This document shows positions 1 through 64,000 of a stretch of 64,000 nucleotides of DNA, piece by piece. The notes under the pieces were generated by a model. The model ran no database searches and was not told the origin of the DNA. It was given only the letters and a program-made list of their open reading frames with translations. Numbering within the stretch: the stretch's first letter is position 1; every line of letters starts with the position of its first letter. The DNA comes from an uncultured Pseudomonadota bacterium (GTDB lineage: Bacteria > Pseudomonadota > Alphaproteobacteria > JACZXZ01), in assembly GCA_963749075.1 (NCBI GenBank), contig CAVVLJ010000016.1, positions 960,001 through 1,024,000 of the forward strand. The letters are read 5' to 3'. The translations under genes and the position numbers were made by a program.

Positions 1-140
1 AGGACGAGCTCCTCGGGCGCGAAAACAAGGCATAGCTTGTAGCTCTCGCCCGGTAAAAAGAGTTCGCGCGAAACCCTGCCAGAGATCGGGTGCCGCTCGG
101 CGCCCGGCGTTTGCACGCCGGCAGGCATTAAACTCGCATC

Positions 141-177
141 ATAGCCCCCTGGAATTCCGCGGGTTCCAGGGGGCTAT
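141..177. terminator. Perfect 14-bp hairpin downstream of glnA, possible terminator
   Basis: ATAGCCCCCTGGAA (141-154), 9-nt loop, TTCCAGGGGGCTAT (164-177). No clear U-tract. Confidence 0.5.
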
Positions 178-194
178 CCAGGCTGTCTCTTGGT

Positions 195-330
195 CTAGAG
201 CGCGATCCACTCAAATCGAATCGGGCATTCACCTCGTCATTCCCGCGAAAGCGGGAATCCAGCAGAGCCTGGAGCCCCGCTTTCGCGGGGGCGACGCCGG
301 GCGTTTCAACCTGGTCGGATCATGCTCTAA
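195..330. repeat. CTAG-ended MITE-like intergenic element (CIR/RIME/BRU-RS type)
   Basis: Terminal inverted repeats TAGAGCGCGATCC (196-208) and GGATCATGCTCTA (317-329) match at 11/13; ends are CTAG and CTAA. Confidence 0.55.
235..296. repeat. REP/dRS3-like palindromic doublet nested inside the 195-330 element
   Basis: CGTCATTCCCGCGAAAGCGGGAATCCAG followed by its imperfect inverted copy CTGGAGCCCCGCTTTCGCGGGGGCGACG. Confidence 0.75.
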
Positions 331-370
331 CGCGATTCAGCCAATTTGCTGAGACGGCTCAACTCTCCGC

Positions 371-1783
371 TCACGCGCTGTAGTACATCTCGAATTCGAC
401 CGGGTGGGGCGTGTGCTCGAAGCGGAAGACCTCCTCCCACCTGAGCTCCATGTAGGAGTCGATGAGGTCGTCGGAAAACACGTCGCCCTTCTTGAGGAAG
501 TCGCGGTCGCCGTCGAGGGTCAGGAGGGCCTCGCGCAGCGAGCCGCACACGGTCGGCACCGACTTGAGCAACTCTGGCGGCAGGTCGTAGAGGTTCTTGT
601 CGATCGGATCGCCGGGATGGATCTTGTTCTGGATGCCGTCGAGCCCCGCCATCAGCATCGCGGCGAAGCCGAGATAGGGGTTGCAGAGCGGGTCCGGGAA
701 GCGCACCTCGACGCGCTTGCCCTTCGGGCTCGAGACGAAGGGGATGCGGCAGGCGGCCGAGCGGTTGCGCGCCGAATAGGCGAGCAGCACCGGCGCCTCG
801 AAGCCGGGGATGAGGCGCTTGTAGCTGTTCGTCGTCGGGTTGGTGAAGGCGTTAATCGCGCGCGCGTGCTTGATGATGCCGCCGATGTAGTAGAGGGCCA
901 GCTCCGAGAGGTCGGCGTAGCCCGAGCCGGCGAAAAGCGGCTTGCCGCCCTTCCACACCGACTGGTGGGTGTGCATGCCCGAGCCGTTGTCGCCGAACAC
1001 CGGCTTCGGCATGAAGGTCGCGGTCTTGCCGTAGGAATGCGCCACCATCTGCACGCAGTACTTGTAGACCTGCATGCCGTCGGCCATCTTGGTCAGCGTG
1101 CTGAAGAGGATGCCGAGCTCGTGCTGGGCAGGCGCCACCTCGTGGTGGTGCTTCTCCACCTTGACGCCCATGGCGGCGATGGCATCGAGCATCTCGGAGC
1201 GCATGTCCTGGGCGGAGTCGACCGGCGGCACCGGGAAATAGCCGCCCTTGATGGGCGGGCGATGGCCCGAGTTGCCCTCCTCGTACTTGCGCCCGCTGTT
1301 GTAGGGGCCCTCCTCGCTGTCGATGAAGACCGAGTGCTCGTTCATGGCGGAGCGGAAGCGCACGTCGTCGAACACGAAGAACTCGGCCTCGGGACCGAAG
1401 TAGGCGGTGTCGCCGATGTCGGTCGCCTTGAGATAGGCCTCGGCGCGCTTGGCGGTCGAGCGCGGGTCGCGGCCGTAGGCCTCGCCGGTCATGGGCTCGA
1501 GCACGTCGCAGACCAGCACAAGCGTGGGTTGGGCCATGAAGGGATCGAGCGCCGCCGTTTCCGGGTCGGGCATGAGCGTCATGTCTGAATCGTTGATGAC
1601 TTTCCAGCCGGCGATCGAGGAGCCGTCGAACATGACGCCTTCCTCGAGGAAGGACTCGTCGAAATTGCTGATCGGATGGCTCAAGTGCTGCCATTTGCCG
1701 CGCGGATCGGTGAAGCGGAAGTCGACGTACTTGACGTCGTGCTCCTTGATCATTGCGAAGACGTTTTCGAACTTCTTCGACAT
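371..1783 (-). CDS. glnA: Glutamine synthetase type I
   Basis: [35 protein letters not shown] and NLYDLP adenylylation loop. Confidence 0.99.
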
Positions 1784-1838
1784 CGGTTTTGTTCCCTTCT
1801 TTGCTGGCCGAATGTGCGTGCCGTGCCGAGGTAATGCG

Positions 1839-2195
<357 letters not shown>

Positions 2196-2323
2196 TTAAA
2201 GGCCTTTGCCGCGTCCACGCCGTCGGAATTGCGGCGCGCGCGGTGTCGTTGCACAGGGGCCCTCGTTGGCGTCGCGGCTCCTCTTGCGTGCCCGATGGTC
2301 GCTCCTGACGTATCCGGCCTTTT

Positions 2324-2340
2324 AGCATGGCGCGTGCCAA
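2324..2340 (-). promoter_or_regulatory. Sigma54 (-24/-12) promoter of glnB-glnA
   Basis: Minus strand reads TTGGCACGCGCCATGCT, an exact GG-N10-GC spacing with TGGCACG. Confidence 0.9.
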
Positions 2341-2412
2341 CCGCCGGAAGACCGCAAAGTCCCGTGGCCCTGCGGCTTTTGGCCTCGATTATGCGACATC
2401 CGACCAAAGAAA

Positions 2413-2429
2413 TGCCCATTTTTTATGCA
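2413..2429. promoter_or_regulatory. NtrC-type binding site upstream of the sigma54 promoter
   Basis: TGCCCATTTTTTATGCA fits TGCAC-N7-GTGCA with an AT-rich core, about 75-90 bp upstream of the -24 element. Confidence 0.7.
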
Positions 2430-2457
2430 AATGCATAGCGGTAAAGCGAAAGGCCGC

Positions 2458-3630
2458 TCAGCTGTCCGCCAAGGCGGCGCGGATGCGGCCCATCGCGCGC
2501 TCGATGTTCTCGGTGCTGTTGGCATAAGAGAAGCGGATATAGCCCTCGCCATAGCGCCCGAAGCTCGTACCGGCGACGGTGGCGACGCCGGCCTCCTCGA
2601 GAAGCTTCTGCTGCAGGCCGCGGGCATCGTAGCCGGTGCCGCTGATGTTGGGGAAGGCGTAGAAGGCGCCGCCCGGCTCGACGCAGCGGAAGCCGGGGAG
2701 CTGGTTCAAGGCGCGCACGATGACGCGGCGGCGCTCGTCGAACGCCTTGACCATCATGGCCACGCTGTCCTGCGGGCCGGCGAGCGCCGCGAGCCCGGCA
2801 TATTGCGCCGCCGCGTTGACGCAGCTATGGCAATTGACGGCGAGGCGCTCCGCATGGGGGAAGAGCGCTGCCGGCCATACGCTGAAGCCCAGGCGCCAGC
2901 CGGTCATCGCGTAGGTCTTGCTCCAGCCGTCGAGCAGGATGACGCGCTCGCGCATCGCCTCGTAGGCGAGGAGCGAGGTGTGCTTCCGCCCGTCGTAGAG
3001 CATCTGGCCGTAGATCTCGTCGCTGAGCACGGCCACCTGCGGATGGGCGAGGAGGCCGGCGACCAGCTTGTCGAGCTCGGCCTTGGGCACGGCACCGCCC
3101 GTGGGGTTGGCCGGGCTGTTGAGGATGAGGAGGCGCGTCCGCGGCGTGACGCGCGAGAGCACCTCCGCCGCGTCGAAGGAGAACTCGTTCTTCTCGTAGA
3201 GCGGCGTCGGCACCGCCTTGGCACCGGTGAAGTTGATCGCCAACTCGTAGATCGGGAAGCCGGGGTTGGGGTAGAGGATCTCCGCACCGGGCTCGCCGAA
3301 CATGAGGATGGCGAAGAACATGGTGACCTTGCCGCCGGGCACGATGAGGACGCTTCCGGGGTCGACGGCGACGCCGTGCCGGCGGGCGAGATCGGCTGAG
3401 ACCGCCTCGCGCAGCGCCGGGATGCCGGCCGCTGCCGTGTAGCCGTGATGGCCGTCCCGCAATGCCTTGCAGCCCGCCTCGACGATGTGGTCGGGAGTCT
3501 TGAAGTCGGGCTGGCCGATGCCGAGGTTGACGATGTCGCGGCCGGCCGCGGCGAGCGCGTTGGCGCGGGCGAGGACCTCGAACGCGGTCTCGGTGCCAAG
3601 GCGGGAGAGCCCGGCGGCAAGCTGCAGCAT
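2458..3630 (-). CDS. PLP-dependent class I/II (aspartate-type) aminotransferase
   Basis: Start MLQLAAGLSRLGTETAF at 3630 (the 819-aa ORF is over-extended); NLGIGQPDF, NSPANPTG, SDEIY, GWSKTYAMTGWRLG. Confidence 0.93.
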   Translation of the reverse strand: MLQLAAGLSRLGTETAFEVLARANALAAAGRDIVNLGIGQPDFKTPDHIVEAGCKALRDGHHGYTAAAGIPALREAVSADLARRHGVAVDPGSVLIVPGGKVTMFFAILMFGEPGAEILYPNPGFPIYELAINFTGAKAVPTPLYEKNEFSFDAAEVLSRVTPRTRLLILNSPANPTGGAVPKAELDKLVAGLLAHPQVAVLSDEIYGQMLYDGRKHTSLLAYEAMRERVILLDGWSKTYAMTGWRLGFSVWPAALFPHAERLAVNCHSCVNAAAQYAGLAALAGPQDSVAMMVKAFDERRRVIVRALNQLPGFRCVEPGGAFYAFPNISGTGYDARGLQQKLLEEAGVATVAGTSFGRYGEGYIRFSYANSTENIERAMGRIRAALADS

Positions 3631-3768
3631 GGGGAGAACCTCCGGAAGAGCGCGCGCCACTATGCCTGAGGTGCCGGCCGGGGGCAAACGCGAAGGCGGC
3701 AAGGCGGCTTCCGCGAGGCGGCGGTTTCGTGCTAAATCGCCGCCTTCGCGGCGATCGGGCCTGCGTCC

Positions 3769-4971
3769 ATGAAATCCGCCAACAGCATTCTCTCCGGCTA
3801 CGGCACGACCGTCTTCGAGGTCATGTCGCGTCTCGCCATCGAGCACCGCTCGATCAACCTCGGGCAAGGCTTCCCCGACGGCAACGGCCCGGCGGACGTG
3901 CGGGCCCAGGCAGCGCTCTTTCTCGAGGACCGGCCCAACCAGTACCCGCCCATGCTCGGCGTGCCCGAGCTGCGCCAGGCGGTGGCCCGGCACGCCGAGC
4001 GCTTCTACGGCCTCGAGGTCGATTGGGAGCGCGAGGTGATGGTCGCTTCGGGTGCCACGGAGGTGCTGGCGAGCTGCCTCTTCGGGCTCATCGAGCCGGG
4101 CGACGAGGTCGTGCTGCTCGAGCCGCTCTACGACAGCTACCTGCCCATCGTGCGCCGCGCCGGCGCCGTGCCGCGCCTGGTGCGGTTGGCACCGCCGGAT
4201 TGGGAGCTGCCGCGCGACGCCCTCGCTGCGGCCTTCTCCGACAAGACCAAGCTCATCCTCCTCAACTCGCCGATGAACCCGGCGGCGAAGCTTTTCGCGC
4301 GCGAGGAGCTGGCTTTCATCGCCGGCCTCCTCGAGCGCCACGACGCCTACGCGGTGTGCGACGAGGTCTATGAGCATCTCGTCTTCGACGGCCGGCCGCA
4401 CATCCCGCTCATGACGCTCCCCGGCATGCGCGGGCGGTGCCTGCGCATCGGCTCGGCCGGGAAGACCTTTGCGCTGACCGGCTGGAAGGTCGGTTACGTG
4501 ACGGCGCCGCCAGCGCTCCTGCAGCCGGTCGCCAAGGCGCACCAGTTCATCACCTTCACGACGCCGCCCAACCTGCAGCGCGCCGTGGCCTACGGCCTCG
4601 CCAAGGAGGACGGCTATTTCCGCGAGCTCGCCCGGGCGCTCGAGCAGAAGCGCGACGCCTTCGCCGCGGGATTGGCGGAGATCGGCTTTGCCGTGCTCGA
4701 CTGCCAAGGCACTTATTTCATCAGCGCCGACTTCCGCCCGCTCGGCTTCCAGGGCGACGATGTCGAGTTCTGCCGTCACATCACCGTGGAGGCGGGAGTG
4801 ACGGCAATCCCGGTGAGCGCCTTCTACGAGGGCGGGGGACCGCGCCATTTCGCGCGCTTCGCCTTCTGCAAGGAGGACGCCGTGCTCGCCGAGGCGCTCC
4901 AGCGCCTCAAGCGCCACTTCGGCCGCGGCCGTGCCGCCGGCCGGAGCCGGCGCGCGGGCGGCGGTGCTTGA
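3769..4971 (+). CDS. PLP-dependent aminotransferase, YbdL/kynurenine-glutamine transaminase type
   Basis: INLGQGFPD, NQYPP, NSPMNP, CDEVYEH, SAGKTFALTGWKVG. Confidence 0.93.
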   Translation: MKSANSILSGYGTTVFEVMSRLAIEHRSINLGQGFPDGNGPADVRAQAALFLEDRPNQYPPMLGVPELRQAVARHAERFYGLEVDWEREVMVASGATEVLASCLFGLIEPGDEVVLLEPLYDSYLPIVRRAGAVPRLVRLAPPDWELPRDALAAAFSDKTKLILLNSPMNPAAKLFAREELAFIAGLLERHDAYAVCDEVYEHLVFDGRPHIPLMTLPGMRGRCLRIGSAGKTFALTGWKVGYVTAPPALLQPVAKAHQFITFTTPPNLQRAVAYGLAKEDGYFRELARALEQKRDAFAAGLAEIGFAVLDCQGTYFISADFRPLGFQGDDVEFCRHITVEAGVTAIPVSAFYEGGGPRHFARFAFCKEDAVLAEALQRLKRHFGRGRAAGRSRRAGGGA

Positions 4972-5036
4972 CCGCCGCCAAGCAAAGGATTAGAGACGTG
5001 CGGCCTTGTTGCCCCGCACCCTCGTGGGGACTCGGC

Positions 5037-5113
5037 GGCGGGCGTAGCTCAGTTGGTAGAGCGCCAGGTTGTGGTCCTGGATGTCACGGGTTCGAATCCC
5101 GTCGCTCGCCCCA
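5037..5113 (+). tRNA. tRNA-His(GTG) with G-1:C73 pair and encoded CCA
   Basis: Cloverleaf; anticodon arm CCAGG-TTGTGGT-CCTGG; T-loop TTCGAAT; ends CGCTCGC-C-CCA. Confidence 0.97.
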
Positions 5114-5292
5114 CCGACGCGCCGCCGGAGAGGATTGCGGCGGAAGCGCAAGGCTCGGCAGAAGCGCAAGACGAGCCGGCTGGAAACCGAGAGCCGGTTC
5201 GGCAAATCGCAGCATGGGCGCGCGAAGATCGGACGGCGGAGCGGCTGGGGCCGCGGCCCGCCGGGGTATCAACCTGCACACGAGGTATCCTT

Positions 5293-5844
5293 ATGAGAGG
5301 CAAGATCACAGCTCTGGCAGCCGCGGCCGTGGTGCTCGGGGCTCTCGCCCAGGCGCCCGGCGCAGCGGCCCAGAGCCCGCTCAATATCGCGGTCATCGAT
5401 CCCCAGTATCTCCTGCAGAATTCGGAGGCCGGGAAGAGCATCCGCGCCCAGCTCGACAAGCTGCACGCCGGCGAGGAGCGCGCACTCAAGACCGAGCAAG
5501 ACAATGTGACGAAGCTCGATCAGACGCTCGGACAACAGCGCGCCACGCTGCCCGCCGCCGAATTCGAGAAGCGCGCCCAGGAGGTCAGGCAGAAGGCCGT
5601 CGAGCTGCAGCGCGACGCCCAGGCGCGCGAGGCCAGATTGAATGCCGCCTACAATACCGCCGCGCAGAAGCTCGAGCAGAGCATCGAGCAGCTCGTAGCC
5701 GAGCTCGTCAAGGAGAAGGGCTATCTCTTCGTTCTCAAGCGCGTGGCGGTGATGGCCAACGCGAACTTGCCGGACCTCACCGCCGAAATTCTCAAGCGCT
5801 TGAATCAGCGCGTGCCCACGGTCGCGGTCGAGATGCCGAAATAG
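5293..5844 (+). CDS. OmpH/Skp-family periplasmic chaperone
   Basis: Signal peptide, IAVID..LLQNSEAGK, long coiled coil, C-terminal DLTAEILKRLN. Confidence 0.85.
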   Translation: MRGKITALAAAAVVLGALAQAPGAAAQSPLNIAVIDPQYLLQNSEAGKSIRAQLDKLHAGEERALKTEQDNVTKLDQTLGQQRATLPAAEFEKRAQEVRQKAVELQRDAQAREARLNAAYNTAAQKLEQSIEQLVAELVKEKGYLFVLKRVAVMANANLPDLTAEILKRLNQRVPTVAVEMPK

Positions 5845-5903
5845 CCGCCGCCGCCGAGGCGGACGTAGCAAGCGGCCGATGATAGAGGGAGGAGGACCGC
5901 AGC

Positions 5904-6662
5904 ATGGGCTCAGCCGATAAGGTCGCCATCGTCACCGGCGCCGGCAGCGGCGTCGGCAGGAGCGTTGCACTGGCGCTCCTCGCGGAAGGCTATGCCGTGG
6001 TCCTGGCCGGGCGGCGGAAGGAAGCACTCGACGCCACAGCCGAGGCGGGCAAGGCGAGCGGCGGGCGCACGCTCTCGGTCCCCACCGACGTGCGCGATCC
6101 CGCCTCGGTCAAGGCGCTCTTCGCCAAGACCAAGGAGAGCTTCGGCCGGCTCGATCTGCTCTTCAACAACGCCGGTACCGGAGCACCGCCCGTGCCGCTC
6201 GAGGACCTCACCTACGAGCAGTGGAAGACGGTCGTCGACATCAACCTGACCGGCAGCTTCCTCTGCACCCAGGAAGCCATCAAGATCATGAAGGCGCAAA
6301 CGCCGCGCGGCGGGCGCATCGTCAACAACGGCTCGATCTCGGCCCACGCGCCGCGGCCCAACTCGGCGCCCTACACCTCGACCAAGCACGCCATCACCGG
6401 CCTCACCAAGTCGACCTCGCTCGACGGCCGCAAATACGACATCGCCTGCGGCCAGATCGACATCGGCAATGCCGCCACCGAGATGACGGCGCGCATGAAG
6501 AACGGCGTGCCCCAGGCCAACGGCACGATCGCCGTCGAGCCGACCATGGACCCCAAGTGCGTGGCGAGCGCCGTCGTCTATATGGCGAGCCTGCCGCTCG
6601 ACGCCAACGTGCAGTTCCTCACGGTGATGGCCACGAAGATGCCCTTCATCGGGCGGGGTTGA
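5904..6662 (+). CDS. Short-chain dehydrogenase/reductase (SDR)
   Basis: [22 protein letters not shown] catalytic motif; GGAGG ribosome-binding site. Confidence 0.95.
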
Positions 6663-6678
6663 CGGTCCGCTCGCGTGC

Positions 6679-7248
6679 TCAGAAGAGCTTCTCGCGGTAG
6701 GAGCCGCTGCCGCCCGTGTGGCTCGCGGGCACGCGCTCGCCCGCGCGCCAGGCGTCCGGCGGCACGAACGGCCCCTGCCACAGCCCGTGCTGGGTGAGGC
6801 GCGCGTCCTCCTCGGCCTTCTCGTAAAAGAGCGTGCGGGTGCGGTCGGCCACCGCCCAACCGGCGTCGATCAGGGCGCGGGCGACATCGACCTTTCCCAC
6901 GGAGCACACGCCGAGCGCGTCGTTGTTCTGGTCGACGCCATGCGGCTGGCAGCTCGCCGTGCCGTCCTTGACGAGCGCTGCGAGCGCTGCGCGCGCTTCC
7001 ACCCCGCAAGGGTACTCCTTGCCCGACGCGTCGTCGCACACCTCGTCGATGTCGGGCGCGTCGATGCCGTAGAGCTTGAAGTGCCGGCCGCCGACCTCGA
7101 GGTGCGTGGCATCGACGACCACGGCAGTTCCGCTCACGCGCGTCGCGTCCTCGGCGCGGACGCCGGCCGCGAGTGCTAGCGCTGCGAGGGCCGCGAGGCC
7201 GGCCATGAGCCAGCGGGCGGCAGCGGGGCGCATGGGCGAGGCGGCCAT
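6679..7248 (-). CDS. Exported thermonuclease (SNase-fold) family protein with a degenerate active site
   Basis: Signal peptide; LYGIDAP, C-x8-YPCG, LIDAGWAV, GLWQG..VPP..WR. Confidence 0.85.
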   Translation of the reverse strand: MAASPMRPAAARWLMAGLAALAALALAAGVRAEDATRVSGTAVVVDATHLEVGGRHFKLYGIDAPDIDEVCDDASGKEYPCGVEARAALAALVKDGTASCQPHGVDQNNDALGVCSVGKVDVARALIDAGWAVADRTRTLFYEKAEEDARLTQHGLWQGPFVPPDAWRAGERVPASHTGGSGSYREKLF

Positions 7249-7285
7249 GGCGGAGGACGGCGGCGCCGCTTTCCGGCGGCGTCCT

Positions 7286-7600
7286 TCACTTGAGCGGCGA
7301 GAAGGGGGCCGGAATGAGCAGCCGGTTCTCCATCTTCTCGACGAGGGGCAGGATCTTGGGGGCGTAGGCGAGCCACGTCGGGTCCTGCCACAGCTTGGCG
7401 CGGCGCCGCGCGCGCTCTTCGAGGGACTCGTAGGCCCAGATGTGCACCACTTGGTTGAGGGTGCCGAACTCGGTCTGGAAGTAGCCCACGAGGTTGCCGA
7501 GGATGGCCTTCTGCACCGCCAAGCCCTCGGCCTCGTACGTCTTGAAATAGGCGGCGAGCGCCCCCGGCTTGAGCGTGTAGGTGCGTTCTTCGTAGATCAT
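7286..7600 (-). CDS. NIPSNAP family protein
   Basis: MIYEERTYTLKPG, NQVVHIWAYES, LLIPAPFSPLK. Confidence 0.92.
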   Translation of the reverse strand: MIYEERTYTLKPGALAAYFKTYEAEGLAVQKAILGNLVGYFQTEFGTLNQVVHIWAYESLEERARRRAKLWQDPTWLAYAPKILPLVEKMENRLLIPAPFSPLK

Positions 7601-7661
7601 CCTCTCTGCTCCCCGCTGTGCCGGCTTTCTTTATCAGGCCGCGCGCCGGCGGGGGAAGCCA

Positions 7662-8531
7662 TTACTTGCCAGGCGGCGGGGCCTTGACGGGCGGGGGGGC
7701 TACGGCCGGCGTCTCGGGTTCGAGGGCCGGCGCCGGCGCCGGCTGCTCGGCGGGTGCGGCGGCCGGCGTCTCCGCGGCCGGGCTCCCCGGCTCGGGGGCC
7801 TGCTGGCCCGCCGTCTCGGCGATCGAGGGATATTTCTGCTGCAGCTTGGCGAGCGCCTCCTGGGTGACATAGGAGCCGGGCTTCGAGTTCTTATCGAACT
7901 GGATCGTGAGCAGCACGCGCGAATCGATGAAGTCGTAATGGCCGTAAGTGCCGAGGCCGGCCGGCAGCCCCAGAGTGGCATAATCGTAGTAAACGGGAAC
8001 GCAGGTGCATTCTATGTTGTTGCTTGCCGCGCATCTTTCCACGCACGCGCGGTAGACTGTGGGATCGGTGAAGGTGTTGTTCTTCACGAGGACGTGGAGG
8101 AAATTGCTGCGGTCGGTGATGTCGAAGGCCGGTGCGCCGTTCTCCTGCGCGAGCAGTGCTGCGCGGTAGGTCGCCAGATCGAACGTGACGTTCAAATAGA
8201 TCTCCGCCTCGGTATTGCGCTGCGGCTCGGTGAGCGCGTAAGTCGGCTTGAGCTTGGCCTCGAAGAAGACCTTGTAGGTCGTGTCGTCGACCTTCTGGAT
8301 GAGGTAGCCGTAGGCGTTGGGCGGCCGAATGATATTGGCGCAGGGCCACACGGTCGCCGGGCACACCATCTGATCGAGGTCGACGTCCGGGCCGGCGATG
8401 CCTTCGCTGCCGCCGCTCTGGAGCGGGGGCACTTGATGGAAGGCGGACGAGCAGGAGGCGACGAGCAGCAGAATAGCCGCTGCACCGGCCCACCCCAGCC
8501 ACCCCTTGACGCTCTCCCGCGGCTCTTTCAT
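7662..8531 (-). CDS. Putative lipoprotein (CC0125/CC1285-like core) with Cys-rich insert and Pro/Ala tail
   Basis: Lipobox LVAS-C; GYxxxKVDDTTYKVFF and RAALLAQENG..F resemble that family from recall; start could also be 8555. Confidence 0.6.
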   Translation of the reverse strand: MKEPRESVKGWLGWAGAAAILLLVASCSSAFHQVPPLQSGGSEGIAGPDVDLDQMVCPATVWPCANIIRPPNAYGYLIQKVDDTTYKVFFEAKLKPTYALTEPQRNTEAEIYLNVTFDLATYRAALLAQENGAPAFDITDRSNFLHVLVKNNTFTDPTVYRACVERCAASNNIECTCVPVYYDYATLGLPAGLGTYGHYDFIDSRVLLTIQFDKNSKPGSYVTQEALAKLQQKYPSIAETAGQQAPEPGSPAAETPAAAPAEQPAPAPALEPETPAVAPPPVKAPPPGK

Positions 8532-8713
8532 CGGCCAACCTGCTCGTGAGGGCAACGCTTGCGGAACGGCCCATGATAAGGGCTCCGCCGCCCGGAAGGC
8601 AATGGAGAAGCGCGCGCAACGCGCTTATGTTCGGCCGCTTGGCCCCCGTGGCACCGCGGGGCTAACATCGTGCGCTGGCAGCAGTGCCGTCTCAAGTCGA
8701 GGATCGCCCGGCC

Positions 8714-10237
8714 ATGCACGCGCCGTCCCGCAATGCCCTGGCGCTCCTCACGGCCGAGGAGATGGCGCGCGCCGACCGGGCGGCCGTGGCTGGCGGTGTG
8801 CCGAGCGAGCAACTCATGGAGGCGGCCGGACGCGCCGTGGCCGATGCGGTGCGGGCGCGGGCGGCCTTGGGCAGCGTCCTCGTCCTCTGCGGGCCGGGCA
8901 ACAACGGCGGCGACGGCTTCGTCGCCGCCCGCCACTTGCGCGAGGCCGGTTGGCCGGTCAGGGTGGCGCTCCTCGGCGAGCGGCAGTCGCTCAAGGGCGA
9001 TGCGGCGCTCAACGCCGGCCGCTGGGGCGGCGACATCGAAGCACTCGGCCCGCCAGCTCTTGAGGGTGCCGCCCTCGTCGTGGACGCCCTTTTCGGCGCC
9101 GGTCTGACGCGGCCCCTCGAGCGGGCGGCCCTGGCCACGGTCAAAGCCTTGGCCGGGCGCGGCATCCCCGTCGTCGCCGTCGACGTGCCGAGCGGGCTCC
9201 ATGGCGACAGCGGCCAAGTGCTGGGCGCGGCGCCGGAGGCGCGCCTCACCGTTACCTTCTTCCGCAGGAAGCCGGGCCATGTCCTGCTGCCGGGCCGGCT
9301 CCTTTGCGGCGAGACGCTGGTCGCCGACATCGGCATCCCCGCGAACGTGCTGGATGAGATCGAGCCGCGCACCTTCGCCAACGACCCCGCACTCTGGCTC
9401 GAGCGCTATCCCTGGCCGACGCTCCTCGATCACAAATACCGCCGCGGCCACGCATTGGTGGTTGCCGGCGGCCGCATGACCGGGGCCGCCAAGCTCGCCT
9501 CGCGCGCGGCCTTGCGCGCCGGCGCCGGCCTCGTCACCGTGACCAGCCCGCCCGCCGCCGAGGCCATCTTCCAGACGGCGATGGCCGGCCTCCTTACCGA
9601 GCCCTTCTCCGGCCTCAACTCCTTCAAGGGCGTGCTGGAGAGCCGGCGCAAGAGCGTCTATCTCCTCGGCCCGGGCAACGAGGCCACGGAGGAGACCGCG
9701 GCCCGTGTGCTGGCAGCGCTGGCGACCGGGCGGCCTTGCGTGCTCGATGCCGACGCGCTCAGCGCCTTTGCGGACGACCCCCAGATGCTCCTCGCCGCCA
9801 TCAAGGGGCCGGCCGTCATGACCCCGCACGAGGGCGAGTTCGCGCGCGTCTTCTCCGCAAAGGGCGACAAGCCGAGCCGGGCGCGCAGCGCTGCGCGGGA
9901 GAGCGCCGCCGTCGTGCTGCTCAAGGGCGGCGACACGGTCGTCGCAGCGCCGGACGGCCGTGCCGTGATCTGCGACAACGCGCCGCCGACCCTCGGCACG
10001 GCAGGTGCAGGCGACGTGCTCGCCGGGCTCATCCTTGGCCTTCTCGCCCAGGGCATGGCGCCCTTCGAGGCCGCGGCGGCTGGCGCTTGGCTGCACGGCG
10101 AGGCCGCCGCGGCCTCAGGGCCGGGACTTATTGCCGAGGATCTGCCCGAGGCGATTCCCGCGGTCTTGCGGCGCTTGAGCGCACGCGCGGACGCGTTGCA
10201 CAAGGGGGCGCGCGGGGGTATTTGGATATGGCCATGA
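8714..10237 (+). CDS. nnr: Bifunctional NAD(P)H-hydrate epimerase/dehydratase (NnrE-NnrD)
   Basis: GPGNNGGDG, VDALFGAG, DVPSG, DADAL, TPHEGEF, GAGDVLAG. Confidence 0.95.
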   Translation: MHAPSRNALALLTAEEMARADRAAVAGGVPSEQLMEAAGRAVADAVRARAALGSVLVLCGPGNNGGDGFVAARHLREAGWPVRVALLGERQSLKGDAALNAGRWGGDIEALGPPALEGAALVVDALFGAGLTRPLERAALATVKALAGRGIPVVAVDVPSGLHGDSGQVLGAAPEARLTVTFFRRKPGHVLLPGRLLCGETLVADIGIPANVLDEIEPRTFANDPALWLERYPWPTLLDHKYRRGHALVVAGGRMTGAAKLASRAALRAGAGLVTVTSPPAAEAIFQTAMAGLLTEPFSGLNSFKGVLESRRKSVYLLGPGNEATEETAARVLAALATGRPCVLDADALSAFADDPQMLLAAIKGPAVMTPHEGEFARVFSAKGDKPSRARSAARESAAVVLLKGGDTVVAAPDGRAVICDNAPPTLGTAGAGDVLAGLILGLLAQGMAPFEAAAAGAWLHGEAAAASGPGLIAEDLPEAIPAVLRRLSARADALHKGARGGIWIWP

Positions 10238-11673
10238 AAACCGCGGAGAAGAAGTTCGTGGAGAAGTCCGGCCTCATCGACCGCACGCTCCGCAACCTGC
10301 GCGGCGCGTGGAACGAGATCGCCCAGGCCGCGGCGGGCGCGCTCGCCGGCGGCACCGGCCCGCTCTTGGCCGACGGCGGCGATGAGCGGCTCAGAGAACA
10401 GATGCGCGTCTGTCTCGAGGGCCGCGGGGGCGAGGTCTCGGCGCGTGCGCGCGCCGCCTCGCTCGGCCGCAGCTATCTGGCGCTCGATCGTGCCGGCCGC
10501 AGACGCTTCCTCGGCATCCTCGCGCACGAGTTCGACGTCGACCATGCCGCCGTCGACCGCGCCGCAGACGCCCTCGGCAAAGCCGATGGCGGCGAGACGG
10601 CGCGCCGCCGCGCCGAGCGCGAGCTGCGTGCGGCCCTGGAAGCGCCGCGCGTGAAATTGCTGACCCAGTTCAACGAATTGCCAGATGGCGTTAAGTTTCT
10701 AGTTGACCTGCGCGCCGAGCTCCTCGAGATTGCCGGCCGCGATCCTGCGCTGGCGGCGCTCGAGGCCGATCTCAAGGATCTGCTGGCCTCGTGGTTCGAT
10801 GTCGGCTTCCTCGAATTGAGGCGCATCGGCTGGGATTCCCCGGCGGCCCTCCTCGAGAAGCTCATCGCCTATGAGGCGGTGCACGAGATCGACGGCTGGG
10901 GGGACCTCAAGAACCGCCTCGACTCGGACCGCCGCTGCTTCGCCTTCTTCCATCCCCGCATGCGGGACGAGCCGCTCATCTTCGTCGAGGTGGCGCTCTA
11001 CAGCGGCCTGGCCGACAACATCCAGCGCCTGCTCGACCCGGCGGCACCGGTCGAGGACGCGCACGTCGCGGACACGGCCATCTTCTATTCCATCTCGAAT
11101 GCCCAGAGAGGGCTGGTGGGCATCAGCTTCGGCGGCTTTCTCATCAAGCGCGTGGTTGCGGAGCTGGCGGGGGAATTCCGCAATCTCAAGGGGTTCGCCA
11201 CCCTCTCGCCGATGCCCGGCTTCAGGAGCTGGCTCGAGGGGATGCTCGCGGCGGATAGCCCGGCGCTCCTGCTCGCGGCCGAGCGCAAGGCCATTGCGCA
11301 GCTCCCGATCGGCATCGGCGACGACGGCGCCTTTGCCACTCTCATCGGCCTGCCGGCCTGGTACGACGACGAAGCGGTGGCCAAGGCGCTCAAGGCGCCG
11401 CTCAAGCGGCTTGCCGCGCGCTATCTCGTGGAGGAGCGGCGCGAGGACGGCCGCGCGCGCGATCCGGTGGCGCATTTCCATCTTTTGAACGGCGCCCGCG
11501 TCGAGCAGATCGACTGGCTGGCCGACCGCTCGGAGAAGGGCGTCGCCCAGTCCTACGGCATGATGGTCAACTACCGCTACCGCGAGCCCGACATCGAGGC
11601 CAACCACGAGGCCTATAAGGGAGAGGGCATGGTGGCGGCCTCGCCGGCCGTGCGGGCGCTCCTGCGCGGCTGA
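10234..11673 (+). CDS. Malonyl-CoA decarboxylase
   Basis: YEAVHEI, DRRCFAFFHP, PLIFVEVAL, FYSISN, TLSPMPGF, DPVAHFHLLNGA; ATGA overlap with the nnr stop (alternative start 10228). Confidence 0.93.
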   Translation: MKTAEKKFVEKSGLIDRTLRNLRGAWNEIAQAAAGALAGGTGPLLADGGDERLREQMRVCLEGRGGEVSARARAASLGRSYLALDRAGRRRFLGILAHEFDVDHAAVDRAADALGKADGGETARRRAERELRAALEAPRVKLLTQFNELPDGVKFLVDLRAELLEIAGRDPALAALEADLKDLLASWFDVGFLELRRIGWDSPAALLEKLIAYEAVHEIDGWGDLKNRLDSDRRCFAFFHPRMRDEPLIFVEVALYSGLADNIQRLLDPAAPVEDAHVADTAIFYSISNAQRGLVGISFGGFLIKRVVAELAGEFRNLKGFATLSPMPGFRSWLEGMLAADSPALLLAAERKAIAQLPIGIGDDGAFATLIGLPAWYDDEAVAKALKAPLKRLAARYLVEERREDGRARDPVAHFHLLNGARVEQIDWLADRSEKGVAQSYGMMVNYRYREPDIEANHEAYKGEGMVAASPAVRALLRG

Positions 11674-11832
11674 GCCGCCGGCCCTCCTTAAGATTTCGCG
11701 CCGGGCCTCACATGTATTTTGAGGAAAACCGTCTAACCCTTCGTGATTTAGCTTGAAATTCGCCGCGTTCTTTACTTAAATCCAATGTATATCGAACGTC
11801 CGGGCGGACGAGGGGCAGGGGCGAGGGCGGAC

Positions 11833-12108
11833 ATGAGCGGGCGGGCGCAAAGGCTGAGCAGCGTCTTCTTCCGACGCGGCGAGCTCTTCGAGTTCATCAA
11901 GGCGGGGGCGAGCTTCCGGCGCGAGTTTGCCGATAAGACGGTCGAGACCGCCGAGGTGCTCGATGTCTTCACCGACCCCCACAGCATCCCCCACGTGCGC
12001 TTCGAGTTCACCGTGCTGCGCCCCGGGCACGAGCCTTACGGCTCCGGCCCGCGCATCATGGCGCTCAAGAAGTTCTGCCAGAACTACGTGGAGCGTCTCT
12101 CGCGCTGA
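11833..12108 (+). CDS. Small hypothetical protein
   Basis: Host-like codon usage; ETAEVL..GIPHVRF-like segment and RIMAL..F..NY end; alternative start 11785. Confidence 0.65.
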   Translation: MSGRAQRLSSVFFRRGELFEFIKAGASFRREFADKTVETAEVLDVFTDPHSIPHVRFEFTVLRPGHEPYGSGPRIMALKKFCQNYVERLSR

Positions 12109-12208
12109 GCCTCGGGCGCAGCCGCGGCGCGCCGCCCCGCCCGCCGGCCGGCCGTTGTCTGGCGTGCCCGGGTTTGCTCGCTGAAAGCCTGAAGACGCGA
12201 AATGCCGA

Positions 12209-12247
12209 TTGACAGCGCGGACTGCGAACGGAATGCTGCGCTGCACA
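12209..12247 (+). promoter_or_regulatory. TTGACA -35 element and PhaR-like box upstream of the thioesterase-ABC operon
   Basis: TTGACA at 12209-12214; ATGCTGCGCTGCACA at 12233-12247 (TGC-RNY-GCA core) overlapping the expected -10/+1 region. Confidence 0.5.
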
Positions 12248-12264
12248 GAGGCAAAGAAGCAGCC

Positions 12265-13587
12265 ATGCCGAGCCCGAGCGCTCCCCGCATCCTCGCCGAG
12301 CCATACGCTGCAACAATCGACGTGACCAGGCGGATCGGGCTGCGCGGCTTCGCGCCCGGCGAGCGGGTGGCGCTGACCGCGACGCTGCGGCAGAACGATG
12401 CCAGCACCTGGCGCAGCGAGGCGGTCTTCGTGGCCGACGCCGGCGGTCTTGTCGATGTCGCGACGGCGGCACCGCTCGCGGGAACCTATGCCGGGGCGTC
12501 GCCGATGGGGCTGGTGTGGTCGATGCGGCAGACCGGCGAGCCTGTGGCGCAGGGAACGCCGTTCGACCAGACGGCGGTGCAGACGGTGCGGCTCGCCGCC
12601 GTGGCGGAGAGCGGGACGGCAGAGGGCTCGTTCGAGCAGCACTTCGTGGCGGCCGGCGTGGAGGTCGTGCCGGTCCGGGAGAGCGGCATGGTGGCGACGC
12701 TGTTCGCGCCGTCGGGCGGCGGCTCCCATCCGCTGGTGGTGATGCTCAGCGGCTCCGGCGGCGGGTTGATGGAGGCGCGCGCGGCACTCTTCGCGGCGCA
12801 CGGATATGCCGCCCTGGCGCTGGGCTATTTCGGCGCGGCAGGATTGCCGCCGACGATCTCTGAGACGCGTCTCGAGTATTTCGAGAGCGCCCTCAGATGG
12901 GCGCGGCGCACGCTGGCGCCTGCCGGCGGCTTCATCGCGGTGGCCGGCGTCTCCCGCGGCGGCGAGCTCGCGTTGCTGCTCGGCGCCACGATGCCCGATG
13001 AGATCGATGCCGTGATTGCCTATGTGCCGAGCTCCGTGACCAACGGCGTGCTGAACGCGGGGCGGCCCGGGGAGAGCCGGCACGCGCCGAGCTGGTCGTG
13101 GCGCGGCCGCAACTTGCCGGTGCTGGCCGCGGACAATCCGCGGGCGGACTGGGCCTTGTTCGATGATGCGCCGGCGCCGAAGCGACAGACTCCGGCGTTC
13201 CTTGCCGCCTTGCAGGATGCGCAGGCGGTGGCGCGCTCGAGCATCGCCGTGGAGCGCATCAAGGGGCCGGTGATGCTGATCTCGGGACGCGACGACGGGC
13301 TGTGGCCGTCGGCGCGCTTCGCCGAGCTGGTCGAGGAACGGCTGGCGGCGGCCAAACATCCCTATGCGGTCGCACACCTCTGCTACGGCGATGCCGGGCA
13401 CGCGATCGGCTATCCCCATGTGCCGACCACGGTGCTGGCGCGGGCGCACCCGGTGTCGGGGGTGGAACTGGCCTATGGCGGCACGGCGGAGGGCAATGCC
13501 CGGGCCGGCGCCAAATCCTGGCCGGCGGTGTTGGAGTTTCTCGACGCGGCGCGGCAATCCGTGCGGCGACGGCAGAGACGGGCATGA
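12265..13587 (+). CDS. Acyl-CoA thioesterase / BAAT-family alpha/beta hydrolase
   Basis: N-terminal ADAGGLVDV...GTY.G..PMGL.WSM domain; triad GVSRG (Ser), GRDDGLWP (Asp), DAGH (His). Confidence 0.9.
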   Translation: MPSPSAPRILAEPYAATIDVTRRIGLRGFAPGERVALTATLRQNDASTWRSEAVFVADAGGLVDVATAAPLAGTYAGASPMGLVWSMRQTGEPVAQGTPFDQTAVQTVRLAAVAESGTAEGSFEQHFVAAGVEVVPVRESGMVATLFAPSGGGSHPLVVMLSGSGGGLMEARAALFAAHGYAALALGYFGAAGLPPTISETRLEYFESALRWARRTLAPAGGFIAVAGVSRGGELALLLGATMPDEIDAVIAYVPSSVTNGVLNAGRPGESRHAPSWSWRGRNLPVLAADNPRADWALFDDAPAPKRQTPAFLAALQDAQAVARSSIAVERIKGPVMLISGRDDGLWPSARFAELVEERLAAAKHPYAVAHLCYGDAGHAIGYPHVPTTVLARAHPVSGVELAYGGTAEGNARAGAKSWPAVLEFLDAARQSVRRRQRRA

Positions 13588-13603
13588 CATCGGGGGGCAA
13601 GAC

Positions 13604-14665
13604 ATGATGCGTTCGATGGCGTTGGCCGCCGTGCTGCTGGCCCTGGCGGCGCCGGCCGCGCGCGCCGAGCACATCACCATCGGCCTGGCCGTCCCGATGG
13701 GCCCGACGGACACCATGGCGGCGGCGGCGGAGCTCGGGCTGTTCAAAGCGGAAGAGCTGGAGCCGGAGTTCATCGTCTTCCAGGGCGCCGGCGCGCTCTT
13801 GCCGCAGATCGCCACCAAGCAGGTGCTGATCGGCCTGCCGCTGACCGAGCCGGTGCTGGCCTCCTACCAGCCCGGCAATGCGCCGCTGCCGGTGGTGTTC
13901 TTCTACAACGCGAGCCCCTACAACGGCCTGGAGCTCTCGGTGCTGGCGGACGGGCCGGTCAAGAGCATTGCCGATCTGCGCGGAAAGTCGATCGGCGTGG
14001 GGGCCTTGACGTGGGGCACGATTCCGCAGACGCGCTCGCTCCTGCGCGCGAGCGGGCTGCATCCCGGCAGCGACGTCGATATCGTGGCGGTCGGCGTCCT
14101 CGGCGCCGGGTTCGAGGCGTTGCGCAGCGGGCGGGTGGCGGCGCTGAACTTCAACGAGAATTGGAACGATTTGCTGGAGCAGCAGGGCACCAAGATCCGC
14201 CGCCTGCCGTTCCCGCCGGCGTATCGGCGCATGATCAGCAACGCCTACGTGGCGCATCAAGACACGTTGAAGAACGATCCCCAAATCCTCGCGCGGTTCG
14301 GCCGGGTCGTCGCGGAGGCGGCGGTCCTTTGCGGCGCCAATCCGCGCTTCTGTGTCGAAGCGTTCTGGCGGGCCCATCCGGAAGCGAAGCCGAAGGAGGA
14401 GGATGCGGCGAAGAGTCTGGCCGGTGCCGTGGCGAGCAGGGCCAAGAGCAGCTGGAAGACGCTGCACGAGGAAAGCGGGCATGACCGGGTGCTCGGCCAG
14501 TTCGACCTCGGCATCATCCGCGACTACGTGAAGGCGATGCAGCAATCGGGAGAGTTCGCCAGCAGCGACATTCCGCTGGAGAAGCTGTTCAGCAACGCCC
14601 TGGTGCCGGAGTTCGCGAAGTTCGATCGCGCGGCGCTAATCGCGCGCGCCCGGGCGGCGCATTGA
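13604..14665 (+). CDS. ABC substrate-binding protein, SsuA/NMT1-THI5-like
   Basis: Signal peptide ending ARA; ELGLFKAEEL, SIADLRGKSIGV. Confidence 0.88.
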   Translation: MMRSMALAAVLLALAAPAARAEHITIGLAVPMGPTDTMAAAAELGLFKAEELEPEFIVFQGAGALLPQIATKQVLIGLPLTEPVLASYQPGNAPLPVVFFYNASPYNGLELSVLADGPVKSIADLRGKSIGVGALTWGTIPQTRSLLRASGLHPGSDVDIVAVGVLGAGFEALRSGRVAALNFNENWNDLLEQQGTKIRRLPFPPAYRRMISNAYVAHQDTLKNDPQILARFGRVVAEAAVLCGANPRFCVEAFWRAHPEAKPKEEDAAKSLAGAVASRAKSSWKTLHEESGHDRVLGQFDLGIIRDYVKAMQQSGEFASSDIPLEKLFSNALVPEFAKFDRAALIARARAAH

Positions 14666-14672
14666 CCGGGCA

Positions 14673-15434
14673 ATGCTGGAGGCAGCGGCCGCCGGGCTGA
14701 TCTACCGGACGCGGCGCGGCAGCATCGCAGCACTGGATGGCGTGGATCTGAGCATCGCGCGAGGCGCCTTCGTGTCGCTGATCGGCAGCTCCGGCTGCGG
14801 CAAGTCGTCGTTGTTGAAGCTGTTCGCCGGGCTGATGCGGCCGAGCGCCGGGGTGATCCGCGTCGACGGGACGGCAGTCAAGGGGCCCGACCGCCGCATC
14901 GGCATCGCCTTCCAGCGGCCGACCCTGATGCCGTGGAAGACGGTCATTGAGAATGTGCTGGTGCCGGCGCACGCGCAGGGCCGCGACGAGCGCGCGAGCC
15001 TGCGCCGTGCGGAGGCGCTGCTGACGATGGTCGGCCTGGCGGGCTTCGCCGAGGATTATCCGCGGGAGCTCTCCGGCGGCATGCAGCAGCGCGTCGGGCT
15101 GGCGCGCATGCTGGTGCATGAGCCGGAGGTGCTGCTGCTCGATGAGCCGTTCGCGGCGCTGGATGCGCTGACCCGCGAGGAATTGATGGCGGAGTTGCAG
15201 CTCCTATGGCTGGCGCAGGCGCGCACGGCGCTCTTCGTGACGCACAGCATCGCCGAGGCGGCGTTCCTCTCGGATCGCGTGCTGGTGATGTCGCCGCGGC
15301 CGGGACGCGTCGTCGCCGACATCGCCGTGCCGTTCGCCCGGCCGCGCGCGATTGAGCTCCTGGAGACCGCCGAGTTCGCAGCACTGACCGGGCGCATCCG
15401 GCGCGCGCTCGATACGGCGGGCGGGCGGGCGTGA
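14673..15434 (+). CDS. ABC ATP-binding protein (SsuB/TauB type)
   Basis: GSSGCGKS, LSGGMQQRV, LLLDEPFAALD, FVTHS. Confidence 0.95.
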   Translation: MLEAAAAGLIYRTRRGSIAALDGVDLSIARGAFVSLIGSSGCGKSSLLKLFAGLMRPSAGVIRVDGTAVKGPDRRIGIAFQRPTLMPWKTVIENVLVPAHAQGRDERASLRRAEALLTMVGLAGFAEDYPRELSGGMQQRVGLARMLVHEPEVLLLDEPFAALDALTREELMAELQLLWLAQARTALFVTHSIAEAAFLSDRVLVMSPRPGRVVADIAVPFARPRAIELLETAEFAALTGRIRRALDTAGGRA

Positions 15435-16210
15435 TGCGCATCCTCTCGCGGCTGGGACCTCCTCTGGCGACGCTCGGCGTGGTGGTGTTCGCGTGGTGGG
15501 CGGCGGTGCGCGGGCTGCACATGGAGGCCTACCTGCTGCCGGCGCCGGGCGCGGTCGCCCGGGCGATCTACGACGGTTTCGCCGACGGCAGCTTTTGGCC
15601 GCATATCGCGGCGACGGTGGAGGCGTCGGCGATCGGCTTCGCCGTCGGCAGCGCCATCGCGGTGGCGCTCGGCGTGGCGCTGGCCGAGCAGCCGATCTTC
15701 GAGCGCTTCCTCTTTCCCCTGATCGTGGCGCTGCAGGCGATGCCGAAGGTGGCGCTGGCGCCGCTCATCCTGGTGTGGTGCGGCTTCGGGCTGGAATCGA
15801 AGGTCGTGCTGATCGTGCTGATCTGCTTTTTCCCGCTCTTCGTGAACGTGGTCGTGGGCATCCGCAGCGCCGATCCGGATCTGATCGATCTCTGCCGGGC
15901 GTCCTGCGCCTCGCGCTGGTACATCTTCCGCAACGTCAAGCTGCCCTCGGCGGCGGGGAACATCTTCGCGGGATTGCAGATCGGTGCGAGCCTGGCGCTG
16001 ATCGGCGCGGTGGTGGGCGAGTTCGTCTCGGCGCAGCGCGGGCTGGGATATCTCATCGCTTCGTCCATGGTGAACATGAGCGTGGCCACGATGTTCGCGG
16101 GAGCGATTCTCCTGGCCCTGATCGGCATCGCCGCGACGGCGGCGGTCCGCTGGGTGCATGCGCGGGTGGTGTTCTGGGAGGGGCAGGGGGAGCAGGCGGA
16201 TCGGGAGTGA
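15431..16210 (+). CDS. ABC permease (SsuC/TauC type)
   Basis: PKVALAPL, GAVVGEF..AQRGLG; several transmembrane segments. Confidence 0.93.
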   Translation: MMRILSRLGPPLATLGVVVFAWWAAVRGLHMEAYLLPAPGAVARAIYDGFADGSFWPHIAATVEASAIGFAVGSAIAVALGVALAEQPIFERFLFPLIVALQAMPKVALAPLILVWCGFGLESKVVLIVLICFFPLFVNVVVGIRSADPDLIDLCRASCASRWYIFRNVKLPSAAGNIFAGLQIGASLALIGAVVGEFVSAQRGLGYLIASSMVNMSVATMFAGAILLALIGIAATAAVRWVHARVVFWEGQGEQADRE

Positions 16211-16256
16211 AACGTGGCTCTGGCGCAAGCGGAGTTTTATGGGGGATAATCCCGCC

Positions 16257-18611
16257 ATGCCCGATACCGCCTCCCTCGTACCGCCCGCCAAGGCGATCGA
16301 GCCCGCGGCGCTCGCCGCCTTGCAGCAGCTCGAGCGCAAGGTGCTGTGGCTCTCCTCCTGGATGATCCACAACGCCAATCACCTGCGCACGAGCCGCGAC
16401 GGGCTCAAGGTGGGCGGCCACCAAGCCTCCTCAGCCTCGGTGGCGACGCTCCTCTCGGCGCTCTATTTCCACGTCCTCAAGCCGGCGGACCGCGTGGCGG
16501 TCAAGCCGCATGCGAGCCCCGTCTTCCACGCCATCCAGTATCTCCTCGGCCACCAGAGCCGGGAGAAGCTCGCCGCCTTCCGCGCCCTCGGCGGCGCCCA
16601 GTCCTATCCCTCGCGCAGCAAGGACGGCGACGACGTCGATTTCTCGACCGGCTCGGTCGGTCTCGGCGTCGCCATGACGAGCTTCGCCTCCCTCGTGCAG
16701 GACTATGTCCGGCTCAAGGGGCTGGCACCCCCGGACGCCGAGGCCGGCCGCATGGTGGCGGTGGTGGGCGACGCGGAGCTCGACGAGGGCAACGTCTACG
16801 AGGCGCTGCTCGAGGGCTGGAAGCACGAGCTGCGCAACGTCTGGTGGGTCATCGACTACAACCGCCAGAGCCTCGACAACGTCATCGCCGACCGCCTCTA
16901 CAGCCGCTTCGACAGCCTCTTCGCCGCCATGAAGTGGCGCGTGGTGACGCTCAAGTACGGCAAGCGCCTGGAGGCGGCCTTCGCGGAGCCGGGCGGGGAG
17001 GCGCTGCGCGAGTGGATCGACGCCTGCCCGAACTCGCTCTATTCGGCGCTCTGCTTCAAGGGGGGTGCCGGCTGGCGCGCGCACCTCGCGGCCGACCTCG
17101 GTGGCAACCCTGCCATCGCGCGCGTCCTTAAGAGCCACGACGACGACGCCCTCCACGCCCTCATGACCAATCTCGCCGGGCACGACATGGCGGCCGTGCT
17201 CGAGGCCTTCGATGCCGCCGAGGGCGACGAGCCCGTCTGCTTCATCGCTTACACGATCAAGGGCTTCGGGCTGCCCTTCGCCGGCCACAAGGACAATCAC
17301 GCCGGCCTCATGAACCGCGAGCAGATGCGGCACTTCAAGGAGATGATGCGCATCGCCGACGGCGAGGAATGGAAGCGCTTCGCCGGCCTCGAGCTGCCGG
17401 CCGACGAGCTGCAGCGCTTCCTCGACCAGGTGCCCTTCGCCGCCCGCTTCCCGCGGCGCTACGAGACGGCGGCGGTCGCCGTGCCGCAGCGCCTCGAGGT
17501 GGCGCACGAGGCGGAGGCCTCGACCCAGGAGGGCTTCGGACGCATCCTCAACGAGATCGCGCGGAGCGGGAGCGAGCTCAGCGCGCGCATCGTCACGACC
17601 TCGCCCGACGTGACCGTATCGACCAACCTGGGGCCCTGGGTCAATCGCCGCGGCATCTTCTCGCGCGTGCGCCGGGAGGACGTGTTCAAGGAGGAGCACG
17701 TGCTCTCGGCTCAGCGCTGGGTGCAGTCGCCCGACGGCCAGCACATCGAGCTCGGCATCGCCGAGAACAACCTCTTCATCCTGCTTGCCGCCTTGGGGCT
17801 CGCCGGGCCGCTCTTCGGCGCGCGCCTGCTGCCGGTGGGGACGCTCTACGATCCCTTCATCAAGCGCGGCCTCGACGCCCTCAACTACGCGCTCTACCAG
17901 GACGCGCGCTTCATGCTGGTGGCGACGCCCTCGGGGCTCACCCTGGCGCCCGAGGGCGGGGCGCACCAGTCGGTCGCCACGCCCCTCATCGGCCTGGGCA
18001 TGCCCAATCTCGAATTCTTCGAGCCGGCCTACGTCGACGAGCTCGCCGAGATCATGCGCTGGGGCTTCGCCTACATGCAGGCGCCGGACGGCCGCTCGCT
18101 CTATCTCCGCCTCTCGACGCGGACGCTGGCGCAGCCGGCGCGGCCGATGAGCGAGGCGACGCGCCAGGCGATCATCGCCGGCGGATACTGGATCGTGCCG
18201 CCGGCGGCCGGCGCCGAGCTCGCCCTCGTCTATAGCGGCGCCGTGGCACCCGAGGCCGCGGAGGCTCACCGCCAGCTCCTCGAGGACCTGCCCGGCGCCG
18301 GGCTGCTTGCCGTCACCTCGGCGAGCCGGCTCCATGCCGACTGGCTGGCGCGGCGCGAGGCGAGCCACGTGGCCGAGCTCCTAGCCCCGCTCTCGCCCGC
18401 GGCAGGGCTCGTCACCTTGATCGACGGCCACCCGGCGACGCTCTCCTGGCTGGGTGCCGTGGCGCGCCATGCCGTGCATCCGCTCGGCGTCGATCATTTC
18501 GGCCAGTCGGGCGACATCCCCGATCTCTACCGCGCCTACGGCCTCGACGCGGACGCCGTCCTCGATGCCGCCGCGGCCCTCGTGCTGAGGGGGCGGCGCG
18601 CGACCGCGTGA
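16257..18611 (+). CDS. TPP-dependent AceE-type 2-oxoacid dehydrogenase E1 / transketolase-like protein
   Basis: KVGGHQASS, KPHASP, STGSVG, GDAELDEG..IDYNRQS (TPP motif), GIAENN, EGGAHQS, FGQSG. Confidence 0.9.
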   Translation: MPDTASLVPPAKAIEPAALAALQQLERKVLWLSSWMIHNANHLRTSRDGLKVGGHQASSASVATLLSALYFHVLKPADRVAVKPHASPVFHAIQYLLGHQSREKLAAFRALGGAQSYPSRSKDGDDVDFSTGSVGLGVAMTSFASLVQDYVRLKGLAPPDAEAGRMVAVVGDAELDEGNVYEALLEGWKHELRNVWWVIDYNRQSLDNVIADRLYSRFDSLFAAMKWRVVTLKYGKRLEAAFAEPGGEALREWIDACPNSLYSALCFKGGAGWRAHLAADLGGNPAIARVLKSHDDDALHALMTNLAGHDMAAVLEAFDAAEGDEPVCFIAYTIKGFGLPFAGHKDNHAGLMNREQMRHFKEMMRIADGEEWKRFAGLELPADELQRFLDQVPFAARFPRRYETAAVAVPQRLEVAHEAEASTQEGFGRILNEIARSGSELSARIVTTSPDVTVSTNLGPWVNRRGIFSRVRREDVFKEEHVLSAQRWVQSPDGQHIELGIAENNLFILLAALGLAGPLFGARLLPVGTLYDPFIKRGLDALNYALYQDARFMLVATPSGLTLAPEGGAHQSVATPLIGLGMPNLEFFEPAYVDELAEIMRWGFAYMQAPDGRSLYLRLSTRTLAQPARPMSEATRQAIIAGGYWIVPPAAGAELALVYSGAVAPEAAEAHRQLLEDLPGAGLLAVTSASRLHADWLARREASHVAELLAPLSPAAGLVTLIDGHPATLSWLGAVARHAVHPLGVDHFGQSGDIPDLYRAYGLDADAVLDAAAALVLRGRRATA

Positions 18612-18711
18612 GGGTACTGCTGCCGGGCGGCCCGCGGCCACGGCGCCAGCGCTGCCCCTTGAACCCGGGGTGCGGAGGGCTTAATAGAAGCCCCCGGCGT
18701 GCCCTCGCGCT

Positions 18712-18798
18712 GCGGGCGTGGCGGAACTGGTAGACGCGCCAGGTTTAGGTCCTGGTGACCGCGAGGTCGTGGGGGTTCAAGTCCCTCCGCCCGCACCA
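18712..18798 (+). tRNA. tRNA-Leu(TAG)
   Basis: 87 nt with long variable arm; anticodon arm CCAGG-TTTAGGT-CCTGG; ends ACCA; usual position before tig. Confidence 0.97.
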
Positions 18799-18847
18799 GG
18801 GACGCGCTTCAAGCGAAGATGTTCAGCCCCTAGCTGTCGGGATCGAG

Positions 18848-20197
18848 ATGCAGGTAACGCAAACGGCGGTCGACGGCCTCAAGCACGAGTTCAAGGTCGT
18901 GGTCAGCGCGGACGACATCGAGGCGAGGGTGAGCACGCGGTTGGCGGAGCTCGCCAACCAGGTGCGCGTGCCCGGTTTCCGGCCGGGCAAGGTGCCGCTC
19001 GCCGTGCTCAAGCGGCGCTACGGCGATTCGGTGCTCGGCGAGGTCGTCGAGCGCGCGGTCGCCGACAGCTCCGAGAAGGCGATCAGCGAGCAAGGCCTGC
19101 GCCCGGCGCTGCGCCCCAAGATCGAGATCACCTCGTTCGAGAAGGGCAGCGACCTCGAATACAATATGGCGCTCGAAGTGCTGCCCAAGATCGAGCCGGT
19201 CGACTTCACGACGCTCACGCTCGAGCGGCTGACGGCCGAGGTGAGCGAGGAGGAGGTCGCCGACGCGCTCAAGCGCCTGGCGGCCCAAAGCAAGCGGAGC
19301 GAGCCCGCAGCCGCCGGCCACAAGGCGGAGAAGGGCGACATCGCGGTGATCGACTTCAAGGGCACCATCGCGGGCCAGGGCTTCCCGGGCGGCAGCGCCG
19401 AGGGGCATTACCTCGAGCTCGGCTCCGGCCGCTTCATCCCGGGCTTCGAGGAGCAGCTCGCGGGCCTCGAGGCGGGCGCCGAGAAGACGATCGAGATCAC
19501 TTTCCCCGCCGACTATGCCGTCGAGAGCCTCAAGGGCCGGGAGGCCAGCTTCGCGGTCAGCGTCAAGGAGCTGCGCCGGCCAACGGCGAGCGAGGTGGAC
19601 GACGCGCTGGCCAAGGATCTGGGGCTCGACAGCCTCGAGGCGCTGCGCAAGAACGTGCGCGAGCGCCTGGAGCGCGAGCATGCCGAGCTCTCCAAGGCCA
19701 GGCTCAAGCGGGCGCTCCTCGATGCGCTCGCCGCGGGCCACCACTTTGCCGTGCCCGAGGGTATGGTCGAGATGGAGTTCGCGCAGATCTGGCAGCAGGT
19801 CGAGGAGGGCAGGAAGCGCGGCGAGCTCGACCCCGACGAGGCGGCCAAGGACGAGGCGGCGCTCAAGGCCGACTACCGCGCCATCGCCGAGCGCCGCGTG
19901 CGCCTGGGCCTGCTCCTTTCCGAAGTGGGCCGGCAGCACGATATAAAGGTGGCTGCCGAGGAGATGAACCGCGCCATGTTCGACGAGGCGCGGCGCTTCC
20001 CCGGGCAGGAACGGCAGGTGCTGGAATACTTCAAGCAGTCGCCCGAGGCGCTCGCCCAAGTGCGGGCGCCGCTCTTCGAGGGCAAGGTGGTCGACTTCAT
20101 CCTCGAGCTCGCCAAGCCCAAGGAGCGCAAGGTGACGCTCGCCGAGCTCGTCAAGGAGCCGGAGGAAGTGCGAGCGGAGGCGGCTGCCACCGCTTAG
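18848..20197 (+). CDS. tig: Trigger factor
   Basis: GFRPGKVP ribosome-binding motif; FKBP domain with FIPGFEEQL. Confidence 0.98.
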   Translation: MQVTQTAVDGLKHEFKVVVSADDIEARVSTRLAELANQVRVPGFRPGKVPLAVLKRRYGDSVLGEVVERAVADSSEKAISEQGLRPALRPKIEITSFEKGSDLEYNMALEVLPKIEPVDFTTLTLERLTAEVSEEEVADALKRLAAQSKRSEPAAAGHKAEKGDIAVIDFKGTIAGQGFPGGSAEGHYLELGSGRFIPGFEEQLAGLEAGAEKTIEITFPADYAVESLKGREASFAVSVKELRRPTASEVDDALAKDLGLDSLEALRKNVRERLEREHAELSKARLKRALLDALAAGHHFAVPEGMVEMEFAQIWQQVEEGRKRGELDPDEAAKDEAALKADYRAIAERRVRLGLLLSEVGRQHDIKVAAEEMNRAMFDEARRFPGQERQVLEYFKQSPEALAQVRAPLFEGKVVDFILELAKPKERKVTLAELVKEPEEVRAEAAATA

Positions 20198-20248
20198 CGC
20201 GGAGAGTGCGGCAAGGCCGGGAATACGGAAGGAAGGACTGGAAAGGCG

Positions 20249-20893
20249 ATGGTCGAGCGCAGCGAACCCGAGATGCAATACCTCATCCCCATGGTCGTCG
20301 AGCAGACGAGCCGCGGGGAGCGCTCTTACGACATCTACTCGCGTCTGCTCAAGGAGCGCATCATCTTCCTCACCGGGCCCGTCAACGACGCGGTGGCGAG
20401 TCTCGCCTGCGCCCAGCTGCTCTTTCTCGAGTCGGACAACCCGAGCAAGGACATCGCCATCTACATCAATTCGCCGGGCGGCGTCGTGACCTCGGGCCTG
20501 GCGATCTACGACACCATGCAATATGTACGGCCCAACATCATGACCGTGTGCATCGGGCAGGCAGCGAGCATGGGCTCGCTGCTCCTCGCCGCCGGCACCA
20601 AGGGCAAGCGCTTCGCGCTCCCCAATGCGCGCATCATGATCCACCAGCCCTCGGGCGGCGCCCAGGGCCAGGCCACGGACATCGAGATCCAGGCGCGCGA
20701 GATCCTCAACCTTCGCTCAAGGCTCAACCAGATCTACGTCAAGCACACCGGCCAGCCGATCGCGGTGATCGAGCAGGCGGTCGAGCGCGACAAATTCCTC
20801 TCGCCCGACGAGGCGCGCGACTTCGGCCTGGTCGACGAGGTGGTGGTGAGCCGCCCGGTGCCCGCGGACGCCGACAGCGCAGCCAAAGCCTGA
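20249..20893 (+). CDS. clpP: Clp protease proteolytic subunit
   Basis: [29 protein letters not shown]. Confidence 0.99.
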
Positions 20894-21109
20894 GCTGCTT
20901 GGAACGCGATTTGCATGAAAAAAGGGGAGAGGCGGACGCCGGCCGTCCGCCGCGCATTCCGCATCTCGGCTCCGTCCGCTCCGACGGAGTCGCGCCCGGG
21001 CGGCAGCGGGAAGGCGCGAATCGGGAATTTTTAGCCATTGTCCCCGGGCGATGGCCGCGGTTAACATGAGGACGCTGCGGCTAGCAGCCCTCCTCGAGAC
21101 GGTGTTGGC

Positions 21110-22375
21110 ATGACCAAGTCTTCCGGCGGCGATTCCAAGAACACCTTGTACTGCTCTTTCTGCGGCAAGAGTCAGCACGAGGTGCGCAAGCTCATCGCGG
21201 GCCCGACCGTGTTCATCTGCGACGAATGCGTCGAGCTCTGCATGGACATCATCCGGGAGGAGCACAAGACGACGCTCGTGCGCTCGCGCGACGGGGTGCC
21301 CACGCCGCGCGACATCCGCCTGGTCCTCGACGACTACGTGATCGGGCAGACCCATGCCAAGAAGGTGCTGTCGGTCGCCGTGCACAATCACTACAAGCGG
21401 CTCGCCCACGGCGCCAAGAACAACGACGTCGAGCTCTCCAAGTCGAACATCCTGCTCGTGGGGCCGACCGGCTCCGGCAAGACGCTCTTGGCACAGACCC
21501 TCGCCCGCATCATCGACGTGCCCTTCACCATGGCGGACGCCACCACGCTGACCGAGGCCGGCTACGTGGGCGAGGACGTGGAGAACATCATCCTCAAGCT
21601 GCTCCAGGCGGCGGACTACAACGTCGAGCGCGCCCAGCGCGGCATCGTCTATATCGACGAGGTCGACAAGATCAGCCGCAAGTCGGACAACCCCTCCATC
21701 ACCCGCGACGTCTCGGGCGAGGGCGTGCAGCAGGCTCTCCTCAAGATCATGGAGGGCACCGTCGCGAGCGTGCCGCCCCAGGGCGGGCGCAAGCATCCGC
21801 AGCAGGAGTTCCTCCAGGTCGACACCACCAACATCCTCTTCGTCTGCGGCGGCGCCTTCGCCGGCCTCGAGAAGATCATCGCCCAGCGCCAGCGCGGCTC
21901 CTCGATCGGCTTCGGAGCCGACGTGCGCGGCCCCGAGGAGCGCCAGACCGGCGAGGTGCTGCGCGACGTCGAGCCCGAGGATCTGCTCAAGTTCGGCCTC
22001 ATCCCCGAGTTCATCGGCCGGCTTCCCGTGGTGGCGACCCTCGACGACCTCGACGAGGAGGCGCTCGTCGAGATCCTCATCAAGCCGAAGAACGCGCTCG
22101 TCAAGCAGTACCAGCGGCTCTTCGAGATGGAGGGCGTCAAGCTCGGCTTCACCGAGGATGCCATGCGCTCGATCGCCAAGAAGGCCATCCTGCGCAAGAC
22201 CGGTGCCCGCGGCCTGCGCTCGATCATGGAGGCCATTCTCCTCGACACCATGTTCGATCTGCCGAGTCTCGACGGCGTGGAGGAAGTCATGATCAACCGC
22301 GAGGTGGTGGACGGCCGCGCCAAGCCGCTCCATATCTATGCGGACCGGCAGAGCGATCTGGGGACGAGCGCCTAA
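21110..22375 (+). CDS. clpX: Clp protease ATP-binding subunit ClpX
   Basis: CSFC..CDEC zinc finger, [11 protein letters not shown] loop. Confidence 0.99.
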
Positions 22376-22407
22376 AGAGCCGTGCGGGCGGCGGGTGGCC
22401 CCCGCCC

Positions 22408-22436
22408 CTTGATCGGGGGCGCGGCCAAGCCTACCT
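22408..22436 (+). promoter_or_regulatory. RpoH (sigma32)-type promoter of lon
   Basis: CTTGAT-N16-CCTACCT versus the alphaproteobacterial RpoH consensus CTTGAA-N15/16-CCTATAT. Confidence 0.65.
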
Positions 22437-22511
22437 AATATGGTCGTTCGCCCCGGGCCAGCCGGGGCTGCAAGCTAAGGGGCCGGCCGCCGCGCCGGAC
22501 GAAGGGGTCGA

Positions 22512-24920
<2,409 letters not shown>

Positions 24921-24972
24921 GGCAGCGGCGGCCGGGAGCACGGAAGCACTTGCCCGCGGCGCGGCTCGTCAA

Positions 24973-25001
24973 TTGACGCTGCAAATGGCCGCGACTAAGA
25001 T
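24973..25001 (+). promoter_or_regulatory. Sigma70-type promoter of the HU gene
   Basis: TTGACG-N17-TAAGAT. Confidence 0.6.
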
Positions 25002-25070
25002 GACGGCGTCGTTCGCTATTTGGTTTCTCAAGCTTTTCCATAGCTTCCACTCGTAAGGGGGGGCCCCAAG

Positions 25071-25343
25071 GTGAATAAGAACGATCTCGTTGCCGCGGTG
25101 GCGGCCAGCACCGGTTTGTCCAAGGGCGACGCCGACAAGGCGGTCGATGCGGTGTTCGATTCGATCACCCACTCCCTCAAGAGCGGCAACGAGGTGCGCC
25201 TCGTCGGCTTCGGCACTTTCGTGGTGACCAGGCGCGCGGCATCCGAGGGCCGCAACCCGCGCACCGGCGAGAAGATCGCCATCCCCGCCTCCATGCAGCC
25301 CAAGTTCAAGGCGGGCAAGGGGTTGAAGGACGCGGTCAACTGA
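25071..25343 (+). CDS. hup: Histone-like DNA-binding protein HU
   Basis: MNKNDLV, GFGTF, GRNPRTG, PKFKAGK. Confidence 0.97.
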   Translation: MNKNDLVAAVAASTGLSKGDADKAVDAVFDSITHSLKSGNEVRLVGFGTFVVTRRAASEGRNPRTGEKIAIPASMQPKFKAGKGLKDAVN

Positions 25344-25609
25344 CGGCCGCGCGCCCCAGGTAAAATCCGCAGCGCCGATGCCGAGACGTGCGCCCGCGGG
25401 CCGGGCGTGCGGAGAGGCGCATTCTGCAAAGGGCTTTTTGCATCGTGCGAATGGCGCCGGGCCGCCGCGGCTTGCCCGCCTGGGCCGCGGGCGCCTATAT
25501 AATGCCGCATGCGCCGGCAGCGTCTCGCGGAGACCACGATTGCATTCCAGCTGTTTCAATGGCTTAAAGTGAGCTGCTTGGCCAAGGCAACGCCGGGGGT
25601 CACAGCGGC

Positions 25610-25684
25610 GGGCGGTTAGCTCAGCGGTAGAGCACCTGCCTTACACGCAGGGTGCCGGCGGTTCGAATCCGTCACCGCCCACCA
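25610..25684 (+). tRNA. tRNA-Val(TAC)
   Basis: GGGCGGT...ACCGCCC-ACCA; anticodon arm CCTGC-CTTACAC-GCAGG. Confidence 0.96.
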
Positions 25685-25757
25685 ACGCTCGGTCAGCAAG
25701 GCGAGGCGGGCCGGAGGCTGGAGAGGCGAGGGGGGCAGCGCCTTGCGCCCGCGTTCC

Positions 25758-25786
25758 TTGACACCCCGGGAGCGCTCGTCTAAATC
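25758..25786 (+). promoter_or_regulatory. Sigma70-type promoter of tRNA-Asp
   Basis: TTGACA-N17-TAAATC. Confidence 0.65.
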
Positions 25787-25810
25787 CAGGCACCCGTGCG
25801 GGCGCCATGC

Positions 25811-25887
25811 GGGGGTGTAGCTCAGTCGGTTAGAGCGCCGGCCTGTCACGCCGGAGGTCGCGGGTTCGAGTCCCGTCGCTCCCGCCA
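25811..25887 (+). tRNA. tRNA-Asp(GTC)
   Basis: Anticodon arm CCGGC-CTGTCAC-GCCGG; ends G-CCA. Confidence 0.96.
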
Positions 25888-26132
25888 TTCCGCCATCGCG
25901 AGTGCGGCCAACGATGACGCGTCGCTGCGTCATAAGGCCGCAGCGGGCGGCGCGGAATTCAGCCGGTCACCCGGCTTCGCTGCAGCGCAAACTGTTCCTT
26001 TTCTTTGCCCGCGCCTGTACATATAGTACGGGCGCCGCGCGGGGACGGACCATCGGGGCTCGTCGCGAGGCGGCGGCATTTCAGCAAGCTGAGGCGGCCT
26101 CGCCGGCCGCCCCAGGCGGGCGGGCGCTGACC

Positions 26133-26498
26133 ATGGCCGAAGTGCTCAGGAACTACCTGCCGATCCTGATCTTTCTCGGGATTGCCGTCGCCGTCTCGGT
26201 CGCCATGGTGGTGGCCTCGCTCGTGATCGCCCGCCAGCGGCCCAACTCCGAGAAGCTCTCGGCCTACGAGTGCGGCTTCGAGGCGTTCGGCGATGCCCGC
26301 GCCAAGTTCGACGTGCGTTACTACCTGGTGGCCATCCTCTTCATCATCTTCGACCTCGAGGTCGCCTTTCTCTTTCCCTGGGCGGTGACGCTCGGGAAGA
26401 TCGGCCTCTTCGGCTTCTGGTCGATGGTCGTCTTCCTCGCCGTGCTCACCGTAGGCTTCGTCTACGAGTGGAAGAAGGGAGCGCTCGAATGGGAGTAG
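26133..26498 (+). CDS. nuoA: NADH-quinone oxidoreductase subunit A
   Basis: [25 protein letters not shown]. Confidence 0.98.
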
Positions 26499-27046
26499 AG
26501 CACGAGGCGATGACAGTCGCTCCCGCCCAGGCGCTGGCCCCAGGCGACGCGCAGGATGCCCTCTTGAGGGTCGTGAGCGACGAGCTCACCGACAAGGGCT
26601 TCGTCGTCGCCAACATCGACAAGCTGGTCAATTGGGCACGCACCGGCTCGCTCTGGCCCATGACCTTCGGGCTCGCCTGCTGCGCCATCGAGATGATCCA
26701 CGCCTACATGAGCCGCTACGACCTCGACCGCTTCGGCGTGGTGCCGCGCGCGAGCCCGCGCCAGTCGGACGTGATGATCGTCGCGGGCACCCTGTGCAAC
26801 AAGATGGCGCCGGCGCTGCGCAAGGTCTACGACCAGATGGCCGAGCCGCGCTGGGTGATCTCCATGGGCTCCTGCGCCAACGGCGGCGGCTATTACCACT
26901 ACTCCTACTCGGTCGTGCGCGGGTGCGACCGCATCGTCCCCGTCGACATCTACGTGCCCGGCTGTCCCCCCACCGCCGAGGCGCTCGTCTACGGCATCCT
27001 GCAGCTCCAGAAGAAGATCAGGCGCACGGGGACGATCGCGCGCTAG
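26489..27046 (+). CDS. nuoB: NADH-quinone oxidoreductase subunit B
   Basis: [23 protein letters not shown]. Confidence 0.98.
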
Positions 27047-27077
27047 CGCGGCCTCCCAGCCGACGCGGAAGACGACC

Positions 27078-27689
27078 ATGGACCAGTCGCTCAAGGATCT
27101 CGGCGATCATGTCGCGGCCGCATTGCCGGGCGAGATTCTCGACGTGGCGGTCGGCCATGGCGAGCTCATGCTGCGCGCGAGACGCCCGGCGATCCTCCGG
27201 GTCCTCGCCTTCCTGCGCGACGACGGGGCGTGCGCCTTCAAGCAGCTCGTCGATGTCTGCGGCGCCGACTATCCCGAGCGGCCGGAGCGCCTCGAGGTCG
27301 TCTACAACCTCCTGAGCCTCGCCCACAACCGGCGCGTCCGCGTCAAGGTGACGACCGACGAGGAGACGCCGGTGCCGTCTGCGACCGCGCTCTTCTCCTC
27401 GGCCATCTGGTTCGAGCGCGAGGCCTGGGACCTCTACGGCGTGTTCTTCGAGAACCATCCGGACCTCAGGCGCATCCTCACCGACTACGGCTTCGAAGGG
27501 CACCCCTTGCGCAAGGACTTCCCGCTCACCGGTTACGTCGAGATGCGCTACGACGATGAGGAGAAGCGTGTCGTCTACGAGCCGGTCAAGCTCACCCAGG
27601 AGTTCCGCACCTTCGACTTCATGAGCCCGTGGGAGGGCATCACCAAGGCCGTGCTTCCCGGCGACGAGAAGGCGGAGGAGAAGCCCTGA
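27078..27689 (+). CDS. nuoC: NADH-quinone oxidoreductase subunit C
   Basis: [29 protein letters not shown]. Confidence 0.98.
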
Positions 27690-28867
27690 TGGGCGAGGTG
27701 CAGATCAAGAACATGACGATGAACTTCGGCCCGCAGCATCCGGCGGCGCACGGGGTTCTGCGCATGGTGCTGGAGATGGACGGCGAGGTGATCGAGCGCG
27801 CCGACCCGCACATCGGCCTCCTCCATCGCGGCACCGAGAAGCTCATCGAGTACAAGACCTACCTCCAGGCCGTGCCCTATTTCGACCGCCTCGACTACGT
27901 CTCGCCCATGGCGCAGGAGCATGCCTTCGCCCTCGCCGTCGAGAAGCTACTCGGTATTGCGCCGCCGCCGCGCGGGCAGTACATCCGCGTGCTCTTCGCC
28001 GAGATCACGCGCATCCTCAATCACCTCCTCAACGTGACCTCCTTCGCCCTCGACGTGGGGGCCATGACGCCCATGCTGTGGGGCTTCGAGCAGCGCGAGA
28101 TACTCATGGAGTTCTACGAGCGCGTCTCGGGCGCGCGCATGCACGCGGCCTATTTCAGGCCCGGCGGCGTGCACCAGGACATGCCCGCGGGGCTGCTCGA
28201 GGACATCGCAATTTGGGCGGAGCAGTTCCCCGCCTTCATCGACGACATGGAGGCGCTCCTCACCGAGAACCGCATCTTCAAGCAGCGCACCGTCGACATC
28301 GGCACGGTGAGCGCCAAGGACGCCTTGGACTGGGGTTTCACCGGTCCCATGCTGCGCGCCTCGGGGATCGCCTGGGACCTGCGCCGGGCGCAGCCCTACG
28401 ACGTCTACGGCGAGATGGATTTCGACGTGCCGGTCGGGCGCAACGGCGACTGCTACGACCGCTATCTCGTGCGCGTCGAGGAGATGCGCCAGTGCCTCCG
28501 GATCATCAAGCAGGCCTGCGAGGGTATGCCCGGCGGCCCCGTCGTGATGCAGAACCACAAGCTGACGCCGCCCTCGCGCGGCGAGATGAAGCGCTCGATG
28601 GAGGCGCTCATCCACCACTTCAAGCTCTATACCGAGGGCTATCACGTGCCGGCCGGCGAGACCTACACCGCCGTCGAGGCGCCCAAGGGCGAGTTCGCCG
28701 TCTACCTCGTGGCCGACGGCACCAACAAGCCCTACCGCTGCCACATCCGCTCGCCGGGCTTTGCCCACCTCCAGGCCATGGACTTCTGCGTCAAGGGCCA
28801 CATGCTGGCCGACGTGGTGGCAATCCTCGGCGCCATGGACATCGTCTTCGGCGAGGTCGACCGGTGA
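27689..28867 (+). CDS. nuoD: NADH-quinone oxidoreductase subunit D
   Basis: [28 protein letters not shown]. Confidence 0.98.
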
Positions 28868-29475
28868 GCGGAGGGGTCGCCAACGAGCCCGCGAGCTTCG
28901 CCTTCACGCCGGAGAACCGCGCCAAGGCCGAGGCCCACATCGCCAAATATCCCAAGGGGCGGCAGGCGAGCGCCGTGCTCGCACTCCTCGACCTTGCCCA
29001 GCGCCAGGCGGGGGGCTGGCTGCCCCGTGCTGCGATCGAGCATGTGGCGGGCCTCCTTGCCATGCCGGCGATCCGCGCCTACGAGGTCGCGAGCTTCTAC
29101 TCGATGCTCAGCCTCAAGCCGGTCGGCAAGCATCTCGTGCAGCTCTGCCGCACCACGCCGTGCTGGCTGCGCGGCTCGGACGCCGTGCGCGACGCCTGCA
29201 AGCGGAAGCTCGGCATCGCCATCGGCGAGACGACGGCCGGCGGCAGCTTCACCCTGGTCGAGGTCGAGTGCCTCGGCGGCTGCGTCAATGCGCCCGTGGT
29301 GCAGATCAACGACGATCTCTACGAGGACCTCACGGCGGAGCGCATGGAGGAGATCCTGACCCTGCTCCAGCGCGGCGAGGCAGTGCCCTACGGCGTGCAG
29401 ATCGAGCGCCAGTTCTCGGCGCCGGTGGGCGGCCTCACGACCCTCAAGGAAGCCGGCGCTGCGGAGAAGGCGTGA
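28864..29475 (+). CDS. nuoE: NADH-quinone oxidoreductase subunit E
   Basis: GTG start overlapping the nuoD stop; CRTTPC and ECLGGC 2Fe-2S motifs. Confidence 0.97.
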
Positions 29476-30752
29476 TGCTCGAGGACAAGGACCGCATCTT
29501 CACCAACCTCTACGGCCAGCACGACTGGCGGCTCGCCGGCGCCAGGCGGCGCGGCAACTGGAGCGGCACCAAGGAGGTGCTTGCCAAGGGCCGCGACTGG
29601 ATCGTCGACGAGGTCAAGAAGTCGGAGTTGCGCGGGCGCGGCGGCGCCGGCTTTCCGGCCGGCCTCAAATGGTCCTTCATGCCCAAGCAGTCGGACGGAC
29701 GGCCGCACTACCTCGTGGTCAATGCCGACGAGTCGGAGCCGGGCACCTGCAAGGACCGCGACATCCTGCGCCACGAGCCCCATCTCCTGCTCGAGGGCTG
29801 CCTCATCGCCGGCTTCGCCATGGGGGCGCACGTCTGCTACGTCTACATCCGCGGCGAGTTCTACCGCGAGGCGGAGAACCTCCAGATCGCCATCGACGAG
29901 GCCTATGCCGCCGGCCTCATCGGCAAGAACGCGAGCGGCTCGGGCTGGGACTACGACGTCCATCTCCACCGCGGCGCCGGCGCCTATATCTGCGGCGAGG
30001 AGACGGCGCTCCTCGAGAGCCTCGAGGGCAAGAAGGGCCAGCCGCGTCTCAAGCCGCCGTTCCCCGCCGCCGTCGGCGTCTACGGCTGCCCCACCACCGT
30101 CACCAACGTCGAGACCGTGGCGGTCTCTCCCGAGATCTGCAAGCGCGGGGCGGCCTGGTTCGCAAGCATCGGCCGGCCCAAGAACACCGGCACCAAGATC
30201 TTCTGCATCTCCGGCCACGTGAACCAGCCGTGCAACGTCGAGGAGGCGATGAGCATCCCCTTGAAGGAGCTCATCGAGCGCCACGCCGGCGGCGTGCGCG
30301 GCGGCTGGGACAACCTCCTCGCCGTGATCCCCGGCGGCTCGTCGGTTCCCTGCATCCCGAAATCCATCTGCGAGACCGTGCTGATGGACTTCGACGCCTT
30401 GCGCGACGTGAAGTCCGGCCTCGGCACCGCGGGCGTCATCGTGATGGACCGCTCGACCGACATCGTCGAGGCGATCTGCCGCCTGGCACTCTTCTACACC
30501 CACGAGAGCTGCGGCCAATGCACGCCCTGCCGCGAGGGCACGGGCTGGATGTGGCGCGTGATGAAGCGCCTGGTGCGCGGCGAGGCGGAGGTCAGGGAGA
30601 TCGACAAGCTCCTCGACGTCTCGACCGAGATCGAGGGCCACACCATCTGCGCGCTGGGCGACGCCGCCGCCTGGCCGATCCAGGGCCTGATCCGCCACTT
30701 CCGGCCCGAGCTCGAGCGGCGCATCGGCGCCTATCGCGCGGCCGCGGAGTAG
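29475..30752 (+). CDS. nuoF: NADH-quinone oxidoreductase subunit F
   Basis: [30 protein letters not shown]. Confidence 0.98.
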
Positions 30753-30761
30753 GAGGCCGCC

Positions 30762-32825
30762 ATGCCGAAGCTCAAGATCGACGGGCGGGAGATCGAGGTG
30801 GCGCCGGGCACCACGGTGCTGCAGGCCTGCGACGAGGCGGGCATCGAGGTCCCGCGCTTCTGCTACCACGAGCGCCTGTCGATCGCCGGCAATTGCCGCA
30901 TGTGCCTCGTCGAGATGGAGAAGTCGCCGAAGCCGATCGCGAGCTGCGCCATGCCGTGCGCCGAAGGCATGGTGATCAAGACCGACACGCCCATGGTGAA
31001 GAAGGCGCGCCAGGGCGTCATGGAGTTCCTCCTCATCAACCATCCGCTCGACTGCCCGATCTGCGACCAGGGCGGCGAGTGCGACCTGCAGGACCAGGCC
31101 ATGGCCTATGGCCGCGACGGCAGCCGCTTCAGCGAGAACAAGCGCGCCGTCAAGGACAAGTACATGGGGCCGCTCGTCGCCACAATCATGACGCGCTGCA
31201 TCCACTGCACGCGCTGCATCCGCTTCGCGACCGAGGTGGCGGGCGTGCCCGAGCTCGGCGCCGTTGGCCGCGGCGAGCACATGGAGATCACGAGCTATCT
31301 CGACCGCGCCATCCATTCCGAGCTCTCGGGCAACATCATCGACCTCTGCCCGGTGGGCGCGCTCACCTCCAAACCCTATGCCTTCATGGCGCGCCCCTGG
31401 GAGCTCAGCAAGACCGAATTGATCGACGTCTTCGATGCGGTCGGCAGCAACATCCGCGTCGATGCGCGCGGCAGCGAGGTGATGCGCGTGCTGCCGCGGC
31501 TCAACGACGACATCAACGAGGAGTGGCTCGCCGACAAGAGCCGCTTCGCGGTCGACGGCCTGCGCCGCCAGCGCCTCGACCGCGCTTACGTGCGCGTGGA
31601 CGGCAAGCTCGCCGAGGCGAGCTGGGAGGAGGCCCTCGCCGCGATCGCGGCGCGCCTCAAGGGTGTTAGCGGCGCGCGCATCGCAGCACTTGCCGGCGAC
31701 ATGGCGGACGCCGAGGCCATGGCGGCGCTCAAGGATCTGATGACTGCACTCGGCTCGCCCCACCTCGACTGCCGGCAGGACGGTGCGGCGATCGACCCGG
31801 GATGCCGCTCGGGCTATCTCTTCAACACGACGATCGCCGGCATCGAGCGGGCAGATGCCATCCTCCTCATCGGCAGCGATCCGCGCCGCGAGGCGCCGAT
31901 CATCAACGCCCGCATCCGCAAGCGCTATCTCGCCGGCGGCGTGCGCATCGCGGCCGTGGGTCCCGCAGCCGATCTCACCTATGCCTACGAGCATCTCGGT
32001 GCCACGCCCAAGACGCTCGCCGAGATCGCCGAGGGCAGCCATCCCTTCGCGGCCGTCCTCAAGGAGGCCAAGGCGCCGATGCTCATCCTCGGCATGGGCG
32101 CGCTCGCTCGCGGCGACGGCGCTCAGGTGCTCGCCGCGGCACGGCGGCTGGCCGAGGGCTGCGGCCTGGTCAAGGAGGGCTGGAACGGCTTCAACCTCCT
32201 CCACACGGCAGCGGGTCGGGTAGGGGGGCTCGATCTCGGCTTCGTGCCGGCCGCGGGCGGGCTCGGCACCGAGGGCATCCTCGAGGCAGCAGCCAGGGGC
32301 GACATCGAGGCCGTCTATCTCCTCGGCGCCGACGAGCTCGAGATGCGCCGGCTCGGCAAGGCCTTCGTGATCTATCAGGGCCACCACGGCGACGCCGGTG
32401 CCGCGCGCGCGGACGTGATCCTGTCGGGTGCCGCCTATACGGAGAAGAACGCCACCTACGTCAATACCGAGGGCCGCGCCCAGCGCACGGAGCGCGCCGC
32501 CTTCCCGCCGGGCGAGGCGCGCGAGGACTGGGCGATCCTGCGGGCACTCTCGGCCGCCCTCGGCCATAAGCTGCCCTACGACAGCCTCGACCAGCTGCGC
32601 GCGCGGCTCGCCGCGGCCCACGCGGCCTTCGCCAGCGTCGATGCCGTGACGCCCGCCGCCTGGGGCGGCTTCGGGGCACCCGGCCCATTGTCGGCAGCAC
32701 CCTTCGAGAGCCCGATCAAGAGCTATTACATGAGCGATCCGATCAGCCGCGCCTCCGAGACCATGGCGCGCTGCATCGAGGAGATCGAGCGCGGCTTGCC
32801 CGAGAAGACCGGCACCCATGGCTGA
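30762..32825 (+). CDS. nuoG: NADH-quinone oxidoreductase subunit G
   Basis: [24 protein letters not shown]. Confidence 0.98.
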
Positions 32826-33858
32826 GTTCCTGACCGGATATGTGTGGCCGACGATCCTCATCGTGCTCGAGATACTGGCGATCGTCGTGCCGCTTCTCCT
32901 CGCCGTCGCCTACCTCACCTATGCCGAGCGCAAGGTGATCGGCTCCATCCAGCTGCGCAAGGGCCCCAACGTGGTCGGCCCCTTCGGGCTCCTGCAGCCG
33001 ATCGCCGACGGTGCCAAGCTTTTCCTCAAGGAGACGGTGATCCCGAGCGGCGCCAACCGCGCCGTCTTCCTGGCGGCACCCATGGTGACCTTTCTCCTCT
33101 CGCTCGTTGCCTGGGCGGTGATCCCTTTCGGCCGCGGCATGGTGGTCTCCAACATCAACGTCGGCATCCTCTATCTCTTCGCCATCGGCTCGCTCGGCGT
33201 CTACGGCATCATCATGGCGGGCTGGGCGAGCAACTCGAAGTACGCCTTCCTGGGTGCCTTGCGCTCGGCCGCCCAGATGGTGTCCTACGAGGTCTCGATC
33301 GGCTTCGTCATGATCAGCGTGCTGCTCTGCGTGGGCTCGCTCAACCTCTCGGATATCGTGCTGGCGCAGGCCGGCCGCTTCGGGTTCTTGAGCTGGTTCT
33401 GGCTGCCGCTCCTGCCCATGTTCGTGATCTTCTTCGTCTCGGGGCTGGCGGAGACGAACAGGGCACCCTTCGACCTTCCCGAGGCCGAATCCGAGCTCGT
33501 CGGGGGCTACAACGTCGAATATTCGGCGATGACCTTCGCTCTCTTCTTCCTCGGCGAATACGCCAACATGATCCTGATGAGCGCCATGACCTCGATCCTC
33601 TTCCTCGGCGGCTGGCTGCCGCCCGTGGACGTGGCACCCTTCACCTGGATCCCGGGGCCGATCTGGTTCATCCTCAAGATCTGCCTCGTGCTCTTCGTCT
33701 TCCTCTGGGTGCGCGCGGCGTTCCCGCGCTACCGCTACGATCAGCTCATGCGGCTCGGCTGGAAGGTCTTCCTGCCGGCGTCGCTCCTCTGGCTGGTCCT
33801 GACCGCGGGCGTCCTCGTCGCCTTCGACTGGACGCCCGTGCTCAAGGCCGCAACCTGA
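32818..33858 (+). CDS. nuoH: NADH-quinone oxidoreductase subunit H
   Basis: [29 protein letters not shown]. Confidence 0.98.
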
Positions 33859-33870
33859 AGGCGGCATGCC

Positions 33871-34359
33871 ATGGCAACCCTTGACCGCACCGCGCGCGCG
33901 CTCCTCCTCTCCGAGCTTCTCGGCGGCCTGTGGCTGACCTTCAAATACATGTTCAAGCACAAGGTCACCCTCAATTATCCCTACGAGAAGGGTCCGCTCT
34001 CGCCGCGCTTCCGCGGCGAGCACGCGCTGCGCCGCTACCCGAGCGGGGAGGAGCGCTGCATCGCCTGCAAGCTCTGCGAGGCGATCTGCCCCGCCCAGGC
34101 CATCACCATCGAGGCCGAGCCGCGCGCCGACGGCAGCCGGCGCGCCACGCGCTACGACATCGACATGACCAAGTGCATCTATTGCGGCTTCTGCCAGGAG
34201 GCCTGCCCGGTCGATGCCATCGTCGAGGGGCCCAATTTCGAGTTCGCCACCGAGACGCGGGAGGAGCTCCTCTACGACAAGGACAAGCTGCTCGCCAACG
34301 GCGACCGCTGGGAGATGGAGATCGCCTCCAACCTCGCGGCGGACGCGCCCTACCGGTGA
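33871..34359 (+). CDS. nuoI: NADH-quinone oxidoreductase subunit I
   Basis: Two CxxCxxCxxxCP motifs. Confidence 0.98.
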
Positions 34360-34387
34360 GCTCGAGAGCGAGGGGGCGGTAGTCCGC

Positions 34388-35008
34388 ATGATCATCCAGG
34401 CGCTCGCCTTCTATCTCTTCGCCGCCGTCATGGTGGCGTCGGCGGTCATGGTGATCGTCGCGCGCAATCCCGTGCACTCGGTCTTCTTCCTCATCCTCGC
34501 CTTCTTCAACGCGGCGGGCCTTTTCGTGCTCCTGGGCGCCGAGTTCCTCGCCATGATCCTGGTCGTGGTCTACGTCGGCGCCGTGGCCGTGCTCTTCCTC
34601 TTCGTCGTCATGATGCTCGACATCAACTTCGTGGCGCTGAGGGAAGGCTTCGCGAAATATCTGCCGGTGGGGGCGGTGGTCGGCATCATCCTCCTGGCCG
34701 AGCTCGTCCTCATCGGCGGCAGCTGGGCCTTCGCACCCAAGGTGGCGACGATCGTCAAGGACCCGATCCCGGCGGCGGCACAGGTGCCCAACACCGAGGC
34801 GCTCGGCCTCGTGCTCTACACCAAGTACGTCTATCTCTTCCAGAGCGCCGGGCTCGTGCTGCTCGTCGCCATGATCGGCGCCATCGTGCTGACCTTGCGG
34901 CAGCGCGTAGGCGTCAAGCGCCAGCGCATCGCGAGGCAGCTGGCGCGCGATCCCAAGCAGGCGATCGAGGTGAGGAAGGTGCCGGTCGGCGGGGGAGTGG
35001 GCTCATGA
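34388..35008 (+). CDS. nuoJ: NADH-quinone oxidoreductase subunit J
   Basis: [23 protein letters not shown]. Confidence 0.97.
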
Positions 35009-35313
35009 CGATCGGCCTCGCGCACTATCTCACCGTCGCCGCGATCGTCTTCACGCTCGGGGTGTTCGGCATCTTCCTCAACCGCAAGAACGTCATCGTC
35101 ATCCTGATGTCGATCGAGCTCATGCTGCTGGCGGTGAACATCAACCTGGTGGCCTTCTCGGCCTTCTTGGGCGACCTCGTGGGCCAGGTCTTCGCCCTCT
35201 TCGTCTTGAGCGTGGCCGCGGCGGAGGCGGCGATCGGCCTTGCCATCCTGGTGGTCTACTTCCGCAACCGCGGCTCGATCGAGGTCGAGGACATCAACGT
35301 GATGAAGGGCTAG
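35005..35313 (+). CDS. nuoK: NADH-quinone oxidoreductase subunit K
   Basis: [16 protein letters not shown]. Confidence 0.98.
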
Positions 35314-35392
35314 GAGTTGAACTTGGCGATGCGACGCGCCCCTTTGTTCCGACGCCGCTCCCGCTTGAAGGCAGGGGTGTCGCGTATGACCG

Positions 35393-35509
35393 CCTCGCCC
35401 TTCGAGACGCGCGCTTTGCGCGCTCCTCAGGGTGAGGCGGCCCCAATGTTTGGGGGATTTCCTCGTCCTGAGGAGGGCCGCAGGCCCGTCTCGAAGGACG
35501 AGGAAATCC
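35393..35509. repeat. Pair of alphaproteobacterial REP-like palindromes between nuoK and nuoL
   Basis: CCTCGCCCTTCGAGACGCGCGCTTTGCGCGCTCCTCAGGGTGAGG (35393-35437) and an oppositely oriented unit CCTCGTCCTGAGGAGGGCCGCAGGCCCGTCTCGAAGGACGAGG (35461-35503). Confidence 0.8.
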
Positions 35510-35519
35510 GTGCGGCGCC

Positions 35520-37454
35520 ATGATCTTCGTCGCCGCCATCTTCCTGCCGCTTCTCGGTGCCGTGGTGGCCGGGCTGTTCGGGCCTTATTTGCGCGACCTC
35601 GGCGCCCAGGCGGTCACCTGCGGCGCCATGCTGATCTCGGCTGTGCTCGGCTGCATCATCCTGTGGCAGGTGGCGCTCGAGGGACAGGACTACAACATCC
35701 ACCTCCTCACCTGGATGGTCTCCGGCACGCTCGAGGTCTCGTGGGCGCTCCATTTCGACACGCTCTCGGCCGTCATGGTCTTCGTCGTCACGGTGGTGAG
35801 CTGCGTCGTCCACTGGTATTCGATCGGCTACATGCACGGCGATCCCGGGGTGCCGCGCTTCTTCGCCTATCTCTCGCTCTTCACCTTCGCCATGCTCATG
35901 CTGGCGACGGCCTCCAATCTGGTGCAGCTCTATTTCGGCTGGGAGGGGGTCGGGCTCTGCTCCTATCTCCTGATCGGCTTCTGGTACGACCGGCCGTCGG
36001 CCAATGCCGCGGCGATCAAGGCCTTCATCGTCAACCGCGTGGGCGATTTCGGCTTCGCGCTCGGCATCTTCGGCACCTACCTCGTCTTCGACTCGGTCAA
36101 CTACGACACCATCTTCGCCGCGGTCGGCGGCAAAGAGGGGACGATCCTCGAGTTCCTCGGCATGCATTTGCCGGCGCTCGAGGTGCTCTGCGTGCTGCTC
36201 TTCATCGGCGCCATGGGCAAGTCGGCGCAGATCGGCCTCCATACCTGGCTGCCGGACGCCATGGAGGGCCCGACGCCGGTCTCGGCCCTCATCCATGCCG
36301 CGACCATGGTGACGGCGGGCGTCTTCATGGTGTGCCGCCTCTCGCCCATGTTCGAGCACGCGCCCGTGGCACTCGGCCTCGTCACCGTCGTGGGCGCCGC
36401 GACCGCCTTCTTCGCCGCGACCATTGCCCTCGTGCAGAACGACATCAAGCGCGTCATCGCCTATTCCACCTGCAGCCAGCTCGGCTACATGTTCCTCGCC
36501 GCCGGCGTCTCCGCCTATCCCGCGGCGATGTTCCATCTCATGACGCACGCCTTCTTCAAGGCGCTGCTCTTCCTCGGCGCGGGCTCGGTCATCCACGCCA
36601 TGTCGGGCGAGCAGGACATGCGCAAGATGGGCGGCCTGTGGCGCAAGATCCCCGTGACCTACGCGCTCATGTGGATCGGCTCGCTCGCACTCGCGGGCAT
36701 CCCGCCCTTCGCCGGCTACTTCTCCAAGGACATGATCCTCGAGGCGGCCTGGGGTGCGCACACGCCGCTCGGCAATTACGCCTACGTGCTCGGCGTCCTT
36801 GCCGCCTTCATGACCGCCTTCTATTCCTGGCGCCTGCTCTTCATGACGTTCCACGGCGAGAGCCGCGCCGACCACCATGTCCAGGAGCACGTCCACGAAT
36901 TGCCGAACATCATGATAGCACCGCTCTACATCCTGGCGCTCGGCGCCGCCGTGGCCGGCTGGGTGGGGGAGGGGAGCTTCGTGGGCGAGGGCAGCCTCGC
37001 TTTCTGGCGCGAGGCGGTGAGCATGCTGCCTGGCCACGCAGCGCTCGAGAACGCGCACATGGCCCCGCTTTGGGTGCAGTTCCTGCCCACCGTGCTGGGC
37101 CTCGCCGGCATCGCGCTCGCGTACCTCTTCTATATCGCGAGTCCCGCCCTGCCGCGCATCTACGCCGAGCGCTTCAAGCCGCTTTACCTCTTCGTCTACA
37201 ACAAGTGGTACTTCGACGAGCTCTATGACGCGCTCTTCGTGGAGCCGGCCAAGGTCATCGGGCGGGGCCTCTGGAAGGGCGGCGACGGCGCCGTCATCGA
37301 CGGCCTCGGGCCGGACGGTTTCGCCGCGACGACGCTGGCGCTGGCGCGCCGCGCCGGCCGCCTCCAGACCGGCTACGTCTACCACTACGCCTTTGCCATG
37401 CTGATCGGCATCGTGCTGATCGTGAGCTGGTATCTCTGGGCGATGAGGGGCTAG
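35520..37454 (+). CDS. nuoL: NADH-quinone oxidoreductase subunit L
   Basis: GWEGVG, KSAQ..LHTWLPDAMEGPTPVSALIHAATM. Confidence 0.98.
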   Translation: MIFVAAIFLPLLGAVVAGLFGPYLRDLGAQAVTCGAMLISAVLGCIILWQVALEGQDYNIHLLTWMVSGTLEVSWALHFDTLSAVMVFVVTVVSCVVHWYSIGYMHGDPGVPRFFAYLSLFTFAMLMLATASNLVQLYFGWEGVGLCSYLLIGFWYDRPSANAAAIKAFIVNRVGDFGFALGIFGTYLVFDSVNYDTIFAAVGGKEGTILEFLGMHLPALEVLCVLLFIGAMGKSAQIGLHTWLPDAMEGPTPVSALIHAATMVTAGVFMVCRLSPMFEHAPVALGLVTVVGAATAFFAATIALVQNDIKRVIAYSTCSQLGYMFLAAGVSAYPAAMFHLMTHAFFKALLFLGAGSVIHAMSGEQDMRKMGGLWRKIPVTYALMWIGSLALAGIPPFAGYFSKDMILEAAWGAHTPLGNYAYVLGVLAAFMTAFYSWRLLFMTFHGESRADHHVQEHVHELPNIMIAPLYILALGAAVAGWVGEGSFVGEGSLAFWREAVSMLPGHAALENAHMAPLWVQFLPTVLGLAGIALAYLFYIASPALPRIYAERFKPLYLFVYNKWYFDELYDALFVEPAKVIGRGLWKGGDGAVIDGLGPDGFAATTLALARRAGRLQTGYVYHYAFAMLIGIVLIVSWYLWAMRG

Positions 37455-37457
37455 GCC

Positions 37458-38999
37458 ATGGGCGGGCTTCCACTCCTCTCGGCCGTCACCTTCCTCCCCA
37501 CCCTGGGGGCGGTGCTTATCCTCTTCATCCGCGGCGAGCCCGAGGTGGTCGCGCGCAACGCGCGCTGGGCGGCCCTCTGGACCTCGCTGCTCACCTTCGT
37601 TCTCTCGCTCTTCCTCTGGTTCGGCTTCGATTCCGCGAGCCACGAGTTCCAGTTCGTCGAGGAGGCGGCCTGGATCCCGAGCTTCAACATCAGCTACCAC
37701 ATGGGGATCGACGGCATCTCGCTCTTCTTCGTGCTGCTCTCGACGCTGCTCACGCCGGTCTGCGTGCTGGCGAGCTGGGAGTCGATCAAGGTCCGCGTCA
37801 AGGAATACATGATCGTCTTCCTGGTGCTCGAGACGCTCATGGTCGGCATGTTCTGCGCCCTCGACTTCGTGGTCTTCTACATGTTCTACGAGGGCGTGCT
37901 CATCCCGATGTTCCTCATCATCGGCGTATGGGGCGGCCCGCGCCGGGTCTATTCCGCCTTCAAGTTCTTCCTCTATACGCTCCTCGGTTCGGTCCTGATG
38001 CTGCTCGCCATCCTCGCGATCTATTACCAGCTCGGCTCGACCGACGTGCCCACCGCACTCGCCCACCATTTCCCGGCCGAGGTGCAGCATTGGCTGTGGC
38101 TCGCCTTCTTCGCCTCCTTCGCGGTCAAGGTGCCGATGTGGCCGGTGCACACCTGGCTGCCCGACGCCCACGTCGAGGCGCCGACCGCGGGCTCGGTCAT
38201 CCTCGCGGGCGTGCTCCTGAAGATGGGGGGCTACGGCTTCCTCCGTTTCTCGCTGCCCATGCTGCCGCTCGCCTCGCTGCACTTCGCCCCCTTCATCTAT
38301 ACGCTGAGCGTCGTCGCCGTGATCTATACCTCCTTCGTGGCGCTCGCCCAGGAGGACATGAAGAAGCTCATCGCCTATTCCTCGGTCGCGCACATGGGCA
38401 TCGTCACCATGGGCATCTTCGCGGCGACGACCCAGGCGCTCGAGGGGGCCATGATCCAGATGCTCAGCCACGGCGTGGTCTCCGCGGCCCTCTTCCTCTG
38501 CGTGGGCGTGGTCTATGACCGCATGCACAGCCGCCTGATCGCGACCTACGGCGGGCTCGTCCACCGCATGCCGCTCTATGCCACGGTCTTCATGCTCTTC
38601 ATGCTCGCCTCGGTGGGCCTGCCGGGGACGAGCGGCTTCGTCGGCGAGTTCCTGAGCCTGCTCGGCGTCTTCCGCGTCAACACCTGGGTCGCGACGCTGG
38701 GCTCGACCGGCATGATCCTGGGTATCGCCTATATGCTCTGGCTCTACCGCCGGGTGATCTTCGGCAAGCTCACCAAGCCGGAGCTGATGGCGATCCTCGA
38801 TCTCTCCCCGCGCGAGCTCGCGGTCTTCGCCCCCCTCGTCGTTGTGGTGCTGTGGATGGGCGTCTACCCCGTCTCTTTCCTCGTGCCCATGCACGCCTCG
38901 ATCGGCCATGTGATCGGGCAATACTCGGCCGCGGTGGCGGCTGCGGGCGGCGGCCATCCGCTCCTTGCCGCACTCGGGCACTGGGGGGCGGCGCCGTGA
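37458..38999 (+). CDS. nuoM: NADH-quinone oxidoreductase subunit M
   Basis: [27 protein letters not shown]. Confidence 0.98.
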
Positions 39000-40444
39000 G
39001 CTACCTCGCCAATTTCCAGATCGCCCTGCCCGAGCTTTGGCTGGCCGCCGCCGGCCTGGCGCTCCTCATGCTCGGCGTCTTCAACGGCGACCGGGCGACG
39101 CGCACGGTCTCGTGGCTCGCCGTGCTCGCCTTCGTCGTGGCGGCAGCACTCGTGGTCTCAACCGCGCCCGCGCGCCCGGTCACGGCCTTCTCCCAGCTCT
39201 TCGTCAACGACCGCTTCGGCGCCTTCATGAAGCTGCTTGTGCTGGCCGGCTCGGCCCTCACCCTCATCATGTCGCTCGGCTACAACGAGCGGGAGAAGAT
39301 GGCGCGCTTCGAGTATCCAGTGCTCGTCGTGCTGGCGACGCTCGGCATGCTCATGATGATCTCGGCGAACGATCTCATCGCCCTCTACATCGGCATCGAG
39401 CTGCAGAGCCTGGCACTTTACGTGGTGGCCGCCTTCCATCGCGACGCCCTGCGCTCGACCGAGGCCGGGCTCAAATATTTCGTGCTCGGCGCGTTGAGCT
39501 CAGGCCTGCTGCTCTACGGCGCCTCCTTCATCTACGGCTTCGCCGGCACCACGCGCTTCGCCGCACTGGCACCGCTCTTCGCAGGCGGCACCGCGGCCCC
39601 GATCGGCCTCATCGTCGGCCTCGCCTTCGTGTCGGCCGGGCTCGCCTTCAAGGTCTCGGCGGTGCCCTTCCATATGTGGACGCCCAACGTCTACGAGGGC
39701 GCGCCGACGCCGGTCACCGCCTTCTTCTCGACCGCGCCCAAGATCGCGGCACTGGCGCTCTTCGTGCGCGTGCTCATAGGTCCCTTCGGCCATCTCGTCG
39801 TCGAGTGGCAGCAGATCATCGTGGCGATCTCGATCGCCTCCATGGTGCTCGGCGCCTACGCCGCGATCAATCAGCGCAACATCAAGCGGCTCATGGCCTA
39901 TAGCTCGATCGCCAACGTGGGCTATGCGCTGGTCGGCCTCGCCGCCGGCAGCGAGGCCGGCGTGCGCGGCGTCATCATTTATATGGCGATCTATCTCGCC
40001 ATGGTGGTGGGCGCCTTCGCCTGCATCCTCTGCATGCGCGAGCAGGGCCGCTTCGTCGAGACCATCGCCGACCTGGCCGGTCTCTCCAAGACGCAGCCGC
40101 TCCTCGCCGCGGTCTTCGCCGTCTTCCTCTTCTCGCTCGCCGGCATCCCGCCGCTCGCCGGCTTCTTCGGCAAAGTCTATGTCTTCCTCGCGGCCATCGA
40201 GGCGGGGCTCTATACGCTCGCCGTCGTCGGCGTGCTGGCGAGCGTTGTGGGCGCTTATTACTACGTGCGCATCGTCAAGCTCATGTATTTCGACGAACCT
40301 ACCGTCGCCTTCGAGCAGCCGCTCGGCGCCTCCATGTCCGCCGTGCTCACGGCGACCGGTCTCTTCACGCTCCTCTTCTTCGTCTATCCGGGCCCGCTTC
40401 TCGCCGGCGCCAAGGTTGCCGCGGCGGCCCTCTTCCCCGGATGA
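38996..40444 (+). CDS. nuoN: NADH-quinone oxidoreductase subunit N
   Basis: GTG start; [27 protein letters not shown]. Confidence 0.97.
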
Positions 40445-41208
40445 GCCAGCCGCCCAGGCTCGCTCCCGGCTTCCGGCTCGTGGCGCTCGAGCGCTGCGCC
40501 AGCACCAACGACGAGGCGAGCCGCCTGGCAGCTGCCGGTGCCGAGGAGGGCACGCTCGTCTGGGCTCGCGAGCAGGAGACGGGGAGGGGACGGCGCGGGC
40601 GGCGCTGGCATTCGCCGCGGGGCAATCTCTATCTCTCCCTCGTCCTGCGTCCGGCAGCACCACCGGCCGAGGCGGCGCTCCTCGGGCTCGTGGCAGCGGT
40701 CGCGGCCGCAGATGCGCTGGCCTCGCTCCTGCCGCAGGAGGCCGATGTGCGCCTCAAATGGCCCAACGACCTCCTGGTGAACGGCCGCAAGGCGGGCGGC
40801 ATTCTCCTCGAATCGGGCGGCGCCGGCGGCCGCAGCATCGCCTGGCTCGTCGTCGGCATCGGCATCAATGCCGAGAGCTCTCCCGAGGGTGCGGCATTTC
40901 CCGCGACCTGCCTCGCGCGCGAGGGCGGGGCGGGGCTCGCCGTCGAGACGCTGCTCGAAGCGGTGAGCCGCACCTTGCGCAAGTGGCTCGACATCTGGGC
41001 CGAGGAGGGCTTCGAGCCGGTGCGCGCGGCCTGGCTCGCGCGCGCTTGGCGGCTCGGCCGCACGATCGAGGTGGGCCTCGAGAACGGCGTGCTCTCGGGG
41101 CTCTTCGCCGATCTCGATGCTTCGGGTACGCTCGTGCTGGCACTTGCCGACGGGACGCACCGCGCTCTTAGCGCCGGCGACGTCATGGCACGCCCGGCGG
41201 GCGCCTGA
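40441..41208 (+). CDS. birA: Biotin-[acetyl-CoA-carboxylase] ligase (no HTH domain)
   Basis: [22 protein letters not shown]. Confidence 0.96.
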
Positions 41209-41216
41209 GGTTCCGC

Positions 41217-41990
41217 ATGCTGCTGGCGATCAACTGCAATAACACCAACACCGTGTTCTCGGTGTGGGACAAGGGCGAGATGCGCGGCGTGTGGCGCGCG
41301 GCGACCGCCGCCAGCCGTACGGCCGACGAATACATCGTCTGGCTCGACCAGCTCATGGGTCTCGGCGGCCTCGCGCGCAGAGAGATCGACGCCACCATCA
41401 TCGCCAGCGTGGTGCCCGAGGCCGATTTCAACCTCGTGCGCCTCGCCACCCATTATTTCAAAAGCAAGCCGCTCGTGGTGGGCGAGCCGGGCGTCGAGCT
41501 CGGCTGCCGCGCCCTCGTGGACCGCCCGGAGGAGGTGGGGGCGGACCGCCTGCTCAATACGGTCGCGGCCTACGACCGCCACAAATGCCCGCTCATCGTC
41601 GTCGATTTCGGCACCGCCACCACCTTCGACGTGGTCGACCGGGACGGCAACTACTGCGGCGGCGTCATCGCACCCGGCATCAACCTCTCGCTGCGCGCGC
41701 TGCACATGGCGGCGGCCAAGCTGCCGAGCGTGCGCATCGAGCGCACCGCCAAGGTCGTCGGCAAGACCACGATCCCCATGATGCAGGCCGGCATCTTCTG
41801 GGGCTATGTCGGGCTCATCGAGGGGCTGGTCGAGCGCATCCGCCGCGAGTGGGGCGAGCCCATGGGGGTGGTGGCGACGGGTGGGCTGGCGCCGCTCTTC
41901 GAAGGCTCGACCAAGGCGATCGAGACCGTCGACGCCACCTTGACGCTGTGGGGCCTGTGGCTGATCCATCAGCGCAACAAGGGCAAGTGA
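41217..41990 (+). CDS. coaX: Type III pantothenate kinase
   Basis: SVVP, GADR, VDFGTATT, GGVIAPG, TGG; N-terminal motif reads INCNNTN. Confidence 0.93.
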   Translation: MLLAINCNNTNTVFSVWDKGEMRGVWRAATAASRTADEYIVWLDQLMGLGGLARREIDATIIASVVPEADFNLVRLATHYFKSKPLVVGEPGVELGCRALVDRPEEVGADRLLNTVAAYDRHKCPLIVVDFGTATTFDVVDRDGNYCGGVIAPGINLSLRALHMAAAKLPSVRIERTAKVVGKTTIPMMQAGIFWGYVGLIEGLVERIRREWGEPMGVVATGGLAPLFEGSTKAIETVDATLTLWGLWLIHQRNKGK

Positions 41991-43657
41991 TGGCGGCCGG
42001 AGAGAAGGCAGCCGCGCGCGAGCTCCTCTTCGTGCCCCTTGGCGGGGCCGGGGAGATCGGCATGAACCTCAATCTCTACGGCCTCGACGGCTCTTGGGTG
42101 ATCGTCGATCTCGGCGTCACCTTCGGCGAGGAGCGGCTGCCGGGGATCGAGGTGGTGATGCCCGATCCCGCCTTCATCGTCGAGCGGCGCGAGCATTTGC
42201 TCGGCATCGTGCTCACCCACGCCCACGAGGATCACATCGGCGCCGTGCAGTATCTCTGGCCGCTCCTGCGCTGTCCCATCTATGCGACACCTTTCACCGC
42301 CTCCGTGCTGCGCCGCAAGCTCGAGGAGACCGGCCTCGCCAAGGCGGCAGCCATCACCGTGGTGCCGCTCTCCGGCCGCTTCACGCTGGGCCCCTTCGAG
42401 TTCGAGCTCATCACCCTCACCCACTCGATCCCGGAGCCCAATGCGCTCGCCATCCGCACGTCGCTGGGCACCGTCCTCCATACCGGCGACTGGAAGATCG
42501 ATCCCGACCCGCTCGTCGGCGCCGTGACGGACGCGGCGGCGCTGCGCCGCGTGGGCGAGGAGGGCGTCCTCGCCATGATCTGCGATTCGACGAACGTGCT
42601 GCGCGCCGGCGTCTCGGGCTCGGAGGCGGCCTTGCGCAAGAGCCTCTCCGAGCTCGTGGCGCGCGCGAGCCAGCGCGTCGCCATCGCTTGCTTCGCCTCG
42701 AACGTGGCGCGCCTCGAGACGATCGCGACGGTGGCCGAGGCCAACGGCCGACAGGCCGCCCTCGTCGGCCGCTCGCTCTGGCGCATCTACGAGGCCGCCC
42801 TCGAGAACGGCTATCTCAAGGACATCCCGCGCTTCCTCGACGCCGCCGAGGCGGCCTATCTGCCGCGCGACAAGGTGGTGCTGGCGATGACCGGGAGCCA
42901 GGGCGAGCCGCGCGCGGCCCTCGCGCGCGTGGCCGCCGGCGAGCACCGCCACATCGCGCTCGAGGCGGGCGACGTGGCGATCTTCTCCTCGCGCATCATC
43001 CCGGGCAACGAGCGCGCCATCTTCCGCCTGCAAGGAGCGCTCGCGCAGGCGGGCGTGGAGATCATCACCGAGCACGACGAGTTCGTGCACGTCTCCGGCC
43101 ATCCGGCGCGCGACGAGCTCGCCGAGATGTACAGCTGGGTGCGGCCGCGGATCGCCGTGCCGGTGCACGGCGAGGCGCGCCATCTCATCGAGCATGCCCG
43201 CTTCGCGCGCGCCTGCCAGGTGCGCGAGACCGTGGTGGTGACGAACGGCGACATCCTGCGCCTGGCCCCCGGTCCCGCCGAGATCGTCGGCCAGGCGCCC
43301 TTCGGGCGGCTCGCCCTCGACGGCAAGGCGCTGGTGCCGGCTGAGGGCGAGGTGGTGCGGAGCCGCGCGCGCATGATGTGGAACGGGGCCGCCGTGGCGA
43401 CCGTGGTGGTGGACGGCGAGGGCGAGCTCGCGGCCCCCCTCCAGCTCGCCCTTCCCGGGCTCGTCGGCGACGCGAGCACGGCAGCGCTTGCGGGCGAGGC
43501 CGAAGCCGCCATCAGAGCGGCACTCGCGACGCTCGCCAAGGGTGCGCGCGGCGACGACGCGGCGCTGCGCGAGACGGTGCGCCTCGCGGTCCGCCGCAGC
43601 ATCCGCATGGCGCGCGGCAAGAAGCCGACGATCGACGTCCACCTCGTCCGTGTATAA
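41990..43657 (+). CDS. rnj: Ribonuclease J
   Basis: PLGGAGEIGMN, THAHEDHIG, TGSQGE, HVSGH, PVHGE. Confidence 0.96.
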   Translation: MAAGEKAAARELLFVPLGGAGEIGMNLNLYGLDGSWVIVDLGVTFGEERLPGIEVVMPDPAFIVERREHLLGIVLTHAHEDHIGAVQYLWPLLRCPIYATPFTASVLRRKLEETGLAKAAAITVVPLSGRFTLGPFEFELITLTHSIPEPNALAIRTSLGTVLHTGDWKIDPDPLVGAVTDAAALRRVGEEGVLAMICDSTNVLRAGVSGSEAALRKSLSELVARASQRVAIACFASNVARLETIATVAEANGRQAALVGRSLWRIYEAALENGYLKDIPRFLDAAEAAYLPRDKVVLAMTGSQGEPRAALARVAAGEHRHIALEAGDVAIFSSRIIPGNERAIFRLQGALAQAGVEIITEHDEFVHVSGHPARDELAEMYSWVRPRIAVPVHGEARHLIEHARFARACQVRETVVVTNGDILRLAPGPAEIVGQAPFGRLALDGKALVPAEGEVVRSRARMMWNGAAVATVVVDGEGELAAPLQLALPGLVGDASTAALAGEAEAAIRAALATLAKGARGDDAALRETVRLAVRRSIRMARGKKPTIDVHLVRV

Positions 43658-43683
43658 TGGACGACAGTGGAGGAGGGCGAGCC

Positions 43684-44088
43684 ATGATCGGCAGGCTCAA
43701 TCACGTGGCGATCGCGGTGCCCGATCTCGCGGCGGCGGCAGCACTCTACCGGGACACCCTCGGCGCCAAGGTCTCGCCGCCCGTCGACATGCCGGCCCAT
43801 GGCGTGACGACCGTCTTCGTCGAGCTCGCCAACAGCAAGATCGAGCTTCTCCATCCGCTCGGCGACGGCTCTCCCATCGCCGCCTTCCTTGCGCGCAACC
43901 CGGCGGGCGGCATCCACCACGTGTGCTACGAGGTGCCGGACATCCGCGCGGCGAGGGACCGGCTCAAGGCCGCCGGCCTGCGCGTGCTCGGCGACGGCGA
44001 GCCGCGCACCGGTGCCCACGACAAGGCGGTGCTCTTCCTCCATCCCAAGGACTTCTGCGGCACCCTCGTCGAGCTCGAAGAGGTCTAG
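43684..44088 (+). CDS. mce: Methylmalonyl-CoA epimerase
   Basis: MIGRLNHVAIAV, GGIHHVCYEV, FLHPKD..GTLVELEE. Confidence 0.96.
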   Translation: MIGRLNHVAIAVPDLAAAAALYRDTLGAKVSPPVDMPAHGVTTVFVELANSKIELLHPLGDGSPIAAFLARNPAGGIHHVCYEVPDIRAARDRLKAAGLRVLGDGEPRTGAHDKAVLFLHPKDFCGTLVELEEV

Positions 44089-44097
44089 GCGCTGGCG

Positions 44098-44335
44098 ATG
44101 AACTGGTTCGAGAGCCTCGTCGCCTTCATCGTCATCTGGTGGCTGGTCCTCTTCATGGTGCTGCCATGGGGCGTGCGCATCCCGGACAAGGCCGAGCCCG
44201 GCCATGCCACGAGCGCCCCCGTGCGGCCCAGGCTGTGGCTCAAGGTGGCTGGTGACGAGCGGTATCGCCGCCGTGCTCTGGGTCATCGTCTTCCTGATCG
44301 CCTCGAGCAACCTCATCACCTTCCGGAACGGCTGA
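44098..44335 (+). CDS. DUF1467-family membrane protein with an apparent +1 frameshift near 44247
   Basis: WWLVLFMVLPWGVR..PGHATSAP; removing one G restores KVLVTSGIAAVLWVIVFLIASSNLITFRNG* (stop 44335, 1 nt before tag). Confidence 0.8.
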
Positions 44336-44336
44336 C

Positions 44337-44876
44337 ATGGGCTCCCACTACTGCGACGTAGCCCCGGGCCATCCCTGGCACGGCGCCTACCACGACGACG
44401 AATACGGCTTTCCGCTGGCCGACGAGGCGGGGCTCTTCGAGCGCCTCGTGCTCGAGATCAACCAGGCGGGCCTGAGCTGGCTCACCATGCTGACCAAGCG
44501 CGAGGCCTTCCGCCGCGCCTACCGCGGCTTCGCGGTCGACCGCGTCGCCCGCTTCGGCGCGCGCGACGAGGCGCGCCTGCTCGCCGATGCCGGCATCGTG
44601 CGCAACCGGCTCAAGATCGCGGCCGCGATCGAGAACGCCAAGCGCATCCGGCGCCTGCGCGCGAGCCACGGCTCGCTCGCCGACTGGCTCGCCGCTCACC
44701 ATCCGCGCGACAAGGCCGCCTGGGTCAAGCTCTTCAAGGAAACCTTCGTCTTCACCGGCGGCGAGATCACCGGCGAGTTCCTCATGTCGATCGGCTATCT
44801 CAAGGGCGCCCACCGGGAGGACTGCCCGGTCTTCGAGCGCATCGCCAAGCTATCGCCGCCCTGGATGCAGGCCTAG
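44337..44876 (+). CDS. tag: DNA-3-methyladenine glycosylase I
   Basis: YHDDEYG, LEINQAGLSW, GIVRNRLKI, H...C zinc ligands. Confidence 0.93.
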   Translation: MGSHYCDVAPGHPWHGAYHDDEYGFPLADEAGLFERLVLEINQAGLSWLTMLTKREAFRRAYRGFAVDRVARFGARDEARLLADAGIVRNRLKIAAAIENAKRIRRLRASHGSLADWLAAHHPRDKAAWVKLFKETFVFTGGEITGEFLMSIGYLKGAHREDCPVFERIAKLSPPWMQA

Positions 44877-44902
44877 CGGAGCGCGCGCGCCTCGCTCTGC
44901 GC

Positions 44903-44936
44903 AAAAAGAAAGGCAAGCACCCCGGAGGGGCTTGCC
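44903..44936 (-). terminator. Rho-independent terminator of a minus-strand transcript
   Basis: Minus strand: GGCAAGCCCC-TCC-GGGGTGCTTGCC followed by TTTCTTTTT. Confidence 0.75.
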
Positions 44937-45097
44937 GTTCCGCGTCGCTGGGCAGTGCTGAAAAATCTTGTTTCGATTTTAGCGAGCAGCTTCCCTCTGC
45001 GACGAGAAGTTCTTTCTCCCTACACTTAGGGCCGCCCGACTGGAGCAAGCCCCTTTTTCGCCGCTTCGGCCCGCTGCTCCGGACACCGACGCGGCGC
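44903..45097 (-). ncRNA. Candidate ~190-nt structured sRNA
   Basis: TTGCAA-N17-CAATAT promoter at 45131-45103; predicted start coincides with a 5' hairpin (45096-45059); two further hairpins; U-tailed terminator; no credible ORF. Confidence 0.55.
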
Positions 45098-45180
45098 CCA
45101 CCATATTGCGCGAGGCCAGACAGGATTGCAATAGAAAACGGCAAAAAACGCCCGGGATTGCCGAGATTTTCGGCAAATTC

Positions 45181-45262
45181 TGCTGCAATGCGGAAGCTCT
45201 TCAGCGGAGCGGGCGTAGGCGTTTCGGCACGGCCTGCCCTTGTTTATGTTGCAGTGCAGCAT
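45181..45262. promoter_or_regulatory. Two PhaR(AniA)-like boxes between the divergent sRNA and GNAT promoters
   Basis: TGCTGCAATGCG (45181-45192) and near-palindromic ATGTTGCAGTGCAGCAT (45246-45262). Confidence 0.65.
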
Positions 45263-45322
45263 CATCTATCCAAGGCACGGGCGGGGGCCGTTCCTCCCCG
45301 GCACATTGGCATATGAGGGAGC

Positions 45323-45946
45323 ATGTCCTCCGATTTACCGGCAGCGCCCGATGACGGCGGGCGCTTGATCTACCGCAGGATATGGCCGCGGGAGCGCGCC
45401 TTGGTGAAGGCGCATCTCCTGCGTCTCGACGAGGAAAGCCGCCGGCGGCGGTTCTTCGGCCATGTCTCGGACCTCGTCGTCGAGAGCTATTGCGAGCAGG
45501 TCGTTTCCACCGGCTATCCCATCCTGGGCTGCTTCGCAGCAGGCGTGCTGCGCGCGATAGCTGAGCTGCGCACGTTCGGGGCGGCCGGCGCGCGCAAGGC
45601 CGAGCTCGCGGTCTCCGTGGAGCGGCCGTTCCAGGGCCGCGGCATCGGCGCCGAGCTTGTCCGCGAGGTGATCGTCCTGGCGCGCAACCGCTCGGTGCGC
45701 GTGCTGCACATGTCCTGCCTGCGCGAGAATGGCCCGATGCAACTCATCGCGCGCAAGCTCGGCGGCACGCTCGAGTTCCGCGAAGGTGAGGTGGCGGCCC
45801 GCATCAATCCCCCGTGGCCGACCTATTGGTCGCTCATGGAGGAGGCCTTCTCGGAGGGGCGCGCGGTCATGCATACGCTCGAGCTTGCGCAACACGGCGC
45901 AGCATCGGAGCGCGATGGAGAAGGCCGAAGCGTCGCGGCCGACTGA
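45323..45946 (+). CDS. GNAT-family acetyltransferase
   Basis: HLLRLD...RRRRFF, AELAVSVERPFQGRGIG (motif A), CLRENGPMQLIARK. Confidence 0.88.
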   Translation: MSSDLPAAPDDGGRLIYRRIWPRERALVKAHLLRLDEESRRRRFFGHVSDLVVESYCEQVVSTGYPILGCFAAGVLRAIAELRTFGAAGARKAELAVSVERPFQGRGIGAELVREVIVLARNRSVRVLHMSCLRENGPMQLIARKLGGTLEFREGEVAARINPPWPTYWSLMEEAFSEGRAVMHTLELAQHGAASERDGEGRSVAAD

Positions 45947-46027
45947 GCAACGGCGGCGGCGGGCCGCCGCGGCAGAAGCCGGCGATGCCGTTGCGCGCCG
46001 CATCGGCTTTCCCTGTCCCGCCCGGGC

Positions 46028-46285
46028 TCAGCGGCCGCGGAGTGCTGCGACCGCCTTTGCCTTTTCCTCCCTCGACAGGCGGGAGTCGCCGAGGATCATG
46101 GCGATCTTGCCTTCGATAAAGGCGCGCTCGGCCGCGCGGTCGCGCGGCACCTTGCGGCTGATCCGCGCGAATTCCTCGCGCATGTCCGTCGCCGGTACGC
46201 GTTCCCCGCTCCGGGGATCGATCACGTCCATCGGCGTTCCGCCCGGCGGCTCCGGCGGCGTGGCCGGCCTCGATGTGCGAGCCAT
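46028..46285 (-). CDS. 85-aa hypothetical protein homologous to the N-terminal segment of the upstream gene
   Basis: GGAG ribosome-binding site before ATG 46285; 17/52 ungapped identities with residues ~23-74 of 46316..47257 (counted by hand). Confidence 0.75.
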   Translation of the reverse strand: MARTSRPATPPEPPGGTPMDVIDPRSGERVPATDMREEFARISRKVPRDRAAERAFIEGKIAMILGDSRLSREEKAKAVAALRGR

Positions 46286-46315
46286 CGTCTTTCTCCGCAG
46301 TCTCATCGGCAACAC

Positions 46316-47257
46316 TCAGCTGTTCACCGCCCACGTATAGTTGGCATCGAGGAAGAGCAATTTGAAGCCCTTGTTGTCGGTACGCACATAGCTGTCGGCG
46401 GGGCCGGGCAAGTGCCAGCTGCCCCAGTTGCCGTTCTGATCCATGCTGATCAGCTGGGTGTTGATGGCACCCATGGCGCCCGTGCCTTGATAAGCATTCT
46501 GGAACGTTTCGACGATCGGCCCCCAACTCCCCACCCAGCCTGTTTGCTGCTGGGCGACCGTGGCCGTGTAGCCGTATTGGTAGACCAAGTCCCAGCGATT
46601 GGCGGCGTGATTCCAAAGGAACACCTGATTGTACCAATAACCGGACTGGCTCGCGACCGTCGCATTGTAGATCGACAAGGTCTGGTACGGATGTCCGTGG
46701 GCGGAGGTTGTCTGGAGATAGTTGCCGAGATTGCCGAACGGTATGTTCGTCTGCCACGGGGCATTGGGATAGCGGGCCCAATCGAACACCTTGAAGAAGG
46801 TGCTGTTCTGGCCGTTGTAGGCGACAAAGGCCTCGACGCCCATGGCGGAGCGGTTGGTGGCGGTGAGATAGAGGAAGGTATTGACGTTGCCGCCCGGTGG
46901 ATTGGGGCAAATCACCGGAAAATAGATTGCCGTCCCGAGGCCGAATGCAGTCTTGAATGGGCTATTGTAGAAGATGCCGTAGCCCACTCCGCCTGGCACC
47001 GGCCCTTGCGGCTTGGCGCCCTTCGGGAGTGCGAGACGGGCGCTCAATTCGGCGTGCGCAGCATCTCGCTCGGCGAGCGCCAGTGTCGGATGGGTATGAA
47101 GAATATGAAGCTTGCTCGCAAGGAATGCCGCCTCGAACTCCGGCTGGCGCGGGCTCCGCCCCGTCATCTCGGCAAAACTCTCTCTCGCGTCGCCCACCTC
47201 CAAGCCGCCCTGCGGCCCAGCCACGGGAAGCGCCAGCGCGATTGAGCTTTCAGCCAT
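46316..47257 (-). CDS. 313-aa hypothetical protein; candidate neprosin-like glutamic peptidase with N-terminal propeptide
   Basis: GGAGG ribosome-binding site before ATG 47257; helical N-terminus, Pro-rich linker, aromatic/Asn/Thr-rich domain with only two Glu (GVEAF, WGPIVE). The CDS is well supported; the function is inferred. Confidence 0.7.
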   Translation of the reverse strand: MAESSIALALPVAGPQGGLEVGDARESFAEMTGRSPRQPEFEAAFLASKLHILHTHPTLALAERDAAHAELSARLALPKGAKPQGPVPGGVGYGIFYNSPFKTAFGLGTAIYFPVICPNPPGGNVNTFLYLTATNRSAMGVEAFVAYNGQNSTFFKVFDWARYPNAPWQTNIPFGNLGNYLQTTSAHGHPYQTLSIYNATVASQSGYWYNQVFLWNHAANRWDLVYQYGYTATVAQQQTGWVGSWGPIVETFQNAYQGTGAMGAINTQLISMDQNGNWGSWHLPGPADSYVRTDNKGFKLLFLDANYTWAVNS

Positions 47258-47503
47258 GGATATGCCTCCCAATGTTGGTCGCCGCCACCCTGCCCGGTCG
47301 CGTCGGGCGGCAACCCAACTAGTGGAAATTATGGACGTTATACCACCGATTGGAGATCGAGAGGCGGAGATTCTCAAAATCGGGCTGTAACGTGCGCGCG
47401 TTTCTCGAAATGCTTGCAGCAGTGCCAGAGCCGGCGCCATTGCCATCCCAGAGGCCATTGCCTACAGTCCGGCCCGACCAAGAGCCAGGAGTGCTAGCCT
47501 GCC

Positions 47504-48820
47504 ATGCGCCTTTCCGCCTACTTCATGCCGACGCTCAAGGAGAACCCGGCCGAGGCGCAGATCGTCTCGCACCGCTACATGCTGCGCGCCGGCATGATCC
47601 GCCAGGCGAGCGCCGGCATCTACAGCTGGCTGCCCCTCGGCTTCCGCGTGCTCAAGCGCATCGAGCAGATCGTGCGCGAGGAGCAGGACCGCGCCGGCTG
47701 CCAGGAGCTCCTCATGCCGACGATCCAGTCGGCCGACCTCTGGAAGGAGTCCGGCCGCTACGAGGACTACGGCAAGGAGATGCTGCGCATCCAGGACCGC
47801 CACGAGCGCGAGATGCTCTACGGCCCGACCAACGAGGAGCTCATCACCGAGATCTTCCGCGCCTCGGTCAAGAGCTACCGCGAGGTGCCGAAGCTCCTCT
47901 ACCACATCCAGTGGAAGTTCCGCGACGAGGTGCGGCCGCGCTTCGGCGTCATGCGCGGGCGCGAGTTCCTCATGAAGGACGCCTATTCCTTCGACCTCGA
48001 CTTCGCCGGCGCCCAGCGCGCCTACAACAAGATGTTCGTCGCCTACCTGCGCACCTTCGCGCGCATGGGCCTCAAGGCCATCCCCATGGCGGCCGAGAGC
48101 GGCCCCATCGGCGGCGACATGAGCCACGAGTTCATCATCCTGGCGGACACCGGCGAGAGCAAGGTCTTCTGCCACCGCGACTTCGTCGAGTTCGACGTGC
48201 TCGGCAGCGACTTGAGCTCCGGGGACGACCTGGCACCCGTCGTCGACCATTGGACGAGCCTCTACGCCGCGACCGACGACAAGCACGACCCCGAGGCCTT
48301 CGCCGCCATCGCTCCGGAGAAGCGCATCGAGGCGCGCGGCATCGAGGTCGGGCACATCTTCTATTTCGGCACCAAGTACTCGGCGCCGCTCAGGGCCTAC
48401 GTGGCCGACGCCAAGGGCGCACCGCACGCCGTGCACATGGGCTCCTACGGCATCGGCGTCTCGCGCCTGGTCGGCGCCATCATCGAGGCGAGCCACGATG
48501 AGAGCGGCATCATCTGGCCGGAGCCGGTATCACCCTTCAAGGTCGGCCTGATCAACCTGCGCGCGGGCGATGCGGCCTGCAGCGAGGCGTGCGACGCCAT
48601 CTATGCCAGGCTGGCCGCAGCCGGGGTCGAGGCGCTCTACGACGACCGCGAGGAGAGTGCGGGCGCCAAGTTCGCCGAGATGGACCTCATCGGGCTGCCC
48701 TGGCAGCTCGTTATAGGGCCGCGCGGCCTCAAGGGGGGCACCGTCGAGCTCAAGGCGCGCAAGAGCGGCGAGCGCCACGAGCTCTCCCTCGAGAGTGCGC
48801 TCGAGCGCCTCTGCGGCTAG
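47504..48820 (+). CDS. proS: Proline--tRNA ligase (short alphaproteobacterial type)
   Basis: [39 protein letters not shown]. Confidence 0.98.
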
Positions 48821-48830
48821 GCGCCGGGAG

Positions 48831-50075
48831 ATGATCTTCTCGCCCTTCGAGCGCATGGTGGCGATGCGCTATCTGCGCGCGCGGCGCCAGGAGGGCTTCA
48901 TCTCCGTGGTCTCGTGGTTCTCGCTCATCGGCATCCTCCTCGGCGTGATGGCGCTCATCATCACGCTCGCCATCTTCAACGGCTTCCGCCAGCAGCTCAT
49001 CGAGCGCATCCTCGGGCTCAACGGCCACATCTCGGTGCAGGACGTGAGCGGCGCCATTCTGAACTACGACCAGGTGGCGGCCGCCGTCCGCGCCGTGCCG
49101 GGGGTGGCGAGCGTGACGCCGCAGATCGACAGCCAGGCGATCGTCACGGCGGGCGGCAACTCGCTCGGCGCCGTGGTGCGCGGCATCAAGCCCGACGGCC
49201 TCAAGAAGCTCGCCCTCGTCGCCGACAAGCTGGTCGGCGGCTCGCTCGACGATTTCGCCGACGACGGCGTGGCGATCGGCTACCGCCTGGCCGCCCGCCT
49301 TGGCATCACGGTCGGCGGCCGGCTCTCGCTCATCACGCCCGAGGGGGCGGTGACCGCCTTCGGCACCATCCCGCGCATCAAGACCTACCACGTGGCCGCC
49401 GTCTTCAACGTCGGCATGTTCGAATACGACAGCGGCTACATGTATATGCCGCTCGCCGCGGCGCAGCTCTATTTCAAGCTGCCCAACGAGGTGAACGAGC
49501 TCGAGGTGCGCATCGACGATCCGGAGCGCGCACCCGCCATGGCGGGTCCCGTCCAGCTCGCCGCCGGACCGGGCCTCCACGCCATCCCCTGGCAGCAGGT
49601 CAATGCGAGCTACTTCAATTTCGTGGCATTGCAGCGCAACCTCTACGCCATCGTGGTGACCCTCATCATCGTGGTCGCCGCCTTCAACATCATCTCCGGC
49701 CTGATCATGCTGGTGAAGGACAAGGCGCGCGGCATCGCCATCCTGCGCACCATCGGCGCCACTCGCGCCATGATCATGCGCATCTTCTTCATGACCGGCA
49801 TGAGCATCGGCGTCGTCGGCACCGCGAGCGGCCTCGTCCTCGCCCTCCTCTTCTGCCACAACCTCGAGAGCATCCATCAGTGGCTGCAGCGCAACACCGG
49901 CCAGAACCTCTTCCCCGCTGAGTTCTTCTATCTGACCCAGCTCCCCGCCGTGGTCGATCCCAAGGAGGTGGTGCTCGTCGTGCTCATGAGCCTCGGCCTC
50001 ACCTTTCTCGCCAGCATCTATCCGGCGTGGCGCGCCGCACGCCTCGATCCTGTGGAGGCGCTGCGCTATGAGTGA
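48831..50075 (+). CDS. lolC: Lipoprotein-releasing ABC permease LolC/E
   Basis: [53 protein letters not shown]. Confidence 0.93.
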
Positions 50076-50778
50076 GGCGGCCCCGGCAAGCGCCGCCGCG
50101 ACGGCCCCGGCGCTCGCCCTCGTCGAGGTGGTGCGCACCTATCGCCAGGGCAGCGAGGCGGTCGAAGTGCTGCGCGGTGTCACGCTCGCGGTTTCCGCGG
50201 GCGAGGCCGTGGCGCTCGTCGGCCCCTCGGGCGCCGGCAAGTCGACCCTCCTCCATATAGCAGGCCTCCTCGAGCGGCCGGACCGCGGCGAGGTGATGAT
50301 CGAGGGGGCCGCCTGCGGCCGGCTCGGCGACGACGAGCGCACCCGCTTGCGGCGCACGCAGCTTGGCTTCGTCTATCAGTTCCACCACCTGCTGCCCGAA
50401 TTCTCGGCGCTCGAGAACGTCATGCTGCCCCAGATGATCGCGGGCCTCTCGCGCGAGGTGGCGCGGGAGCGCGGACGCCAGCTCCTCGCCATGGTCGGCC
50501 TGCTGCCGCGCGAGAGCCACCGCCCGGCGCGGCTCTCGGGCGGCGAGCAGCAGCGCGTCGCCATCATGCGCGCCGTCGCCAACGTGCCGCGCGTGCTCCT
50601 GGCCGACGAGCCGACCGGCAACCTCGACCAGACGACCGCCGACGGCGTGTTCGGCCAGCTCCTCAGCCTCGTCCGCCGCACCGGGCTCGCCGCCCTCGTG
50701 GCCACCCACAACCGCGAGCTCGCGCGCCGCATGGACCGTGTCGTCGAGCTCAGGAACGGCGTGCTCGTCGCGGCCTGA
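50068..50778 (+). CDS. lolD: Lipoprotein-releasing ABC ATPase LolD
   Basis: [18 protein letters not shown] (LolD motif), LSGGEQQR. Confidence 0.95.
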
Positions 50779-50785
50779 CGGCCGG

Positions 50786-50806
50786 TTTTCCACAAGATGT
50801 GGACAG
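50786..50806. promoter_or_regulatory. Inverted pair of DnaA boxes upstream of dnaE
   Basis: TTTTCCACA (fits TTWTNCACA), 3-bp spacer, TGTGGACAG (reverse complement CTGTCCACA). Confidence 0.6.
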
Positions 50807-50848
50807 AATATCTCCCGGCAGCCGCAACATGCTGGTATCCTGGCCGCC

Positions 50849-53800
50849 ATGCCGCACGCCGATTTCGTCCATCTCCGGGTCCACTCGGCCTATTCGCTCT
50901 CCGAGGGCGCCATCAAGATCAAGGCGCTCGTCGAGCTCGCCCGGCAGCACGGCATGCCCGCCGTGGCGATCGCCGACAGCGGCAACCTCTTCGGCGCGCT
51001 CGAGTTCGCCCAGGCCGCCGAGGCCGGCGGCATCCAGCCGATCATCGGCTGCCAGCTTGCCCTCTCCCGCGAGGAGCGCGAGCCGCGCAACGGGGGACCT
51101 GCGGCCAAGCCCGACCAGCTCGTGCTCCTGGCCAAGGATGAGACCGGCTACCGCTCGCTCCTCAAGCTGGTGAGCAAATCCTTCCTCGAGACGCCGGGCG
51201 GCGAGGCGCCGCAGCTCGCGCTCGCCGAGCTCGAGGCCGGCAATGCGGGCCTCATAGCACTTACGGGCGGTGCCGCGGGGCCGGTCGGCCGTCTCCTCGG
51301 CGACGGCCAGGCGCCGGCTGCCGAGGCCATATTGCTGCGCCTCGCCAAATGCATGGGCGACCGTCTTTACGTCGAATTGCAGCGCCACGGCATGGCGAGC
51401 GAGGAGCGCATCGAGGCGGCGCTCATCGACCTCGCCTATCGCCACGGCATTCCGCTCGTCGCCACCAACGAGGCCTTCTTCGCCGACGAGAGCATGTTCG
51501 AGGCGCACGACGCGCTCCTCTGCATCGCCGAGGGAAGCTACGTGACCGACGCCGAGCGCCGCCGCTTGACGCCCGAGCATCGCTTCAAGTCCGCGGCGGA
51601 GATGAAGCGGCTCTTCGCCGATCTTCCCGAGGCGATCGCCAACACGCTCGTCATCGCCCGGCGCTGCGCGTTCTACCCGGCGACGCGCAAACCCATCCTG
51701 CCGCGTTTCGAGACGCCCGGCGGGATTTCCGAGGCCGAGGAGCTCAAGCGCCAGGCCGAAGAGGGCCTCGAGCGCCGCCTCGCGGCGCGAGTGCTGACGG
51801 AAGCCAAGAGTGCGGCCGAGCGCGAGGCTGCAGCACGGCCCTACCGCGAGCGCCTGCGCTACGAGCTCGGGGTGATCAGCCAGATGGGCTTCGCCGGCTA
51901 CTTCCTCATCGTCGCGGACTTCATCCAATGGGCCAAGGCGCACGGCATCCCGGTGGGGCCGGGGCGGGGCTCGGGCGCCGGCTCCGTGGTCGCCTGGTCG
52001 CTGACGATTACCGATCTCGATCCCTTGCGTTGGGGCCTTCTCTTCGAGCGCTTTCTCAACCCCGAGCGCGTCTCCATGCCCGACTTCGACGTCGACTTCT
52101 GCCCGGAGGGGCGCGATGAGGTCATCCATCACGTGCAGGAGAAATACGGCCGCGACCGCGTCGCCCAGATCATCACCTTCGGCAAGCTGCAGGCGCGCGC
52201 GGTCCTGCGCGACGTGGGCCGCGTGCTGCAGATGCCCTACGGCCAGGTCGACCGCATCTGCAAGATGGTGCCCAACAACCCGGCCAACCCGGTGAGCCTG
52301 CAGCAGGCCATCGACGGCGAGCCGCTCCTCCAGGACATGCGGCGCGAGGACGAGACGGTCGCCCGTCTCATCGACATCGCCCTCAAGCTCGAGGGCCTCT
52401 ACCGCCATGCCTCGACCCATGCCGGCGGCGTCGTCATCGGCGACCGGCCGCTCGACGAGCTCATCCCGCTCTACCGCGATCCGCGCTCCGAGATGCCGGT
52501 CACCCAGTTCAACATGAAATGGGTCGAAGCCGCCGGTCTGGTGAAGCTCGATTTCCTCGGGCTCAAGACCCTGAGCGTCTTGGTGTCCGCCGAGCGGTTG
52601 CTGCGTCAACGAAAGATAGACATCGATCTCAACAACTTGCCGCTCGACGATCGAGCGACGTTTGAAATGCTGAGCCGCGGCGATTCGACCGGGGTGTTCC
52701 AGCTTGAAGGATCGGGCATGCGCGACGTCTTGCGCAAGCTCAAGCCCGCCCGCTTCGAGGACATCATCGCCGTGGTGGCGCTCTACCGGCCCGGGCCGAT
52801 GGACGACATCCCGAAATACATCAACGTCAAGAACGGCACGGAGGCCCCCGACTATCTGCATCCCGCACTCGAGCCGATCCTGCGCGAGACCTTCGGCATC
52901 ATGGTCTATCAGGAGCAGGTGATGCAGATTGCCCAAGAGCTCTCCGGCTACAGCCTGGGGAAGGCCGATCTCCTGCGCCGTGCCATGGGCAAGAAGATCA
53001 AGTCCGAGATGGAAGCGCAGCGCAAAGGCTTCATCGACGGGGCCATGGCGCGCGGCGTGGACGCGGCCCAGGCGGCCGGCATCTTCGACAAGGTCGCCAA
53101 GTTCGCCGGCTACGGCTTCAACAAATGCCACGCGGCACCCTATGCGCTGATCGCCTACCAGACCGCCTATCTCAAGGCCAATTATCCCGTCGAGTTCTTC
53201 GCCGCCTCGATGACCTACGAGCTCGGGAACACCGACAAACTCAACATATTCCGCCAGGAATTGCAGCGACTTGGCATCGCTCTCCTGGCGCCGGACATCA
53301 ACCGCTCCGAGGCGGCCTTCGCGGTCGAGGAGGCGGCGGGCGGCGGCATCGCGATCCGCTATGCGCTTGCCGCACTCAAGGGCGTCGGGGCCGCGGCCAT
53401 GGCAAGCCTGGTCGCCGAGCGCCGCGCCCGCGGGCCGTTCCGCTCGCTCGCGGACTTTGCCGAACGGCTCGACTCGCGCATCCTCAACAAGCGCCAGCTC
53501 GAGAGCCTCGCCGCGGCGGGCGCCTTCGACGCCCTGACCGCGAACCGCCGCCAGGTCTTCGAGGCGGTCGAGCAGATCGTGCGCCATGCCGGCAAGGCCA
53601 GCGAGGAGCGCACCAGCCACCAGACCTCGCTCTTCGCCACCCTGGCCGGCGAGGGTGCCGCCGAGGCGGCCCCGGCGCTGGCGCTCCCGGCCGTGCCGGA
53701 CTGGCCGCCCATGGAGCGGCTCAAGCGCGAATTCGACGCCGTCGGCTTCTATCTCTCGGCCCATCCGCTCGACGCCTACGGCAAGACGCTGGATCGCCTC

Positions 53801-54331
53801 GGCGTCATCAAGGCGGCCGATGCGGCGCGCCGCCTCGCCGACGGCCGCTTGAGCCGCGTGCGCCTCGCCGGCACCCCGATCGGCAAGCAGGAGCGCACCT
53901 CGGCGCGCGGCAACCGTTTCGCCTTCGTGCAGCTCTCCGACACCAGCGGCGTCTTCGAGGTGACCGTCTTCTCGGAGCTGCTCTCCGCCGCGCGCGAGCT
54001 CATCGACCGGGGGGCGGCACTCCTCATCGCCGCTGACGGCCGCGTCGAGGCGGACCAGGTGCGCTACACCGCCCAGTCGATCGAGCCCCTCGACAAGGCG
54101 GCCGAGAGCGTGGGTGCCTCCTTGCGCATCTACGTCAACGACGCCGACCCGCTCGTCCCCTTGCGCCAGCTCCTCGCGCGCGAGCGCAAGGGCAAGGGCC
54201 GCATCTGGCTCGTGGCACTGGCAGCCGGCCGCGAGATCGAGATCGCACTCGACGGCCGCTTCGGCTGCTCGCCCCAGCTCCGCCAGGCGATCCGCGCGCT
54301 CCCGGGCATCGTCGAGGTCGAGGAGGTGTGA
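50849..54331 (+). CDS. dnaE: DNA polymerase III alpha subunit
   Basis: FVHLRVHS PHP domain, GRGSGAGS, PDFDVDF, KLDFLGL, YGFNKCH; no intein-sized insertion. Confidence 0.98.
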   Translation: MPHADFVHLRVHSAYSLSEGAIKIKALVELARQHGMPAVAIADSGNLFGALEFAQAAEAGGIQPIIGCQLALSREEREPRNGGPAAKPDQLVLLAKDETGYRSLLKLVSKSFLETPGGEAPQLALAELEAGNAGLIALTGGAAGPVGRLLGDGQAPAAEAILLRLAKCMGDRLYVELQRHGMASEERIEAALIDLAYRHGIPLVATNEAFFADESMFEAHDALLCIAEGSYVTDAERRRLTPEHRFKSAAEMKRLFADLPEAIANTLVIARRCAFYPATRKPILPRFETPGGISEAEELKRQAEEGLERRLAARVLTEAKSAAEREAAARPYRERLRYELGVISQMGFAGYFLIVADFIQWAKAHGIPVGPGRGSGAGSVVAWSLTITDLDPLRWGLLFERFLNPERVSMPDFDVDFCPEGRDEVIHHVQEKYGRDRVAQIITFGKLQARAVLRDVGRVLQMPYGQVDRICKMVPNNPANPVSLQQAIDGEPLLQDMRREDETVARLIDIALKLEGLYRHASTHAGGVVIGDRPLDELIPLYRDPRSEMPVTQFNMKWVEAAGLVKLDFLGLKTLSVLVSAERLLRQRKIDIDLNNLPLDDRATFEMLSRGDSTGVFQLEGSGMRDVLRKLKPARFEDIIAVVALYRPGPMDDIPKYINVKNGTEAPDYLHPALEPILRETFGIMVYQEQVMQIAQELSGYSLGKADLLRRAMGKKIKSEMEAQRKGFIDGAMARGVDAAQAAGIFDKVAKFAGYGFNKCHAAPYALIAYQTAYLKANYPVEFFAASMTYELGNTDKLNIFRQELQRLGIALLAPDINRSEAAFAVEEAAGGGIAIRYALAALKGVGAAAMASLVAERRARGPFRSLADFAERLDSRILNKRQLESLAAAGAFDALTANRRQVFEAVEQIVRHAGKASEERTSHQTSLFATLAGEGAAEAAPALALPAVPDWPPMERLKREFDAVGFYLSAHPLDAYGKTLDRLGVIKAADAARRLADGRLSRVRLAGTPIGKQERTSARGNRFAFVQLSDTSGVFEVTVFSELLSAARELIDRGAALLIAADGRVEADQVRYTAQSIEPLDKAAESVGASLRIYVNDADPLVPLRQLLARERKGKGRIWLVALAAGREIEIALDGRFGCSPQLRQAIRALPGIVEVEEV

Positions 54332-54393
54332 TATTCGTCACAGCGCGGCAGCGCGTGAGCGCCCGCGCGCCCGGTCCTCTTTCCGGTTTTGCC

Positions 54394-54563
54394 TTGCATT
54401 CGCGGGCGTTCGGCGCTATCTAGCAGCCGCTCAATCCACACGCGGGCACGCGGTCGCACGGGGAGAAATCCCGGGCGCTCGCTCCGGTGGCCGGCCTTGA
54501 GCCCGAGGAGGGCGAGGCCGGCCTCAAAGGCTCGCGGCGGCATAACCGGAAAAGGACGCGAAA
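54394..54563 (+). promoter_or_regulatory. rpsB promoter and long structured leader (probable S2 autoregulatory RNA)
   Basis: TTGCAT-N17-TATCTA at 54394-54422; leader begins CCACACGC and ends GCGGCGGCATAACC. Confidence 0.55.
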
Positions 54564-55409
54564 ATGGCGATACCGACGTTCTCCATGCGCCAGCTGCTCG
54601 AGGCTGGCGTGCACTTCGGCCACCAGACCCGGCGCTGGAATCCGAAGATGGCACCCTACCTCTTCGGGGTGCGCAACAACATTCACATCATCGATCTGCA
54701 GCACACGGTGCCGCTCCTCTATCGCGCCCTTCAGGTGGTGCGCGATGCGGCGGCCAACAACGGCCGCGTGCTCTTCGTGGGCACCAAGCGCCAGGCGGCC
54801 AACATCGTCGCCGAGGAGGCCAAGCGCTGCGGCCAGTACTACGTCAATCACCGCTGGCTCGGCGGCATGCTGACCAATTGGAAGACCATCTCCCAATCGA
54901 TCAAGCGCCTGCGCGGGCTCGACGAGGATCTGGCCCATGAGAGCCTCGGCCGCACCAAGAAGGAGCTGCTCAACCTGACGCGCGAGCGCGACAAGTACGA
55001 GCGGGCCTTGGGCGGCATCAAGGAGATGGGCGGGCTGCCGGATCTGCTCTTCGTGATCGACACCAACAAGGAGGCGATCGCCGTCGCCGAAGCGCGCAAG
55101 CTCGGCATCCCCGTGGTTGCCGTGGTCGACAGCAACTCCAACCCGGACGGCATCGACTATCCGATCCCGGGCAACGACGACAGCCAGCGCGCGATCCGCA
55201 TCTATTGCGAGCTCGTCGCCGGCGCCGTGCTCGACGGTTTGCAGGAGCAGCTCGTCAAGTCCGGGGTGGACATCGGCGCCGGTGCCGAGAGCCCGGTCGA
55301 GCAGCTGCCGGCCGCCGGCGGCGAGGCGGACGCGGCTGCGGCCGGGCCTGCCGCGGCCGCGGCGCTCGGCGAGGCGGAGGCTTTCGTCGGGACCCCCGCA
55401 GGGGAGTGA
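54564..55409 (+). CDS. rpsB: 30S ribosomal protein S2
   Basis: [24 protein letters not shown]. Confidence 0.99.
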
Positions 55410-55475
55410 GACTTGCGGCAGAAAGCTCGATAAAACAATCACTATCAGAGTAAAGCTCGCGTGAAAGGTGAAGCC

Positions 55476-56396
55476 ATGGCGGAGATCAGCGCAGCACTCG
55501 TCAAGGAACTGCGCGAGAAGACCGGCGCCGGCATGATGGATTGCAAGAAGGCGCTGGCGGAGAGCGGCGGCGCGCTCGAGCCGGCGGTCGACTGGCTGCG
55601 CAAGAAGGGCCTCGCTGCGGCGGCCAAGAAGGCCGGGCGGGTCGCCTCCGAGGGCCTCGTGGGCGTTGCGCTCAAGGGCGCTCAAGGCGCCCTCGTCGAG
55701 GTCAATGCCGAGACCGATTTCGTGGCGCGCAACGAGACCTTCCAGGCATTTGCCCGGGCCGTCGCCGAGCTTGCGTTTGCGGCGCGGGGCGACCTCGAGG
55801 CCGTGAAGCGGGCGAAGATGGCGAGCGGCCGCAGCGTGGAGGAGGAGCTCACCCACCTGATTTCGACCATCGGGGAGAACATGGGCCTGCGCCGCGCCGC
55901 CTTCCTCGAGGTGAAGGAGGGGGTCGTCGCCAGCTACATCCACAACCAGGCCTCGCCCGGCCTCGGCCGCCTGGGCGTGCTGGTGGCGCTCGAGAGCAAG
56001 GCGCCGGCCGAGAAGCTGATGCCGTTGGGCCGCCAGCTCGCCATGCAGGTCGCGGCCTCGAACCCGCAGTCGCTCGAGGTCGGCGCTCTCGATGCCGCCC
56101 TCGTCGCGCGCGAGCGCGAGGTGCTGGGCGAGCAGGCGCGGGCCAGCGGCAAGGCGGAGGACATCGTCCAGAAGATGGTCGAGGGGCGGCTCAGGAAGTT
56201 CTATCAGGAGGTCGTTCTCCTCGAGCAGGACTTCGTGCACGAGCCCGGCACCTCGGTCGGCAAGGCGCTCCAGGAGGCTGGCAAGGCGCTCGGCGCCCCG
56301 GTCCGCATAACCGGCTATCTCCGCTTTGCCCTCGGCGAGGGCATCGAGAAGAAGGCGAGCAATTTCGCGGAGGAGGTGGCCGAGCTTACCCGCTGA
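55476..56396 (+). CDS. tsf: Elongation factor Ts
   Basis: [24 protein letters not shown]. Confidence 0.99.
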
Positions 56397-56641
56397 GGGG
56401 CCGGCCCGCCACGCCTGCGCTTGCCGCCGCCGCCGGGGAGATTTGCCTTGGCGGTGCCAAGGCCTTGAATTTGTTACCGCGGAGCGTTGCTGCTTGGGCT
56501 ATAGTGAGAGAGCGCCGGGTGCGCATCCGGACCAGCGGCCGGCTCCCGTCGGGAGTCCGCGCGGCCGGCCGTCCACGAGGGAAGGGATGGGTTGCTTCGG
56601 CGGGCCGCGAGGCCCGCTCAGAGGAGGATGACCCGCACGCC

Positions 56642-57379
56642 ATGTCGAGCGAACCGCAGCCCCGGACAAGCCTTCGCTATCGGCGAATCCTGCTGAAGAT
56701 CTCGGGCGAGGCGCTCATGGGCGCGCGCGATTACGGGCTCGACTGGGAGACCGTGCGCGGCATCGCCGAGGACATCCGCTCGGTCCATGCCTTGGGCGTG
56801 GAGCTCTCCCTCGTGATCGGCGGCGGCAACATTTTCCGCGGGCTCGAGGGCAGCGTGGGCGGCATGGAGCGCGCCGGGGCCGACTATATCGGCATGCTGG
56901 CTACCGTGATGAACGCGCTCGCCATGCAGAACGCGCTGGAGGGGCTCGCGGTCGACACCCGCGTGGTCTCGGCCATCCCCATGCAGACCGTGTGCGAGCC
57001 CTACATCCGGCGTCGGGCACTGCGCCATCTCGAGAAGGGCCGGGTGGTGATCTTCGCGGCCGGCACGGGCAATCCTTTCTTCACCACCGACACGGCGGCG
57101 GCGCTGCGCGCCTCGGAGATGGGCTGCGACGTGCTGCTCAAGGGCACCAAGGTCGACGGCGTCTATTCCGCCGACCCCAACAAGGTGGCCGGCGCCGTGC
57201 GCTACGAGCGCCTCACCTACCTCGAGGTGCTGTCGCGCGATCTCAAGGTCATGGATGCCTCGGCGATCTCGCTGACGCGTGAAAATCGCATTCCCATCCT
57301 GGTGTTTTCGCTGCACAATCCCGGCGCTTTTGCCGATGTGGTGCAGGGCCGGGGCCGCTTCACGCTGATCAGCGACTAG
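56642..57379 (+). CDS. pyrH: UMP kinase
   Basis: [25 protein letters not shown]. Confidence 0.98.
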
Positions 57380-57415
57380 GCGGCCGGCGGCTCGGGCAAG
57401 CAGCAGGGACAAGCC

Positions 57416-57973
57416 GTGAGCGAACATGACATCAGCAACCTGAAGCGGCGCATGGACGGAGCGATCGAGGTGCTGCGCAAGGAGCTCGGCGGCCTCAGGA
57501 CCGGCCGCGCCTCCGTGAATCTGCTCGAGCCGATCCAGGTCAGCGCCTACGGCTCGGCGCTGCCGCTCAACCAGGTCGGCACCGTGGGCGTGCCCGAGCC
57601 GCGCCTCGTCACCGTACAGGTGTGGGACAAGACGCTGGTGGGCGCCGTCGACAAGGCCATCCGGGAGTCGGGGCTCGGGCTCAATCCGCAGACCGAGGGC
57701 ACCCTCATCCGCGTGCCCATTCCGGAGCTTTCCCAGGAGCGCCGCCAGGAGCTCTCGAAGGTGGCGCACAAATACGCCGAGCAGGCGCGCATCGCGGTGC
57801 GCAACGTGCGGCGCGACGGCATGGAGCATCTCAAGCGGCAGGAGAAGAGCCACGAGATCTCGCAGGACGATCACCGCCACCGCTCCGACGAGATCCAGAA
57901 GCTGACCGACGGCTACATCAAGCGGATCGACGAGACGCTCGCGCAGAAAGAGAAAGAGATCATGCAGGTGTGA
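57416..57973 (+). CDS. frr: Ribosome recycling factor
   Basis: LRTGRAS, IP.LSQERR, RNVRRD. Confidence 0.98.
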
Positions 57974-58725
57974 TGAGCGAGCCTACCACCATGGACACGG
58001 CCACCTCAACGTCCGCGGCTTCGCCGCCGCCGCTTCATGTCGCCATCGTGATGGACGGCAACGGGCGCTGGGCCAAGCTGCGCGGGTTGCCGCGCACGGC
58101 GGGCCACCGGCGCGGCGCCGACGCCGTGCGCCGGGCGGTGCAGAGCGCCTTGGAGCTCGGGGTCGGCTATCTGACGCTCTTCGGCTTCTCGTCCGAGAAT
58201 TGGCGCCGCCCGCCGGCCGAGGTCCACGACCTCATGGCGCTCCTCCGCCTCTATCTGCGCGGCGAGGTGGCCGAGCTGCACGGCAACGGCGTGCGCCTCA
58301 GCGTCATCGGCGAGCGTCAGCGCTTATCTCACGACATCGTCGAGCTGATCGAGAGTGCCGAGGCTCTGACGCGCAACAATAGCGCCCTCGTGCTCACCGT
58401 CGCCTTGAGCTACGGCGGCCGGCAGGACGTGGTGCAGGCGGCCCGCAGGCTTGCCGAGGAGGTGCAGCGCGGCCGGCTCAGCCCGGCCGACATCGACGAG
58501 CGGGCCGTGGCGCACCGCCTGTGGACCGGCGAGCTGCCGGATCCCGATCTCGTGATCCGTACCAGCGGAGAGCGCCGGCTGAGCAATTTCCTCCTCTGGC
58601 AGTCGGCCTATGCCGAGTTCGTCTTTCTCGACACGCTGTGGCCGGATTTCTCCAAGGGCGATTTCGAGCGCGCGATCCGGGAGTTCCAAGGCCGTGAACG
58701 CCGCTACGGCGCGAGCCGTGGCTGA
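57973..58725 (+). CDS. uppS: Undecaprenyl diphosphate synthase
   Basis: HVAIVMDGNGRWA, FSSENW.RP, IRTSGE.RLSNFLLWQ. Confidence 0.97.
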   Translation: MSEPTTMDTATSTSAASPPPLHVAIVMDGNGRWAKLRGLPRTAGHRRGADAVRRAVQSALELGVGYLTLFGFSSENWRRPPAEVHDLMALLRLYLRGEVAELHGNGVRLSVIGERQRLSHDIVELIESAEALTRNNSALVLTVALSYGGRQDVVQAARRLAEEVQRGRLSPADIDERAVAHRLWTGELPDPDLVIRTSGERRLSNFLLWQSAYAEFVFLDTLWPDFSKGDFERAIREFQGRERRYGASRG

Positions 58726-59530
58726 CAGGCGCGCCAACGCCTTGGCCTTGCGCGCCGCCTCGGCCCTGGTGATGGCGCCGCTCGCCGCCGCGGCCGTGCT
58801 GCTCGGGCGGCCGTTCTTCGCAGCACTGGTCGCACTCGCCTGCGCGGCGCTGGCCTGGGAATGGGATCGTCTGTGCGCCGAGGGCCGCTTCGGGCCAACC
58901 GGCTGGCTCCTCCTCGCGGTGACGCTCGCAGGCGTTCTAGCGGCAAGCCTCGGCTATCAAGGCGCTGCAGCGCTCGGCGCCGTGCCAGGGGCACTCCTCG
59001 TCTATGCCGCGGCCAAGGCCGCCGCTGCGAAGAACCCGGCGTGGCACGCGGCCGGGGTGTTCTATCTCGTGGTGCCGAGCGCGGCGCTCCTTTGGCTCTA
59101 TCGCGACTCAGGAGCCTATGCCGTGCTTTGGCTCTTCGCCGTGGTGTGGGCGACGGATATCGGGGCCTTTGCCTGCGGCCGTCTCCTCGGCGGCCCGCGC
59201 CTCGCGCCGCGGCTCAGTCCCAACAAGACGTGGGCCGGGCTCTGCGGCGGACTGCTCGCCGCCGCCGTGGCGGGGGCACTCCTGGCGCCGCTTCTCGGGC
59301 TCTCGGCGAGGGGCTTTCTGGCCGGGCTCAGCGTCTTCGTCTCGCTCGCGGCGCAGGGCGGCGACCTCCTCGAGTTGGCGGTCAAGCGCCATTTCCATGT
59401 CAAGGACATGAGCCGCCTCATCCCCGGCCACGGCGGCCTCTTCGACCGCGTCGACGGCCTCCTCGCGGCAGCGCCGGCTGCGGCGCTCATGCAGCTCCTC
59501 TCGGGCGGGGGCCTGCTCGCATGGCGCTGA
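58718..59530 (+). CDS. cdsA: Phosphatidate cytidylyltransferase
   Basis: GTG start; SPNKTW, KR...KD....PGHGG..DR.D. Confidence 0.95.
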   Translation: MADRRANALALRAASALVMAPLAAAAVLLGRPFFAALVALACAALAWEWDRLCAEGRFGPTGWLLLAVTLAGVLAASLGYQGAAALGAVPGALLVYAAAKAAAAKNPAWHAAGVFYLVVPSAALLWLYRDSGAYAVLWLFAVVWATDIGAFACGRLLGGPRLAPRLSPNKTWAGLCGGLLAAAVAGALLAPLLGLSARGFLAGLSVFVSLAAQGGDLLELAVKRHFHVKDMSRLIPGHGGLFDRVDGLLAAAPAAALMQLLSGGGLLAWR

Positions 59531-59532
59531 GC

Positions 59533-60736
59533 ATGGCCAAGCCCTTGAGCCGCAGCGAGCCGGGGGCGGTGGAGAAGCGCATCACCGTGCTCGGCTCGAC
59601 CGGCTCGGTCGGGCGCAGCACGCTCGATCTCGTCGAGCGCAACCCGGAGCGCTTCGCCGTCGAGGCGCTCACGGCGCGGAGCAATGTCCGCCTGCTTGCC
59701 GAGCAGGCGCTGCGCCACCGGGCGCGCCTCGCGGTGGTGGCCGACGAGGCGCATTACGCGGCGCTCAAGGAGGCGCTCTCCGGAAGCGGGATCGAGGTTG
59801 CGGCGGGCGGCGAGGCGGTGGTCGAGGCGGCGCGCCGGCCGGCGGAATGGGTCATGGCGGCGATCGTGGGCGCCGCCGGCCTCGAGGCGACGCTGGCCGC
59901 GGTCGAGCGCGGCGCCGTGGTCGGGCTCGCCAACAAGGAGACGCTCGTCTGCGCGGGCGACATCGTCATGGAGCGCGTGGCCGCCAACGCCGCCACGCTG
60001 CTGCCGGTCGATTCCGAGCACAGCGCCATCTTTCAGGTCTTCGATTTCGCGCGCGCCGAGGCCGTCGAGCGCATCATCCTGACGGGCTCGGGCGGGCCGT
60101 TCCGCACCATCCATCCCTCCCAGCTCCATTCGGTGACGCCGGCGCAGGCGGTGGCGCATCCCAACTGGTCGATGGGCGCCAAGATCTCCGTCGAACTCGG
60201 CGACCATGATGAACAAGGGTCTCGAGGTGATCGAGGCGTCCTACCTCTTTCCCGTGCCGGCCGAGCGCATCGAGATCGTGGTGCATCCGCAGTCGGTCAT
60301 CCACAGCATGGTCGAATATGTCGACGGCTCGGTGCTCGCCCAGCTCGGCACGCCCGACATGCGCACGCCCATCGCCTACGCGCTGTCCTGGCCGGCGCGC
60401 ATGGCGGCACCCGCCAAGCGTCTCGACTTCGGGGTGCTGTCGGCGCTCACCTTCGAGCCCCCGGACGAGGAGCGCTTCCCCGCACTGCGCCTCGCGCGCG
60501 AGGCCTTGAAAAGCGGCGGCAATAGCCCGACAATTCTCAATGCCGCCAACGAGATCGCGGTCGCGGCGTTCCTCGAGGGCCGCATCCGCTTCCTCGACAT
60601 CGTGCGCACCGTCGAGGAGGTGCTTGGCGCGCTCCCGAATGCGGCGCTTCGCACCCTTGCCGAGGTGCGCGCGGCGGACGCCGCGGCGCGCGAGCGGGCG
60701 CGGCGTTACGTCAGCGCTTTGCCGGGTCCCGGCTAG
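59533..60736 (+). CDS. dxr: 1-deoxy-D-xylulose-5-phosphate reductoisomerase with an apparent +1 frameshift at 60194-60195
   Basis: [26 protein letters not shown] in one frame; MMNKGLE and NAANE in the next; deleting one A restores [13 protein letters not shown]. Confidence 0.93.
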
Positions 60737-60877
60737 TGTTCCTCGCCCGATGGTTCGTTGCGAACCGCCGGCCGGGAAAACCGGCCACACGATCGTGATG
60801 CGCGGCGGGTTCGATACGATGATCGGGAATCGAGCGTCGCATCCGTATTACTAGAGGCGCAGAAGGACGAGCAGCCG

Positions 60878-62011
60878 ATGCATTTCATTGCCAGCAGCCT
60901 GCAGTACATCGTGCCGTTCCTCGTCGTGCTCACCGTGCTGGTGTTCGTGCACGAGATGGGGCATTTCTGGATCGCGCGCCGCAACGGCGTGCGCGTCGAG
61001 GTGTTCTCGATCGGTTTCGGCCCGGAGATCTTCGGCTGGACCGACCGGCACCGGACGCGCTGGAAGATCAGCCTTCTGCCGCTCGGCGGCTATGTGCGCA
61101 TGTTCGGCGATGCCAACGCCATGAGCGCTCCCGAAGAGGGCTTAGCTGAGATGACGGCCGAGGAGCGCCAGGTCTCCTTCCATCACAAGAGCGTGGGCCA
61201 GCGCGCCGCCGTGGTGGCGGCGGGCCCGATCGCCAATTTCCTCCTGGCGATCGTGGTCTTTGCGGCCCTCTTCGCCATCGTCGGCCAGCCCTTCACCTCG
61301 CCCGTCATCGGCCAGGTCGACCCGGGCAGTGCCGCGGCGCGCGCCGGCTTCGAGCCCGGCGACCGCATCGTCTCGATCAACGGCGAGCTCATCGAGCGCT
61401 TCCAGCAGGTCGTCCGCATCGTCGAGATCGGCCTCGGCGAGCCGCTCGCCGTCGAGGTCCTGCGCGGCGACAAGAAGGTGACGCTGCACGCCGTTCCGGA
61501 GGTGATCGAGCACCGCGACAATTTCGGCCATAGCTACCAGATCGGCCGGCTCGGCCTGCGCGCCAAGGGGGTCGAGTACGTCCGCTACGACCCGCTCTCG
61601 GCGCTGTGGCGTGCCACCGAGGAGACGGGAGAGCTCACCTTCGCGACCCTCAAGGCGATCGGGCAGATGATCGTCGGCACGCGCAGCACGGACGAGCTCC
61701 AGGGCCCGATCGGCATCGGCAAGATGGCAGGCGACATGGCCGAGGGCGGCATCGTTCCGACCGCGTGGTTCTTGGGCGTGCTCTCGCTCAACCTCGGCCT
61801 CATCAACATTCTCCCTATTCCCATGCTTGACGGCGGCCATCTGCTGTTCTACGCCCTGGAGGCCGTCCGCCGCCGGCCGCTCGGCCCCCGCATCCAGGAT
61901 TACGGTTTCCGGATCGGCCTCACTCTGGTATTCCTGTTGATGGTCTTCGCGACATGGAACGACCTCGTGCACCTCAAGGTCATCCAGTACGTCGCCGGTC
62001 TGATATCCTGA
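60878..62011 (+). CDS. rseP: RIP metalloprotease RseP
   Basis: HEMGH, GFGP, PDZ domain, NILPIPMLDGG. Confidence 0.96.
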   Translation: MHFIASSLQYIVPFLVVLTVLVFVHEMGHFWIARRNGVRVEVFSIGFGPEIFGWTDRHRTRWKISLLPLGGYVRMFGDANAMSAPEEGLAEMTAEERQVSFHHKSVGQRAAVVAAGPIANFLLAIVVFAALFAIVGQPFTSPVIGQVDPGSAAARAGFEPGDRIVSINGELIERFQQVVRIVEIGLGEPLAVEVLRGDKKVTLHAVPEVIEHRDNFGHSYQIGRLGLRAKGVEYVRYDPLSALWRATEETGELTFATLKAIGQMIVGTRSTDELQGPIGIGKMAGDMAEGGIVPTAWFLGVLSLNLGLINILPIPMLDGGHLLFYALEAVRRRPLGPRIQDYGFRIGLTLVFLLMVFATWNDLVHLKVIQYVAGLIS

Positions 62012-62054
62012 GCGCCGGTTAGAAAGCACGAAGGGGAAAGGCGGGGAGCGGGCG

Positions 62055-64000
62055 GTGGGTCGTGTTTTTCGATGGGCGGTCGGATTGTGGCTGGCGGCGG
62101 CATGCATGTGGCCGCCGCTTGCGGCTTATGCCCAGACCGCGGCCTCCGGGCCCGACAGCGTGCGCGAGATCCGCATCGAGGGCACCCAGCGGATCGAGCC
62201 CGAGACCGTGCGCTCCTATCTCACCATCCACTTGGCCGACCGCTTCGACCCCGAGAAGATGGACGAGTCGCTCAAGGCGCTCTACGCCACCGGGCTCTTC
62301 GCCGACGTGATCCTGCGCCGGGAGGGCGATGCGCTCGTGGTGCGTGTGGTCGAGAACCCGGTCATCAACCGCGTCGCCTTCGAGGGCAACAAGAAGATCG
62401 AAGACAAGAAGCTGAATGACGAGATCCAGCTCAAGACGCGCTCGGTCTACAGCCGCATCAAGGTCCAGCAGGACGTGAAGCGCATCCTCGAGCTCTACCG
62501 CAAGAGCGGCCGGTTCTCCGCGACCGTCGAGCCCAAGGTGATCACGCTTCCCGAGAACCGCGTCGACCTGGTCTACGAGATCGACGAGGGCGACAAGACC
62601 AAGGTCACGCGGATCAGCTTCATCGGCAATCACGTGTTCAGCGACGGCCGCCTGCGCGAAGTGATCCAGACGACCGAGGCGGCGTGGTGGCGCTTCTTCA
62701 CCAGCAGCGACACCTACGATCCCGACCGCCTGACATTCGACCGCGAGCTGATGCGCAAGTTCTATCTCGCGAACGGCTACGCCGACTTCCGCGTGGTGTC
62801 CGCGGTGGCGGAGCTGGCGCCCGACAAGAGCGGCTTCTACGTCACCTTCACCGTCGACGAGGGCGACCGCTACAAGTTCGGCAAGATCGCCGTGAAGAGC
62901 ACCGTGAAGGACGTCGACCCGAAGACGCTCGAGAGCCTCGTCACCATCCAGGAGGGCGACTGGTACAACGCCGATCAGGTGGAGACCACGATCAAGCAGA
63001 TCTCCGACGCGCTCGGGACCCGCGGTTACGCCTTCGTCGAGGTGCGGCCGCGCGTCCAGCGCGACAAGGCGAAGAAGATCATCAACATCACCTTCGACGT
63101 GCAGGAAGGCCCGCGCGTCTACGTCGAGCGCATCAACATCAAGGGCAACACGCGCACCGAAGACAAGGTGATCCGCCGCGAGCTGCAGTTTGCCGAAGGC
63201 GACGCCTTCAACACCTCCAAGATCGAGGAGTCGCGGCGGCGGCTCAAGAATCTCGGCTTCTTCGAGACCTCGGACATCAGCAATACGCCCGGCTCGCAGC
63301 CCGACACCACCAACGTCACGGTCGAGGTGAAGGAGCAGCCGACCGGCGAGGTCTCGCTGGGCGCCGGCTATTCGACGACGGAAGGCCCCATCGGCGACGT
63401 CGGCGTCCGCGAGAAGAACTTCCTCGGCACCGGCCAGGATCTGTCGGCGCGCTTCGCGATCTCGTTCCGCACGCAGGAGCTCGACACCAGCTGGACCGAT
63501 CCCTACTTCATGGACAGCAATATCGCGGTCGGTGCCGACCTCTTCGACATCCAGCAGGACCTGACCAACCAGAACGACTTCCGCGAGGTGACCCTCGGCG
63601 GCACGCTGCGTGCGGGCTACGAGGTCCTCGACAACCTGCGCCAGACTTGGCACTACACCATCCGCCGAGACATCATCGATAAGATAACGTCCGATGCCTC
63701 GATCTTCATTCAGCAGCAGCACGGCGCCGCGATCACCTCGCTCGTCGGCCAGGAGATCATGTACGACAAGCGCGACAACCGCCTCGATCCGACGAGCGGC
63801 TATTACTGGAAGCTCGATACCGACATCGCCGGGCTCGGCGGCGACGTGGAATACCAGCGCGACGTGCTGTCGGCCGGCTATTATTACCCGATCGCCGATG
63901 AGTGGGTGGTGAGCCTCACGGGCGAGAGCGGCTACATGATCCGGCTCGGCCCGCCCATTCGCATCGTCGACAGCTTCTTCCTCGGCGGCGACAACTTCCC
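62055..64000 (+). CDS. bamA: Outer membrane protein assembly factor BamA (3' end outside the window)
   Basis: Hand translation from GTG 62055: signal peptide, then VREIRIEGTQRIEPETVRSYL, LYATGLF, VVENPVIN, GNTRT.DKVIRRE, NFLGTGQ. No stop seen before the window end. Confidence 0.96.
   Translation, partial: MGRVFRWAVGLWLAAACMWPPLAAYAQTAASGPDSVREIRIEGTQRIEPETVRSYLTIHLADRFDPEKMDESLKALYATGLFADVILRREGDALVVRVVENPVINRVAFEGNKKIEDKKLNDEIQLKTRSVYSRIKVQQDVKRILELYRKSGRFSATVEPKVITLPENRVDLVYEIDEGDKTKVTRISFIGNHVFSDGRLREVIQTTEAAWWRFFTSSDTYDPDRLTFDRELMRKFYLANGYADFRVVSAVAELAPDKSGFYVTFTVDEGDRYKFGKIAVKSTVKDVDPKTLESLVTIQEGDWYNADQVETTIKQISDALGTRGYAFVEVRPRVQRDKAKKIINITFDVQEGPRVYVERINIKGNTRTEDKVIRRELQFAEGDAFNTSKIEESRRRLKNLGFFETSDISNTPGSQPDTTNVTVEVKEQPTGEVSLGAGYSTTEGPIGDVGVREKNFLGTGQDLSARFAISFRTQELDTSWTDPYFMDSNIAVGADLFDIQQDLTNQNDFREVTLGGTLRAGYEVLDNLRQTWHYTIRRDIIDKITSDASIFIQQQHGAAITSLVGQEIMYDKRDNRLDPTSGYYWKLDTDIAGLGGDVEYQRDVLSAGYYYPIADEWVVSLTGESGYMIRLGPPIRIVDSFFLGGDNF

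Follow-up and report, generated by a model that had tools for sequence, protein, structure and literature searches.

Between tag and proS, the window (the whole 64,000-nt stretch of DNA analyzed here) carries a variable segment with a GNAT gene and two further genes on the minus strand, which we call gene A and gene B (Table 1). The tag-proS interval measures 2555 bp here versus about 470 bp in the same-genus genomes G307 and G305, and the GC content drops to 63.3% in 46001-48000, compared with 67-72% in the flanks. Gene A is absent from all 40 relatives searched (40/40).

Table 1. Features of the variable segment, in window coordinates.
Feature	Position	Strand	Description	Basis
Variable segment between tag and proS	44949..47503		GNAT gene, gene B and gene A
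GNAT gene	45323-45946	plus	Inside the variable segment
Gene B	46028..46285	minus	85-aa protein and stop codon; free-standing paralogue of the gene A N-domain
N-domain-like part of gene B	46034-46192	minus		Profile comparison
GGAG	46293..46296	minus	7 nt 5′ of the gene B ATG	Direct sequence reading
Gene A	46316..47257	minus	313-aa protein and stop codon; putative cap domain, linker, predicted two-Glu beta-sandwich	Translation from ATG 47257
C-domain of gene A	46319..47002	minus	Residues 86-313 (228 residues); predicted beta-sandwich, conserved PVPGGVGYG strand first
E250 codon	46508..46510	minus	Second invariant Glu, GSWGPIVETF; end of strand 245-250	AF2 for the strand
E142 codon	46832..46834	minus	First invariant Glu, SAMGVEAFVAY; near the start of strand 141-148	AF2 for the strand
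Linker of gene A	47003..47032	minus	Residues 76-85	Alignment of relatives, block pLDDT
N-domain of gene A	47033..47203	minus	Residues about 19-75	AF2 secondary structure, invariant columns
GGGAGG, Shine-Dalgarno-like	47265..47270	minus	7 nt 5′ of the gene A ATG	Direct sequence reading

Layout and distribution of the gene pair

The start of gene A at 47257 is common to its homologues and to the database entry for the same protein. A longer open reading frame from 47458 (380 aa) was dropped, because the relatives and the ribosome-binding site favor 47257. In the AF2 model, the N-domain of gene A consists of a short strand (residues 21-23) followed by helices 25-34, 39-54 and 61-75, and D23, F45, K49 and R64 of this domain are conserved in the alignment. 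The linker that follows varies in length and sequence among relatives, and it has the lowest model confidence (block pLDDT 74 and 59, residues 71-90). An earlier note on this DNA had spoken of a Pro-rich linker in which the enzyme could mature itself; the motif PVPGGVGYG behind that label is in fact the strand with which the C-domain opens, and it is conserved. Self-maturation there is a conjecture.

The same note had observed that gene A has no signal peptide, and a crude hydropathy scan agrees, as it finds no signal-peptide-like stretch in gene A. The scan reports such a stretch in just 2 of 117 close relatives. Among distant relatives, signal-peptide-like starts are present in 20 of 92 representatives. 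When a leader is present, the N-domain lies between signal peptide and C-domain in 8 of 22 relatives, and one distant relative bears SLH, Big_7 and PKD domains. In composition the gene A protein looks extracellular: charged residues are few, and Asn, Gln, Thr, Tyr and Trp are abundant.

Gene B begins 31 nt after the gene A stop codon. A profile search of its own genome matches it with E = 1e-8, the comparison with the family N-domain using hhalign has a probability of 98.2%, and the three helices of its model are spaced as they are in the fused N-domain. The database cluster of this gene B protein also has a length of 85 aa. In the ESM Atlas gene B has no usable match, and Foldseek recognizes no relative of its model, since the best E is 1.1.

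Of the 71 loci with room for it, 51 have gene B directly downstream in the same orientation, as do all of the closest loci (47/47). It accompanies none of the 10 loci with a signal-peptide-like start versus 49 of the 61 without one, which leaves 12 leaderless loci that do not have it. Phylogeny confounds this association, since every leader-bearing form belongs to a distant lineage. A tree of free and fused N-domains almost keeps the two apart, as 49 of 52 free copies fall in one clade that includes no fused copy, but with a branch support of only 0.16; this may hint at a single duplication behind the free N-domains.

The gene A family comprises at least 570 database clusters, in Planctomycetota, Acidobacteriota, Actinomycetota, Pseudomonadota and Bacillota, with Bradyrhizobium and Streptomyces strains among the culturable carriers. 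The neighboring genes are heterogeneous in 16 loci. Apart from gene B, no neighbor is common to more than 6 loci. The four sequencing runs listed for this stretch are metagenome DNA, two of them with small shares, and no RNA data set is listed for it. Genes with TIR/NB-ARC, PLD or caspase domains appear in few loci, too few for an association with defense islands, and no PADLOC model matches the gene A/gene B pair.

The two glutamates and the fold of the C-domain

Residues 86-313 of gene A include exactly two Glu, E142 and E250, spaced by 108 residues, just as the earlier note had counted. That is 2 of 228 residues, compared with 8 in the first 85 (Fisher p = 6e-4); relative to the 6.9% Glu of five neighboring genes, the binomial probability of such a content is P = 1.2e-5. 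Across 282 family members, the number of Glu per C-domain ranges from 2 to 17 with a median of 6, and it is never less than 2; exactly these two are found in 32 of the 282.

The pair withstands the comparison with homologues, with E142 and E250 present in 38/38 close relatives and in 43/44 distant ones. Of the 296 sequences that cover both sites, 292 retain the complete pair and 4 lack it entirely; there are no single losses. The first position is a Glu in 317 of 322 sequences and a Gln in none. Other residues are as conserved as the pair, namely D159 (320/321), N210 (311/312) and N135 (309/321), and the C-domain contains many invariant Trp, Tyr, Asn and Gln. Whether the strands of the two Glu lie side by side was addressed with a mean-field DCA of 245 non-redundant C-domains (Neff 175), but gap artefacts dominate its ranking, and the rank of 1134 of 24,976 for the pair 142-250 is uninformative.

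The AF2 model of gene A has pLDDT 89.9 and pTM 0.90, and in this model the C-domain carries an antiparallel beta-sandwich of neprosin type. Among 48,161 PDB representatives, the model comes closest to 7zu8_A, a neprosin zymogen (Z 12.9, rmsd 3.7, 223 aligned), and only 9 chains reach Z >= 8. Using VIA-align, mature neprosin 7zvb_A has Z 12.0 and rmsd 3.5 with 190 aligned residues (model 87-313 vs. chain 132-377), and 7zva_A compares with the model at Z 13.0, rmsd 3.8 and 221 aligned. In this second structural list, ranks 1-12 are peptidase entries throughout. By group, the Z values are 11.6-13.0 for neprosin, 10.5-10.7 for the di-glutamate mucinase HC7, 9.9-10.6 for eqolisin and 9.8 for the protease CPAVM1, and the GH16 enzymes rank after the peptidases, at Z 9.7 or below. 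Foldseek, which is independent, places eqolisin first (2ifr_A, E = 2e-6) and neprosin next (E = 7e-5). Only two named clusters lie near the gene A protein in the ESM Atlas, Peptidase_A4 and Neprosin, each at 0.90, which we use as a lead only. The beta-sandwich that had been proposed is what the model has, and two aligners place glutamic peptidases closest to it among solved structures, with neprosin in the lead. Against a peptidase reading, the gap in Z between peptidases and GH16 is merely 1-3 units, and the fold is common to glycosidases and lectins.

Searching Pfam, NCBIfam, PADLOC, PHROGs and PDB sequences with the gene A protein and with the family profile results in chance-level rows only. 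The neprosin model PF03080 does not match gene A even at E <= 10, and neither the neprosin pro-domain PF14365 nor the eqolisin model PF01828 matches it. When the 44-sequence family alignment is compared by hhalign to a 30-sequence alignment of bacterial neprosins, the probability is 0.7%, and to 17 bacterial Peptidase_A4 domains (of 18 loci fetched) it is 0.4%. Forcing a local or a global alignment to the neprosin family leaves the Glu residues unpaired, and those alignments are uninformative. The PF03080 family is absent from the window's own genome and from 4 genomes with the gene A family. Relatives of gene A number 570 at E <= 1e-3, and all 120 listed are without a Pfam domain.

Because the profile comparisons with both families gave nothing, the gene A family is, as judged by sequence, a new family that shares the predicted neprosin/eqolisin fold and stands outside the neprosin and eqolisin families. 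Literature and database searches found no name, Pfam model or paper for it. The earlier proposal of a glutamic peptidase thus survives in part: the fold and the conserved Glu pair speak for it, and membership in neprosin or eqolisin is not detectable by sequence. That the Pfam, NCBIfam and PDB searches link the protein to no peptidase family, by sequence or by profile, also counts against reading it as a peptidase.

The partner protein and the competing readings

The predicted complex between the C-domain and gene B has scores of 0.91, 0.92 and 0.91, versus 0.01 for the best of 3 controls. A score of 0.91 is attained by 116 of 157 solved complexes and by 2 of 215 mismatched pairs, counts that serve only as a rough calibration here as the model was built on unpaired, own alignments. 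The contact agreement between runs is at least 86%, and the partner has a pLDDT of 86. The predicted interface includes Y130, W245, E250, R292 and D294, plus residues 146 and 148, which are on the strand of E142 and have the same side-chain parity as E142. E250 is predicted to be in contact with gene B residue 69, and E142 itself is absent from the confidently predicted contacts, which goes against our main reading. By this prediction gene B occupies the presumed active site, and the two genes resemble an enzyme that comes with an inhibitor of its own. The dedicated partner that the earlier note had mentioned does exist, and it is predicted to cover the C-domain face with E250.

The explanation that we favor, with a probability of about 0.5, is that the locus encodes a hydrolase with two catalytic glutamates, probably of the peptidase kind, which is produced as a pro-enzyme under a cap and is accompanied by a pro-domain-like inhibitor encoded in trans. 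Gene A would be the pro-enzyme of an unnamed two-glutamate hydrolase family with the neprosin/eqolisin beta-sandwich, and would most likely be a peptidase of the glutamic type. From their conservation, their joint loss and the fold, E142 and E250 would be the catalytic residues and lie on the concave face of the beta-sandwich. The N-terminal strand and three helices may cap that face in the manner of a pro-domain, consistent with the confident single-chain model and with the relatives that have signal peptide, N-domain and C-domain in that order. In the leaderless clade that includes gene A, a duplicated free N-domain, gene B, would be co-transcribed downstream. Since its predicted binding site is this same C-domain face, with a contact to E250, gene B would keep any enzyme whose own cap is lost or open inactive inside the cell. 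Gene A and gene B may form a self-contained module that moves jointly between distant soil bacteria. Our literature searches found no paper on a pro-domain-like inhibitor for a glutamic-type fold, or on one as an operon partner. The characterized G1 and neprosin enzymes, as described in PMC3009609 and PMC9343461, are secreted and active at pH 2-4, and for that reason the fit with a neutral cytoplasm is poor.

The C-domain could be, instead, a retaining glycoside hydrolase or transglycosylase, a beta-jelly-roll that acts on carbohydrate by a GH11/GH12-like two-Glu logic, with the N-domains as regulatory caps. Such an enzyme would gain from the GH16 glucanases and a putative sugar hydrolase that score near the peptidases (Z 9.2-9.8), from the abundance of invariant Trp, Tyr, Asn and Gln, which resembles sugar-binding clefts, and from a two-Glu mechanism that functions at neutral pH; moreover HC7, the third-ranked group, is styled by its authors a bridge of glycan hydrolases and peptidases (in the title of Narimatsu 2024). 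We consider it unlikely, as the top 12 structural matches are peptidases, no GH11/GH12 chain is among the best 50 matches of either structural list (one may rank lower), and no carbohydrate-active genes are conserved nearby. A GH16-type active site is ruled out, as the motif ExDxxE is absent from the C-domain and impossible with only two Glu 108 residues apart. The layout of signal peptide, pro-domain and catalytic domain, with a pro-domain-like partner, is typical of proteases and not of glycosidases, which counts against this alternative as well.

We give low probability to a non-catalytic C-domain, that is, a ConA-like lectin or a metal or ligand binder in which the Glu pair forms a site with D159, N135 and N210, and gene B is an assembly partner. 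The conservation of D159, N210 and N135 at the level of the Glu pair would suit a metal or sugar site, and legume lectins, ERGIC-53/VIP36 and CBMs do match the model, but at Z 6.2-6.6, about half of the neprosin values. In 4 sequences the two Glu are lost together while the rest of the fold is kept, which looks like the usual pattern of dead-enzyme derivatives, and a lectin would hardly need a cap, let alone a second one from a separate gene, predicted to cover its site. It is similarly improbable that the gene A protein is exported without a leader and that gene B, instead of inhibiting it, serves its secretion as a chaperone or adaptor. Its extracellular-looking composition and the distant relatives that are clearly secreted or surface-bound agree with export, but no secretion-system gene is conserved beside the pair, the pair is found in phyla with very different envelopes, and gene B is predicted on the conserved E250 face and not on a terminal signal.

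The capped, trans-inhibited hydrolase that we prefer also has features that are toxin-antitoxin-like: adjacent co-oriented genes, a small partner predicted to bind, and a patchy mobile distribution. That the pair works as a mobile protease-based toxin-antitoxin or defense-like switch, in which a leaderless glutamic-type peptidase is silenced by the copy of its pro-domain and freed when the copy is lost or titrated, is a speculative idea that we think is probably not right. If it were true, gene A would be the first glutamic peptidase to act within cells, and gene B the first antitoxin derived from a pro-domain.

Among the catalytic classes of peptidases, the glutamic one is the smallest and has been studied least. 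Its characterized members that are cited in PMC9343461 and PMC3009609 are secreted acid-active enzymes from fungi, one plant and one acidophilic bacterium. If the gene A family is a two-Glu peptidase, it would add a new family to the glutamic class, it would use the fold intracellularly at neutral pH, and it would be the first in the class with its pro-domain copied as a separate inhibitor gene. Because neprosin-type enzymes have practical value in proteomics and in gluten degradation, a bacterial, disulfide-free and easily expressed relative would be useful, if active. The pairing between enzyme and partner involves two small soluble proteins, and can be tested directly.

Comparison with known systems

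Neprosin, the glutamic prolyl endopeptidase of Nepenthes (PF03080, pro-domain PF14365), to which the earlier note gives the label G3, is the best structural match (Z 12-13, 190-223 aligned). Both proteins have two Glu in the same order along the fold, with a spacing of 108 in gene A and 109 in neprosin. The first Glu is near the start of a strand (VEAF vs. IEAGW), the second is at the end of one (WGPIVE vs. WGGE), and an N-terminal pro-region, putative in gene A, lies on the catalytic domain. Each cap also contains a conserved basic residue, namely K49/R64 in gene A and, according to PMC9343461, the K118 plug in neprosin; the neprosin numbering E188/E297 that had been quoted earlier agrees with that same paper. 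In neprosin these two Glu sit on the concave sheet and are bridged by a water, and the contexts TIEAGW and WGGE are present in the PDB neprosin sequence. On the other hand, the N-domain of gene A is helical (three helices and a short strand in the model) while the neprosin pro-domain is all-beta, and the gene A protein is without disulfides or glycans, leaderless, and provided with a second, free cap gene. For neprosin, post-proline specificity, acid autoactivation and the helper residues Q173, W175, H134, Y136 and Y214 are described as well.

The eqolisins (MEROPS G1, PF01828; scytalidoglutamic peptidase, pepG1) provide the top Foldseek match, 2ifr_A, and with VIA they reach Z 10.6 with 181 aligned over model 86-313; the catalytic residues, putative ones in gene A, are on the concave beta-sheet. 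Their dyad is a Gln-Glu about 83 residues apart, according to PMC3009609. Such a dyad is not found in the gene A family, where the first position is never Gln (322 sequences). There is no profile similarity either, and the G1 enzymes are secreted and acid-active. The di-glutamate mucinase HC7 of Bacillus cereus (PDB 8pmu/8pn3) has Z 10.5-10.7 over model 88-313 in a comparison made by fold alone. It is described as a di-glutamate peptidase in PMC13003899, and its PDB title names a Glu200Ala mutant. HC7 is secreted, bears a CBM, and cleaves O-glycosylated mucins.

The GH16 beta-glucanases have the same jelly-roll fold (Z 9.2-9.7), and their ExDxxE catalytic strand is what gene A does not have. 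GH11 and GH12 carry the nucleophile and the acid/base Glu on separate strands of a jelly roll. Gene A also has two separated Glu; the best 50 matches per list include no GH11 or GH12 chain, and an enzyme of this kind is a less probable candidate. For gene B, the likeness is to the free-standing propeptide-like protease inhibitors, such as the cathepsin-propeptide-like CTLA-2 and the subtilisin-propeptide-like inhibitors of yeast and other fungi, where a small protein homologous to the pro-domain of a protease acts in trans on the mature enzyme. Those inhibitors belong to the cysteine and serine classes, whereas the enzyme paired with gene B would be of the glutamic type.

A mobile gene pair from an unnamed family

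We place the start of gene A at ATG 47257, as indicated by the homologues, by the 313-aa database entry for the same protein (P0001), and by a GGGAGG 7 nt upstream. The product has an N-domain (residues ~19-75), a linker (76-85), and a C-domain (86-313). Single-sequence and profile searches with P0001 alike give nothing better than noise against Pfam, NCBIfam, PADLOC, PHROGs, and the PDB sequences. It does have relatives: 570 at E <= 1e-3 among 90% clusters, and 376 representatives among 50% clusters. None of the 120 relatives listed has a Pfam domain, every name given is "hypothetical protein", and a full-text literature search found no paper on the family. In the species-genome collection, the family occurs at 73 loci, in Planctomycetota, Acidobacteriota, Actinomycetota (Streptomyces, Mycobacterium), Bacillota, Verrucomicrobiota, Alpha- and Betaproteobacteria, and others.

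Features of the gene A/B region, in window coordinates
Feature	Position	Strand	Remark
tag	44337-44876
Variable spot	44949-47503		between tag and proS
36-nt stretch	45962-45997		within the 82 bp that separate gene B from the convergent GNAT gene
Gene B	46028-46285	minus	85 aa
Gene A open reading frame	46316-47458	minus	longest frame
Gene A	46316-47257	minus	313 aa
Antisense open frame	46412-47245	plus	277 codons
E250 codon	46508-46510	minus
E142 codon	46832-46834	minus
proS	47504-48820

Gene A is absent from all 40 relatives searched: 5 share the genus, 5 the family, and 30 the class. The distance between tag and proS varies within the genus, from ~470 bp (genomes G307 and G305) to 1.4 kb (G309) and 5.5 kb (G306); it is 2555 bp in the window, where the spacer holds a GNAT gene, gene B, and gene A, and where GC falls to 63.3% at the gene A/B spot. 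Besides gene B, no neighbour gene is common to more than 6 loci, those 6 being syntenic Mycobacteroides/Mycobacterium loci, and the 82 neighbouring ORFs annotated with Pfam at 16 loci form a heterogeneous set. The gene A/B pair behaves as a self-contained, horizontally moving module.

Some other features of the region are worth recording. The antisense frame overlaps nearly all of gene A, and comparable frames cluster across 51 loci; it is most likely a codon-bias shadow in high-GC DNA and not a gene. The 36-nt stretch recurs with 92% identity in the variable spacer of two same-genus genomes that do not have the pair, and may be a shared terminator or junction element. In a few loci (L015:2-3692, L049:5397-7907, L005:1-843) the pair has neighbour genes with TIR/NB-ARC, PLD, NB-ARC-TPR, or caspase domains, too few cases to call an association with defence islands.

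Fold and Glu pair of the C-domain

P0001 has 10 Glu, 8 of them within the first 70 residues, and the only ones in the C-domain are E142 (SAMGVEAFVAY) and E250 (GSWGPIVETF). The earlier note, which took this for a neprosin-like two-Glu domain, had both codons and the 108-residue spacing right. The low Glu count of the C-domain is not chance: 2/228, compared with 8/85 in the N-terminal part (Fisher p = 6e-4) and with 6.9% across five neighbouring genes (binomial P = 1.2e-5). Family C-domains have between 2 and 17 Glu (median 6), never fewer than two, and exactly two in 32 of 282.

Both Glu are invariant in the 38 close relatives of P0001, and are kept in 43 of 44 members of a relative set that reaches down to 28% identity, where the sole exception has neither. 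Of 296 sequences that span both sites, 292 carry Glu/Glu, 4 lack both, and in no case is just one present. (These were drawn from 350 family sequences and locus ORFs aligned to a C-domain profile; some database proteins recur among the ORFs, so that the rows are not independent.) Such joint keeping and joint loss is the pattern expected from a catalytic pair with a few dead-enzyme offshoots, and a binding site would account for it as well. D159, N210, N135, R136, T132, Y130, and W245 are conserved about as strongly. Four proteins (P0166, P0265, P0266, P0268) that lost both Glu keep other conserved residues such as N135, and are probably dead-enzyme derivatives.

The AlphaFold2 model of P0001, from a 38-row alignment, has pLDDT 89.9 and pTM 0.90. 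It shows one short strand (21-23), followed by three helices (25-34, 39-54, 61-75), a linker modelled at low confidence, and an all-beta part (91-312). Foldseek against the PDB finds scytalidoglutamic peptidase (2ifr_A, E = 2e-6) and neprosin (7zu8/7zva, E = 7-9e-5), with TM-scores of just 0.33-0.48. VIA-align, a structural aligner independent of Foldseek, ranks the neprosin zymogen 7zu8_A on top of 48,161 representatives (Z 12.9, rmsd 3.7, 223 aligned; model 1-313 against chain 67-377), with only 9 chains at Z >= 8. A second look with VIA gives Z 11.6-13.0 for neprosin entries, 10.5-10.7 for HC7 (a di-glutamate Bacillus cereus mucinase, according to PMC13003899), 9.9-10.6 for eqolisins, 9.8 for protease CPAVM1, 8.9-9.7 for GH16 glucanases, and near 6.4 for lectins. 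In the ESM Atlas the sole named neighbouring clusters are Peptidase_A4 and Neprosin, both at 0.90, which we take as a lead.

What does the fold tell us about function? By these models, the closest known structures are Glu-dependent peptidases sharing the C-domain fold, by a margin of 1-3 Z units over glycosidases; a common fold does not by itself establish what the C-domain does. The main weakness of the peptidase reading is pH: the characterised G1 and neprosin enzymes are active at pH 2-4, as reported in PMC3009609 and PMC9343461, and for that reason a neutral-pH two-Glu glycosidase stays a serious rival.

The free N-domain and its predicted binding

A second profile match in the window's own genome is a 95-codon ORF directly downstream of gene A, matching profile positions 18-81 (E = 1e-8; hhalign probability 98.2%). 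This is gene B, whose database entry (P0454, 85 aa) fits ATG 46285, 31 nt past the gene A stop and preceded by GGAG at 7 nt. Its model has helices at 46-55, 60-75, and 82-94, exactly the spacing of the fused N-domain shifted by 21 residues. The two share the conserved D-x-R, F, AF, and K positions; in both, helix 3 opens with a basic residue, which is R64 in the fused N-domain and K85 in gene B. From the profile match, hhalign, and the helix spacing, gene B is a free-standing paralogue of the gene A N-domain; Foldseek finds no relative for its model (best E 1.1).

The arrangement is common. Where 350 nt or more of downstream sequence is present (71 loci), 51 loci have a free N-domain ORF immediately behind the enzyme gene and in the same orientation, as do all 47 closest loci (L003-L049); free N-domain proteins form 92 database clusters, mostly of 77-102 aa.

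As the earlier note had it, P0001 has no signal-peptide-like stretch by a crude hydropathy scan, which finds one in just 2 of 117 close relatives. Among distant representatives, 20 of 92 have leader-like starts (signal-peptide- or lipoprotein-like), and in 8 of 22 leader-bearing relatives the N-domain is detectable between leader and C-domain, an order that is the pre-pro-enzyme layout of secreted proteases. Gene B accompanies 0 of 10 loci with a leader and 49 of 61 without, a contrast that is confounded by phylogeny and leaves 12 leaderless loci without gene B; such a contrast would nevertheless be expected if only an enzyme staying in the cell needs a spare cap. In one distant member (P0263, 751 aa) the C-domain is joined with SLH, Big_7, and PKD domains, which points to the cell surface, and at two loci (L069:3139-6858, L071:3902-6997) it lies inside very large open frames of 1240 and 1032 codons.

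We predicted the complex of the C-domain (86-313) with gene B residues 36-95, using alignments of 38 and 40 rows, respectively. Three runs score 0.91, 0.92, and 0.91, and the best of 3 controls 0.01; in calibration, 116 of 157 solved complexes reached that mark, as did 2 of 215 mismatched pairs, counts that are only a rough guide because our own alignments were used. At least 86% of contacts are common to the runs, and partner pLDDT is 86. The model thus supports gene B binding to the C-domain, on a predicted face (86-91, 127-128, 130, 146, 148, 168-173, 221-227, 245, 250, 252, 292, 294) that bears E250 and the majority of the invariant polar and aromatic positions. In the model, E250 contacts gene B residue 69; E142 itself is not among the predicted interface residues, while 146 and 148 lie on its strand with the same side-chain parity. 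The most confident contacts join gene B 43-46 to enzyme strand 221-227. The fused-domain equivalents of 43-46 are residues 21-23, a strand in the single-chain model, from which we infer that free and fused domains would share this site and compete.

The analysis shows the fold class, the conserved Glu, the paralogy, the synteny, and the mobility, while binding of gene B to the E250 face is a prediction. Under the peptidase reading, E142 and E250 would be the catalytic pair, the fused N-domain would cap it as a pro-domain, the variable linker would permit release or cleavage, and gene B would re-cap, in the cytoplasm, whatever enzyme has opened. A free cap serves a purpose only where its fused counterpart can leave, so gene B lends indirect support to some form of activation.

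Comparison with neprosins and eqolisins

The earlier note stands in its observation, the fold, and the Glu pair; its interpretation is supported in part, since membership in the neprosin or eqolisin families is not borne out. The 44-row family alignment matches 30 bacterial neprosin-family rows with an hhalign probability of 0.7%, and 17 bacterial Peptidase_A4 domains (of 18 loci fetched, one from a genome flagged unpublished being left out) with 0.4%; forced alignments to neprosin are uninformative. These null profile comparisons, with the helical N-domain and the Glu dyad, rule out PF03080 and PF01828. The pro-domain of neprosin is all-beta (PMC9343461), unlike the helical N-domain here, and the first dyad position in the gene A family is Glu, never Gln, which does not agree with the eqolisin dyad. 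The ExDxxE active site of GH16 is impossible with only two Glu 108 residues apart.

Within bacterial neprosins, TIEVGW and FGGE align with TIEAGW and WGGE of the PDB sequence. The same crude scan finds a signal-peptide-like stretch within the first 45 residues in none of 122 bacterial PF03080 proteins (P0271-P0392, loci L076 and L077), so true bacterial neprosins may be leaderless too.

Indirect pointers suggest that E142/E250 may superpose on neprosin E188/E297: the two pairs agree in order and spacing, and the offset between the aligned ranges (87-313 against 132-377) would bring E142 to E188 with a difference of one or two residues at most. E142 lies near a strand start and E250 at a strand end, as the neprosin Glu also appear from their sequence context. 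By sequence, the gene A family stands on its own; it shares the fold and has a Glu pair resembling that of neprosin. What is new, then, is a sequence family with a known fold, and a previously undescribed arrangement, an enzyme gene followed by the gene for its putative spare cap.
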